Under the pieces are notes generated by a model that ran no database searches, had not been told where the DNA came from, and was given only the letters and a program-made list of their open reading frames with translations. A stretch of DNA of 64,000 nucleotides, taken from the NCBI GenBank assembly GCA_963803015.1, contig CAWDKV010000011.1:675021-739020 (forward strand). Reading direction: 5' to 3'. The stretch's first letter is position 1. Each line of letters starts with the position of its first letter. A program made the translations under genes and the position numbers. Of this stretch, positions 1 through 64,000 are shown piece after piece. This DNA is from an uncultured Gammaproteobacteria bacterium (GTDB taxonomy: Bacteria; Pseudomonadota; Gammaproteobacteria; Berkiellales; Berkiellaceae).

Positions 1-2310
1 TTGAATGGCTAATTGTATTGGTGTTAGTGATTCATCGCCTTTTGCTACTAAATTAACATTTGCGCCACGTTCGATTAATTTTTGAACGAGTGGTAAATCT
101 CCCCATTGGCAAGCATACATCAATAAGGACCACAAAGGAAAAGTGTCATCAATTGGATTGCTGGTGTCGCTCAGCCATTTTTCTAAAATAATCTTGTTAA
201 TTTCTTGAGCTTCTGATGTACATGGGATTTTGTGGAATAAACTCTGACTTGTTTCAAGCTTAGCGCCGCGCTCTAATAATTCTTTCACCCTCTCCGGCAG
301 TTCAGCTTTTACCGCCAACACTAAAAGAGTTGGTTCATGGTTTTTATGAAAATTAACATCAACCTCTCCGGGTTTAGAGAGGATCTGTCCTAAATAATGA
401 TCAACCATCAATCTATATATTTCTTTATCTGCCGAATTTTCATTAGCTGCTATTAAAGGTGTTATTAATCCCTCCTCCTCCTTTGATTTATTAACATCCG
501 CACCTTGTTGCAGCAAATAGGGAATCAATGCTTTATTTTTAAACCTGATACATTCATATAATATGTCATGTTGATTGATGTAATCAGATATATTTTGTAC
601 ACCAGCCACTTTCAAATAAGTTGCAAATTGTTCTGGCGTGGCTTTTCTTGAAATAATTTTTAAAATAGTCTTTTCATCATATTGACTTTTTTCCTCGGCT
701 GGGAGGGCTGAAAATTGTGCAAGCTCCTCATCAAAATTGATTCCAAATACAGTATAAAATGGTAAAGCACTATTGGCGACTTCCTTTTGTTGATCTTTTG
801 AATCTCGAACGCCATTATAGTCAACTGGGAGGGCAGGAGAGCTACTGACTGCATAACCAACAGATGCTGGCGTTTGCGCCTTTCCTACCAAGACACGTTT
901 AACAGAATGCTCTGTTATTAATTGATAAGCTAAAGCATTATACATTTTAATTATTTTATTTTCGTTTTCTGGGATCTTTCTAATATTGGGTTGTGATTCT
1001 ATTGAATCTAATACTATAGAACCATCTTGCCCCCTCCAGGCCCAAGTTTGAGCCAGTATATTTTTGGGTTCGATAACTGCGGTGTTCCCATCTTTAGGTG
1101 GCTTACCTTTACATAATACATAAAACCCGCCATTTTCACTCACCATCCCATGATGGGTGGGTGCTGCACCAGCTTTGCCTAATGATTGACAACAAGCCGT
1201 GATATGACCAAGCATTGCTCCTTTAGGATCTTTTTTATGTAACTTTATTAAATAGCAATCTTTTAGGCCATATTTAGAGCCATCAATCATCACTGGGGGA
1301 ACTGCTTTGTCACTATTTTTGGCGATGCTTTGCAAACGCAAATATTCTTCAAACACGGCTTCTGGCACACCGTATTTATGAAACAAATACGCTGCCAACT
1401 CGTCTTGTTTGCTGTTCTTGTATCGCACTTGACGAACACAATCTAAAAGTAATTTATCATCTGCATCCGCTAAAAGCGGTGGAAATTTAGCGAGTTCATT
1501 AATTAAAGTATTTTTATTCTTATTAATTTCCTTTTGCTTTTTACTAAGTTGACCAAGCTCAGCAACGAGCTTTTCCATCTCTGGTGAAATAGCTTCATTG
1601 TTTTTACGATCTTCTTTCACACTTTTATTCAGTTCTTGTATTTGTTCTTCTAATTTCCCAGCTTCAACTGCAAGTTTTTGAATCCTATTCCTTAAGTCAA
1701 GTACCTCGATGGGCGTATCTAACATTATTTGTTCTTCATCTTCCAACATTTTTTGTATTTTGGCTGCATAGGTGATAACCCCACTCTCTCTAAAATCACT
1801 ATCTTGCAATTTTTTTCCAAAGAGAGCTCGCCAAGATTTGAGATCCCAATTGTCTCCTTCAGGCAAATCAAACAAGCATGCCTGAAAAACAACCTGTCCA
1901 TTCAATACGGTATTATTTTTTTCAAATTTCTCAATATAGTTTATTGCTGTATTTGAATTGCCGAATATGATGGCCAGCTTATAAGCGTTAATTTCTGCGT
2001 TGGTATTCCCTTCCATCAAACAAGATAATTTTGTAAAAAGTAGTAGATCGGCATAAATTTTTTCATCAAAGCCATAGAGGTCAATTTTAGTGCCATAAAA
2101 AGGAGCAATGGCTTGCAGTTGTTTAAAAAGCACACCTGTTTTATCGCTGTTTTGTACAAGCTCAACAAGTTCTTGAGCAAATTGTTTGCTTATTGGCAAA
2201 TCGGGGTAAAGATTCTGGATATATTGATAGGCTAAGTCAGCTACTTGTGGGTTGTCTTTATGCGCGTGAATATAGTCCTTGATTTTATTGAAAGCATCAA
2301 CGGTAATCAT
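1..2310 (-). CDS. Ankyrin-repeat / coiled-coil effector-like protein. The 3' end runs off the window start; at least 770 aa are visible.
   Basis: It is absent from the ORF track because no stop lies in the window. Manual translation of the minus strand from the ATG at 2310..2308 (GAGGAG at 2314..2319) stays open to position 1. The N-terminus reads MITVDAFNKIKDYIHAHKDNPQ. There is a central coiled coil (LDLRNRIQKLAVEAGKLEEQIQELNK). C-terminal ANK-like repeats include ITPLIAANENSADKEIYRLMV, PTLLVLAVKAELPERVKELLERGAKL and WSLLMYACQWGDLPLVQKLIERGANVN. Confidence 0.75.
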   Translation of the reverse strand, partial: MITVDAFNKIKDYIHAHKDNPQVADLAYQYIQNLYPDLPISKQFAQELVELVQNSDKTGVLFKQLQAIAPFYGTKIDLYGFDEKIYADLLLFTKLSCLMEGNTNAEINAYKLAIIFGNSNTAINYIEKFEKNNTVLNGQVVFQACLFDLPEGDNWDLKSWRALFGKKLQDSDFRESGVITYAAKIQKMLEDEEQIMLDTPIEVLDLRNRIQKLAVEAGKLEEQIQELNKSVKEDRKNNEAISPEMEKLVAELGQLSKKQKEINKNKNTLINELAKFPPLLADADDKLLLDCVRQVRYKNSKQDELAAYLFHKYGVPEAVFEEYLRLQSIAKNSDKAVPPVMIDGSKYGLKDCYLIKLHKKDPKGAMLGHITACCQSLGKAGAAPTHHGMVSENGGFYVLCKGKPPKDGNTAVIEPKNILAQTWAWRGQDGSIVLDSIESQPNIRKIPENENKIIKMYNALAYQLITEHSVKRVLVGKAQTPASVGYAVSSSPALPVDYNGVRDSKDQQKEVANSALPFYTVFGINFDEELAQFSALPAEEKSQYDEKTILKIISRKATPEQFATYLKVAGVQNISDYINQHDILYECIRFKNKALIPYLLQQGADVNKSKEEEGLITPLIAANENSADKEIYRLMVDHYLGQILSKPGEVDVNFHKNHEPTLLVLAVKAELPERVKELLERGAKLETSQSLFHKIPCTSEAQEINKIILEKWLSDTSNPIDDTFPLWSLLMYACQWGDLPLVQKLIERGANVNLVAKGDESLTPIQLAIQ

Positions 2311-2392
2311 AGACTCCTCTTTATAAGATAAACTAACCTTATATAGAAGACCGGTTGAAAACTAAAAAAGTTCGCTGCAGCGTGCATTTGTG

Positions 2393-2412
2393 TAGCGTGC
2401 ATTTGCACGCTA
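2393..2412 (-). terminator. Hairpin downstream of serS (stem TAGCGTGC / GCACGCTA, loop ATTT).
   Basis: The stem is a perfect 8 bp. A 12-nt direct copy AGCGTGCATTTG lies just downstream and allows an alternative pairing. A T6 run on the minus strand lies about 24 nt further on (plus 2364..2369). There is no U-tract directly after the stem, so this is only terminator-like. Confidence 0.4.
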
Positions 2413-2434
2413 TGCAGCTAGAAAGGTGTGAGCT

Positions 2435-5004
<2,570 letters not shown>

Positions 5005-5010
5005 AAACCC

Positions 5011-5655
5011 TTAATTCCCCGCTTGGATCACATCAACACCTTTTGGTGGAACAAAAACAAATATTTGATTATTTATTTTGTGATTCACTTTTACATTCGT
5101 AAAATCAGTATAAATATTTTGACCCAATGCATCTGTCATTCTGACAACAATGATTTTACCTTTGGAAAAGCCGATATAAGCCTCTTTAAAGGGAGAATCT
5201 TTTTGCAAAGGCTCTAGCTGGAAACAAGTGTCACTGGCTGCATTACACTGCTTTTTATCCATTTGTTTAATGTTAAAATCTTTTTCAATATAGGTTAAAG
5301 AGCCAGCTAGTAATCTTGCAGGAGAGGCCGTGAGCGCTGCTTGCAGCGGTTGTTTAGTTACTTGTGCAAGTTCTTTATCATAACTCCATAAAGTATTGCC
5401 ATCGCCCACCACCAAAATAGGATCGGGCGACACACCTTGCCAGTGGAATTTATTAGGGCGGGAAACTGTCATCTCCCCTTTCGCGCTAGAGACTAGCTCG
5501 CCGTTAGCATCTTTAATCTGCTGAGAAAAAGAGGCCTGATAAATTTTGATATTTTCTAGTGCTTTAACTAGTGCTTGGGATGCCTCATTTGCAAATGCTG
5601 CACCTTGACCTAAAAAGAGTACGACTACACCTAATTGCATTAACTTTTTTCGCAT
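5011..5655 (-). CDS. lolA: Outer-membrane lipoprotein carrier protein LolA
   Basis: 214 aa with a signal peptide (MRKKLMQLGVVVLFLGQGAAFA). The size, the position between ftsK and rarA, and the motif YQASFSQ fit LolA. Confidence 0.8.
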   Translation of the reverse strand: MRKKLMQLGVVVLFLGQGAAFANEASQALVKALENIKIYQASFSQQIKDANGELVSSAKGEMTVSRPNKFHWQGVSPDPILVVGDGNTLWSYDKELAQVTKQPLQAALTASPARLLAGSLTYIEKDFNIKQMDKKQCNAASDTCFQLEPLQKDSPFKEAYIGFSKGKIIVVRMTDALGQNIYTDFTNVKVNHKINNQIFVFVPPKGVDVIQAGN

Positions 5656-5662
5656 GATGACC

Positions 5663-8026
5663 TCATTCTACTGGAGGGGGAGCTAAGACTTCACGCCCAC
5701 CGTTGGACTGCACTTCACTCACCACCCCTTGGGATTCCATTTGTTCAACTAAACGAGCCGCGCGGTTATAGCCAATTTTAAGTCTACGCTGCACAAGAGA
5801 AATCGACGCTTTACGCGCTTGCGTGACAACAAAGACCGCTTGGTCGTATAGCTCATCTGTCTCTTCTTCACTCGCCAAATTTTGGAGATTGAAGGAAGAT
5901 TCTACCACATTTTCGATATAAGTTGGGTTTCCTAATTTTCTTAAATCATTTGCCACTTTATGTACTTCATCATCGCTGACAAAGGCGCCGTGAATACGCT
6001 GTGGAATACCCTGGCCCGGCGGTAAATATAGCATGTCGCCATGACCCAATAGTTGCTCAGCACCAGATTGATCAATAATTGTTCTTGAATCGATTTTTGA
6101 AGAAACTTGAAAAGCTATACGAGTGGGAATATTCGCTTTAATGAGACCTGTTATCACATCTACTGAGGGTCTTTGTGTCGCCAAAATAAGGTGGATCCCA
6201 GCGGCTCGCGCTTTTTGCGCTATTCTGGCAATGAGCTCCTCTACTTTTTTACCCACCACCATCATCATGTCGGCAAATTCATCTACCACCACCACGATAT
6301 AAGGTAAAACCTCTAGTGGTTGCGGGGGCTCATCTGCTAATGGATCACTAAAAGGATCTAAAATGGGCCTACCCGCTTTTTCAGCTGTTTGCACCTTTTG
6401 ATTATAACCGGTTAAATTTCTCACCCCGAGCGACGCCATTAATTGATAACGTCTTTCCATTTCTGCCACACACCAACGCAAAGCATTGGCAGCGTCTTTC
6501 ATATCTGTCACCACGGGCGTTAAAAGGTGAGGAATATTATCGTAAACGGCTAATTCCAACATTTTGGGATCAATTAAGATCATGCGCACTTCTTCTGGCG
6601 ATGCTTTAAATAAGATACTCAATAACATCGCATTGAGGCCAACCGACTTACCAGAGCCTGTGGTGCCGGCTACTAATAAATGCGGCATTTTCGCTAAATC
6701 AACGACAACAGGTTTGCCTGCAATGTCTTTTCCTAGTACCAGTGCTAAGGGAGATAATGTGCGTTGATAGGAGCCATCTTCTAGCACCTCTTTTAAAGTC
6801 ACTAATTCGCGATTCACATTCGGGATCTCTAAACCTACCACGGGTTTACCCGGGATAACTTCCACTACCCGTACACTGACCACAGAAAGCGAGCGCGCCA
6901 AGTCTTTAGCTAGGGTGGTAATTCTGTTAACTTTTATGCCTGCCGCTAAGTTTAATTCAAAGCGCGTAATGACAGGGCCTGGATAGACGCCAACCACTTT
7001 TACTTCAACACCAAACTCCAACAAACGCATCTCGACAAGGCGCGAGAGCTCTTGCAACGCGGCTGTACTATAGCCTGGCTTACTCATCGCTTTTTTGGCT
7101 TCAAGGAGTCCTAAAGAGGGCGTACTGTGCGGCATGCTTGGAAGTGCAGTTTCAGGCAAAAGGGCTTCTTCTTTGGCTTTTTTCTTTTTAACAAAAAGAC
7201 CTATTGTCTCTTTTAGTTTGGTTTTTTTAAGAGGAAGCGGTTCTTCTTCCAAATCGTCTTCTAGGGGATCGTTAAATACCGCCTTTGCCTTGACAGGCGC
7301 TTCAGTCTGTTTCAGTTTCGCTTTCTTAGGGGGAAGCAATTTGGGAAAATCAGGCAAATCTTCTTGAAACAACTTGATTTTGCCATTTTTAAAAAACATT
7401 TTTTGCCCTAAAGGAAGAGCTTTATCTTTGCCAAAATGAAAGAGACGTCTTGCAACATAATCAAACATTTTAAACCAAGAAAGACCTGTAAAAAGGGTTA
7501 TTCCTACGAGTAAAAGCGAAAATAACATCAAAGTCGCGCCGGTAAAGTTAAGATTGCTTACCAGCAGGGTTTTGATGCCAATCCCCATTAATCCCCCTGC
7601 GCTCATAGGCAATGACGAGGGAGAATGCGCAAAATGAATCGCAATTAGTCCACAACTCGTGATTAAGGCAAGCAGTAACCCCACTCCTCTCAGGATCCAT
7701 ATCATAGAGGAAGTATCTTTACTTACTAATCTCTCTTTGTAGAAACACACGCCAAAGAAAATGAATATAAAAGGCAAAATATACGCGAGATAACCAAAAG
7801 CACTCAATAAAACGTCGGATAAGAGTGCCCCCGTTTTGCCTGCTGCATTATGAAAGGCTTGTCCCATGCCAGTATGAGACCAGGCTGGATCTTGTGGATG
7901 ATAAGTTACTAAAGCAATGAGCAGATACAGAGCAAGCGAACAAAGAAGAATAAATAACCCCTCTCTGATCCGTTTATTGATCTGTTCTAACTTCAGCGGC
8001 GATTCAACTGTTGTTGCTTGTTTCAT
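5663..8026 (-). CDS. ftsK: DNA translocase FtsK
   Basis: 787 aa. It has an N-terminal membrane domain, a Pro/Lys-rich linker, a motor domain ([32 protein letters not shown]) and a C-terminal gamma winged-helix domain ([24 protein letters not shown]). Confidence 0.96.
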
Positions 8027-8121
8027 GTTAGGGTAACTACTAAATTCAAATTGTAAGAATGATATACTCGAGCTAGGCTCGGCAAAGTGTAGATTATCTT
8101 CATTCTAGCACGAGTTGATAA

Positions 8122-9159
<1,038 letters not shown>

Positions 9160-9273
9160 TCGTAGTTTAAATATGTTAGTTGGTTACTTTTAAGAAACGT
9201 ATGTTTTACCAAAAGCGGAAATCTGGTAGGATCGCGCCTCTTTGGGTATTTTTTTCACATTTTAGGGGCGCTC

Positions 9274-9546
9274 ATGGCAAAAGAAGATAGTATTGAAATG
9301 GAAGGGACCGTCGTTGAAACCCTTCCAAACACGATGTTTCGAGTAGAACTTGATAATAAACACGTCGTCATCGCTCATATCTCAGGCAAAATGCGTAAAA
9401 ACTACATCCGAATCTTAACGGGGGATAGAGTCACCGTACAACTGACCCCTTACGATTTGACCAAAGGTCGTATTATTTTCCGAAACAGAGATGGTAATCC
9501 TCAAGGTGCCAAACCTGCAGCTGAAAAAGAAGATCCATCCACTTAA
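9274..9546 (+). CDS. infA: Translation initiation factor IF-1, with a C-terminal tail of about 18 aa
   Basis: [26 protein letters not shown]...[16 protein letters not shown] is a canonical IF-1 S1-fold. The extra tail is [18 protein letters not shown]. Confidence 0.93.
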
Positions 9547-9754
9547 CTCATATTGGGTTTGACTTATAAAGGGTAAGCAGTTGCCCTTAAAGTTAACCCT
9601 GGCTTTATGTGCTTATTCAAGCATGCTTGTCTTTACCTAAAAATCCCGCTTATAAATATTTCCAAAATTTCAGTGTAACTACCCTTTTTGATGTTGAACT
9701 TAATCATTTATTCAGCTGTCCTTTTACTATTGAAGAGATCAAAAGGGAGATAGT

Positions 9755-11623
9755 ATGAGTATCCAAGGCATTATGGAGAGTAGTGATTTTATAGATTCCT
9801 TGGCTAAGTGTGACAATGATGAATTAACTGATAGATTAAAAATAGCATTTTCAGCACTGCCAATGAATGAGAGAGTTACACTAGCAACTGAAATCCTGCG
9901 CAAACGCTATGAAAATATGAGTAGGCAAAACGGAGCTGCATCCGGGATCCCTTTAGTATATAGAAATTCAAATATGTTAATGCAACCAGTTATACGAGAT
10001 ATTATGACTGATCTGGGTTTTCCAGATCGTGATATGGCTCAATTTTATTCACTGGTAAAAAAAGCGGCTGAAGGAGATGAAGATGCAAAAACAAAAATAA
10101 CAAGCATTTTTAACAACCCTCCTCCTCAACTTGTTCAAATATTACAGCCCTTTTATCGCCAATACATTGAAGATATAACACGAAAAGAAGGTGGCGCGTT
10201 AACCGAAAAGCAATCAAAGGAAGCCAAAGCTGAATTTTTAAACCAATTTGTGTTTCCTACATTACAAACTCCAACTATGTTACTTCCAGCTGAACCTAAA
10301 GAGAACGCTACTCTCAATAGACAGATATTGAACATAAGTAAATCAGAGGCCATGAATGGACTGCTCAATGCAATCGAAGGAGCCCCCATCGATCCAAGAA
10401 TAACGCCCGCTGCGGCATCTCAAATAAAGAGTAAAATGTCAAATGCATTATCAACACCTGAAAATGCAGATCGAAACACATGTCAATACTTACGTCATCA
10501 ATTACTTGAACACCGCAGCATAATAGATTTTTTGAAGACAACAAGAATAATCCAAAATTTAGGAAACAAGTCAGGAATTGAAGGCTTTAAAATTGTTTTT
10601 GAATATTACAACCAAAATGATAAATCACTAAAATTTGTAAGACCGGATGACCTTAGGATACTCTTAAAAAACATGATGGACAGATCTGCTGCAGATCCCG
10701 CATTTAAAGATTTTATAAAAACTGATCCAACTGCTCTTTCATTTATGAATAAAGCAAATGAAATTCTGAAACCATTAAAAGCAAAAGAAGATAAAACCTG
10801 TTTAGAATTCTTAGAAAAGAGTATCAAAAAATCTGAAGCAAGCCCTGAACATATTGTAAAAAAATTAAAAGAGCTTGGAGGAAAGCTTGATAAAGGAATT
10901 TTTAAAGATAAAGTAGCTAGCGCTGTTACGCAGATAGAAAGCATACCTAACTTTCCTCGTGTCACTTCTGAGACAATAGAGAAAATGAGCACTGAACTCA
11001 CTCGTTTAAAATTAGAAAGTGTTTCCGAGGCAATGGCTAGCAAAAAAGCTGATACTGTTAGAGAAATAGGGCAAATTTGTGATCTATATAAGAGGCGAGC
11101 AACACCTTCTGCTGCAACACCTTCTGCTGCGACACCACTAGTACCTCCTCCAACGACGCTCCCGCCACCACACTTACCTCCTTCAACACCACTCCCTGAT
11201 GCAACATCATTGCTCGCTGCTGCTGCTGCTGCACCACAACCACAGCCAATTGTGATGGGGTATCATTCATTTACAAAAGCGGCAGCCCCGCTCCCTCATC
11301 AAGCAGCTCCTATAAGTGAAATGACAGCTAAAGAAAATCTGATTGAAAAACTAAGCGATCTAGCTAAAATACTAAAAAAAGGAGGGGCGGGTACAGTTTC
11401 AGAACTCATTGATCATTCTATTGAAACCATTAATCGATCAAAAAACGATGATGAGGTAGAAAAGGAAATAAGCCATTTAATATCGGAAGTGTCGAATAGC
11501 ACGTCAACTACCGCCGCAGCTAGCTCCTCAGACATAGACAGTAATAGGGTAATTGCGGATATACAACAAATTCATCAAGAATTTCAAAATGTGGCAAAGC
11601 CTCCTACACCGAAGGCACATTAA
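9755..11623 (+). CDS. Orphan effector-like protein with a Pro-rich segment
   Basis: 622 aa with a good SD (AAGGGAG) upstream of the ATG. I recognise no domain. A low-complexity block reads ATPSAATPSAATPLVPPPTTLPPPHLPPSTPLP. The 3' end overlaps the convergent LRR gene by 20 nt. Confidence 0.6.
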   Translation: MSIQGIMESSDFIDSLAKCDNDELTDRLKIAFSALPMNERVTLATEILRKRYENMSRQNGAASGIPLVYRNSNMLMQPVIRDIMTDLGFPDRDMAQFYSLVKKAAEGDEDAKTKITSIFNNPPPQLVQILQPFYRQYIEDITRKEGGALTEKQSKEAKAEFLNQFVFPTLQTPTMLLPAEPKENATLNRQILNISKSEAMNGLLNAIEGAPIDPRITPAAASQIKSKMSNALSTPENADRNTCQYLRHQLLEHRSIIDFLKTTRIIQNLGNKSGIEGFKIVFEYYNQNDKSLKFVRPDDLRILLKNMMDRSAADPAFKDFIKTDPTALSFMNKANEILKPLKAKEDKTCLEFLEKSIKKSEASPEHIVKKLKELGGKLDKGIFKDKVASAVTQIESIPNFPRVTSETIEKMSTELTRLKLESVSEAMASKKADTVREIGQICDLYKRRATPSAATPSAATPLVPPPTTLPPPHLPPSTPLPDATSLLAAAAAAPQPQPIVMGYHSFTKAAAPLPHQAAPISEMTAKENLIEKLSDLAKILKKGGAGTVSELIDHSIETINRSKNDDEVEKEISHLISEVSNSTSTTAAASSSDIDSNRVIADIQQIHQEFQNVAKPPTPKAH

Positions 11624-13292
11624 AAGTCCGCAGGAGGATATCACGTCTAGGATTTTCTGCTTTTACCTCGACAGCTGTGCTACTCTGGTCTTGCTGCGGA
11701 TTTAAACTTAAATTCTGCAGCCCTTCTAACATTGCATAATATTGCGTAAATGAACTGGTTGGAAATTGTTCTAGGTAATTTTCCTGAAGCGTTTCAGGAT
11801 TGAATCGTTGAGGGTTTCGTGCAATAAATCTTGCAACAATATATTGTAATGACGGCACTTGAGCGCTCACCTCTTTAGTAATAGCCAGATCTTTTAATTT
11901 CCCCCCATATCCAGACAATACCAAGCTATCATAACGTTGCCTTATCGCATCTAGCGGTTGAGGTAATGTTCTGATCCGATAATTTTCATTAGAAAGCCGT
12001 GCAATAGCATCAACAAATTCTTGAAATGGTTTAAGTTTTGTAGCGAAACCCTTCAAGTAAATACATAATCTGGGATTGATGAAAAGCGCTTCTCTTAATA
12101 GTACAAAATCTTGTGCTGTAAGGTTTACAGTTGCTGGAAAGGTTAAATGCAAATCAAAATTATGAGGTATTTTCGCTAGCGTATCACAAAATAATTTCGT
12201 TTGATTATCTCCAGGCTCCCCCCCAAAAGGGGTAGTGAGATGGAGTGCTGTTAGCTTTGTTTTAGGATTTAAAAGTGCAGCACACAATAAATCGAATCTT
12301 TCCGCTTTTTCATCAGTATTGTTTCTAGAAAAATCGAGAGATTCTAACCCCAAGGGACCCAAAAGATTAAGGATCCTCGCCGCAGTTTCAGTATTTAGTT
12401 CAGACAGTTTTAATCCTAAATGCTTCAGTCTTTTTTCAGCTAAGCTCCAGGCTTGAAGTCTATCATTAAAAACCGTTAAACGTGGATTGGTATCGCTTTC
12501 ATCTACTAAATGCGTTCCTTCTAACGAAAAGGAAGTAATGTTAGGGTTGTTCTTCACTACATTCAGAAGGGCTTCTACTTGGGTTGCATCTAACTTGTTG
12601 ACTGCTAAGGCAAGACTCGTCCAATTTACTCTAGCAAAAAGTGGAATTAGTTTAGAAAAATGTGGTTGCAGTCGAAAACTATTTATATCTAAAATAAATG
12701 ATGCAATTCTTAATCTTGGTAATATTGCGCAAAGTTTTTCTGCTAGTTGTTCTGTCAAAGCGTCACTGACAAATACTTCAAGACTGTATTCTTGATCAGG
12801 ATCTTGTGGCATTATAAGTAGTTCATCCAACAATTGGAGCGACAGGGGATCATCAGGCTTAAGATGAACTTCTTTTTTTGTTTCTTCTATATGAATATAT
12901 GTGCTATTTAACGCAAAAGAAGTAATTTTTTTATTATTTCTCACCGCCATTCGCAGAGCATCTAATTGTTTTCGATCTAAAGTGTCGACTTGTAATATAA
13001 GTCTTGACCAACTTGCATTGACAAAAAGTTGAATCAGGTTAGAAAAATAAGGTTGGGACTGAGTAGACTTTATTTCAAGTTTAAAGCACGAGATCCTGAG
13101 TGTTGGTAGTTTCGCGCAGAGTCTCTGTGCTATCTCTGGTGTCATATCACCATTAATAACTATTCTAAGATTTAGATCTTGGTTAGGATCTTGCGGCTCT
13201 TCAAGCTGTGCGATAAAAGCTTTTAGTGAAGCGGGGTTTTGAGGTTCAAGCGCACTTGAGATTATTTTTGTTTCTTTAGCGCCATTGAGCAT
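11604..13292 (-). CDS. RNI-like leucine-rich-repeat protein with an internal duplication of about 129 aa
   Basis: 562 aa with a GAGGA SD. Residues 15-137 and 144-265 are clear paralogous copies (PQDPNQDLNLRIVINGDMTPEIAQRLCAKLPTLRISCF versus PQDPDQEYSLEVFVSDALTEQLAEKLCAILPRLRIASF). Later LRR-like segments include LKHLGLKLSELNTETAARILNLLGPLGLESLDFSRN. Confidence 0.65.
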   Translation of the reverse strand: MLNGAKETKIISSALEPQNPASLKAFIAQLEEPQDPNQDLNLRIVINGDMTPEIAQRLCAKLPTLRISCFKLEIKSTQSQPYFSNLIQLFVNASWSRLILQVDTLDRKQLDALRMAVRNNKKITSFALNSTYIHIEETKKEVHLKPDDPLSLQLLDELLIMPQDPDQEYSLEVFVSDALTEQLAEKLCAILPRLRIASFILDINSFRLQPHFSKLIPLFARVNWTSLALAVNKLDATQVEALLNVVKNNPNITSFSLEGTHLVDESDTNPRLTVFNDRLQAWSLAEKRLKHLGLKLSELNTETAARILNLLGPLGLESLDFSRNNTDEKAERFDLLCAALLNPKTKLTALHLTTPFGGEPGDNQTKLFCDTLAKIPHNFDLHLTFPATVNLTAQDFVLLREALFINPRLCIYLKGFATKLKPFQEFVDAIARLSNENYRIRTLPQPLDAIRQRYDSLVLSGYGGKLKDLAITKEVSAQVPSLQYIVARFIARNPQRFNPETLQENYLEQFPTSSFTQYYAMLEGLQNLSLNPQQDQSSTAVEVKAENPRRDILLRTFNVPSV

Positions 13293-13459
13293 AAACCTAT
13301 CCTCAGAGAATAAATGAATCAGTAAGCTACCACAAAAAATGTTCCCTTACAATGATTTTCATCCCCGATATTCAGCTTTAAGATAAAGTCGTTTAGCTTT
13401 GTTGTATTTGCTCTTGTCGGGCCCCTCATGCCGCTAAGAACCTTCTCCCTTCATTTTTC

Positions 13460-13480
13460 CCTTCTCCCCTTGGGAGAAGG
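13460..13480. repeat. CT/GA hairpin element (CCTTCTCCC ctt GGGAGAAGG) in the clpA 3' region
   Basis: It has a perfect 9-bp stem. An extra left-arm copy CCTTCTCCC lies at 13441..13449. The same stem core (CCTTCTCC/GGAGAAGG) recurs at 47225..47246. Confidence 0.5.
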
Positions 13481-13603
13481 TGCCCGTAGGGCGGATGAGG
13501 GTCATTTTTTCTAAAACCAAAATGGAAAGATACGCCAGGCTTGAGACCCGGCTTCGCTACAGCTGCGCCGGGCTATCGAAAATAAAAAAATAAGAAGAGG
13601 ATA

Positions 13604-15871
13604 TTAGGCTTGAGTAGGCTCTTTAATAATAATCTTAATCCCCTGCTCTTCTACTATCACGTTCACTAAACCACCAGAAGATAAGCGTCCAAACAACAAT
13701 TCATCTGCGAGTGGCTTTTTGAGCTTTTCTTGAATTAACCTAGCCATGGGACGCGCGCCCATTTTTTTATCATAGCCTTTGACAACAAACCACTTTCTGG
13801 CTGCATCATCGACTTCTAAAGAGACTTCTTTATCTTGCAAGCGATCGGCTAATTCTTTAATAAATTTATCTACTACCTTCGCTATCGTTATCTCATCGAG
13901 CGGTTCAAATTGAACAATGGCATCTAAGCGATTTCTAAACTCTGGTGTAAACATCTTTTTAATAGCAGCAAGACTATCTGAACGATGTTCTTGCTCCTTA
14001 AAGCCTATAGAGTTTTGATCCATAATGGCCGCGCCAGCATTGGTTGTCATAATTAAAGTGACATGACGAAAATCTGCTTTTCTACCATTTGTATCTGTTA
14101 ATGATCCATGATCCATCACTTGTAATAACAAGTTAAAAACATCAGGATGGGCTTTTTCAATTTCATCTAATAAAACCACGGAATGAGGGTTTTTGGTCAC
14201 CGCTTCCGTTAATAGTCCCCCATTATCAAAACCGACATATCCTGGAGGTGCGCCAATTAATCTTGATACGGTATGACTTTCCATATACTCTGACATATCA
14301 AAACGGATAAGCTCTACTCCTAAGCTTTTCGCTAGTTGTTTGGAAACTTCCGTTTTACCCACACCAGTTGGTCCTGCAAAAAGGAAAGAGCCTACTGGTT
14401 TATCAGGATCTTGAAGCCCAGAGCGCCCCATTTTAACAGCGCTACAAAGCATCTCAATCGCGATACTTTGACCAAACACTTTACTTCTTAAATCTAGTTC
14501 CAAATTTTCTAATAAGGTTTTATCAGAAAGTGAAACTGTTTTAGAAGGAATACGTGCCATTTTAGCGACAATATCTTCAATTTCTTTGACGCCAATCACT
14601 TTTTTGCGTCGACGTTCTGGGAGTAATCTTTGATAAGCACCTGCTTCATCTACGACATCTATGGCTTTATCTGGTAAAAATCTATCTCGAATATAACGTC
14701 CTGCCAGTTCAGCCGCTGCCACTAATGCAGGTCCGGTATAACGTATTTGATGATGTTTTTCAAAATGAGATTTGATCCCTTTTAAGATACGAATGGTTTC
14801 TTCGACTGTTGGTTCTTTGATATCAATCTTTTGGAAACGTCTGGCAAGAGCGCGATCTTTTTCAAAGATCCCGCGATATTCTTGATAGGTTGTAGAGCCA
14901 ATACAACGCAAATCACCGGTTGCTAACATCGGTTTGATAAGGTTGGAGGCATCCATCACGCCACCTGATGCTGCCCCGGCTCCGATAATGGTATGAATTT
15001 CGTCAATAAATAAAACAGCGCCAGAGTCGCGTCTTAAATGTTGCAATAACGCTTTAAATCTCTTTTCAAAATCACCCCGATATTTTGTGCCTGCAAGCAA
15101 AGAGCCTAAATCCAGTGCATAAACTGTGCAATGGCTTAATGCTTTTGGAACATTGTTTTCAATTATGGCTTTGGCTAAGCCTTCGGCAATTGCGGTTTTG
15201 CCAACGCCTGCTTCTCCGACAAATAAAGGATTGTTTTTGCGTCTACGACAAAGGATCTGAATGGTGCGTTCAATTTCGCTTGAACGACCAATGAGGGGAT
15301 CAATTTTCCCTTGTTTGGCTAATTGATTTAAATTGATAGCATAGCATTCTAATGGGCTTTTTCCTGTCGTATCCTGAAGTGTATCTGATTCAAGGGTTGG
15401 GTCGATTTCAGGCTCATCCATTTCTCTCGGCTCTTCCACTTTTGAGATCCCATGCGATATGAAGTTGACAATGTCTAAGCGTGTAATATTTTCTTGTTTT
15501 AAGAAATAAACAGCTTGGCTCTCTTGTTCACTAAAAATAGCCGCTAAAACATTGGCGCCCGTCACTTCTTCTCTGCCCGCAGATTGGACATGAAAAACGG
15601 CTCTTTGTAAGACACGTTGGAAACCTAAGGTAGGTTGGGTTTCTCGGTGCGCTTCAGCCCCTGGTATTAAGGGTGTCGTTTCGTCGACAAAAGCTTGCAA
15701 ATCTAAACGCAATCTATCTACGTCCGCTCCACAAGAGCGCAACACATTCGAGGCTGCGATATTATCCAGCAACGCCAATAGTAGATGCTCAACCGTCATA
15801 AATTCATGACGTTTATCTCTGGCTTCCTTAAATGCAAGGTTGAGCGTCATTTCTAACTCTTTGCTCAACAT
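13604..15871 (-). CDS. clpA: ATP-dependent Clp protease ATP-binding subunit ClpA
   Basis: The track ORF is 13604..15928. I prefer the ATG at 15871 (MLSKELEMTLNLAFKEARDKRHEFMTVEHLLLALL), which aligns with ClpA N-termini, has a GGAGG upstream and avoids overlap with clpS. Two AAA+ modules are present (GEAGVGKTAIAEGLA; GPTGVGKTEVSKQLA). Confidence 0.95.
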   Translation of the reverse strand: MLSKELEMTLNLAFKEARDKRHEFMTVEHLLLALLDNIAASNVLRSCGADVDRLRLDLQAFVDETTPLIPGAEAHRETQPTLGFQRVLQRAVFHVQSAGREEVTGANVLAAIFSEQESQAVYFLKQENITRLDIVNFISHGISKVEEPREMDEPEIDPTLESDTLQDTTGKSPLECYAINLNQLAKQGKIDPLIGRSSEIERTIQILCRRRKNNPLFVGEAGVGKTAIAEGLAKAIIENNVPKALSHCTVYALDLGSLLAGTKYRGDFEKRFKALLQHLRRDSGAVLFIDEIHTIIGAGAASGGVMDASNLIKPMLATGDLRCIGSTTYQEYRGIFEKDRALARRFQKIDIKEPTVEETIRILKGIKSHFEKHHQIRYTGPALVAAAELAGRYIRDRFLPDKAIDVVDEAGAYQRLLPERRRKKVIGVKEIEDIVAKMARIPSKTVSLSDKTLLENLELDLRSKVFGQSIAIEMLCSAVKMGRSGLQDPDKPVGSFLFAGPTGVGKTEVSKQLAKSLGVELIRFDMSEYMESHTVSRLIGAPPGYVGFDNGGLLTEAVTKNPHSVVLLDEIEKAHPDVFNLLLQVMDHGSLTDTNGRKADFRHVTLIMTTNAGAAIMDQNSIGFKEQEHRSDSLAAIKKMFTPEFRNRLDAIVQFEPLDEITIAKVVDKFIKELADRLQDKEVSLEVDDAARKWFVVKGYDKKMGARPMARLIQEKLKKPLADELLFGRLSSGGLVNVIVEEQGIKIIIKEPTQA

Positions 15872-15906
15872 AGAACCAGACCCTCCAGCATCGGTTGAAA
15901 ACAGTT

Positions 15907-16245
15907 TTACAATTTTCTCATTTTGCACATCAAAGGATGTTCATTCAGTCTTGCAAGTTCATTCACTTGTGCTACTTTAGTTTCAGCAATATCTCTAGTA
16001 AAAATGCCACAAGTTCCTGTTCCATTGCGATGCACATCTAACATCACCTTGATAGCTCGAGCATAGCTCATACCAAAAAATTGCTCTAATACAATCACAA
16101 CAAAATCCATCGGCGTATAATCATCGTTTAATAAATACACCTGATACTTAGCCGGACATTCGGTCTTCCTTGCAGTCTTTTCTTGTACCTTTTGTCCGAC
16201 CTTAGCGATTGGATCGCTTATCTTGGGTCCGTAGACTGTGCCCAT
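15907..16245 (-). CDS. clpS: ATP-dependent Clp protease adaptor ClpS
   Basis: 112 aa. YQVYLLNDDYTPMDFVVIVLEQFF...HRNGTGTCGIFTRDIAETKV is a typical ClpS core. It lies immediately upstream of clpA. Confidence 0.93.
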   Translation of the reverse strand: MGTVYGPKISDPIAKVGQKVQEKTARKTECPAKYQVYLLNDDYTPMDFVVIVLEQFFGMSYARAIKVMLDVHRNGTGTCGIFTRDIAETKVAQVNELARLNEHPLMCKMRKL

Positions 16246-16501
16246 ATTTTGATATTAGCCAAATATTGGCTTCCTCGCTTTGTAGAACTAAAAAATTCTT
16301 TCATTTCCCATTTTCGCATAGAAAAAATAAGTTTGATAGTTACTTAACATTTGAAATTTTATTATTTCAGATTTGACTGAATAAGCGTTTATGTACAACA
16401 TTTATGGGTGTAATCATCCAGTAGTTGAGGGATGTCGTTTTGTTTAAAAAATTAAATGCTGTTTTTAACTCGCATTTTTTCAATTTAAAAGGATTGTTAG
16501 T

Positions 16502-16789
16502 ATGCCAACTGGGATAGTAAAGTGGTTCAATAGTGCAAAGGGATACGGATTCATTTGCCCCTCTGATGGTGGAAATGACGTATTTGCACATTTCTCGGCT
16601 ATTATCATGGATGGGTACAAGTGCCTCAAAGCCGGCCAAATGGTTCGGTTTGAAATCAATCAAGGACCTAAGGGGCTACATGCCTCCCAAATTAGATCTG
16701 AGAAAGCTTCAGACGAATTAGATGATCATGACGACACAGATCAGCACCAAAAGCAGGTTATGGAACTTAACTGTGAAATGGAATGCTAA
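16502..16789 (+). CDS. cspD: Cold-shock-domain protein (CspD-like) with an acidic C-terminal tail
   Basis: [61 protein letters not shown] carries the RNP1/RNP2 motifs. An extra tail of about 29 aa reads [30 protein letters not shown]. Confidence 0.9.
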
Positions 16790-16794
16790 GACTG

Positions 16795-16820
16795 TCCCTC
16801 TCCCTTTTTAGGGAGAGGGA
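16795..16820. terminator. Hairpin between convergent cspD and icd (TCCCTCTCCC ttttta GGGAGAGGGA)
   Basis: It has a perfect 10-bp stem and a 6-nt loop. It lies 6 nt after the cspD stop and 25 nt after the icd stop. Neither side has a clean U-tract. Confidence 0.5.
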
Positions 16821-16845
16821 GTGTGCCGATTGAAATTGAATGATC

Positions 16846-18108
16846 TTATTGGCTCATGTGCCGAATAATTTCATCCCCAAAAGCCGAACAGCTAACTGTT
16901 TTTGAGTCTGGCATCAATCGTGCAAAATCGTAAGTCACGGCTTTGCTTTGAATTGCACCAGCCATACCTTTCAAGATTAATTCGGCTGCTTCAAACCAGC
17001 CTAAATGGCGCAACATCATCTCAGCTGACAGAATGAGCGAGCCGGGGTTGACCTTGTTTTGTTTTGCATACTTAGGGGCAGTGCCATGGGTTGCTTCAAA
17101 CATGGCAATACCGTCGCTTAGGTTGGCTCCTGGGGCTATTCCAATCCCGCCTACCTGTGCTGCTAGCGCATCTGAAATGTAGTCCCCATTTAAGTTCAGG
17201 GTCGCTATCACACTATAGTCTGCTGGACGTAACAAAATTTGTTGTAGGAAAGCGTCAGCAATGACATCCTTAATGATTATCGGCTGGCCTGTCTTTGGAT
17301 GAGTGATAACTTGCCAAGGGCCACCCTCATAGGGTTTTGCGCCAAATTCTTCTTTTGCAATCGCATAGCCCCAATCTTTAAAAGCGCCTTCGGTGAACTT
17401 CATGATATTGCCTTTATGCACTAACGTGACTGAGGGCAAATTATTATCGATGGCATAAGAGATTGCGCGCCGAACCAGTCTTTGCGAGCCTTCTTTAGAA
17501 ACAGGTTTGATGCCAATGCCGCAATGCATGGGAAAACGAATTTGCTTTACACCCATTTCTTGTTGCAAAAAATTGATGACTTTTTTAGCTTCTACAGAAT
17601 CGGCCTGCCATTCAATCCCAGCATATATATCTTCAGAATTTTCTCTGAAGATAACCATATTGGTTAACTCAGGATGCAATAACGGGCTTGGTGTTCCCGA
17701 AAAATATCGAATCGGACGAAGACAAAGGTAGAGATCAAGCCTTTGCCGAATAGCCACATTTAAAGATCGGATCCCCCCACCCACGGGTGTAGTCAGTGGC
17801 CCTTTGATAGACACACTAAATTCGGTAACAGCCTCTAAGGTTTCATCTGGTAACCACTGATCAGGTCCATAAACACGTGTCGCTTTTTCGCCTGCATATA
17901 TTTCCATCCAAGCAATATTGCGATCTCTTTGATAAGCTTTCATCACCGCTGCATCGACGACTTTGCGCATGACAGGCGTGATATCCACTCCAATCCCATC
18001 CCCTTCAATAAAAGGGATAATCGGGTTATTTGGAACACTAAGAGAAGCATCTCTATTTACGTGAATTTTGTCCCCTTCTTGAGGGACAACTATTTTTTGA
18101 TATGCCAT
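16846..18108 (-). CDS. icd: NADP-dependent isocitrate dehydrogenase
   Basis: 420 aa. [15 protein letters not shown]...[20 protein letters not shown] and SLNVAIRQ, together with [22 protein letters not shown], closely resemble E. coli-type Icd. Confidence 0.96.
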
Positions 18109-18215
18109 TGTTTACCTTTTGATTTTTAGTTCAGAGCATTTTTAGTGTATCGCAAAGGCAGTTTTCGCTGCAAAAATATTGCTTGCATGTTAAAATAACG
18201 ATTACTTTAAAATAG

Positions 18216-19394
18216 TTGTTTAACCTACTAACTCCTGTGCAAAATAATCACACTAAAACTGTTATTGTTGGACTCTCTGGTGGAGTCGATTCCTCTGTCA
18301 CCGCTTTGCTCCTAAAAGAGCAAGGCTATGTGGTCAAAGGTCTTTTCATGAAAAATTGGGAAGAAGATGACACACTAGAATACTGCTCTGCCGAAAAAGA
18401 TTTTCAGGATGTATCCACATTTTGCCGCAAACTCGATATTCCCGTTGAATCTGTCAATTTTTCTCAAGAATATTGGCAAACCGTTTTTAGTATTTTTTTA
18501 GAAGAATATCGTGCGGGACGCACGCCCAATCCTGATATCTTGTGCAATAAGGAAATCAAATTTAAAGCCTTTTTAGAACATGCCACCAAACTAGGCGCCG
18601 ACTTTATTGCAACGGGGCACTACGTTCAAAAAGCAGTTTCAAATGAAGGACAATTTAAGCTTTTAAAAGGAATTGATCCCAATAAAGATCAAAGTTACTT
18701 TCTCTATACTCTAGGCCAAGATGCTTTATCTTATGCCTTATTTCCGGTTGGTCATTTAATGAAACCGACCGTGCGGGATCTGGCAAAAAAAGCCAATTTA
18801 GTGACCCATAATAAAAAAGACAGTACGGGGATCTGTTTTATTGGTGAGAGAAAATTTAAAGAATTTTTAAGTGAGTTTTTACCAAGCCAACCCGGAAAAA
18901 TCCAAAATAAAGAAGGCGAGATTCTAGGGCAACATGATGGTCTTATGTTTTATACACTAGGCCAACGCCAAGGGCTAAAAATTGGTGGGCGCAAAGGCGC
19001 GCTTGAAAAACCTTGGTATGTCATTGCTAAAGATCTGCAAAGTAACGTACTTATTGTCTCTCAAGATGAAAATGACCCTTGGCAGTTAGCATCAACCTTA
19101 ATTGCAAGCCAAATCCATTGGGTAGTGCCGCCGCACGCTAAACAATTTTCAGCAACAGCAAAAGTGCGCTATCGACAAGCAGATCAATCTTGTACAGTTA
19201 CTCTGTTAGAAAATGATCACATCTTAGTCACATTTCAAGATCCTCAACGCGCTGTCACACCAGGTCAATCGGTTGTGCTTTATCAAGGCGAAGTTTGTCT
19301 GGGAGGTGGTATTATCCAATCCTCAGACTCTCCAGGGGGATTATTACAAACCCAAAATTTAGAAAATTATAAAGAGGTACCTCATGCAACATGA
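18216..19394 (+). CDS. mnmA: tRNA 2-thiouridine(34) synthase MnmA
   Basis: The PP-loop [13 protein letters not shown], plus [12 protein letters not shown] and STGICFIGE, are present. The start is uncertain: TTG at 18216 as in the track, or GTG at 18237. Confidence 0.92.
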
Positions 19395-20769
19395 ATTTCA
19401 TTTAGAAGCCATTTCTCCTCTTGATGGACGTTATTACAATAAGTGTCAGGAACTAACCCCCTATGTCAGCGAATTTGGCCTGATGCACTATCGCATCATT
19501 GTTGAAATTAAGTGGTTAGAAACGCTTAGCGAAATCAAAGAAATTACTGAGGTGCCTGCTCTTTCTCGTGAGGCAAAGACTTTTTTAAACAACCTCATCA
19601 AAGACTTTAACCTAGAAGATGCGCAAAGGATAAAGGAAATTGAAAAAACGACTAATCATGATCTTAAATCTGTAGAATATTTTCTCAAAGAAAAATTTGA
19701 TAAAAATCCGGAAGTCGCCAAAATAAAGGAATTTATCCACTTTGCCTGCACTTCTGAAGATATCAACAATTTAAGCTATGGTTTGATGCTCCAAGGTGTT
19801 AGAAAAAAAATTATGTTGCCACAATTAAATGCACTCAAAGAGCAATTAATGGCCATGATAAAACAGCATGCTAAAACACCTATGCTCTCTCGCACCCATG
19901 GTCAAGTAGCAACCCCTACAACCGTAGGCAAGGAAATTGCTAATGTTGTCGCAAGATTAATCCGGCAAATAAAACAACTGGAAACCTACCCCATTTTAGG
20001 TAAATTTAATGGCGCAGTCGGTAATTTTAATGCGCATCACATTGCTTACCCACAATGCGATTGGGAAAAAATAGCACAAGAGTTTGTGGAGAAACTAGAG
20101 CTCAGCTACAACCCGCTCACCACCCAAATCGAACCCCATGACAATTTGGCAGAATTTTGCCATTGCCTAATGCGAATCTCTACCATATTAATCGATTTCA
20201 GCCGTGATATTTGGAGTTATATTTCTTTAGGGTATTTTCAACAAAAAGCGCTTAAAGGCGAAGTTGGCTCTTCGACTATGCCGCATAAAATAAACCCCAT
20301 AGACTTTGAAAATGCTGAAGGCAATCTCGGTGTGGGACATGCTTTATTCGGACATTTTGCCAATAAGCTACCCATTTCTCGCTGGCAGCGTGATCTGTCA
20401 GACTCAACCGTCTTACGCAACCTTGGCGTGGGCTTTGGATACCTGCTCATTGGCTTAAAATCCTTACAGCAAGGGCTAAATAAACTAGCTGTAAATGAAG
20501 AAATCCTGACAGAAGATCTCAATCATAATTGGGAAGTTTTAGCGGAAGCCATTCAAACCGTGATGCGTCGTTACCAAATCGCTGAACCCTATGAAAAGGT
20601 GAAAGATTTAACCCGCGATAAAATGGTGAATGCCGCGCTTTTACATCGGTTTATTGATTCGCTGGCTATTCCTCCAGAAGAAAAGCAAAGACTTATTGAA
20701 TTAAGACCGACGCAATATCTTGGGCTTGCGGAGAAATTGATTGATAATTTGAGAAAAATGGAAGAGTAA
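19384..20769 (+). CDS. purB: Adenylosuccinate lyase
   Basis: 461 aa. [11 protein letters not shown] and the signature [16 protein letters not shown] are present. It overlaps the mnmA 3' end by 11 nt. Confidence 0.95.
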
Positions 20770-20886
20770 ATACACAGTTTTTCATCTGTGGATCTAGTAA
20801 CTTCGTCGCATAAATTTGTAAACTTGTCTCAAGCGTGCAAAATTTGACTACTATTTAAGTATACCTTATTAAAAGAGTAGTCATTT

Positions 20887-22347
20887 ATGCCACTTGAGCA
20901 ACACGCTTATATCAACTTAAATACACAATTGTTGTGTAAAACAACAGGTTGGCAAAATAACTGTGGGTTAAATTGCTTAACGCATTTTCTTTATCAGCAA
21001 TTAAGCCAAGGTGAGTTACAAAAAAACTTTGCGACTAATCCTGAATATCAAGCTTTACTCGTCACTTTCCAGGAATATTATCAGCTACCTCAAACGCCTA
21101 CCTGGGAAGATATTAAGCAATTGCTCGATAACTATCCTGTGCCCACTGACAAAGAAGCAATTTTTGCTCCTGTACTGCGACAGCACTTAGGAAAAAAACT
21201 GGCTAGTCTGCCTGATGTAACTTGGGACACAGATGCTGCCGCCACTATTTCTGAATATTTAAAAACCGGTAAAGTCAAAGACGTCGCTCTTCCTCTTTTT
21301 CATGCAAATGAAGCTTGGCTTGAAGAACTTAAAACCAAATACGATAGAAGCCAACGTAGAATAACTAGCCAAATTATAACAGAAAGTGAAAGAGCGCATG
21401 TCATTGAGCAAGACAGACTAGGAAATAAAGGCATACCAAGCGAAGAGCGTATTCGTGAACAAGTGATATTTAATCGAACCAATGCGTTGCAAGACAGTAT
21501 TCTTGCCCAAGCCAAATCTTATTGGCTAGCCGAAGGCTCTCTCCGTTATGCTGACACCATGGGCAAATTAGACAACGCTGAGATGGTCTCAGCAGAACAA
21601 TTATCACTGCTTGCCTATAGCCTTTCCATTGGCTTAGAAGTTTATACACCTGCCTCCATTGAAGATGCTAAAAAAAGACCTGAAGTAGGTAAAATCACAC
21701 ATGGTGCACAAAACTTGCCAGATAGAGCGTACCCTCTGACCTTTCGAGTACACAATCATGGCGTCCACTGGGAGTTTGAATCACCGAACAAGGATTTGGC
21801 TCAAGTGGCAAGGCATAATCAGTATTATCCAGAAACATTTGTTGCAAGTGAATTAGTTAATAGCGAAGCGCTCTCTGGTCAATTTAAAATTTTTGGTGAT
21901 CTCGCGCCTCTTGAGGTTAATCAGATGATTAAAGCGGCCGTGCATAGCGCCCTGGAAAATCGAAGTGCTATGGAATTGGAACAGCCTCCCGCAACGTTAT
22001 TTACTAGCTCGCCAAAAAGAAAGCAGGAAAGCATGTCCCCTTCTCCTAAATCCATGAGCAACTCAGAATTTAAACAACTAGAATTTAACGCTAACCAAGC
22101 CATGAACACTTTAGTCAATGTTTTAGATCATCAACGCAGAAGTGGCAAAATCAACGATAATAATCAAAAAGCGCTTTTCGAATTTTATTTTAATGCATTT
22201 GAAACGGAATTAAAGAAGGGACCATCCGACGCGTCTTCTGAAAAAATTCAAGCCTTAGTTGAAGAAATTAAGCACCATGCGCTTCCTGAAATGAAAAAGC
22301 ATGCCCATATACCAGAATCCCCCCAACCAAAGCGACCTAAAAAATAA
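20887..22347 (+). CDS. Orphan effector-like protein with an N-terminal papain-like Cys signature
   Basis: 486 aa. It contains GWQNNCGLNCLTHF (Cys codons 20962..20964 and 20974..20976) and a later VHNHGVHWEF (21751..21771). The C-terminus is basic. I recognise no other domain. Confidence 0.55.
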   Translation: MPLEQHAYINLNTQLLCKTTGWQNNCGLNCLTHFLYQQLSQGELQKNFATNPEYQALLVTFQEYYQLPQTPTWEDIKQLLDNYPVPTDKEAIFAPVLRQHLGKKLASLPDVTWDTDAAATISEYLKTGKVKDVALPLFHANEAWLEELKTKYDRSQRRITSQIITESERAHVIEQDRLGNKGIPSEERIREQVIFNRTNALQDSILAQAKSYWLAEGSLRYADTMGKLDNAEMVSAEQLSLLAYSLSIGLEVYTPASIEDAKKRPEVGKITHGAQNLPDRAYPLTFRVHNHGVHWEFESPNKDLAQVARHNQYYPETFVASELVNSEALSGQFKIFGDLAPLEVNQMIKAAVHSALENRSAMELEQPPATLFTSSPKRKQESMSPSPKSMSNSEFKQLEFNANQAMNTLVNVLDHQRRSGKINDNNQKALFEFYFNAFETELKKGPSDASSEKIQALVEEIKHHALPEMKKHAHIPESPQPKRPKK

Positions 22348-22502
22348 ATAGGCCTTTTATCTTTCTAAACGCTCACTTTGTCCTGAATAGCTTGTGATAA
22401 TACGCCCTCTATATAACAATCCAACTCAGCATACCACTCTTCGCAGATGGCGTTGTTGCGGTAAAAATAACCCAGATCGGTTTTAGTAATAAGAGCGTTT
22501 AA

Positions 22503-31200: not shown

Positions 31201-32197
31201 GCGAACAGCAGCAACGCCAACACCAACTGATACGAGCACAAGCACTTTTGAGGCATTGGAGAAAGGATTAAAAGCAGCTCGTCCAGCAGCGCCAGTAAGA
31301 AAGTTGTCACCTACTCCCGCACCAGTTCTGACAGCAAAACCAGCGGTTATTCCAGCAGCAAAACCAGCACCAATAGCACCACCAATTGGAAAGCCAGCCG
31401 TAGTTGCTGCTGTTCCTGCACCAGCTGCTTCTGTTGCTGCACCAATAGCCAAACCAGTGGCGCCACCTCCTGCAGCGCCTAAATCATTCCTTGGTCGCAT
31501 GGCAGATCGCGTGGCGGGAGCTTTGGGGTTTTCAGCTCCTGAACCCCCTCCAGCAAAGGTAAAACAAGCAGGTACACCACAGCCTCTGCGGGTTTCAGTG
31601 ACAGCAGTACTGCCAGCAGATGCAGATCCTGTTCCTGTTATTACCCCGGGGCAGCAGCCTACAGCCATTACCCATATGCTTAATACAAAAGCAGGTCCGG
31701 CTCAAGCTATGTCAGGTCTGCACATTGATATCAAAACGCTACAACAAAAAATTGAGCCTATCAAAGCAACTTATGGTATTGCAAACGCCACTTATGGCGA
31801 TACACCACCTCATACCACAAGAGGACTTGCCAACAAACCAACGCTTACTTTAGACATACCAGATACAACTAAACCTAACGTTAAGAATTTTGTCTATCTG
31901 CAAAATGACGCCACTGGCGGCGTTGAATTTCGTGCTTCTCAAAGTGCACTAGAATCTGAATCTACACTCAAAAATATATGCAAGTTAGCAGTTGAACAAG
32001 CCGGGCCTGGTACTAATTTTCAAAACGTAAATGCAAGAATTAAGGAACATCTAGAAAATGCTATCAGAGATTTGCCAACAGATAGGGCCGCTCAATTAAA
32101 TTTAACGGTAGAAGGACAAAAGATTGCGCCTCGCGCACTAGCAGCATCTCCAGCGCCAGCAACTACACCACCAACACCTACATCTAAACAAGGTTAA
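28226..32197 (+). CDS. Large Pro/Ala-rich multidomain protein: polyPro tracts, WASP-like CA segment, DH (RhoGEF)-like domain, coiled coil and a C-terminal domain shared with the next gene
   Basis: The track ORF begins at GTG 28193. I prefer ATG 28226 because of the SD AAGAGGA at 28211..28217 (8-nt spacing). This gives about 1323 aa. See the domain features and findings for motifs. Confidence 0.85.
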   Translation: MPKDEENKAPEVDQWGDPIIPASKTGTPDSKDSEKLTPEQMRNALKGGFQQALGNKGVAEIKKTDAAKEIMQDQKGLSVQERIKLAEEEKKRKAEEAKAAEAAAANAETAAQVTTSSFSASSAPPPPPPPGKAPPPPPPPGKGKGAFPKAPAAASAPVVEATAKPASPIASASDAAAGGPEQLTDKAKLAASIAAGLQKKNIRAAVADDENENDQDEKNDQDEIWEDDAPAIAKGKAAAAPPSPPVAAASAEPTAAPAAQPAAALAEPDTPPAASSFYTLSEDELPPADTYQPIAEPTNILSRQQIEKLDEFISTEESSRNGSFTNEIITQFTEVIDEEIKRGKFNSSQREKLENLRTLVKHAENLNESSKKVESALKEYATSPGNVKNQTELSQALEAHYQNLETYTTVYNKCLYPIGGLQTDSNFSALFDKLNSISTSLPAPINFTTGQAGKPLNFETRAMAPIQRGPRYSLLLNELITLSPENLVQKQFLTDLVTANQQSNIRMNSSTLINPAAEVEKKAKAEKKAKVKVEKTAKTATSTSFFGNIVETVGTTLGILPAKSGIAKTEATATSLPVTESTARAASAPPALVTPPVPPPPAEAMPSIDLTENEPLTDESEPEPAVGSDTESDIEDEGSDIEEEAEQATPSATDEVKAPRPPLRSSYTAPLPPLSAQSPGAKSSAAASSGAPPAAATTAGTAAAKSDPPPPPPRSKLLATATTAATTAATTAATTAATTAATTAAATPAATTPAATTPAATTPAATTPAATTSAAATPIAKTPPGDKSSTPVDTSREEAENILKEHIENWPQVKGSGGEELGEQFVALVALALKALSLGGTVADIKFGKLFNDKSDELKNLNKEKIKLQGDIRTLENQLGQATPGSPEAQRLTTELTTKRGELSQVEARIASSANGTFEAGRQDLHAQVTSAGQDAAEMESAIFTAAPPPPPPRAPAATDPTIAGTKVAAAPPPPAAAIPAATQLKAPPPPPRTAATPTPTDTSTSTFEALEKGLKAARPAAPVRKLSPTPAPVLTAKPAVIPAAKPAPIAPPIGKPAVVAAVPAPAASVAAPIAKPVAPPPAAPKSFLGRMADRVAGALGFSAPEPPPAKVKQAGTPQPLRVSVTAVLPADADPVPVITPGQQPTAITHMLNTKAGPAQAMSGLHIDIKTLQQKIEPIKATYGIANATYGDTPPHTTRGLANKPTLTLDIPDTTKPNVKNFVYLQNDATGGVEFRASQSALESESTLKNICKLAVEQAGPGTNFQNVNARIKEHLENAIRDLPTDRAAQLNLTVEGQKIAPRALAASPAPATTPPTPTSKQG
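28595..28909 (+). other. Proline-rich plus connector-acidic (CA)-like module inside 28226..32197
   Basis: PPPPPPPGKAPPPPPPPGKGKG lies at 28595..28645. The helix KAKLAASIAAGLQKKNIRAAVA lies at 28781..28846. The acidic tail DDENENDQDEKNDQDEIWEDD lies at 28847..28909. Confidence 0.55.
29129..29730 (+). other. Dbl-homology (RhoGEF)-like domain inside 28226..32197
   Basis: The CR1-like motif is SRQQIEKLDEFISTEES. The CR2-region motif is YQNLETYTTVYNKCL. The CR3-like motif is GKPLNFETRAMAPIQRGPRYSLLLNELITLSPEN, with its PIQRGPRY..SPEN core at 29618..29683. The span of about 200 aa fits a DH domain. Confidence 0.65.
30389..30547 (+). repeat. In-frame coding tandem repeats: 12-bp ACAACAGCTGCA x6, then a 15-bp GCAACAACACCTGCT-type unit x5
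   Basis: The 12-mer units run 30389..30460 and encode (TTAA)6. A 12-bp transition unit follows. The 15-mer units run 30473..30547 and encode (ATTPA)5. Confidence 0.9.
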
Positions 32198-32211
32198 TTA
32201 AGGAGAAAATC

Positions 32212-34122
32212 ATGAGTTCAGGGGGGCCAAATGATTGGGATGACGATGACCATGAAGAAGAGGAAGATACACAAGCCGATAAGCATGTTGGTCAAAGAAG
32301 AGAAATGATCAATAAATTATTTGCAGGTAAATTGCAACCAGCATCGCCCGAGAATCCTCCTGGCCCTGTAGCAGTTGCCCCTACTGAAACTGATAGCTCT
32401 GAAAGCGCAACAAAGGAGAGTGTTCCTGCATCTAAACCACCACCACCCGCTCCTCCTTCGCCAATGAAGGGAAAGCTATCTCCAGCCTCGCCAGTGAATA
32501 AAGGAAAAGATGATTTATTAGCCGCGATTAGAGCAGGGAAAGACTTAAAAAAGGCTCCAACGTCTATAGCCAAACCTGCTGCTAAACCTGCACCTGCGCA
32601 ACCCGGTTTATTCGACGCCCTTTTGGTAAAGTTGGGAACACCTGCTGGATCATCTGATGGCGCTCCAATTAACGGACCAACAATTCAAAGAAAAATTGTA
32701 GGCTATACCACTCATTTATCTAAAGAAGCATTTCAAGAAAATCTTGAATCCGAGTTTGGTGTTGATGCTTTTAGCAAGGGAGATTTTATTCCCGTCTATG
32801 CGGGCCAAGAAGATCAATTTAAAGGTCCCGCTCAAAAGTTAGAAATTGATGTAGACCTAACGAAAGATACGTCAGGAATAATGCAATTTTGGCCACTTGA
32901 AATGCAACAAGGATTTAGTCGTGAATCAGGCTTAGCACCCGCACCAAATGTGCCTGCTGCAGCAGCCCGACTCCCTATAGAACCTTCTCTTGAAACAGTA
33001 GTACCGACACAACCGCTAAGAGCAGGTGAAGAAGTAGAAAGACAATCTTTAGAAGAATCTTCTCAAACCGACGAATTTCCATCCGAAACCGAATCTTTAC
33101 CAGACGATGATGAATCTCTGCCAGATGCAGAAGCCTTAGCTGGCGTAGAACCCTTACCAGACGCAGAAGTCTTACCAGACGCAGAAACCTTAGCAGATGA
33201 ATCTCTTTCTCCTCCCGAACCTCAAATCCCTGATATTTTGGCAGCAGGTGCTGCGCAAATGCCAGCTTTGAGTGGAGATCAAGTAACCTTACGCTCTCAA
33301 CCCCGTGTTGAACTTGAACTCAGCCTCGATGATACCGATGTCCCTCCTCCCCCTCCGCCCAGAAGAAAAAAAGACATAGACGTTGAAGCTACAAAACTAG
33401 CATCCCTACAAACAAAAGTAGTACCACCACCTCCTCCTCCCAGACGGGATGAAGGAGAAGAGGTCATGGACCTGTTTAGCGCATTAGCACCACAGCCAGC
33501 TGCCGCATCATCACCTGATTTATCTACAAAACGAAGCATACCCGTACGTGAATCAGACAGTCCTGAAGATGAAACCGTGGTTGAAGACTTTTTAACTGCA
33601 ACACCACCGACGGTTAGATTTGAGCCCCCTTCTAGAACAACACTATCCAATTTTCAATTGTTAACACAATCGATTAAAAACAAGGTTAATATTGATCCAA
33701 ATTACTATGGCGTAACAAGCCATCAGATTTTAGCGGCTAGACAATCAAGTGAAATGGGGCTAAATGCGACAGAAACTTTTAACTTGAAGATGAAAATGCA
33801 ACCTCCTGCTCAACCACCAAATTATGATATTCATATCCAAGATAATGGCCAAGCCGGTGTTGATTTCTATACTACTCATAAAAGTGAAGAAACTTTAACC
33901 AATATTTGTAAAATGGCAGTAGAGAACGCCGTGCTCGGCACAGATTTTAGCAGCATTCAAGATAGAGATGTTGAGCAACATTTACGCAAAGCGATTGAAA
34001 AGCTGCATAGAGATGACCCTGACAAAGCAGTCAGATTGAATTTATCTATCAATGGAGAAATCGTCCCGCCAAAACCAAGACCCAGCCGACGCCCTTCTCT
34101 TGGCGCTGAGAGAGAGCGGTAA
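32212..34122 (+). CDS. Pro-rich WH2-motif protein, a paralog of the upstream gene through its C-terminal domain
   Basis: 636 aa. A strong SD AAGGAG lies at 32199..32204, and the gap after the upstream stop is 14 nt, suggesting an operon. It has an N-terminal acidic-Trp stretch, a PRD, a WH2 motif, acidic LPDAE repeats, two PPPPPPRR motifs and a shared C-terminal domain. Confidence 0.85.
   Translation: MSSGGPNDWDDDDHEEEEDTQADKHVGQRREMINKLFAGKLQPASPENPPGPVAVAPTETDSSESATKESVPASKPPPPAPPSPMKGKLSPASPVNKGKDDLLAAIRAGKDLKKAPTSIAKPAAKPAPAQPGLFDALLVKLGTPAGSSDGAPINGPTIQRKIVGYTTHLSKEAFQENLESEFGVDAFSKGDFIPVYAGQEDQFKGPAQKLEIDVDLTKDTSGIMQFWPLEMQQGFSRESGLAPAPNVPAAAARLPIEPSLETVVPTQPLRAGEEVERQSLEESSQTDEFPSETESLPDDDESLPDAEALAGVEPLPDAEVLPDAETLADESLSPPEPQIPDILAAGAAQMPALSGDQVTLRSQPRVELELSLDDTDVPPPPPPRRKKDIDVEATKLASLQTKVVPPPPPPRRDEGEEVMDLFSALAPQPAAASSPDLSTKRSIPVRESDSPEDETVVEDFLTATPPTVRFEPPSRTTLSNFQLLTQSIKNKVNIDPNYYGVTSHQILAARQSSEMGLNATETFNLKMKMQPPAQPPNYDIHIQDNGQAGVDFYTTHKSEETLTNICKMAVENAVLGTDFSSIQDRDVEQHLRKAIEKLHRDDPDKAVRLNLSINGEIVPPKPRPSRRPSLGAERER
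32437..32637 (+). other. PRD - WH2 - linker - C-helix-like segment inside 32212..34122
   Basis: The proline-rich stretch is KPPPPAPPSP. The WH2 core LLAAIRAGKDLKKA lies at 32515..32556. A 16-aa Pro/Ala linker follows, then GLFDALLVKLG at 32605..32637. Confidence 0.6.
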
Positions 34123-34124
34123 AT

Positions 34125-35540
34125 TTAAATAATCCAATAATTGATAAAATCTGGGATTGCCATGCTTCCCAGATTTTTTTTATGCATAAGGGAATAAAGC
34201 GTATCTGCTTTATCTTCTGGATAAAATGCAGCAATGTTATGTTTAAACTTCTTCCATAATAGGGGAATGCCCTCTTTACGACGTAAGCGGTGTCCCAGTG
34301 GATATTCCGTAGTGTAAGTGAAGCTTTGACCATTCTTAAAATAAATCTCAAGCGTATTGGCGATGCTTCGCTTGGTTGGATCTAAATAATCCCTACTGAA
34401 TTGCTTATTCTCAACAACTTGCATTTTTCCACGCAATGGTTCAATCAATACGTTTTTAGCGTATTCATCTTCATAATGCTGTGCTGTCAGTGTTCCTTCT
34501 AGTAAGGCAACCGCGACCATATACTGTAAACAATGATCCCTATCTGCAGGATTGTTTAATGGCCCTTGTTTATCAATAATTCTGATGGCAGCCTGATGCG
34601 TTTTTATAATTATCTTATCAATATCCACCATATTATTTTTGACTTCTTGGTGAAGCGCTAAAGCACATTCCACAGCCGTTTGCGCATGAAATTCTGCCGG
34701 AAATGCAATTTTAAATAAAATATTTTCTATCACATAGGAGCCAAGTGGTTGCGATAAGGTTATGGGTTTACCTTGAAATAACACATCACTAAATCCCCAT
34801 TTTTTAGCGGAAATGGGCGTTTCATATCCCTCTTCTCCTTGCAGCGTTAAAAAGGCTAATCTGACCCCCCTGCTCACTGCGTCTCCAGCTGCCCATGATT
34901 TTCTGCTCCCGACATTAGGCGCATGGCGATAGGTTCTTAGTGCTTGTCCATCAACAAAGACTTGCGATAAGGCATGTATCACTTTTTCTTTGGTGCCCCC
35001 TAAAAGTTTTGTCACAATGCCTGTTATCGCAAGTTTAACTAAAATAACATGATCTAAACCCACCGCATTAAAACTGTGATCTAAGGCAATAACACCTTGA
35101 ATCTCATAAGCTTGTATCATAGCTGTATAGAGATCTTGCACAGTATAGACTTTGTTCGCAAAGTCTTGACTTCTTCTTGAAACAAAATCCATCACACTTA
35201 AAATGCCACCGATATTATCTGAAGGATGCCCCCATTCTGCTGCTAGCCATGTATCATTAAAGTCCAGCCAACGAATAAGAGTTGTCATATCAAAAGCAGC
35301 TTTTATAGGATCAAGCTCAAATGCCGTCCCGATGACACGTGCTCCGTTTTTAATGGTGGTATCTGTTACCCAGGGGCCACATAGTTTCGTACACGCAGGA
35401 AATGTCAGGGCTAATGCGGCGCACCCTAAACTATCTGCTAAACAAATGTGGGCTGTTTCAAAAGCAAGTGCGCTTTTTATTTGAGTGTCAAAAAGATAAT
35501 CTGCGATTTGAACAAGGAGGGGATCAACGTTGTTTTTCAC
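34125..35540 (-). CDS. prpD: 2-methylcitrate dehydratase
   Basis: 471 aa. IRWLDFNDTWLAAEWGHPSDNIGGIL and the overall colinearity match the PrpD/MmgE family. Its stop lies 2 nt from the stop of the convergent gene 32212..34122. Confidence 0.93.
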   Translation of the reverse strand: MKNNVDPLLVQIADYLFDTQIKSALAFETAHICLADSLGCAALALTFPACTKLCGPWVTDTTIKNGARVIGTAFELDPIKAAFDMTTLIRWLDFNDTWLAAEWGHPSDNIGGILSVMDFVSRRSQDFANKVYTVQDLYTAMIQAYEIQGVIALDHSFNAVGLDHVILVKLAITGIVTKLLGGTKEKVIHALSQVFVDGQALRTYRHAPNVGSRKSWAAGDAVSRGVRLAFLTLQGEEGYETPISAKKWGFSDVLFQGKPITLSQPLGSYVIENILFKIAFPAEFHAQTAVECALALHQEVKNNMVDIDKIIIKTHQAAIRIIDKQGPLNNPADRDHCLQYMVAVALLEGTLTAQHYEDEYAKNVLIEPLRGKMQVVENKQFSRDYLDPTKRSIANTLEIYFKNGQSFTYTTEYPLGHRLRRKEGIPLLWKKFKHNIAAFYPEDKADTLYSLMHKKNLGSMAIPDFINYWII

Positions 35541-35787
35541 TTTCTTTCTCTCATTCTTTTATGTCGCGAACAGGTTGTCTTCTCTTGTAAAGGATCGAGG
35601 CGGCGAAGCCGCGAGATGGATTTTATCAAGAAAGAAATCCCTCTTGCGCTTCCTGCTTCGCTATCGCTACGTAGGACAAGCCGCGCGTCTCCCTTTTACA
35701 AAGGGAGATAAATGGTTGCTACGCAACCCTCTCGATTATTTCAAGAGATAAAAAAGATGCTCAACTTTTCTTGCGTAACTTTAATCT

Positions 35788-36924
35788 TTACCCTCTTTTA
35801 TCAAGAGGTACAAATTTTTTAGGTGAAGGTCCTATATAATCTGCTGTTGGCCTAATTAATTTATTATTTTTTCTCTGTTCTAAAATATGTGCAACCCAAC
35901 CTGTTAAACGCGACATGACAAACAACGGCGTAAACATGTTAACAGGGATCCCACAAAAATAATAAGCACTAGCACTATAAAAATCTAAATTGGGGAAAAG
36001 CTTCTTTTGTTCCATCATGATTTGTTCAATTTGCTCTGAGATAGCAAAAACACTATGTTCACCTAATAGCTGACTTAACGTTTTAGCTTGCGCTTTGATA
36101 ATATCGGAACGTGGATCAGACACCGTATAAACTCTATGACCAAAACCCATAATAATTTCTTTCTTTTCTAGCTTCTTCAACATCCCCTCTTTAGCCTGCG
36201 CTGGATCATGGAATTGTTGAATTAGATGCAAAGCCGCTTCATTAGCGCCACCGTGCAAAGGCCCTTTGAGTGTACCAATAGCTGCTGTTAGCGCAGAATA
36301 GACATCAGACAACGTAGAAGCACACACTCTAGCAGTAAAGGTCGAGGCATTAAATTCATGTTCTGCGTACAGCATCAACGACATATCTAATGTTTTGGTT
36401 ATCACTTTAGCTATTTTATTTTCTTTATAGCTCTCACCATGGAGTAAGGCGAGAAAGTATTCTGCAACAGAATCAGCTTCTATTTCTAGATTAATTTTTT
36501 TACCTGACAAATGATAATGATACCAGTAGAGTAAAGCACCTGGAAAAACCATTAAAAGTCTATCTGCAATATCACTTGCTAAATGTGATTCGGATTCTGG
36601 CTCAATATTACCTAGTAAAGAGCAAACCGAACGCATCACATCCATCGCTTCTGTATGCGCAGGAATTTTTTCAAGAAGTTCTTTAATAAGAGGGGGCAAG
36701 CCTCTGTTTTTAGCTAATTTTTCTTTATATTGATTTAGTTGTTGCAGTGTCGGGAGTTCACCATAAATCAAAAGGTAGGCTACTTCTTCAAAACTTGCTT
36801 CTTTAGTTAAATCAAAAATAGAATAACCACGATAATGTAAATTATTCCCTTCATGGCCCACTGTGCAAATGGCTGTCTCGCCTGCTGTCACACCCGCCAG
36901 ACCACCAACTTTATTTTTTATCAT
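35788..36924 (-). CDS. prpC: 2-methylcitrate synthase
   Basis: 378 aa of the citrate-synthase family (GPLHGGANEAAL, MGFGHRVY, and NLDFYSA together with GWVAHILEQ), located between prpB and prpD. Confidence 0.92.
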   Translation of the reverse strand: MIKNKVGGLAGVTAGETAICTVGHEGNNLHYRGYSIFDLTKEASFEEVAYLLIYGELPTLQQLNQYKEKLAKNRGLPPLIKELLEKIPAHTEAMDVMRSVCSLLGNIEPESESHLASDIADRLLMVFPGALLYWYHYHLSGKKINLEIEADSVAEYFLALLHGESYKENKIAKVITKTLDMSLMLYAEHEFNASTFTARVCASTLSDVYSALTAAIGTLKGPLHGGANEAALHLIQQFHDPAQAKEGMLKKLEKKEIIMGFGHRVYTVSDPRSDIIKAQAKTLSQLLGEHSVFAISEQIEQIMMEQKKLFPNLDFYSASAYYFCGIPVNMFTPLFVMSRLTGWVAHILEQRKNNKLIRPTADYIGPSPKKFVPLDKRG

Positions 36925-37804
36925 CTTGCTTATCCATAAGTTGTAGATAATTATCTAGTTCTTGTTCATACGCGCCATAACGAATATAGTGATATAAATC
37001 TTGTCTACTCTGCATAATGCTGAGAACAGATTCTTGTGTACCATCTCGACGTATAGCGAAATAAACTTTTAGCGCTGCTGCATTCATTGCTCGAAAAGCA
37101 CTCAAAGGATAGAGAATCATGGCAACACCAGCATAGCCAAATTCTTGTACATTAAAATAAGGGGTTTTACCAAATTCAGTCATATTTGCTAAAACTGGAA
37201 TGGTGAGTGCTTCACAAAATTGTTTATATTGCTCTAAAGTGGTGAAGGCTTCTGCGAAAATAGCATCAGCTCCTGCAGCTTCATAAGCTAAAGCTCTTTC
37301 TATCGCTCTCTCTAAACCTTCTACCGCCAACGCATCAGTTCTTGCCATAACAACAAAGGAATCATGCTCACGACCATCAAGAGCGGCTTTAATTCTACCA
37401 ACCATATGTTGAGTGCTCACCACCGTTTTACCTTCACGGTGACCACATCGTTTAAAATCTTGTTGATCTTCAATATGCGCGCCAGCTGCCCCTGCGCGAG
37501 AAATTAATTTAAATGCCCGACGAATAGTCAGACCATTTCCCCAGCCTGTATCAACATCCACTAACAGCGGCAAAGTACAACTTGCAGTAATATGCTGAAC
37601 TTCCTCTAAAACGTCATTCAAGGAAGTCATGCCCAGATCAGGGAGGGCTAATTTAGCATTAGCAACACTGGCTCCTGAAAGATAGATAGCCTGAAACCCG
37701 ACTTGCTCGGCAATGCGAGCACAGAGTGCGTTCACAACCCCGACAATTTGCAGAGGGTTTTCGCGAGCGATAGCATCACGTAGCATTATACCTGGGTAGT
37801 TCAT
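36911..37804 (-). CDS. prpB: Methylisocitrate lyase
   Basis: 297 aa of the ICL/PEP-mutase family (LLVDVDTGWGN, KRCGHREGK). It overlaps prpC by 14 nt and has an AAAGGAG SD. Confidence 0.92.
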   Translation of the reverse strand: MNYPGIMLRDAIARENPLQIVGVVNALCARIAEQVGFQAIYLSGASVANAKLALPDLGMTSLNDVLEEVQHITASCTLPLLVDVDTGWGNGLTIRRAFKLISRAGAAGAHIEDQQDFKRCGHREGKTVVSTQHMVGRIKAALDGREHDSFVVMARTDALAVEGLERAIERALAYEAAGADAIFAEAFTTLEQYKQFCEALTIPVLANMTEFGKTPYFNVQEFGYAGVAMILYPLSAFRAMNAAALKVYFAIRRDGTQESVLSIMQSRQDLYHYIRYGAYEQELDNYLQLMDKQDDKK

Positions 37805-37989
37805 GACTGCTCCTTTCTCATCCCATTTTGTCTTTAGGCGTTGTTGTCTACGCCTAGCCTACGCGTGCCCCTTAAGGGTAAAAACAAACTGGTTCGAGTA
37901 TATCCTCTTTTCATTTTTGCTTTAGACGTGCTTTGAGTATATTTATAATAATAACTGGTAAATGCTATCCTCTCCATCTTTGTTATTAT

Positions 37990-39402
37990 TTATTCTGCTG
38001 TATGCGTACCTAGTGGAGCATGCCAATGTGGTTTTTTCCATTTCATCAGTATAAACGGCGGCAGACAAAGTAATAGAAAGCCTCCTATTAAATAACCTTC
38101 ATAAAAGAACACGTGTCCGGTATCCAATTGCGCTGGGGGAATTAAACATACCACAAAACCAAAGGCACTCGTGATTAAACCGATTCCGGCAACCAACCAT
38201 ATTCCCCACTTGCCCCCTGCAATTTGATAAGTTCGCTTCACATCGGGTTGGGTATAGCGCAGCGTGATAGCAGCTGCAAAAATAAGCACATACATTATCA
38301 TGGCAAATTGAATGGTCAATGCGGTGATAATCCAAAAGGCACTATTGACATTAGGCATAAAGAAAAAGACCAAAGATAAAAGTGAACCAATGATGGCTTG
38401 AAATAGCATCGTGCCAATAGGCATGCCAGCCTTATTCACTTTTTGCAAGACCGGTGGTAAAAAGCCATCTTCCGCTGAGGTTAAAATTCCCTTAGCGGGA
38501 CCAATAATCCAAGTATTCACACCCGCTAGCGATCCAATCACAGCAAAAGCAGCCAAAATGGGAACCATCCAGTTCATATTAAAAGCAGAAAAAAACTCGT
38601 TAAACGCCTGCATGAGGCCTGCAAATAAAGTGACTTCATGATGAGACACCACAAATGCAATAGAAAGTGATCCCAAAATCGAAATCAAAATAATGATGAC
38701 AGAAGAGAGTAAAATAGCACGGGGATAACTTCTTTGAGGCGAGATAGCATCACCGGCGTGATAAGCAGACATCTCCATTCCAGCAAAGGCGAGTAAAACG
38801 CCTGCAAAAAAAACCATGTTCTTGATTTTAAAATCGGGTAAAAGAGAAGCCCAACTCATATCAATTTTCAAAGGCTTGTCTAAATAGAACCAAAATAACC
38901 CTAAGCCTATGATAAGCATGCCAGGCAAAATTGTGCCTAACAAAACACCTATAGTACTTACCCAACCTGAGGTTTTCATATTAAAGAAATTGATAAAAGT
39001 CGCGCCCCAAAAAAGAGTTAGCATGGTGCTGACAATAAACCAAGGGTTGTGCATTAATTTTGGTTCAAAAATATAGGCAATGGCCGCACTGGTAAAAGTA
39101 AGCACGGTGGGAAACCAAGAAATACTAAGCATCCAAGATACCCAAATGGCAAAAAAACCACAATTTTTGCCAAAGGCTTCACTCACCCAACGATAAACCC
39201 CTCCCTCTTTAGGCCAACCTGTTGCCAATTCTGCGCAAACTAAAGCGGTGGGAATAAAAAAGGAGAGCGCGGCTAAAATGTAATAAAAAATAGCAGAAAA
39301 TCCATATTCAACCATGATAGAGAGATTACGTAAGCTAACTATCGCAGCCACGTTAATCATCGCTAACATAAAAACACCTAATACACGTTGCTTAGGAAGC
39401 AT
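37990..39402 (-). CDS. APC-superfamily amino-acid permease (glutamate/GABA-antiporter-like)
   Basis: 470 aa with about 12 predicted TM helices. ELATGWPKEGGVYRWVSEAFG is typical of APC transporters. Confidence 0.75.
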   Translation of the reverse strand: MLPKQRVLGVFMLAMINVAAIVSLRNLSIMVEYGFSAIFYYILAALSFFIPTALVCAELATGWPKEGGVYRWVSEAFGKNCGFFAIWVSWMLSISWFPTVLTFTSAAIAYIFEPKLMHNPWFIVSTMLTLFWGATFINFFNMKTSGWVSTIGVLLGTILPGMLIIGLGLFWFYLDKPLKIDMSWASLLPDFKIKNMVFFAGVLLAFAGMEMSAYHAGDAISPQRSYPRAILLSSVIIILISILGSLSIAFVVSHHEVTLFAGLMQAFNEFFSAFNMNWMVPILAAFAVIGSLAGVNTWIIGPAKGILTSAEDGFLPPVLQKVNKAGMPIGTMLFQAIIGSLLSLVFFFMPNVNSAFWIITALTIQFAMIMYVLIFAAAITLRYTQPDVKRTYQIAGGKWGIWLVAGIGLITSAFGFVVCLIPPAQLDTGHVFFYEGYLIGGFLLLCLPPFILMKWKKPHWHAPLGTHTAE

Positions 39403-39410
39403 TTTATCTC

Positions 39411-40319
39411 CTACACATTCGAATTTTCATTGGCAACACCAAATGGCACATGACCTGATGTGACAGCTCGGCTGGCTTTTTCACAGTGACCTTTTTGATC
39501 ATCAAAGAAGATATCGGCTTTAAAAGCAGTTAAAAATTCTACTTTCTCCAACCCTCCTAAAAATAATGACTCATCGACTCTAATGCCCCAAGAGCGAAAA
39601 GTATGAATCACTCTTTCATGCGCAGGTGCAGATCGCGCAGTCACTAACGCCGTTCGAATAGGAATAGGCAAATCCTCTCTTTGTTGTAGAGCATGTAGTG
39701 CTGATAAAAACCCTTTAAAAGGCCCTTCAGCCAAGGGGACGCCTGCTGCCTTCTTTTCAGACTCATTAAATTCCTGTAACCCTTTACTTTTAAAAACTTT
39801 CTCAGCTTCATCTGAAAATAATACCGCATCGCCATCAAAAGCGATATTGAGAGAATCAGAGTTATGGCATGCCTTTCCAGGCCAAATCGCCGCTGCTGCA
39901 CAACCCGTTGTCAAGGCTTGACGAACATCTTCAGGATTGAGCGAAAGATATAAATCTGATCCAAAGGCTTTGGCATAGCCATAAGGGCTCTTACCACCGG
40001 CAAAAGCTGCTCGGGTAACATTTAAACCATAATGCCGGATAGAATGAAACACGCGCAACCCTGTGTCTGCAGTGTTTCTGGATAAAAGAAGAATTTCAAC
40101 AAGCGCCTCTTTCTCATTTCTTCCTTCATTTAATTTTAAAAATTTTTTGACTAGGCCAAATGCTGCCCCGGGCTCTAAAATCTCTTGCTCTCTTTCAAGC
40201 TGATAAGCACGGTAGGCTGCTAATCCTTCATTTTCAAATACGGCGTTACTTTCATCTAAATTGAACAAAGCTCTCGATGAAATCGCAACAACTAATTTAT
40301 TATTGAAAGGTTTTATCAT
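39411..40319 (-). CDS. HAD-type 5'-nucleotidase (cN-IA-like family)
   Basis: 302 aa. LVVAISSRALFNLDES and IAFDGDAVLFSDE (DxDxV-like) are present. The family assignment is from memory of the PF06189-type family. The start overlaps the addA-like stop by 4 nt. Confidence 0.55.
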   Translation of the reverse strand: MIKPFNNKLVVAISSRALFNLDESNAVFENEGLAAYRAYQLEREQEILEPGAAFGLVKKFLKLNEGRNEKEALVEILLLSRNTADTGLRVFHSIRHYGLNVTRAAFAGGKSPYGYAKAFGSDLYLSLNPEDVRQALTTGCAAAAIWPGKACHNSDSLNIAFDGDAVLFSDEAEKVFKSKGLQEFNESEKKAAGVPLAEGPFKGFLSALHALQQREDLPIPIRTALVTARSAPAHERVIHTFRSWGIRVDESLFLGGLEKVEFLTAFKADIFFDDQKGHCEKASRAVTSGHVPFGVANENSNV

Positions 40320-43300
40320 TCATCCTCCACAAAGCTCACTTCTTTCCATGTTTTAATCAAAGGAAAATATAAGCCACACTTCACTATTCTATCTTCATAT
40401 GCCCTCAAAGCCTGATAATATTTTTTTAATTGTGGCTTATACTTTTCGACTTCACGTTCAAGTTCTTCTTGCGTTGTATCTGAAGATAAGGACAATTTAT
40501 AGTCGACAATCCAACGTACGTTATTGGTATCAACGAAAGTATAATCTATAACACACTGCTGTGTCCCCTGTGGATGCTTAATACAAAGTGCCCATTCTCT
40601 TTGTTTATCCAGGTGGGAGGGAGAGCTTAACCAGCGGCAAATGGGATCAGAGATAACATTATTAAGGCCAGATAGGACTTGAGAGTACGCTCCCTCCAAT
40701 CTCTTTCCTGCTAACCCTAAACGTTTTAAAGCAATCTTACAGCTAGTTTTCATCTCATTATTTAGTTCCGGCTCACCAGATTGACTCATGATATGCTGCA
40801 TCAAGCGATGAAAAACAATTCCTGCTGCACGGTTTTGGGTTTCTTCTACTTGAGGAATATTCTGTGGCATTAAAACTTGCTCTTCAAGATGACTCATCAG
40901 CACTTTTTGCACCAATGGGGGCGCCTCCCAGTGACTTTTTAATCTTACTAGATTACCATTTAATTTCTCAGACTTTGGCATTGCCCTCACATTATCATCC
41001 GTTTTGCTTAGCATTTTCGCTAGCACGCTCTCTTGGATCTGAGGCCAAAGCAAAGAGAGAAAACTCCCCGAAGGCGGCGGTTTTACTTTCTCTTCTTTGT
41101 CTTGCTCTAGCGTTAGCATTAAATGTAAGGCTTTTTTAGCGCGAGTTGTTCCAACGTAGAGTAGCCTGGCACATTCATGTTTATCTTTTTGTTGAAGTTG
41201 CTCTGCAACATACAGATACAAACCATCTTTCTCTGCTTTTTGCGCCCGCCTTGGTGCCACCAACAAATCTATCCCGTCATGATGATGTTTTTCTAACCAC
41301 AATAATAATGCCTCATCCCTATTACGGGCTCTTTTGTGCAAATAAGGCATAATAACACAATCAAATTCCAAGCCTTTCGCTTTATGAATAGTCATCAGCT
41401 CAAGCTGAAACCCTGTATTTTCATTATCTAAAATAGTGATATCACTTAGTTTATCAAAGAGTTTTTCTTCCAGGGCTTCAATGTCTAAAGTACCATCCAT
41501 TGAGAGAGAGGTATCGATTAAATCCAAGACTCTATCAATATCCTTAATATCAAAATTTTCTGCATAGGCAGCAGGTCCTCCTAGAGCAATCCATAATCCA
41601 CGAAGCCAGTGACTCAATTTTTGCCTTTTTTGATGCTTAAGCCAATATTGCAAGAGTGGCACAGCTCTCGCTAATCGCTGTTGTGCATTTTGACTCAAAA
41701 GAAGCCAAGTTTTCTCTTCTTCTAGTATCTGCCAAAGGATCCTCTTATTATTTTGTTCGGCAAGTATACTGAGATCAGCCAGCCCTAAGCCTAACCAAGG
41801 CGCACGCAATACAGCAAACCATGCAATGCTGTCGCTTAAATTTTGAGTGGCTCTAAGCAGGGATAGTAAATCGACAACATGACTTCTTTGTGCCAACTGT
41901 TCCACTTCATGCGCCACAAAAGGAACTTTTTCTTGCTTTAATAATTGAATCAGAGGGAACAAGTGCCTTTTACTACGTGCTAAAATAGCAACAGATTGCA
42001 TGCCTTTATTTTTACAGTCTTGAATAATTTCAAGGATCTCTTTCTCTGTCATATCCTGTTCAAAAAGATGAGGGTGCAAATATATCATTTCATCATGTGG
42101 AGAATTTAAAATCTCTGGGGTGGTAGCGACGCTATAGGAAATAGCGCCTGTAGCCACGTCCTCTTCTTTAGGAAAGATATTCGTAAAATGTTGATTGATC
42201 CAATCGACAATGGGAGAAAGTGATCGAAAATTGACTGACAGTTTAAGTGGCGTCAGCATAATATTAGCCAGTCCTTGCCGTTGTGTGTGCAAAAACAAAC
42301 TCACCTCAGCACCACGAAAACGATAAATAGATTGCATCGGATCGCCAACTAAAAATAAGGTTTTACCTTCTCCTGGTTGCCAGCCTTGGATCATTTTTTC
42401 AAATAGTCGATATTGTGTGACCGATGTATCTTGATATTCATCAATCAAAAGATGACGCAATTGATTGTCTAATTTTAATGCCAGTTCAGATGGCGCTAAT
42501 TCATCGCCCAAAGCGGTCAGCGCACTAAGGGAGACTTCTATAAAATCAACCTTTGCCTTTTGTTGAAATACTAACTGCAAATGCGCCACTAAAACAGGTA
42601 AAATTTTACCAATAGCCAGTAGGATGGTTATCTGTTGTGACGATAAAGGGTAATGCGGCAAATTTCTGAGTTGTCGCAAATCTTTAAGTAAACTCTCCTG
42701 CTTTTCATAAGCTTCAACCAGATTTAATATACCCTCTTTTTGTCTTTTTCTCTCTTCTTTTTGTCCTTTGTCTTTAGATTCTGATGGACTCGGAAAACCT
42801 ATATTTACTGTAAAAGATTTACGCCATGTATTTTGTTGCGTCAGCAGTAAACTACAGATCCCTTCCCATATTGGCAGCCCCTCGGGTGAAGTTTCTGGCA
42901 GTTCGGTCAGATTGTGGCACGTGGTAATAGGACTGACGATACCCGCTTCCTGGCAAGCGAGAGCTGCCTGCCTCAAATGGCTCAAAAGCGCAGATTTATG
43001 TTCAAGGTTTTGATTAAAGTGGCACTGTAGTGAAGATAAATGATCTACAATAACCCGTAAAATAGCATTATTTAAATAATCACTTAATAAGGTTTTATTT
43101 TTTTGTATTTGCCCGATATAAGGCAACCATTGATCACGAGAGGCAAGCAGCGTTAACAACAAATTAAAAAGGGAGGATACATTATTATCTAAATGATATA
43201 AGAGATCTTGTAAGCTCTTACTCCAGGGATCCGCTTTAGTCGTCTCTTTTAATAATGCCGTGATGGCTTCTTGATAATCTCTGGATGGATCGTCAGTTAT

Positions 43301-43726
43301 CTCAGGCATCATTCCCATTTGCGATAAAATAGGTGACTGATTGACGATTAAACTACAAAGCGCATCAATGGTGAAGATACGTAACCGATTAGGGTTTTGT
43401 AATAAATGCCAATGCAACGCTTGGTCACGAACTAATACCGCGCGTGCCAACTCCCAAGTTGTTCTTTCGTGTGAGGCAATGGGGGGCTCATTTTCCTCTT
43501 TTGCTTTTTTTAAAGAGGCTAAAATCCGATGCCGCATCTCTCCTGCTGCTTTTCGAGTAAAGGTTACTGCTAAAATCTCTTCAGGTGCTTTCTGAGCCAA
43601 GGATAGCAATTTTAAAAATCGTTGCGTTAATAATTCAGTTTTTCCTGATCCAGCCGGTGCCTGTACAATAAAGGAACAATGGGGATCTAAAGCAGCCTGG
43701 CGTTCATCAGCATCAGCTATTATCAT
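40316..43726 (-). CDS. UvrD/Rep-type helicase with a C-terminal PD-(D/E)XK nuclease (AddA-like subunit)
   Basis: 1136 aa. Walker A APAGSGKTE, the helicase motifs LLIDEYQDTS and VGDPMQSIYRFRGA, and the C-terminal nuclease motif RWIVDYKLS are present. Confidence 0.85.
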   Translation of the reverse strand: MIIADADERQAALDPHCSFIVQAPAGSGKTELLTQRFLKLLSLAQKAPEEILAVTFTRKAAGEMRHRILASLKKAKEENEPPIASHERTTWELARAVLVRDQALHWHLLQNPNRLRIFTIDALCSLIVNQSPILSQMGMMPEITDDPSRDYQEAITALLKETTKADPWSKSLQDLLYHLDNNVSSLFNLLLTLLASRDQWLPYIGQIQKNKTLLSDYLNNAILRVIVDHLSSLQCHFNQNLEHKSALLSHLRQAALACQEAGIVSPITTCHNLTELPETSPEGLPIWEGICSLLLTQQNTWRKSFTVNIGFPSPSESKDKGQKEERKRQKEGILNLVEAYEKQESLLKDLRQLRNLPHYPLSSQQITILLAIGKILPVLVAHLQLVFQQKAKVDFIEVSLSALTALGDELAPSELALKLDNQLRHLLIDEYQDTSVTQYRLFEKMIQGWQPGEGKTLFLVGDPMQSIYRFRGAEVSLFLHTQRQGLANIMLTPLKLSVNFRSLSPIVDWINQHFTNIFPKEEDVATGAISYSVATTPEILNSPHDEMIYLHPHLFEQDMTEKEILEIIQDCKNKGMQSVAILARSKRHLFPLIQLLKQEKVPFVAHEVEQLAQRSHVVDLLSLLRATQNLSDSIAWFAVLRAPWLGLGLADLSILAEQNNKRILWQILEEEKTWLLLSQNAQQRLARAVPLLQYWLKHQKRQKLSHWLRGLWIALGGPAAYAENFDIKDIDRVLDLIDTSLSMDGTLDIEALEEKLFDKLSDITILDNENTGFQLELMTIHKAKGLEFDCVIMPYLHKRARNRDEALLLWLEKHHHDGIDLLVAPRRAQKAEKDGLYLYVAEQLQQKDKHECARLLYVGTTRAKKALHLMLTLEQDKEEKVKPPPSGSFLSLLWPQIQESVLAKMLSKTDDNVRAMPKSEKLNGNLVRLKSHWEAPPLVQKVLMSHLEEQVLMPQNIPQVEETQNRAAGIVFHRLMQHIMSQSGEPELNNEMKTSCKIALKRLGLAGKRLEGAYSQVLSGLNNVISDPICRWLSSPSHLDKQREWALCIKHPQGTQQCVIDYTFVDTNNVRWIVDYKLSLSSDTTQEELEREVEKYKPQLKKYYQALRAYEDRIVKCGLYFPLIKTWKEVSFVEDE

Positions 43727-46353
43727 TCTTTTCTCTCATTTACTCGGCAAAGCGATTGATAGTCGCAATATTGACAAGTATTTGGACCTTCAAGAGGAGA
43801 CACTCTCGCGTCACCTTGTACAAATTTTTCTACTAAAGTCCAAAGCTGAGATTGCCAATACCCTCTTAAATCCTGCCATGTCAATTCTCCTCGCATCGGC
43901 TCGACTCCAGGGAGGCCAAGCTCGACTTCACTTATTCCTTCAAATTGACACCCTTTGGATTGCAATTTAATCGCCATGAGCGCAGAAGGTCTGTCCTCAA
44001 CTGAAGCCAGATAATAGAGGGGCAATTGCGGTGCGCGGGGTCTTTCCCCCCACATATCCTCCAATGAAAATTGACCTGTTTTATAATCTATTAGTATTAA
44101 TTGATTTTCTATCGTTTGATCAATTCTATCAAAACGTAAATGAAAATCGATGCCCGCTAAATGAACATGCGCTTTCGCTTCCGTTTTGAGCACACGAAAA
44201 AAGGGACGCGTGCGCTCAACGTCTAGATAAAGTGCAATCATATCAAAAAGTGTTCTTTTTTCAGCTTCAAAATAAATTTCAGACGCTTCTTTATGCATAA
44301 AAGGCCTGAGATTTAAGGCAATCAGCAGCTTGAGCTTGTCTTCGATAATTTCGGGAGAAGCGGCTTTGAGTGTGTTTTGATTTTCATATTCTTGCCAAAA
44401 AGTATCCAAAATACGATGGAGTAGCACACCCCTGTCTTTTGGTTGTAACCACAATGCAGGCCAACTCTCTTGTTTTGCATTCAATCTTAATGCTGCAAAA
44501 GCTTTAAATGGGCAAGCTGCCATGTAAGCTAAGCTTGTTGCATTCCCTTTGATCGATTGCAGATTGTGATGATTCGGTGCGCTATCATCTTGCAAGATTT
44601 CTAAATTGTCTTCTTGTAAAAAGAAGCTCTCACAACGGTGCACGCTCTGATCATTTGCGTCTTCCAAAATGTCATAAGAACTTGGCGTCAAATTAATTAA
44701 CTCACTGGGTTCTAAATCACTTCCCTTGTCTTTTTGCGGGTAACTGAAAATAACTTCTGCGGCTGCGCTTTTTAATCTTTGCGTGACTTTTAAACAATAA
44801 TCATATTCCCTTTGCGGGCTAGCATGGGGAATAAAATGCGCTTGTTGCAAAGATAATGGGATAAAAGGGTTAGATTTTGTAACGCCTGGCCAAGCTTCAT
44901 TGTGTAATCCTGTCACCCACAGATGAGAAAATTGCTGACCTGCTGCTTCTAAAATACCCAATATTTGAATGGGTGCTTTTTTGTTTTCTGCTTGAAAAGG
45001 CGTATTGTTAGCTAATGTTTGCCACAAGGCTAATACTTTTGCGTAATTAGGTTTGTCGATGATTTCTTCAAAATAGCTGAGCTCTTGTAATAAAGTAATC
45101 CCGCGCTTCACCACTTGGTGTTCAATGCTATTTAAAGGCCGCTCTCCTGGCCATCCTATACATTGCAAGAGTGCTAAAAAATTTTCTGCCAACGCACTAA
45201 CACTTTTTTTAGAGGAATCATTCTCTTGTAAGTGTTTAATTTTAGTTAAAATCCCAATCCATTGCTTCAAAGCATCTTGATTGTCTGTCTTTTCCAACGC
45301 TCTCAAACACTCATTCAGGGTTATTTTTTCTTTTAACAGTGTTTTTAAATAAGTTACATGCTGGTTTCGTTTATATTTTTCGTCTTCAAAGCCTGCAGCA
45401 AAACAAGAATTCAAGGCCGTCGCATAGTCTTTGATGCTAAATTCTGGCAATCCACATTTCAAAAAAGCACCTAAAGCCTGAATAATAGGATAATTTGCTA
45501 AAGGTTGTGCTGCTGAAATATTAAAATAAGGATTTATTTCTGGAGAAGGAGAGCATATCAATAAAGGATCAAATGTTTGTGCAAACACTTTTTCTATCAT
45601 TTCGCGGGTATGTATAAGCTCAGGAACCACTATTGCTATCTGTTGATCACCTGCTAAAAATCGTTTTTTTGCCCAGCTTGCAGCAGCTTGGTACTCAGTC
45701 ATTTGATCGGGAAAACCAAAACAATATTGCTGATTTTTGTCGTTTACGCTTGACGAATCACGTGACAAAATAGACCAGCCTGCTTGCGCTAACGACTCAA
45801 AAAAATAAACATAGACAGGGGCTAAATCTTCAAAGCCATAAAGGATAACGGTTTTCTTTTCACCTTCCATTAACAATGGTAACAACGATTTAGCACATTG
45901 CGCATTATCCAAGAATTCATTTTCATCTAACCAATCTTGGTAGGTTTTCGCCCAGATGAGAAAAGTTTCTTCCTCTTTATTCTCTGGTGTAAACCACTTC
46001 TCTTCTAACATAAGCCAATGATGAAGAAGCTCCCAAGCTTGGTAAGCCATTTTGGCAGTCGACCCTATTTGTAACAATTTTTCTTGGCAAGCTGCGCTGA
46101 TTATTTCTTCGAAACGACATAAAGATTGCTGACGATTGAGGAGTTGCTGTGTGATTTTTCCACTACTTTCATTTTGTTCCCATAAAGCTAAACACCAATC
46201 TTCCAAAGAAAAAACAAGGGGCGAAAGCCAAGCCGCACTTTCAGACGCGCGTATTTGGTTAAATTCTTGGTTAATTCTGAGCGCTAATCTGCGCGTTGGC
46301 GTGAGAAGCGTCGCACCTAATGAAAGATAATTAACTAATTCTTTGCTTAACAT
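43723..46353 (-). CDS. PD-(D/E)XK nuclease subunit with a C-terminal Cys cluster (AddB-like)
   Basis: 876 aa. LILIDYKTGQF and the terminal CQYCDYQSLCR are present. It overlaps the addA-like start by 4 nt (ATGA). Confidence 0.75.
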   Translation of the reverse strand: MLSKELVNYLSLGATLLTPTRRLALRINQEFNQIRASESAAWLSPLVFSLEDWCLALWEQNESSGKITQQLLNRQQSLCRFEEIISAACQEKLLQIGSTAKMAYQAWELLHHWLMLEEKWFTPENKEEETFLIWAKTYQDWLDENEFLDNAQCAKSLLPLLMEGEKKTVILYGFEDLAPVYVYFFESLAQAGWSILSRDSSSVNDKNQQYCFGFPDQMTEYQAAASWAKKRFLAGDQQIAIVVPELIHTREMIEKVFAQTFDPLLICSPSPEINPYFNISAAQPLANYPIIQALGAFLKCGLPEFSIKDYATALNSCFAAGFEDEKYKRNQHVTYLKTLLKEKITLNECLRALEKTDNQDALKQWIGILTKIKHLQENDSSKKSVSALAENFLALLQCIGWPGERPLNSIEHQVVKRGITLLQELSYFEEIIDKPNYAKVLALWQTLANNTPFQAENKKAPIQILGILEAAGQQFSHLWVTGLHNEAWPGVTKSNPFIPLSLQQAHFIPHASPQREYDYCLKVTQRLKSAAAEVIFSYPQKDKGSDLEPSELINLTPSSYDILEDANDQSVHRCESFFLQEDNLEILQDDSAPNHHNLQSIKGNATSLAYMAACPFKAFAALRLNAKQESWPALWLQPKDRGVLLHRILDTFWQEYENQNTLKAASPEIIEDKLKLLIALNLRPFMHKEASEIYFEAEKRTLFDMIALYLDVERTRPFFRVLKTEAKAHVHLAGIDFHLRFDRIDQTIENQLILIDYKTGQFSLEDMWGERPRAPQLPLYYLASVEDRPSALMAIKLQSKGCQFEGISEVELGLPGVEPMRGELTWQDLRGYWQSQLWTLVEKFVQGDARVSPLEGPNTCQYCDYQSLCRVNERKE

Positions 46354-46427
46354 ACTAATAATATAATGGCTTTGTGATTAACTTGGGCTTTAGGTACTAT
46401 ACTCTTTTTTAGTCTCAACCTAACAGA

Positions 46428-47219
46428 GTGAGTAGTATGAAACCTGAAGGATTCTCTCCAAATCGACCTCTTTCTGGGATCATTGGTCATCGCGGTGTTG
46501 CTTCCCTTGCTCCAGAGAATACGCTGGCAAGCTTCAAACTCGCTGCTGAATTAGGATTAGACTGGATTGAATTCGATCTCCGCCTGATCAAAGATGGCAA
46601 TTTAGTTATTTTTCATGATGATAATCTTGTTCGCACAACGAATGGCCGCGGCGAAATTATCGAGTCTACTTTTAAGGAATTAGAGCTTCTCGATGCCGGC
46701 TCTTGGTTTCATCCTCGTTTCGCCAATGAGCAGATCCCTCTTTTTGTAGATGTACTACCTCAGTTAATAAACTTAGAACTTAACCTGAATATTGAGCTCA
46801 AAATTCCAGCAAACGCACAAGCGGCTCATATTAGTACTTTTGCTGAAACTTTTTGCAAGATCTTGCGCTTACACTGGCCAAGAAGAGTTTCTTTACCTTT
46901 GGTTTCAAGCTTCAACTGGCCATTACTCAACCTCATTAATGCAGAGTTACCTGATCTGCCGCTGGGCTTTTTGAACACGCATTGCACGCGAGAAATCATT
47001 GAACAGTTGCAACCTAAGTCTAATGTCTCTTTTCATAGCCACTTTGAGAATTTTAATGAGCAAAGTATTGCGCTTTTAAAACACCATGAAATCCCTTTTC
47101 TTGCCTATACAGTAAACGATCCCCTCGAAGCTAAAAGACTACTAGATGCTGGGGCTTTTGCGATATTTTCTGATAACCCGCCTGAAATTATTAAGCACCT
47201 AACTAAAAATAATGAATAA
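46428..47219 (+). CDS. ugpQ: Glycerophosphodiester phosphodiesterase
   Basis: IGHRGVASLAPENTLASFKLAAELGLDWIEFDLRL is the GDPD signature. The start is GTG 46428 or ATG 46437. Confidence 0.88.
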   Translation: MSSMKPEGFSPNRPLSGIIGHRGVASLAPENTLASFKLAAELGLDWIEFDLRLIKDGNLVIFHDDNLVRTTNGRGEIIESTFKELELLDAGSWFHPRFANEQIPLFVDVLPQLINLELNLNIELKIPANAQAAHISTFAETFCKILRLHWPRRVSLPLVSSFNWPLLNLINAELPDLPLGFLNTHCTREIIEQLQPKSNVSFHSHFENFNEQSIALLKHHEIPFLAYTVNDPLEAKRLLDAGAFAIFSDNPPEIIKHLTKNNE

Positions 47220-47224
47220 AGCAC

Positions 47225-47246
47225 CTTCTCCTCAAGGGGAGAAGGA
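47225..47246. repeat. CT/GA hairpin element (CCTTCTCC tcaagg GGAGAAGG) just after ugpQ
   Basis: It has a perfect 8-bp stem with the same stem core as the element at 13460..13480. It could act as a ugpQ terminator, but no U-tract follows. Confidence 0.5.
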
Positions 47247-47351
47247 AGGTCCTCTGTTTAAATAAGCAGATGGCCGAGTAGTTTAACTCAGTACCCACTC
47301 CCATTCTCCTATGTTATTATCGTAACCTATTATATTTCGTGGCTTTAGCTT

Positions 47352-48386
47352 ATGATTTCTATTAAGAATGTAGGTAAACAATTTCAGCACAAGGGACAAA
47401 CGATAACCGCACTGAAAGATATAAACTTAGATGTCAAACCAAGAGAAATATTTGGCATTATTGGTAGAAGTGGTGCTGGAAAAAGTACGTTAATCCGTTG
47501 CGTCAACCATCTAGAGAGTCCAACCTCGGGTGCCGTCTATATTGCCGGAAAATGTATCACGACGATGAACCCCTCTCAATTGCGCTTAGCCAGACGTAAA
47601 ATGGGAATGATTTTTCAACATTTTAATCTTTTACAATCCCGAAATGTTTTCGACAATATCGCACTCCCTTTAGAATTAGATGGTCTCTCTAAGTCTCAAA
47701 TAAAGGCTCGCGTTGACGAATTGCTGGCTTTAACCGAATTAGAAAATCACGTGAAGCAATTCCCTAGTCAATTAAGTGGTGGCCAAAAACAACGGGTTGC
47801 GATTGCAAGAGCCCTGGCGAACTCTCCTGATTTATTACTTTCTGATGAAGCAACTTCAGCACTCGATCCAAGCTCAACCCATCGCATATTAGAATTATTG
47901 CGTACGATAAATCACGAGCTTGGGATCACCATATTACTAATTACACATGAGATGGATGTCGTTAAAACTATTTGTCATCGCGTAGCAGTTATCTCTCAAG
48001 GCGAAATTGTAGAGCAAAGTCCTGTGATAGCGCTTTTTACCAATCCGAAAACAGCTGTGGCCAAAATGTTAGTCAATGCTGCATCTAGAATGGAGATCCC
48101 ACGAGTTTTTAAAGAAAAATTACAACCCTCTCCCGGCAAAAGCTCTGGCATGATAGTTCGAATTGCCTATGTTGGCGATGCCACTTCTAAGCCGATTATT
48201 GGCTATTTAATTCAAGCTTATGGTGTCACCATCAATATTTTGCAAGGCAATATTGAAACGATTCAAGATCAAATCGTTGGAACCATGATTGTCGAAATGC
48301 GTGGCAATGAAGATAGTATTTTAAAAAGTATGCAATTTCTAGAAAAAAATGAATTACACGTTGAGATTTTAGGTTATGTGGAATGA
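47352..48386 (+). CDS. metN: Methionine ABC transporter ATP-binding protein
   Basis: 344 aa. Walker A GRSGAGKST, the signature LSGGQKQRVAIARAL and a C-terminal NIL domain are present. Confidence 0.92.
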   Translation: MISIKNVGKQFQHKGQTITALKDINLDVKPREIFGIIGRSGAGKSTLIRCVNHLESPTSGAVYIAGKCITTMNPSQLRLARRKMGMIFQHFNLLQSRNVFDNIALPLELDGLSKSQIKARVDELLALTELENHVKQFPSQLSGGQKQRVAIARALANSPDLLLSDEATSALDPSSTHRILELLRTINHELGITILLITHEMDVVKTICHRVAVISQGEIVEQSPVIALFTNPKTAVAKMLVNAASRMEIPRVFKEKLQPSPGKSSGMIVRIAYVGDATSKPIIGYLIQAYGVTINILQGNIETIQDQIVGTMIVEMRGNEDSILKSMQFLEKNELHVEILGYVE

Positions 48387-49017
48387 AATAATTAAAGCTC
48401 TGTTTGAAACCTGCATTATGGTTTTCTTTTCAGGCCTCTTTGCTGTAATCGGTGGGCTGCCCTTAGGGATTATTCTTGCTCTGACAAGAAAAGGACAATT
48501 GTGGGAAAACAAATATACCCACAATTTACTTGGGCTTATCGTCAATGCGACGCGCTCCGTTCCTTTTATTATATTAATGATTGCCGTGATACCCCTTACC
48601 CGATTTATTGCTGGAAGCTCTATCCAAATCAAGGCGCTCATTGTGCCTTTATCGCTAGCAGCCATTCCCTTTTTTGCCCGCACCGTAGAGATGGCAATCT
48701 GTGAAGTGCCAAGCACCCTTATTGAGGCAGCTAAAGCCATGGGCGCAACTTCCCTGCAAATCATAGGCAAAGTCTTGCTTCCAGAAAGTATGTCCGGTAT
48801 CGTGAGTGGGCTTACCCTGACCCTAGTCAATCTAGTTGGCTATTCTGCTATGGCTGGCTTTAATGGTAGTGGCGGATTGGGTAAACTTGCCATAGATTAT
48901 GGCTTCTATCGTTATGAAACCAGCATTGTTTTGATAACAGTGCTTATTATGATCCTAGTTGTTCAACTAATTCAAAGTGTGGGTGATTATTGTGCGCGTA
49001 AAATTTTTACTCATTAG
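48376..49017 (+). CDS. metI: Methionine ABC transporter permease
   Basis: 213 aa with 5 TM helices and the EAA-loop IEAAKAMGAT. It overlaps metN by 11 nt. Confidence 0.9.
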   Translation: MWNEIIKALFETCIMVFFSGLFAVIGGLPLGIILALTRKGQLWENKYTHNLLGLIVNATRSVPFIILMIAVIPLTRFIAGSSIQIKALIVPLSLAAIPFFARTVEMAICEVPSTLIEAAKAMGATSLQIIGKVLLPESMSGIVSGLTLTLVNLVGYSAMAGFNGSGGLGKLAIDYGFYRYETSIVLITVLIMILVVQLIQSVGDYCARKIFTH

Positions 49018-49786
49018 TCTATTCTCCTTATTGCTACTTGGTTGCTCACCCAAAGAGCGGGCCGACAATGAAATATATATTGGCACTATCGTAGGTCCCG
49101 AAACAAAATTAGTGGAAGTAGCAAAAGACGTTGCTGAAAAACACTATGGCCTCAAAATTAAAATTATTTCTTTTGAAGACTATGTCATGCCCAATACCGC
49201 TTTAGCAGAAGGCGCTATCGATGCCAATATGTTTCAGCACCAACCTTATTTAGATATAGTCATTGCCAAGAAAAAATATCCTATTGAGTCCATTGGTAAA
49301 ATGTTTATTTACCCGATGGGAATATATTCACACAAATATAAAGATCTAAAAGATTTACCACAAGGTGCGCTTATCGGGATCCCAAATGATCCCAGTAATG
49401 GCGCACGCGCTTTGCGCTTATTGGCGAAAGCAAATTTAATTAGCGTTCCTGACTTGGATGATTTTACCTTAAATCCTAAAAAAATTACTCATAATCCCAA
49501 AAATTTGGTGATAAAAGAGCTTTCTGCAGCGCAATTACCACGGGTATTAAATGATCTAGATGCAGCGGTAATTAATACAAATTATGCCATCCCCGCAGGA
49601 CTCATCCCCAATCGAGATGCATTATTTATTGAAAGTAAAGATTCGCCTTATGCCAATATCGTGGTCATTCGATCTGCTGATAAAGATAAGGAAAAATATA
49701 AAAAATTAATGGCAGCACTGCATTCTGATGAAGTCATCAATGCAGCCAACACCTTGTTCCCTAATCACGCTATTCCCGCATGGTAG
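48992..49786 (+). CDS. metQ: Methionine-binding lipoprotein MetQ
   Basis: The track ORF begins at 48977. GTG 48992 gives a classic lipoprotein signal (M)RVKFLLISLFSLLLLGC. NlpA-family body motifs (NMFQHQPYL, IPNDPSNGARAL) are present. Confidence 0.88.
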   Translation: MRVKFLLISLFSLLLLGCSPKERADNEIYIGTIVGPETKLVEVAKDVAEKHYGLKIKIISFEDYVMPNTALAEGAIDANMFQHQPYLDIVIAKKKYPIESIGKMFIYPMGIYSHKYKDLKDLPQGALIGIPNDPSNGARALRLLAKANLISVPDLDDFTLNPKKITHNPKNLVIKELSAAQLPRVLNDLDAAVINTNYAIPAGLIPNRDALFIESKDSPYANIVVIRSADKDKEKYKKLMAALHSDEVINAANTLFPNHAIPAW

Positions 49787-51036
49787 ATAAAAAGCAACAT
49801 GCTAATTGGCCCCTTTATGGGTGGGCACTTTGGTTTATCGCCGCTCTTTTTTATAGTTATGAATTTATTCATCGGGTAGCGCCAAGTATTTTGACTTTTG
49901 AATTACGTGATGCTTTTGCGGTCAATGATCACCAATTGGGCATGATGGGCGCGCTCTACTTTTACGCTTATGCTTTGTGCCAAATTCCAGCCGGGATTTT
50001 AATTGACAGGTATGGCCCCATCAAACCGCTCGTTATAGCTGCTGGCATTCTCACCTTTGGAAGCTTTCTCTTTGCCACTACCTCTCACACAGGATTTGCT
50101 TATCTTAGCCGGATCTGTATCGGGGCAGGATCAGCTTTTGCCTTTATTGGCTGCTTAAAAATTGCCAGTCAGTGGTTGAAAAAAAGTACCTTTCCCTTAG
50201 TAGTGGGTTTAACCAATTTATTTGGTACTTTAGGCGCACTGTTAGGAGGAACCCCCCTATCATACCTTACCCAACAAGATGGCTGGCGAAGCGCAATGAT
50301 GGAAATGAGTTTTGTTGGTCTTTTTATTATTTTTTTACTTTTATTCTTTACTAAAGATAAGCGCAAATCTCAACCTTTAGACAAAATATCGGTTAAGCAA
50401 ATGCAACAAAGTCTTTTTAAAATCCTCAAAACAAAACCCATTTGGATTTTAGGCGTTTATAGTGCGCTCTTGGTTGCCCCTATCGCTGCTTTACCTGAGA
50501 TGTGGGGTGTTGAATTTATTAAAGTCGCTTATCAACTTCCTGCTACTCATGCAGCTGGAATAACCCATACAATTTTTATCGGGACAGCTTTAGGTGGACC
50601 ATTGATTGGCTGGCTCGCCACATTTATTAGCAATAAATTTTTATTAATGCGTATCACCACTCTTGGTGCATTGACCATGCTTTGCTTTTTCTTATATTGG
50701 ATTGAGATGCCACAGCTTAATCTCTATGGGATCCTCTTTTGCTACGGTTTATTAACCGCCAATATGTTACTTTGCTTCGCCTTAGTCACAGACTATGCCC
50801 CACCTCAATGTGAAGGGGCGGCTATAGGACTACTCAACACCCTTATTATGGCAGGAGGCGGCCTCGCACAATACCTAGTCGGTTGGCTGCTGAACAATCT
50901 GAAACACCAGCATGAGGGGTTTATCCTTGCCATCGATTATCAAATCGCTTTAACGCTTTTACCAATAGGATTAGTCTTTGCAAGCATGTTGTTACAATTT
51001 ATTAACAATAAAAAGAAAGTGCCTGCCATATGTTAA
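49780..51036 (+). CDS. MFS transporter
   Basis: 418 aa with about 12 TM helices. MFS loop motifs are present (GILIDRYGP). The substrate is unknown. Confidence 0.7.
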   Translation: MVDKKQHANWPLYGWALWFIAALFYSYEFIHRVAPSILTFELRDAFAVNDHQLGMMGALYFYAYALCQIPAGILIDRYGPIKPLVIAAGILTFGSFLFATTSHTGFAYLSRICIGAGSAFAFIGCLKIASQWLKKSTFPLVVGLTNLFGTLGALLGGTPLSYLTQQDGWRSAMMEMSFVGLFIIFLLLFFTKDKRKSQPLDKISVKQMQQSLFKILKTKPIWILGVYSALLVAPIAALPEMWGVEFIKVAYQLPATHAAGITHTIFIGTALGGPLIGWLATFISNKFLLMRITTLGALTMLCFFLYWIEMPQLNLYGILFCYGLLTANMLLCFALVTDYAPPQCEGAAIGLLNTLIMAGGGLAQYLVGWLLNNLKHQHEGFILAIDYQIALTLLPIGLVFASMLLQFINNKKKVPAIC

Positions 51037-52358
51037 ATTCTTCTCTTGGGCTTGTCGCCCTTATCATTTTTATTATTGCTTACTTTTTTGTTGTAACAGA
51101 AGAATTAACTCAATTACGAAAATCTAAACCCTTACTTTTGGCAGCCGGGATTATGTGGTTGTTGGTAGCAATAGCTGCTAAATCTTCAGGCCTGCTTCCA
51201 CAAGTGCAAGCTGCATTCAAACATAATTTTTTAGAATTCGCGGAGCTGTTTTTTTTCTTGGTAGTGGCCATGACCTACATTAATACCTTGGAAGAAAGAC
51301 AAGTCTTTAACGCTTTAAAAGGGTGGTTAATCAAAAGACAATTAAGTTACAAAGCCTTATTTTGGGTAACAGGCTGGCTTGCCTTCTTCCTCTCCCCCAT
51401 TGCAGACAATATGACAACGGCGCTTGTGATGTGTGCCATTGTCATGGCGGTTGGCGTCAATCAGCCTCGTTTTATCAGCTTGGCCTGTATTAATATTGTA
51501 GTTGCCGCCAATGCCGGGGGCACTTTTTGTCCTTTTGGTGATATCACAACCTTAATGGTCTGGCAAAAAGGCGTTATTGCTTTTGCTGGATTTTTTAAAA
51601 TCTTTCTGCCTGCTGTGGTCAATTTTCTCATTCCTGCTCTGTGTATGCACTTTGCATTACCCAATGAGAAACCAATGCCGGTAAAAGAAAATATTGTTAT
51701 AGCCAAAGGAGGATTAACCGTTGTTTTCTTATTTTTACTCACTATTTTGACGACTGTTGTACTCTATCACTACTATACACTGCCCCCTGTCACCGGCATG
51801 ATGTTAGGCTTGGCCTATTTAAAGTTATTTGGCTATTATTTGAAAACTAAAAAAGAAAATATGAATGGCACCTTGAATTTAGATGAATCTGGGACCTTTG
51901 ATATTTTCCGTAAATTCCACCGAATTGAATGGGATACACTCCTCTTTTTTTACGGCGTCATCTTATGTGTTGGCGCACTGGCAGCATTTGGTTATTTACA
52001 ATTAGCTTCTGAAACCATGTATCAAACATGGGGAAACCATTTCAGTGCTTTCCATCAACAAACACCTGGCAACGTAGCAATTGGTTTACTGTCAGCGATA
52101 ATCGATAATATACCTTTAATGTTTGCTGTACTAACCGTCAATCCTGCTATGTCTGAAGGCCAGTGGTTATTAGTGACATTGACGGCAGGGGTTGGTGGCA
52201 GTTTGCTTTCTATAGGCTCTGCTGCTGGCGTTGCCTTAATGGGACAAGCCAAAAAACACTATACTTTTTTAAGTCATCTCAAATGGAGCTGGGCGATATT
52301 ACTCGGGTATATCGGCTCTATTCTCACCCATTTTTGGGTTAATCATCATTTATTTTAG
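51030..52358 (+). CDS. nhaD: NhaD/ArsB-type Na+/H+ antiporter
   Basis: 442 aa, a polytopic membrane protein. SPIADNMTTALVM and LSAIIDNIPLM resemble NhaD-family repeats. The assignment is by recollection only. Confidence 0.6.
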   Translation: MLNSSLGLVALIIFIIAYFFVVTEELTQLRKSKPLLLAAGIMWLLVAIAAKSSGLLPQVQAAFKHNFLEFAELFFFLVVAMTYINTLEERQVFNALKGWLIKRQLSYKALFWVTGWLAFFLSPIADNMTTALVMCAIVMAVGVNQPRFISLACINIVVAANAGGTFCPFGDITTLMVWQKGVIAFAGFFKIFLPAVVNFLIPALCMHFALPNEKPMPVKENIVIAKGGLTVVFLFLLTILTTVVLYHYYTLPPVTGMMLGLAYLKLFGYYLKTKKENMNGTLNLDESGTFDIFRKFHRIEWDTLLFFYGVILCVGALAAFGYLQLASETMYQTWGNHFSAFHQQTPGNVAIGLLSAIIDNIPLMFAVLTVNPAMSEGQWLLVTLTAGVGGSLLSIGSAAGVALMGQAKKHYTFLSHLKWSWAILLGYIGSILTHFWVNHHLF

Positions 52359-52389
52359 AGTTTGTCTAGTAAAAGAGGCTTAAACGCTT

Positions 52390-53109
52390 TTAGCTCTCTT
52401 CCGATTTCCACAAGCACGCTCCACTCAACTTTTCTAGCGTTTTCAAAAATGACTCATGGGCCGCCATTTCCTCTGCTGAGGCTTTAATAACTGGCGTTGT
52501 AAAAGCTGAAAAGGCTATCTCCATGGCTTTTTGTTCTTTTGCTGTTTGAGAGGGGGAAACCTGCTCTTCTCCTAATAAAAGCTTATCTTGACCGCCGGTC
52601 ATAGCCAAATAAACTTCTGCTAAGATTGTCGCATCTAATAACGCGCCGTGCTTTTCACGATGTTGGTTATTAATGCTATAACGTTTACATAAAGCATCCA
52701 AATTATTGCGTTGACCTGGATGTTTGGTTCTTGCTAAGACTAAAGTATCAAAGATCGGACAATGAACACTGAGCGTTTGCCAAGCTTTGTCTTTGAGCAA
52801 GGCAAATTCATTTTCTATAAAACCCACATCAAAAGGGGCATTATGAATAATTAACTCTGTGCCTTGAATAAAGTTTTTGAACTCTTCCACTATGTCTTTA
52901 AATCGCGGTTTATCAACCAAAAATTCATCGCCAATACCATGGACTTGTTTTGCCCCCTCATCCACTTTGCGATCGGGTTGCAAATAGGTATGAAAAGTTC
53001 TTCCGGTTAGTCGCCGGTGGTTAAGCTCAACACACCCAATTTCAATAATACGATGCCCTTGTTGCGGTGATAATCCTGTCGTTTCAGTATCTACAATAAT
53101 TTGCCGCAT
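52390..53109 (-). CDS. dnaQ: DNA polymerase III subunit epsilon (proofreading exonuclease)
   Basis: [13 protein letters not shown] (Exo I), HNAPFDVGF (Exo II) and HGALLDATILAEVY (Exo III) are present. Its ATG shares 1 nt with the rnhA stop (TAATG). Confidence 0.95.
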   Translation of the reverse strand: MRQIIVDTETTGLSPQQGHRIIEIGCVELNHRRLTGRTFHTYLQPDRKVDEGAKQVHGIGDEFLVDKPRFKDIVEEFKNFIQGTELIIHNAPFDVGFIENEFALLKDKAWQTLSVHCPIFDTLVLARTKHPGQRNNLDALCKRYSINNQHREKHGALLDATILAEVYLAMTGGQDKLLLGEEQVSPSQTAKEQKAMEIAFSAFTTPVIKASAEEMAAHESFLKTLEKLSGACLWKSEES

Positions 53110-53561
53110 TATGATTTCACTTCTTTCATTTTTAGAATGGCTTCTCTTGCTAATTCATCAACTAAATCATTTTCAGGATGGTCGCTATGTCCTTTTACCC
53201 AAATCCACTCTATCTCATGCAGTTTTGCTAATTCGTCTAATTGCTCCCAAAGATCTTGATTTTTAACCGGCTTATTATCCGCGGTTTTCCAGCCTTTACG
53301 CTTCCAATTCGGCAACCATTGTGTGATCCCATTTTTGACATAAATAGAATCTGTCACTAAATCTACAATACTCGATCTAGTCAAAGCTTTGAGTCCCATG
53401 ATAGCCGCCATTAATTCCATACGATTATTTGTAGTATGCGCTTCAGAGCCACTTAGCGTTTTTTCATTATCTTGATAACGCAATAACACGCCCCAACCGC
53501 CAGGCCCGGGATTGCCACTGCAGGCACCATCAGTAAATATTTCGACTTTATTTTTTTTCAC
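53109..53561 (-). CDS. rnhA: Ribonuclease HI
   Basis: 150 aa. [26 protein letters not shown] and [18 protein letters not shown] are present. Confidence 0.95.
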
Positions 53562-53566
53562 AGGTG

Positions 53567-54325
53567 TTATTGATTCTCTGGTTGGATATTAGTAGTGGGT
53601 TTGACGACCCCTTCAGCAGGTTGCCATATTTTGTCGACTTCCCGCCATTTCATTCGAATGGGTGTTAAGGGAATAACGCGCTTGACGGCTTGGAGGGTAT
53701 ACGCACCCGCCCAAAATGGCCAGCAATGATGTCCCATTTTTTCAACAAAGCCAAGCTTATCAAATAGATTTTGTCGCTTCAAAGGGGGGCGAAAGTGAAA
53801 CATTTTGCTTTCAATTATTTGGAAGTTAAGCAACTGCAGCCAATCTTTGATCCGGTTACAACTTAACATTTTTCCTTCGGGGGAAAATTGTCCAAATAAC
53901 CTTTTGATGCCATACCATATTCCCCAAAGGCTGTAAGGGTTTAATCCCGTAATCAAGATTTGTCCCTCAGGTATCAAAATTCTATAGGCTTCTCTTAAAA
54001 TTTCATGTGGATTTTGCGCTTGCTCAAAGGTATGGGTAAGCACCACAAGATCGACACTATCAGAGGCAATAGGAATGGCATCCCATTCCCCTGCCAGAGC
54101 GCTGATGCGCTCTATTTCCTCCCTTGCCATGGGGTTCACTAAGATATGGTGTGGGATTAAACTAGCGTCTACTAATTGGCTTAAATCCGGCTCACCGAGC
54201 AAAACGAGATGAAAGCCGTATATTTTTGAAAGCGACTCTTCTAACTGTTTCTTTTCAGAAGCTATAAGTCTAGCGCCCGCCTTGTCAGCATACCATTTAA
54301 GGCGTTGTTTATTATCTGCTAACAT
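53567..54325 (-). CDS. Class I SAM-dependent methyltransferase (YafS-like)
   Basis: 252 aa. [37 protein letters not shown] is Methyltransf_11-like. Its position next to rnhA and gloB matches E. coli yafS. Confidence 0.75.
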
Positions 54326-54354
54326 TAATCCATCATTCCTATAGGCAACTCATC

Positions 54355-55134
54355 ATGACTTACAAAATTACACCCATCAACGCTTTTAAAGATAATTACA
54401 TCTGGGCTATAGCGAGTCCAGAAAATTCTGAAATTATTGTCGTCGACCCGGGAGACGCTGATCCTGTAATAGAGTACCTGCAAAAAAATAATTGTAAACT
54501 ACATGCTATTTTACTTACCCATCATCACTGGGACCATAGCAATGGTATTGCTCTCTTACGCCAACAGTTTCCTCATGTTCCAGCGTATGGCCCTGAAAAA
54601 GAAAAAGTCGCGGGAATAACCCATTTCGTTAAAGAGGGAAGCTTGGTTTCTCTGTTCAATAACACACTTGTATTTCAGGTCTTAGATATTCCAGGCCACA
54701 CTTTAGGGCATATCGCTTATGTAGGAGAGCAGAGTTTATTTTGTGGAGATACTTTATTTTCTGCAGGTTGCGGTCGCATTTTCGAAGGCAGTCCTGAACA
54801 AATGTTTGCCTCTCTTGCCAAATTAAAATCCTTAACCCCTGATACTTTAGTCTACTGCGGGCATGAATATACTGTCGCTAATTTGCAGTTTGCACGCCTT
54901 GTTGAACCCAACAATTTTTTGCTACAACAAAGATTAGATAGCATGCTAAAATTGCGCGCATTGGGACATTCCACCCTACCCAGCACAATCAAAGATGAAT
55001 TAAAAATTAATCCTTTTTTACGCTGCGAAGAAAATGCCATTATTCAATCAGTACAAAATCACTTTAGCTTCAAGGAGACTGATCCTATCAAGATCTTTGC
55101 CTCTCTTCGCGAATGGAAAAATCAAGCCGGATAA
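54355..55134 (+). CDS. gloB: Hydroxyacylglutathione hydrolase (glyoxalase II)
   Basis: 259 aa with the metallo-beta-lactamase motif THHHWDH and FKDNYIW, GHTLGHI. Confidence 0.93.
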   Translation: MTYKITPINAFKDNYIWAIASPENSEIIVVDPGDADPVIEYLQKNNCKLHAILLTHHHWDHSNGIALLRQQFPHVPAYGPEKEKVAGITHFVKEGSLVSLFNNTLVFQVLDIPGHTLGHIAYVGEQSLFCGDTLFSAGCGRIFEGSPEQMFASLAKLKSLTPDTLVYCGHEYTVANLQFARLVEPNNFLLQQRLDSMLKLRALGHSTLPSTIKDELKINPFLRCEENAIIQSVQNHFSFKETDPIKIFASLREWKNQAG

Positions 55135-55273
55135 CTTAAAGGGTTGCTTTTAGGGCCAAATTTCATTAGCATGTCCGAACGTCATTTTGCAGCCCGAGCA
55201 TTGTATATCCAAGCATCTAGCTAGCTAACAACTGCTCTTCTGCATTATATATTTAAGGTGTTGGAGGCCAGTA

Positions 55274-56449
55274 GTGAACAACAAAAAGTCCAAAAATACT
55301 TTAAGCACAGTGTTTTTAAGTTTTATTCTTGCGCTCGTTGCTTTTTGTCCTTTTGCCCATGGAATATCTTCCGGTGAATTACATCCTTTCCATCTCAAAA
55401 AAGGTTCGATTCTACCCGTATTTTCTTATCACAAATCGACAATATCCTCTCCCACAGGTGAAATTTGGGGTAGGTTACGCAAGCAGTTTAATTTGCCTGT
55501 TTCTAAAAATCACCCTACTTTCAAATATCAGTTAAAGCGTGCCAAATCTCAAGAATATGTCAATGAATTAGTCACTAATGCCTCACCGTATTTGTACTAC
55601 ATCCTTGAAGAAGTAGAAAAAAGAGGCATGCCAAGTGAAATTGCTTTATTGCCTATGGTAGAAAGCACTTTCGATCCCTTAGCTAGAAGCTCCAAAGGGG
55701 CAACCGGGCTGTGGCAATTAATGCCAGATACAGGCAGAATTTATGGTCTCAAACAAAATACCTGGTGGGACGGTCGTAAAGATATTTATGAATCCACTCA
55801 AGCAGCACTTGATCACTTAGAATATTTACATAAGCGTTTTAATGGCAACTGGTCTTTAGCACTTGCGGCTTATAACTCAGGCGAAGGAAAAGTGTCTCGA
55901 GCCATAAGTCATAATAAAGCACGCAAAAAACCTACTGATTTTTGGTCACTCAATTTACCGCAGCAAACTTCTAATTTTGTGCCAAAATTATTAGCGATTG
56001 CCGCCATTATTAAAACACCTGAACAATATGGGGTCGATCTGCCTACTATCCCTAATAAACCTGTCTTTACGCAGATAAATACGGGAAAAGCGATGAATAT
56101 CGCGCAAGCTGCCGAAATGACTGAGGTACCCGTTAAACAATTACAAAAGCTCAATCCGGGCCTCCAAAAGAAAACCATGGCACCAAATGGACCTTATAAA
56201 TTAGTGGTTCCGGTTAAATCCGCCAAAGCAATTCATCAAACAGCACGCAAAGAACCCACAGTGAAAACCGCTCGTAAAACGCCTATAAAAGCAACTAAGC
56301 GTAAATCTAGCCGAAAGCAAGTTGCTAAAAAGAGCAAGAGTATTGGTAAAATTGTAACAAAACACAAAACAACGCCTGCTGTAAAACGGAAAGGAAAGCG
56401 GTTACCGCATGATGTAATGATAATTGCAAAATCGATCCCGGTGAAATAA
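55274..56449 (+). CDS. mltD: Membrane-bound lytic murein transglycosylase D-like protein (SLT + LysM) with a Lys-rich tail
   Basis: GTG start with a GGAGG SD. The SLT motif is LPMVESTFDPLARSSKGATGLWQLMP. A LysM-like segment reads INTGKAMNIAQAAEMTEVPVKQLQKLNPGL. It is adjacent to gloB, as in E. coli. Confidence 0.85.
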   Translation: MNNKKSKNTLSTVFLSFILALVAFCPFAHGISSGELHPFHLKKGSILPVFSYHKSTISSPTGEIWGRLRKQFNLPVSKNHPTFKYQLKRAKSQEYVNELVTNASPYLYYILEEVEKRGMPSEIALLPMVESTFDPLARSSKGATGLWQLMPDTGRIYGLKQNTWWDGRKDIYESTQAALDHLEYLHKRFNGNWSLALAAYNSGEGKVSRAISHNKARKKPTDFWSLNLPQQTSNFVPKLLAIAAIIKTPEQYGVDLPTIPNKPVFTQINTGKAMNIAQAAEMTEVPVKQLQKLNPGLQKKTMAPNGPYKLVVPVKSAKAIHQTARKEPTVKTARKTPIKATKRKSSRKQVAKKSKSIGKIVTKHKTTPAVKRKGKRLPHDVMIIAKSIPVK

Positions 56450-56463
56450 TTTCATCCGGGATC
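56434..56463. terminator. Strong hairpin spanning the mltD stop codon, between convergent genes
   Basis: GATCCCGG tgaaataatttcat CCGGGATC is an 8-bp outer stem. An inner TGAAA/TTTCA pairing extends it. No U-tract is present. Confidence 0.45.
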
Positions 56464-56488
56464 AAATCCCATTCCATGCCACTGATGT

Positions 56489-57064
56489 TTAGGGACGCTT
56501 CCAAAAATTTAAGTTAAATTGTTCTCCTGTTTCTGGCTCAGGCGCCGACAAAGCGACAGAATTATCTGTTCGCTCGGATAAAAGTAAAGCCGGCGACGGG
56601 GTCAAAGCCGTGGTTGACAAATCTTCTGAAGTAGTCGTTAGTTGTCTCATTGCTTGCTCAAGAGTATCAACAGGGTTGTGCCTTAGTCTTAATGTTATCG
56701 TTTTGTGTGTCTTCTCTACTGAAACTATCCAACCAGTAGCTTGATTAAATGTGGAATGAACAGCAAAAAGTCCTGAATCTTTAAACCATTTGATGATATC
56801 TTCAATATCTTTTTTAATACTCTCTTTCGTTTTTATATTACTCTCTAATTTTCCACCTCGAAGAAAGTTAGCATTAAAGGTTTGTATTTTACGTTGTAAC
56901 TGCGAAAATTTTTCTTGTTCCTCAGCAGAATATCCCGAAACAATTTCGTTGTTTATTTGATGTTGCAAAGCCTGAGCTGCGTCGCCTTCGTTTCCTGTTT
57001 TATACTCATAAACGACTGGTTTCACTCTCTCGTGTTTAGCCTTTGCTTTGTTGTTTTTTGGCAT
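56489..57064 (-). CDS. Orphan protein (about 191 aa)
   Basis: The track ORF begins at TTG 57079. ATG 57064 (MPKNNKAKAKHE...) has an AGGAA SD 7 nt upstream. I recognise no domain. Confidence 0.5.
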   Translation of the reverse strand: MPKNNKAKAKHERVKPVVYEYKTGNEGDAAQALQHQINNEIVSGYSAEEQEKFSQLQRKIQTFNANFLRGGKLESNIKTKESIKKDIEDIIKWFKDSGLFAVHSTFNQATGWIVSVEKTHKTITLRLRHNPVDTLEQAMRQLTTTSEDLSTTALTPSPALLLSERTDNSVALSAPEPETGEQFNLNFWKRP

Positions 57065-57245
57065 AATATTTTCCTGCAATAAAAGTGCAAATTATACAAT
57101 TTTGTGTTTTTAAATACCTCAAAATTAACCATTGGGTTTGCCTGTTTTATGTTTTTTTCAAGTGACGTCATTTTTTATCTGACTTTCTAAATTAGCTTTT
57201 AAATAGTACGATGTCAAACTATTTTCTGCTGGAACATTATTTCTT

Positions 57246-58649
57246 ATGCAAAATAAATATTCTGTCCAAACAAAAGCACACTATAAAATATGGTTTAGTA
57301 AAAGTCCTGATTCCTTTTTACCCCTTGAAAATCAGTTGCGTTTTATAAGAATGCGACAAAAAAACCCTAGCAGGAAATTAAGCTTTATCTATAGTGCAAA
57401 TTGCCTAAGTAATTCCGCATTAAAGGCATTAATCCCGTTTTGTAAAACATATGATATTCAACCAATTGATTTTGATAGTGAAGTAGATACACAAACTTCA
57501 CCATTAAAAGATCAAGATAAATCGATATTTCAAATTGCCCAGGATGAAATAGCTCATTGTCGCAACCAAACTGGCGGCAGTATGGCTGCCGCTTCTGACT
57601 GTGCTCGACTAATCGTGCCGCTGATTTAAAGAGCAGGTAATTACAGCGATTTTGATGTTGAAGTCAAGATGGAAAATAAGCCTGATGTGATAGAAACTCA
57701 AGTACCTGTAGTTTTCCCTATTGATATAATGAGAGACAGCCCGATACCTATTCCAACTCTAAATAATGAAACAATCGTTGTTGCACAAGACGTTGCTACT
57801 TTAAAAATGCATGAAGATGCTATTAAACAAATTCAAACTGTGCAAAATACTATCATTAAAAATTATGCCAATACTAAATCATGGTTAAAAGCGCTCTTAG
57901 AACCAAAGATAATTGAATCTGAACTGGAAATGTTGCCATGCCAAGTGTTAGCATATGTTGAGACTTTTATTAAAGAAAATCCCCATGCAACCATTTATGA
58001 TTTCAGAAAAGATCTGGAAAATATCAAATATCTCACTTTTATAGCGCATATTAAATTAATAAAAAAGTTTAGATATTTCGGAACACACTTACCTGACATT
58101 TCAGAAAAACGCGCTAAAGAAGTATTCTATAAAGAATTACATGAAAACAATTCCGCGTTCGCAACACAAAGAGATGCTCTTATCCTTATAAGAAATAAAT
58201 TACTAGTTACATCGGTTTCTTGTATAACAGGACCTGGAGTACATATGGGTTTATTTGAGCCACCTAGTATTGAAATAAAGAAACGAGACTACGGATTCAT
58301 TACAACGATTAGTATCGAGCCTGCTGAAGAGTATGATGACTTTTTATCAAGATTCGAAAAAGCAAGTCTCGAAAAAAACAATCTTTCAGGATGTTTTTTT
58401 AGCAAAAATACGTTTGAGGAAATAAAAAAATCAAAAGAGCTTGATGCTGAAAAAATAATCGGAACGCTTGGAGATCAAGCTTGGACACATATAGGTGAGA
58501 AAAAGCAACGAGAGCGGTGCAATAAACTAGTAGATGCGGGTAATATTATTTGGCATGGCTGGACGCATTATCGTGAATCTAAAAGAAAACAAAATGAAGA
58601 TGCATCTCAACCTCAACCTGAGAGATTAATTAAAAAACCTAAAGTATAA
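57246..58649 (+). pseudogene. Toxin-like GT-A (DXD) glycosyltransferase gene interrupted by one in-frame TAA
   Basis: Track ORFs 57246..57629 and 57669..58649 are in the same frame, and a single TAA at 57627..57629 separates them. Read across the stop, the sequence is GGSMAAASDCARLIVPLI*RAGNYSDFDVEV. This matches the AAASD..R ... GG.Y.D.D pattern of clostridial-toxin/Lgt/SetA-type and PF04488-type glycosyltransferases. The DFD lies at 57648..57656. Confidence 0.65.
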
Positions 58650-58762
58650 AAATATTTAACAAAGATCCCGGTGACATGTCATTTCTTTAATGACATACAT
58701 CTCTTATCTCTGGGGGTAAAATTCTCCCCCATTTACGCACTGCTTAAATCCTCAGGTGAAAT

Positions 58763-64000: not shown

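Follow-up and report, generated by a model that had tools for sequence, protein, structure and literature searches.

A canonical-type WH2 motif and a C-A-like module on the products of two adjacent genes in a Berkiella-related bacterium

Does this locus of an uncultured Berkiellaceae bacterium encode eukaryote-like parts for handling the actin of a host cell, and if so, how are these parts divided between its genes? Bacterial mimicry of WASP and WH2 elements is well known from ActA, RickA, BimA, TARP, VopL/F, Wbm0076, MavH and RavH, and the source lineage has Legionella and Coxiella as relatives and belongs among the amoeba-type intracellular bacteria. We analysed a stretch of 64,000 nucleotides, referred to here as the window, in which actin-regulatory elements are concentrated in two adjacent genes on the forward strand, ORF A and ORF B. 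ORF A (28226..32197, + strand) encodes 1323 aa from an ATG at 28226; its mechanical ORF begins at a GTG at 28193. ORF B (32212..34122, + strand) encodes a largely disordered protein of 636 aa, of which 12% is proline, and bears a WH2 motif. The stop codon of ORF A (32195..32197) and the ATG of ORF B (32212) are separated by a gap of 14 nt that holds a Shine-Dalgarno sequence, AAGGAG (32200..32205, + strand), with the ATG 6 nt downstream. The short gap and the strong Shine-Dalgarno sequence give an operon-like arrangement, in which ORF A is a probable operon partner of ORF B and the two genes are probably co-transcribed.

The product of ORF B is a disordered chain of eukaryote-like short motifs with a folded C-terminal domain (CTD) at its end. 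The structure model of the N-terminal part was of low confidence (mean pLDDT 44.7), and its top-scoring part was a predicted helix, QADKHVGQRREMINKLF (aa 21-37, 32272..32322, + strand), with a pLDDT of about 70. Further along the chain are an 18-nt tandem repeat of 4.3 copies encoding acidic LPDAE-type repeats (33121..33197, + strand) and two copies of a poly-proline motif, VPPPPPPRRKK (33340..33372, + strand), which is compatible with profilin-type and class II SH3-type patterns, and VPPPPPPRRDE (33421..33453, + strand). PPPPPR runs recur in both ORF A and ORF B. Comparison of B residues 1-65 and 143-467 with the PDB gave no meaningful match.

An earlier note on this DNA had described a near-canonical WH2 motif in B preceded by a proline-rich stretch, and both descriptions held; all residue strings that it named were located in the one frame of ORF B, at exact coordinates. 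The proline-rich stretch is KPPPPAPPSP (32434..32463, + strand), 5' of the WH2. The WH2 motif, GKDDLLAAIRAGKDLKKAPTS (aa 98-118, 32503..32565, + strand), was recovered by the Pfam profile PF02205, by alignments, by a regular expression and by a mini-HMM, and the WH2 string within it, KDDLLAAIRAGKDLKKAP, lies at 32506..32559 with its core at 32515..32556. PF02205 scored B at 23.2 bits (E=5.3e-5, model positions 4-24 of 28), which clears the gathering cut-off of 23.1 bits by just 0.1 bit; the E-value applies to 24,736 models, and the P-value for one protein against one model is about 2e-9. The canonical spacing tested was LL..I..G..LKK[VAT], that is, an amphipathic helix with a hydrophobic triad and then an LKKV-type motif, and B fills every canonical position (DDLLAAIRAGKDLKKA; LL..IR.G..LKK). 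The strict regular expression gave a single match in 128,000 six-frame residues, compared with 0.01 in shuffles, and the sole match of the mini-HMM, built from PDB-verified WH2s, was B 98-116 (E=5e-6). The motif also aligns residue by residue with the WH2s of N-WASP (3m3n) and Spire (3mn7), both taken from actin-complex structures, and a helix is predicted at B aa 94-107 in the low-confidence model. Additional WH2-like helices in B (aa 30-45 and 132-148) and a candidate WH2 in ORF A (LAASIAAGLQKK) were rejected, with no match by the mini-HMM even with all filters off. From these comparisons we consider it fairly likely that the WH2 of B would bind G-actin, within a secreted effector.

The remaining VCA elements are arranged differently from those of a WASP-type protein. 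In VCA proteins, the C element has conserved hydrophobic positions and a basic segment (for example, VMQKRSRAI) directly after V. In B, the WH2 is followed by a 16-aa Pro/Ala linker, PTSIAKPAAKPAPAQP (32557..32604, + strand), compared with a V-to-C linker of 15 aa in N-WASP, and then by a hydrophobic stretch, GLFDALLVKLG (32605..32637, + strand), which had been proposed as a C-like helix. We found its resemblance to the WASP C helix to be at chance level. The score of this 11-mer is attained by 0.3% of random 11-mers, with about 0.07 such 11-mers expected in the positions immediately 3' of a WH2, and local alignment of the stretch alone gave a z of about 1 (p=0.15). Its likeness to that helix extends over the first half alone, the basic QKRSRAI-type part being absent; Gly-Thr-Pro comes next, and the weak structure model of B shows no helix there, so the proposed C element of B was not sustained.

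Acidic-Trp patches were more distinctive. Among 421 Trp residues in the six-frame ORFs of the window, only two have at least six D/E within six residues on either side, namely W9 of B and W225 of A. The patch of B, NDWDDDDHEEEED (aa 7-19, 32230..32268, + strand), is a candidate Arp2/3-contacting element, and it lies at the true N-terminus of the protein because the start of ORF B is well defined by its ATG and AAGGAG. This is the end opposite to that of a VCA protein, as had been noted before, with the WH2 following some 90 residues later, rather than a position C-terminal of C. Shuffling yields such a patch in 1.4% of cases for B and in 0.3% for A. The earlier view that the upstream protein has the better acidic-Trp element also held. 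With no true C helix and an acidic patch N-terminal of V, B is not, by its sequence, a VCA protein.

A more convincing candidate for the C and A elements was found on the upstream protein. ORF A carries a C-A-like module, LAASIAAGLQKKNIRAAV followed by ADDENENDQDEKNDQDEIWEDD (aa 189-228, 28790..28909, + strand), in the canonical C-then-A order. In direct alignment, LQKKNIRAAV-ADDENENDQDEKNDQDEIWED of A matched VMQKRSKAIHSSDEDED...DDDEWED of N-WASP with z=5.2 against shuffle controls; a phmmer search of the segment against the PDB gave no match, the similarity being visible solely in the direct alignment. The earlier assignment had placed V and C on B and only the A element on the upstream protein. 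Its V on B and its upstream A element stand, whereas C does not belong to B, and A is more than an acidic element since a C-like sequence is present there too. The division thus places V on B but C-A on A, and the earlier interpretation is partly supported. In the same protein, two P7 runs (PPPPPPPGKAPPPPPPPGK) lie at 28595..28645 (+ strand), and a DH/RhoGEF domain lies at 29273..29728 (+ strand). The latter matched PF00621 at 27.9 bits compared with a gathering score of 27.6, a borderline margin, and PDB entry 8zlf, a Rho/Rac GEF, with E=0.007, where PIQRGPRYSLLLNELI of A aligned to PVQRLPRYKLLLTDLI. The CR3 signature of DH/RhoGEF domains is PxQRxPRYxLLLxxL, and PIQRGPRYSLLLNELI conforms to it. 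No PH domain was detected in A. A eukaryote-like DH/RhoGEF domain has been listed for a Legionellales protein of no assigned function (PMC4256840), which is relevant to A; in contrast to A, no fusion to C-A, poly-proline runs or the CTD is reported there for the proteins listed.

Both proteins end in the same domain. The CTD of B (33613..34119, + strand) is predicted to adopt an alpha/beta fold, after which comes a short basic tail that is disordered. The CTD of A (31679..32194, + strand) is its paralogue, with 30% identity (E=7e-15), and the shared domain spans about 150 aa. The model of the B CTD had a pLDDT of 79.5, indicating a folded domain. Beyond A and B, just four other proteins among 1.84 billion carry it, and the CTD alignment had no match in the word-index search, the GTDB genomes or the JGI metagenomes. 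It sits behind unrelated N-termini, a Macro domain among them, as would be expected of a modular effector domain. Among PDB sequences the CTD profile picked up only noise, and Foldseek of the model found no similar solved structure (best E=0.19, TM <0.35); with no detectable similarity to solved structures, a role of the CTD in localisation is a guess.

Dot/Icm substrates typically have a signal in a disordered C-terminus with small or polar residues and often a Glu block. In all family members, a short disordered tail in which Pro, Ser, Thr and Gly are abundant comes after the CTD, with no clear Glu block, and the C-terminus of B reads ...RRPSLGAERER. No dot/icm or other secretion-system gene was found within the 64-kb window, and a neighbouring ankyrin-repeat gene has partial similarity to AnkH/LegA3. 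Candidatus Berkiella (Legionellales), which are the nearest named relatives, are known to carry Dot/Icm and many effectors (PMC9803151). The A/B pair occupies a variable slot, flanked by ppsR and prpD, that is empty or otherwise filled in relatives. PpsR shares 64-75% identity with its counterparts in Ca. Berkiella and in related MAGs. At 0.24-0.28, the GC3 of A and of B resembles that of neighbouring genes, which rules out a recent import from a GC-rich donor. Eukaryotic contamination was likewise ruled out by the bacterial ppsR/prpD flanks, the Shine-Dalgarno sequence and the conserved bacterial synteny.

Homologues of B were very scarce. A word-index search with full-length B returned only B itself, and residues 89-260 found nothing in metagenomes. 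The sole homologue found was P0003, a protein of 240 aa in L082/L083, which lacks the whole N-terminal 300 aa, including the entire WH2-bearing region. There is thus no sign of purifying selection on the motif. The A homologue of this pair, in L082, keeps C-A, recognisable with z=2.7. Evolution of the A/B genes is very rapid, as judged from 30% identity in the CTD compared with 73% in PrpD next to them, and the tandem DNA repeats in B point to slippage-driven sequence turnover.

Taken with the taxonomic neighbourhood and the variable slot, the motifs and their statistics, the operon-like arrangement and the shared CTD suggest that B is probably a secreted actin-binding effector, and that the A/B pair probably remodels the host actin skeleton. 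The single canonical WH2 of B would bind one host actin monomer through the barbed-end groove, while its poly-proline runs may recruit profilin-actin or SH3 proteins, so that B would concentrate polymerisable monomers. The CTD common to both proteins would put them at the same host-cell site, where A may switch on Rho-family GTPases through its DH/RhoGEF domain and engage Arp2/3 through its C-A. With C-A and RhoGEF on A and WH2 on B, the pair would drive local actin assembly. This scheme, for which we infer secretion, actin binding, a role of the CTD and cooperation of A with B, follows the logic of MavH and RavH, where an actin-binding helix is joined to a localisation domain. As a whole, with WH2, poly-proline, CTD and A-driven actin assembly combined, it is a tentative proposal whose chances we put a little below even.

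Several other readings were weighed against this scheme. [quoted passage not shown] The rarity of the acidic-Trp patch and the near-identical linker length (16 and 15 aa) are consistent with it. However, the actin-binding region of ActA is not a WH2, the basic C core, indispensable in WASP as well as in ActA (residues 146-150), has no counterpart in the C-like stretch of B, and ActA is anchored at the surface by a C-terminal transmembrane segment that B lacks. Given also that this stretch is at chance level and has no predicted helix, that the acidic patch lies far upstream of the WH2, and that the true C-A-like module is on A, we regard this reading as quite improbable. A related reading makes A and B a two-component factor, a split VCA in which V on B and the C-A fused to RhoGEF on A would re-associate in trans in the host through the CTDs, either by heterodimerisation or because both bind one host target. 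The exclusive placement of V on B and of C-A on A, the adjacency and probable co-transcription of the genes, and the sharing of a CTD found almost nowhere else argue for it. Nevertheless, L082/L083 combines an A homologue that has C-A with a B homologue that has no V, so the pairing is independent of V; CA-only proteins are able to act without V in cis or trans; and any interaction between the CTDs of A and B is hypothetical. Such a split VCA, reconstituted as a two-component factor, is in our judgement decidedly unlikely.

Two further readings leave Arp2/3 or actin itself aside. B might act without Arp2/3, as a membrane-clustered WH2 polymerase like MavH or a monomer sequesterer of the thymosin type. 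It has a single WH2 and a separate folded CTD, and in MavH one WH2-like helix is enough when clustered on PI(3)P membranes (PMC10381072). For the CTD, however, no likeness to a lipid-binding domain was detected, the CPI motif LxHxTxxRPK(6x)P is absent in B even in loose form, and the C-A and RhoGEF of the partner suggest that the two proteins as a pair involve Arp2/3, so we consider this reading unlikely. Alternatively, the WH2 match could be fortuitous, or decaying in a fast-evolving disordered region, leaving B with no actin function. The borderline Pfam margin counts against actin binding, and the absence of the WH2 region from the sole homologue, the rapid evolution of A and B and the slippage-type repeats point the same way. 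On the other side are the single-model P-value, the match at all canonical positions, and the presence in A and B of four further elements of the actin pathway, and we hold a chance or decaying match to be unlikely.

Compared with known systems, B and A combine familiar parts in an unfamiliar way. MavH (Lpg2425) and RavH (Lpg0733) are Legionellales Dot/Icm effectors with actin-monomer-binding helices and a localisation domain, and they assemble actin on the host membrane (PMC10381072, PMC13481308). The helices of both are 'WH2-like' but share no sequence similarity with the canonical motif, whereas B passes the Pfam WH2 profile; they have a separate phosphoinositide-binding domain, whereas the CTD of B, likewise separate and folded, is not known to bind PI(3)P; and B, unlike them, has a RhoGEF/C-A protein as its partner. 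No sequence relationship of B to the two was detected, B having no match among the NCBIfam and Pfam effector family profiles compared. Precedents outside this group are Wbm0076, RickA and ActA (PMC9980815, PMC2175181). Like WASP/N-WASP/WAVE, RickA and Wolbachia Wbm0076, B has a proline-rich region, a WH2, an acidic-Trp element and a linker of 15-16 aa (PMC9980815). It differs from them in that its acidic-Trp element is N-terminal, it has no true C helix and C-A is on the neighbour A, so that V, C and A do not follow one another in order on either protein by itself. In the literature we found no report of a profile-detectable canonical WH2 in Legionellales, nor of a V / C-A split over two adjacent proteins with a common domain and with C-A fused to DH/RhoGEF.

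In conclusion, if the two proteins work as proposed, they would represent a new way to assemble host actin machinery from linear motifs. If the split reading were true, the bacterium would have separate control of monomer delivery and Arp2/3 engagement. A modular effector domain of a new kind, one that also occurs behind a Macro domain, would be defined as well, and the little-studied Berkiella lineage of amoeba parasites would be added to the known sources of actin-targeting effectors.

ORF B (32212..34122, forward strand; 636 aa), the downstream gene of the pair, carries a stretch that qualifies by sequence as a WH2 motif. Residues 98-118 match the Pfam WH2 profile (PF02205) with 23.2 bits and E=5.3e-5, only 0.1 bit over the gathering cut-off of 23.1, and in the six-frame translation (128,000 residues) the only match to the strict pattern [LIVM][LIVM]..I..G..L[KR]K is the one in ORF B, against 0.01 in shuffles. 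The motif aligns position by position with PDB sequences from two structures determined in complex with actin, those of the N-WASP WH2 repeats (3m3n) and of domain D of Spire (3mn7). A mini-HMM built from the WH2s printed in these PDB matches (N-WASP, Spire) and run with all filters off against ORF B, its upstream partner ORF A and an ORF A homologue gave a single match, at ORF B 98-116, and therefore indicates one WH2 in ORF B. Helices are placed at residues 21-37 and 94-107 by a single-sequence AlphaFold model, which is weak (pLDDT 44.7). These results bear out the near-canonical WH2 proposed in an earlier note, and the strings and coordinates listed there for 32230..32637 are all correct in the translation: the acidic-Trp patch NDWDDDDHEEEED (32230..32268), the proline-rich KPPPPAPPSP preceding the WH2 (32434..32463), the WH2 string KDDLLAAIRAGKDLKKAP (32506..32559), the 16-aa linker PTSIAKPAAKPAPAQP that follows it, and GLFDALLVKLG (32605..32637).

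The N-terminal acidic-Trp stretch is likewise present. Six-frame ORFs of 60 aa or longer contain 421 tryptophans, of which just two, W9 of ORF B and W225 of ORF A, have at least six Asp/Glu within six residues; composition-preserving shuffles yield such patches in 1.4% of cases for ORF B and 0.3% for ORF A. The ORF B patch is taken to lie at the real N-terminus since AAGGAG stands 6 nt before the ATG, which follows the ORF A stop codon by 14 nt, and for the same reasons the two genes are probably co-transcribed.

The C-like helix that had been proposed downstream of the WH2 did not hold up. Compared with the V-linker-C-A (WH2, linker, central helix, acidic-Trp element) sequences of WASP and N-WASP, which were checked in PDB chains 6uhc_H, 1ej5_A and 2vcp_D, GLFDALLVKLG resembles only the first half of the WASP-type C helix (GLVGALMHVMQ). 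Aligned alone it is at chance level (z about 1, p=0.15), its score being matched by 0.3% of random 11-mers, with about 0.07 expected in positions just past a WH2. The basic half (QKRSRAI) is absent from ORF B, where the stretch continues into Gly-Thr-Pro, and the weak AlphaFold model predicts no helix over it. Membership of the VCA family was considered for ORF B and rejected; unlike that family, it has neither a C helix nor a C-terminal A element.

For ORF A (28226..32197, forward strand; about 1323 aa), the ATG at 28226, which stands behind an AAGAGGA box, is a more likely start than the GTG at 28193. The protein carries two P7 runs (28595..28645) and a C-A-like segment, LAASIAAGLQKKNIRAAVADDENENDQDEKNDQDEIWEDD (28790..28909), that aligns with N-WASP VMQKRSKAIHSSDEDED...DDDEWED at z=5.2, a score reached by none of 1000 shuffles. 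ORF A thus has a C-like as well as an A-like element, of which the earlier note had assigned it the A element alone. A predicted DH/RhoGEF domain follows (29273..29728; PF00621, 27.9 vs 27.6 bits), whose best PDB match is the Rho/Rac GEF 8zlf (E=0.007), with the PIQRGPRYSLLLNELI signature. Since DH/RhoGEF proteins are on record in three Legionella species (PMC4256840), this domain has precedents in the order; no C-A and RhoGEF fusion of this kind was found described in the literature searched. Overall, the actin-related motifs of both proteins look convincing. ORF A also contains a coiled-coil segment and alanine/threonine-rich DNA repeats, with in-frame 12-, 15- and 30-nt units at 30386..30558 encoding (TTAA)/(PAATT) runs, and ORF B has an in-frame 18-nt repeat (4.3 copies, 33121..33197) encoding LPDAE-type acidic repeats; these suggest slippage-driven length variation.

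The two proteins share a C-terminal domain (CTD) of about 150 aa (30% identity, E=7e-15). When 1.84 billion representative proteins were searched exhaustively by HMMER, the CTD profile matched only four others: the B-like P0003 (240 aa), P0002 (661 aa), in which the CTD lies behind an unannotated 540-aa region without a Pfam domain, the fragment P0004 (L085 17..409), and P0005 (L084 6001..7434; 477 aa), which has an N-terminal Macro domain and is encoded among hemA-prfA-prmC in a bacterial MAG. The CTD is therefore rare, a bacterial module that follows N-terminal "warheads" with no relation to one another. AlphaFold2 models it from six sequences as an alpha/beta fold (pLDDT 79.5, pTM 0.72), with no significant structural neighbour (best E=0.19) or sequence-profile match in the PDB, and a short disordered tail follows it in every member. 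The domain may serve in localisation, partner binding or secretion.

PpsR, encoded just upstream of ORF A, shares 64-75% identity with proteins from Candidatus Berkiella and from related MAGs of gammaproteobacteria. Berkiella belong to the Legionellales; they are amoeba-associated, obligate intracellular bacteria that possess a Dot/Icm type IVB system and a large number of predicted effectors (PMC9803151). The window is normal chromosomal backbone (serS, ftsK, clpB, icd, mnmA, purB, pps/ppsR, prpBCD and addAB-type genes) interspersed with orphans and a 698-aa ankyrin-repeat protein (22503..24599, forward), probably another effector, which in part resembles the Dot/Icm effector AnkH/LegA3 but scores well under the family cut-off. 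Three large ORFs between housekeeping genes, of 622, 562 and 486 aa (9755..11623, forward; 11604..13292, reverse; 20887..22347, forward), have no Pfam or NCBIfam match and are candidate lineage-specific effectors. The PEP synthase gene pps (24774..27172, reverse) is split in three frames (25787..27172, 25438..25887, 24774..25460) and is a probable pseudogene, or else reflects an assembly frameshift; its regulator ppsR is intact.

We think it somewhat more likely than not that ORF B is a secreted effector with a WH2 that binds host G-actin. In the full scheme, which we favour tentatively and at somewhat under even confidence, its poly-proline runs would also recruit profilin-actin or SH3 proteins. 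The CTD would place ORF B beside ORF A, which would engage Arp2/3 through C-A and activate Rho-family GTPases through the DH domain, so that together they drive local actin assembly. The analysis establishes the sequence features, their statistics, the gene arrangement and the taxonomy; secretion, actin binding, the role of the CTD and cooperation of the pair are inferred. It is unlikely, if still credible, that ORF B instead works as a clustered, MavH-like WH2 independently of Arp2/3, and there is a smaller chance that its WH2 is fortuitous. ActA offers a precedent for the order A, actin-binding region and C (PMC2175181), but ORF B lacks the basic C core essential in ActA, and its acting alone as a nucleation-promoting factor is quite improbable. 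The prospect is equally slim for the attractive idea of a split VCA rebuilt in trans through the two CTDs, against which the diverged pair in L082 lacks V.

The favoured scheme shares its logic, an actin-binding part joined to a localisation domain, with Legionella MavH and RavH, in which actin-binding helices are so joined (PMC10381072, PMC13481308), and also resembles the bacterial WASP mimics Wbm0076, RickA and ActA (PMC9980815, PMC2175181). Searches of Pfam and NCBIfam linked ORF B neither to MavH or RavH nor to a named family of Dot/Icm effectors, and the CPI motif is absent from ORF B. In the literature searched, no Legionellales protein was found described with a canonical WH2, nor was V and C-A spread over two adjacent proteins with a common novel domain.

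The ppsR-prpD interval (28056..34125) is variable: it holds ORF A and ORF B here, is empty in L002 (10816..10808), is occupied in a Ca. Berkiella MAG by an unrelated orphan of 787 aa (L004 11020..13383), and carries the diverged pair A' and B' in L082/L083 (L082 2..5659). Recent import of ORF A and ORF B was considered and rejected, their GC3 being 0.24-0.28 as in the neighbours. Identity between the window and L082 is 73% for PrpD, 59% for the A/A' CTDs and only 30% for the B/B' CTDs. What B' (P0003) has in common with ORF B is limited to the CTD plus one short motif, PDIL..G..MP...VTL.S; it has no counterpart of residues 1-300, WH2 included, or of either VPPPPPPRR motif. Neither a word-index search with full-length ORF B nor a metagenome search with residues 89-260 found homologues of its N-terminal half. 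A' keeps a C-A-like segment (LEEIKAKAMQERRAAIKDDEDDEQEDVWDPD, z=2.7 vs N-WASP) without a DH domain, and its central region is otherwise unrelated to the ORF A DH region. An internal duplication of ~75 aa (..AIEKAQKAWNDIMAKLSEKDKVSALP.. / ..IIKDAQQAWNEIINKLPEGDRARILP..) at about residues 1190..1340 of A' (L082 about 3560..4000) is absent from ORF A. ORF A and ORF B are fast-evolving accessory genes and, since A' retains C-A without DH and B' has no WH2, actin-related modules appear to have been gained and lost one by one.
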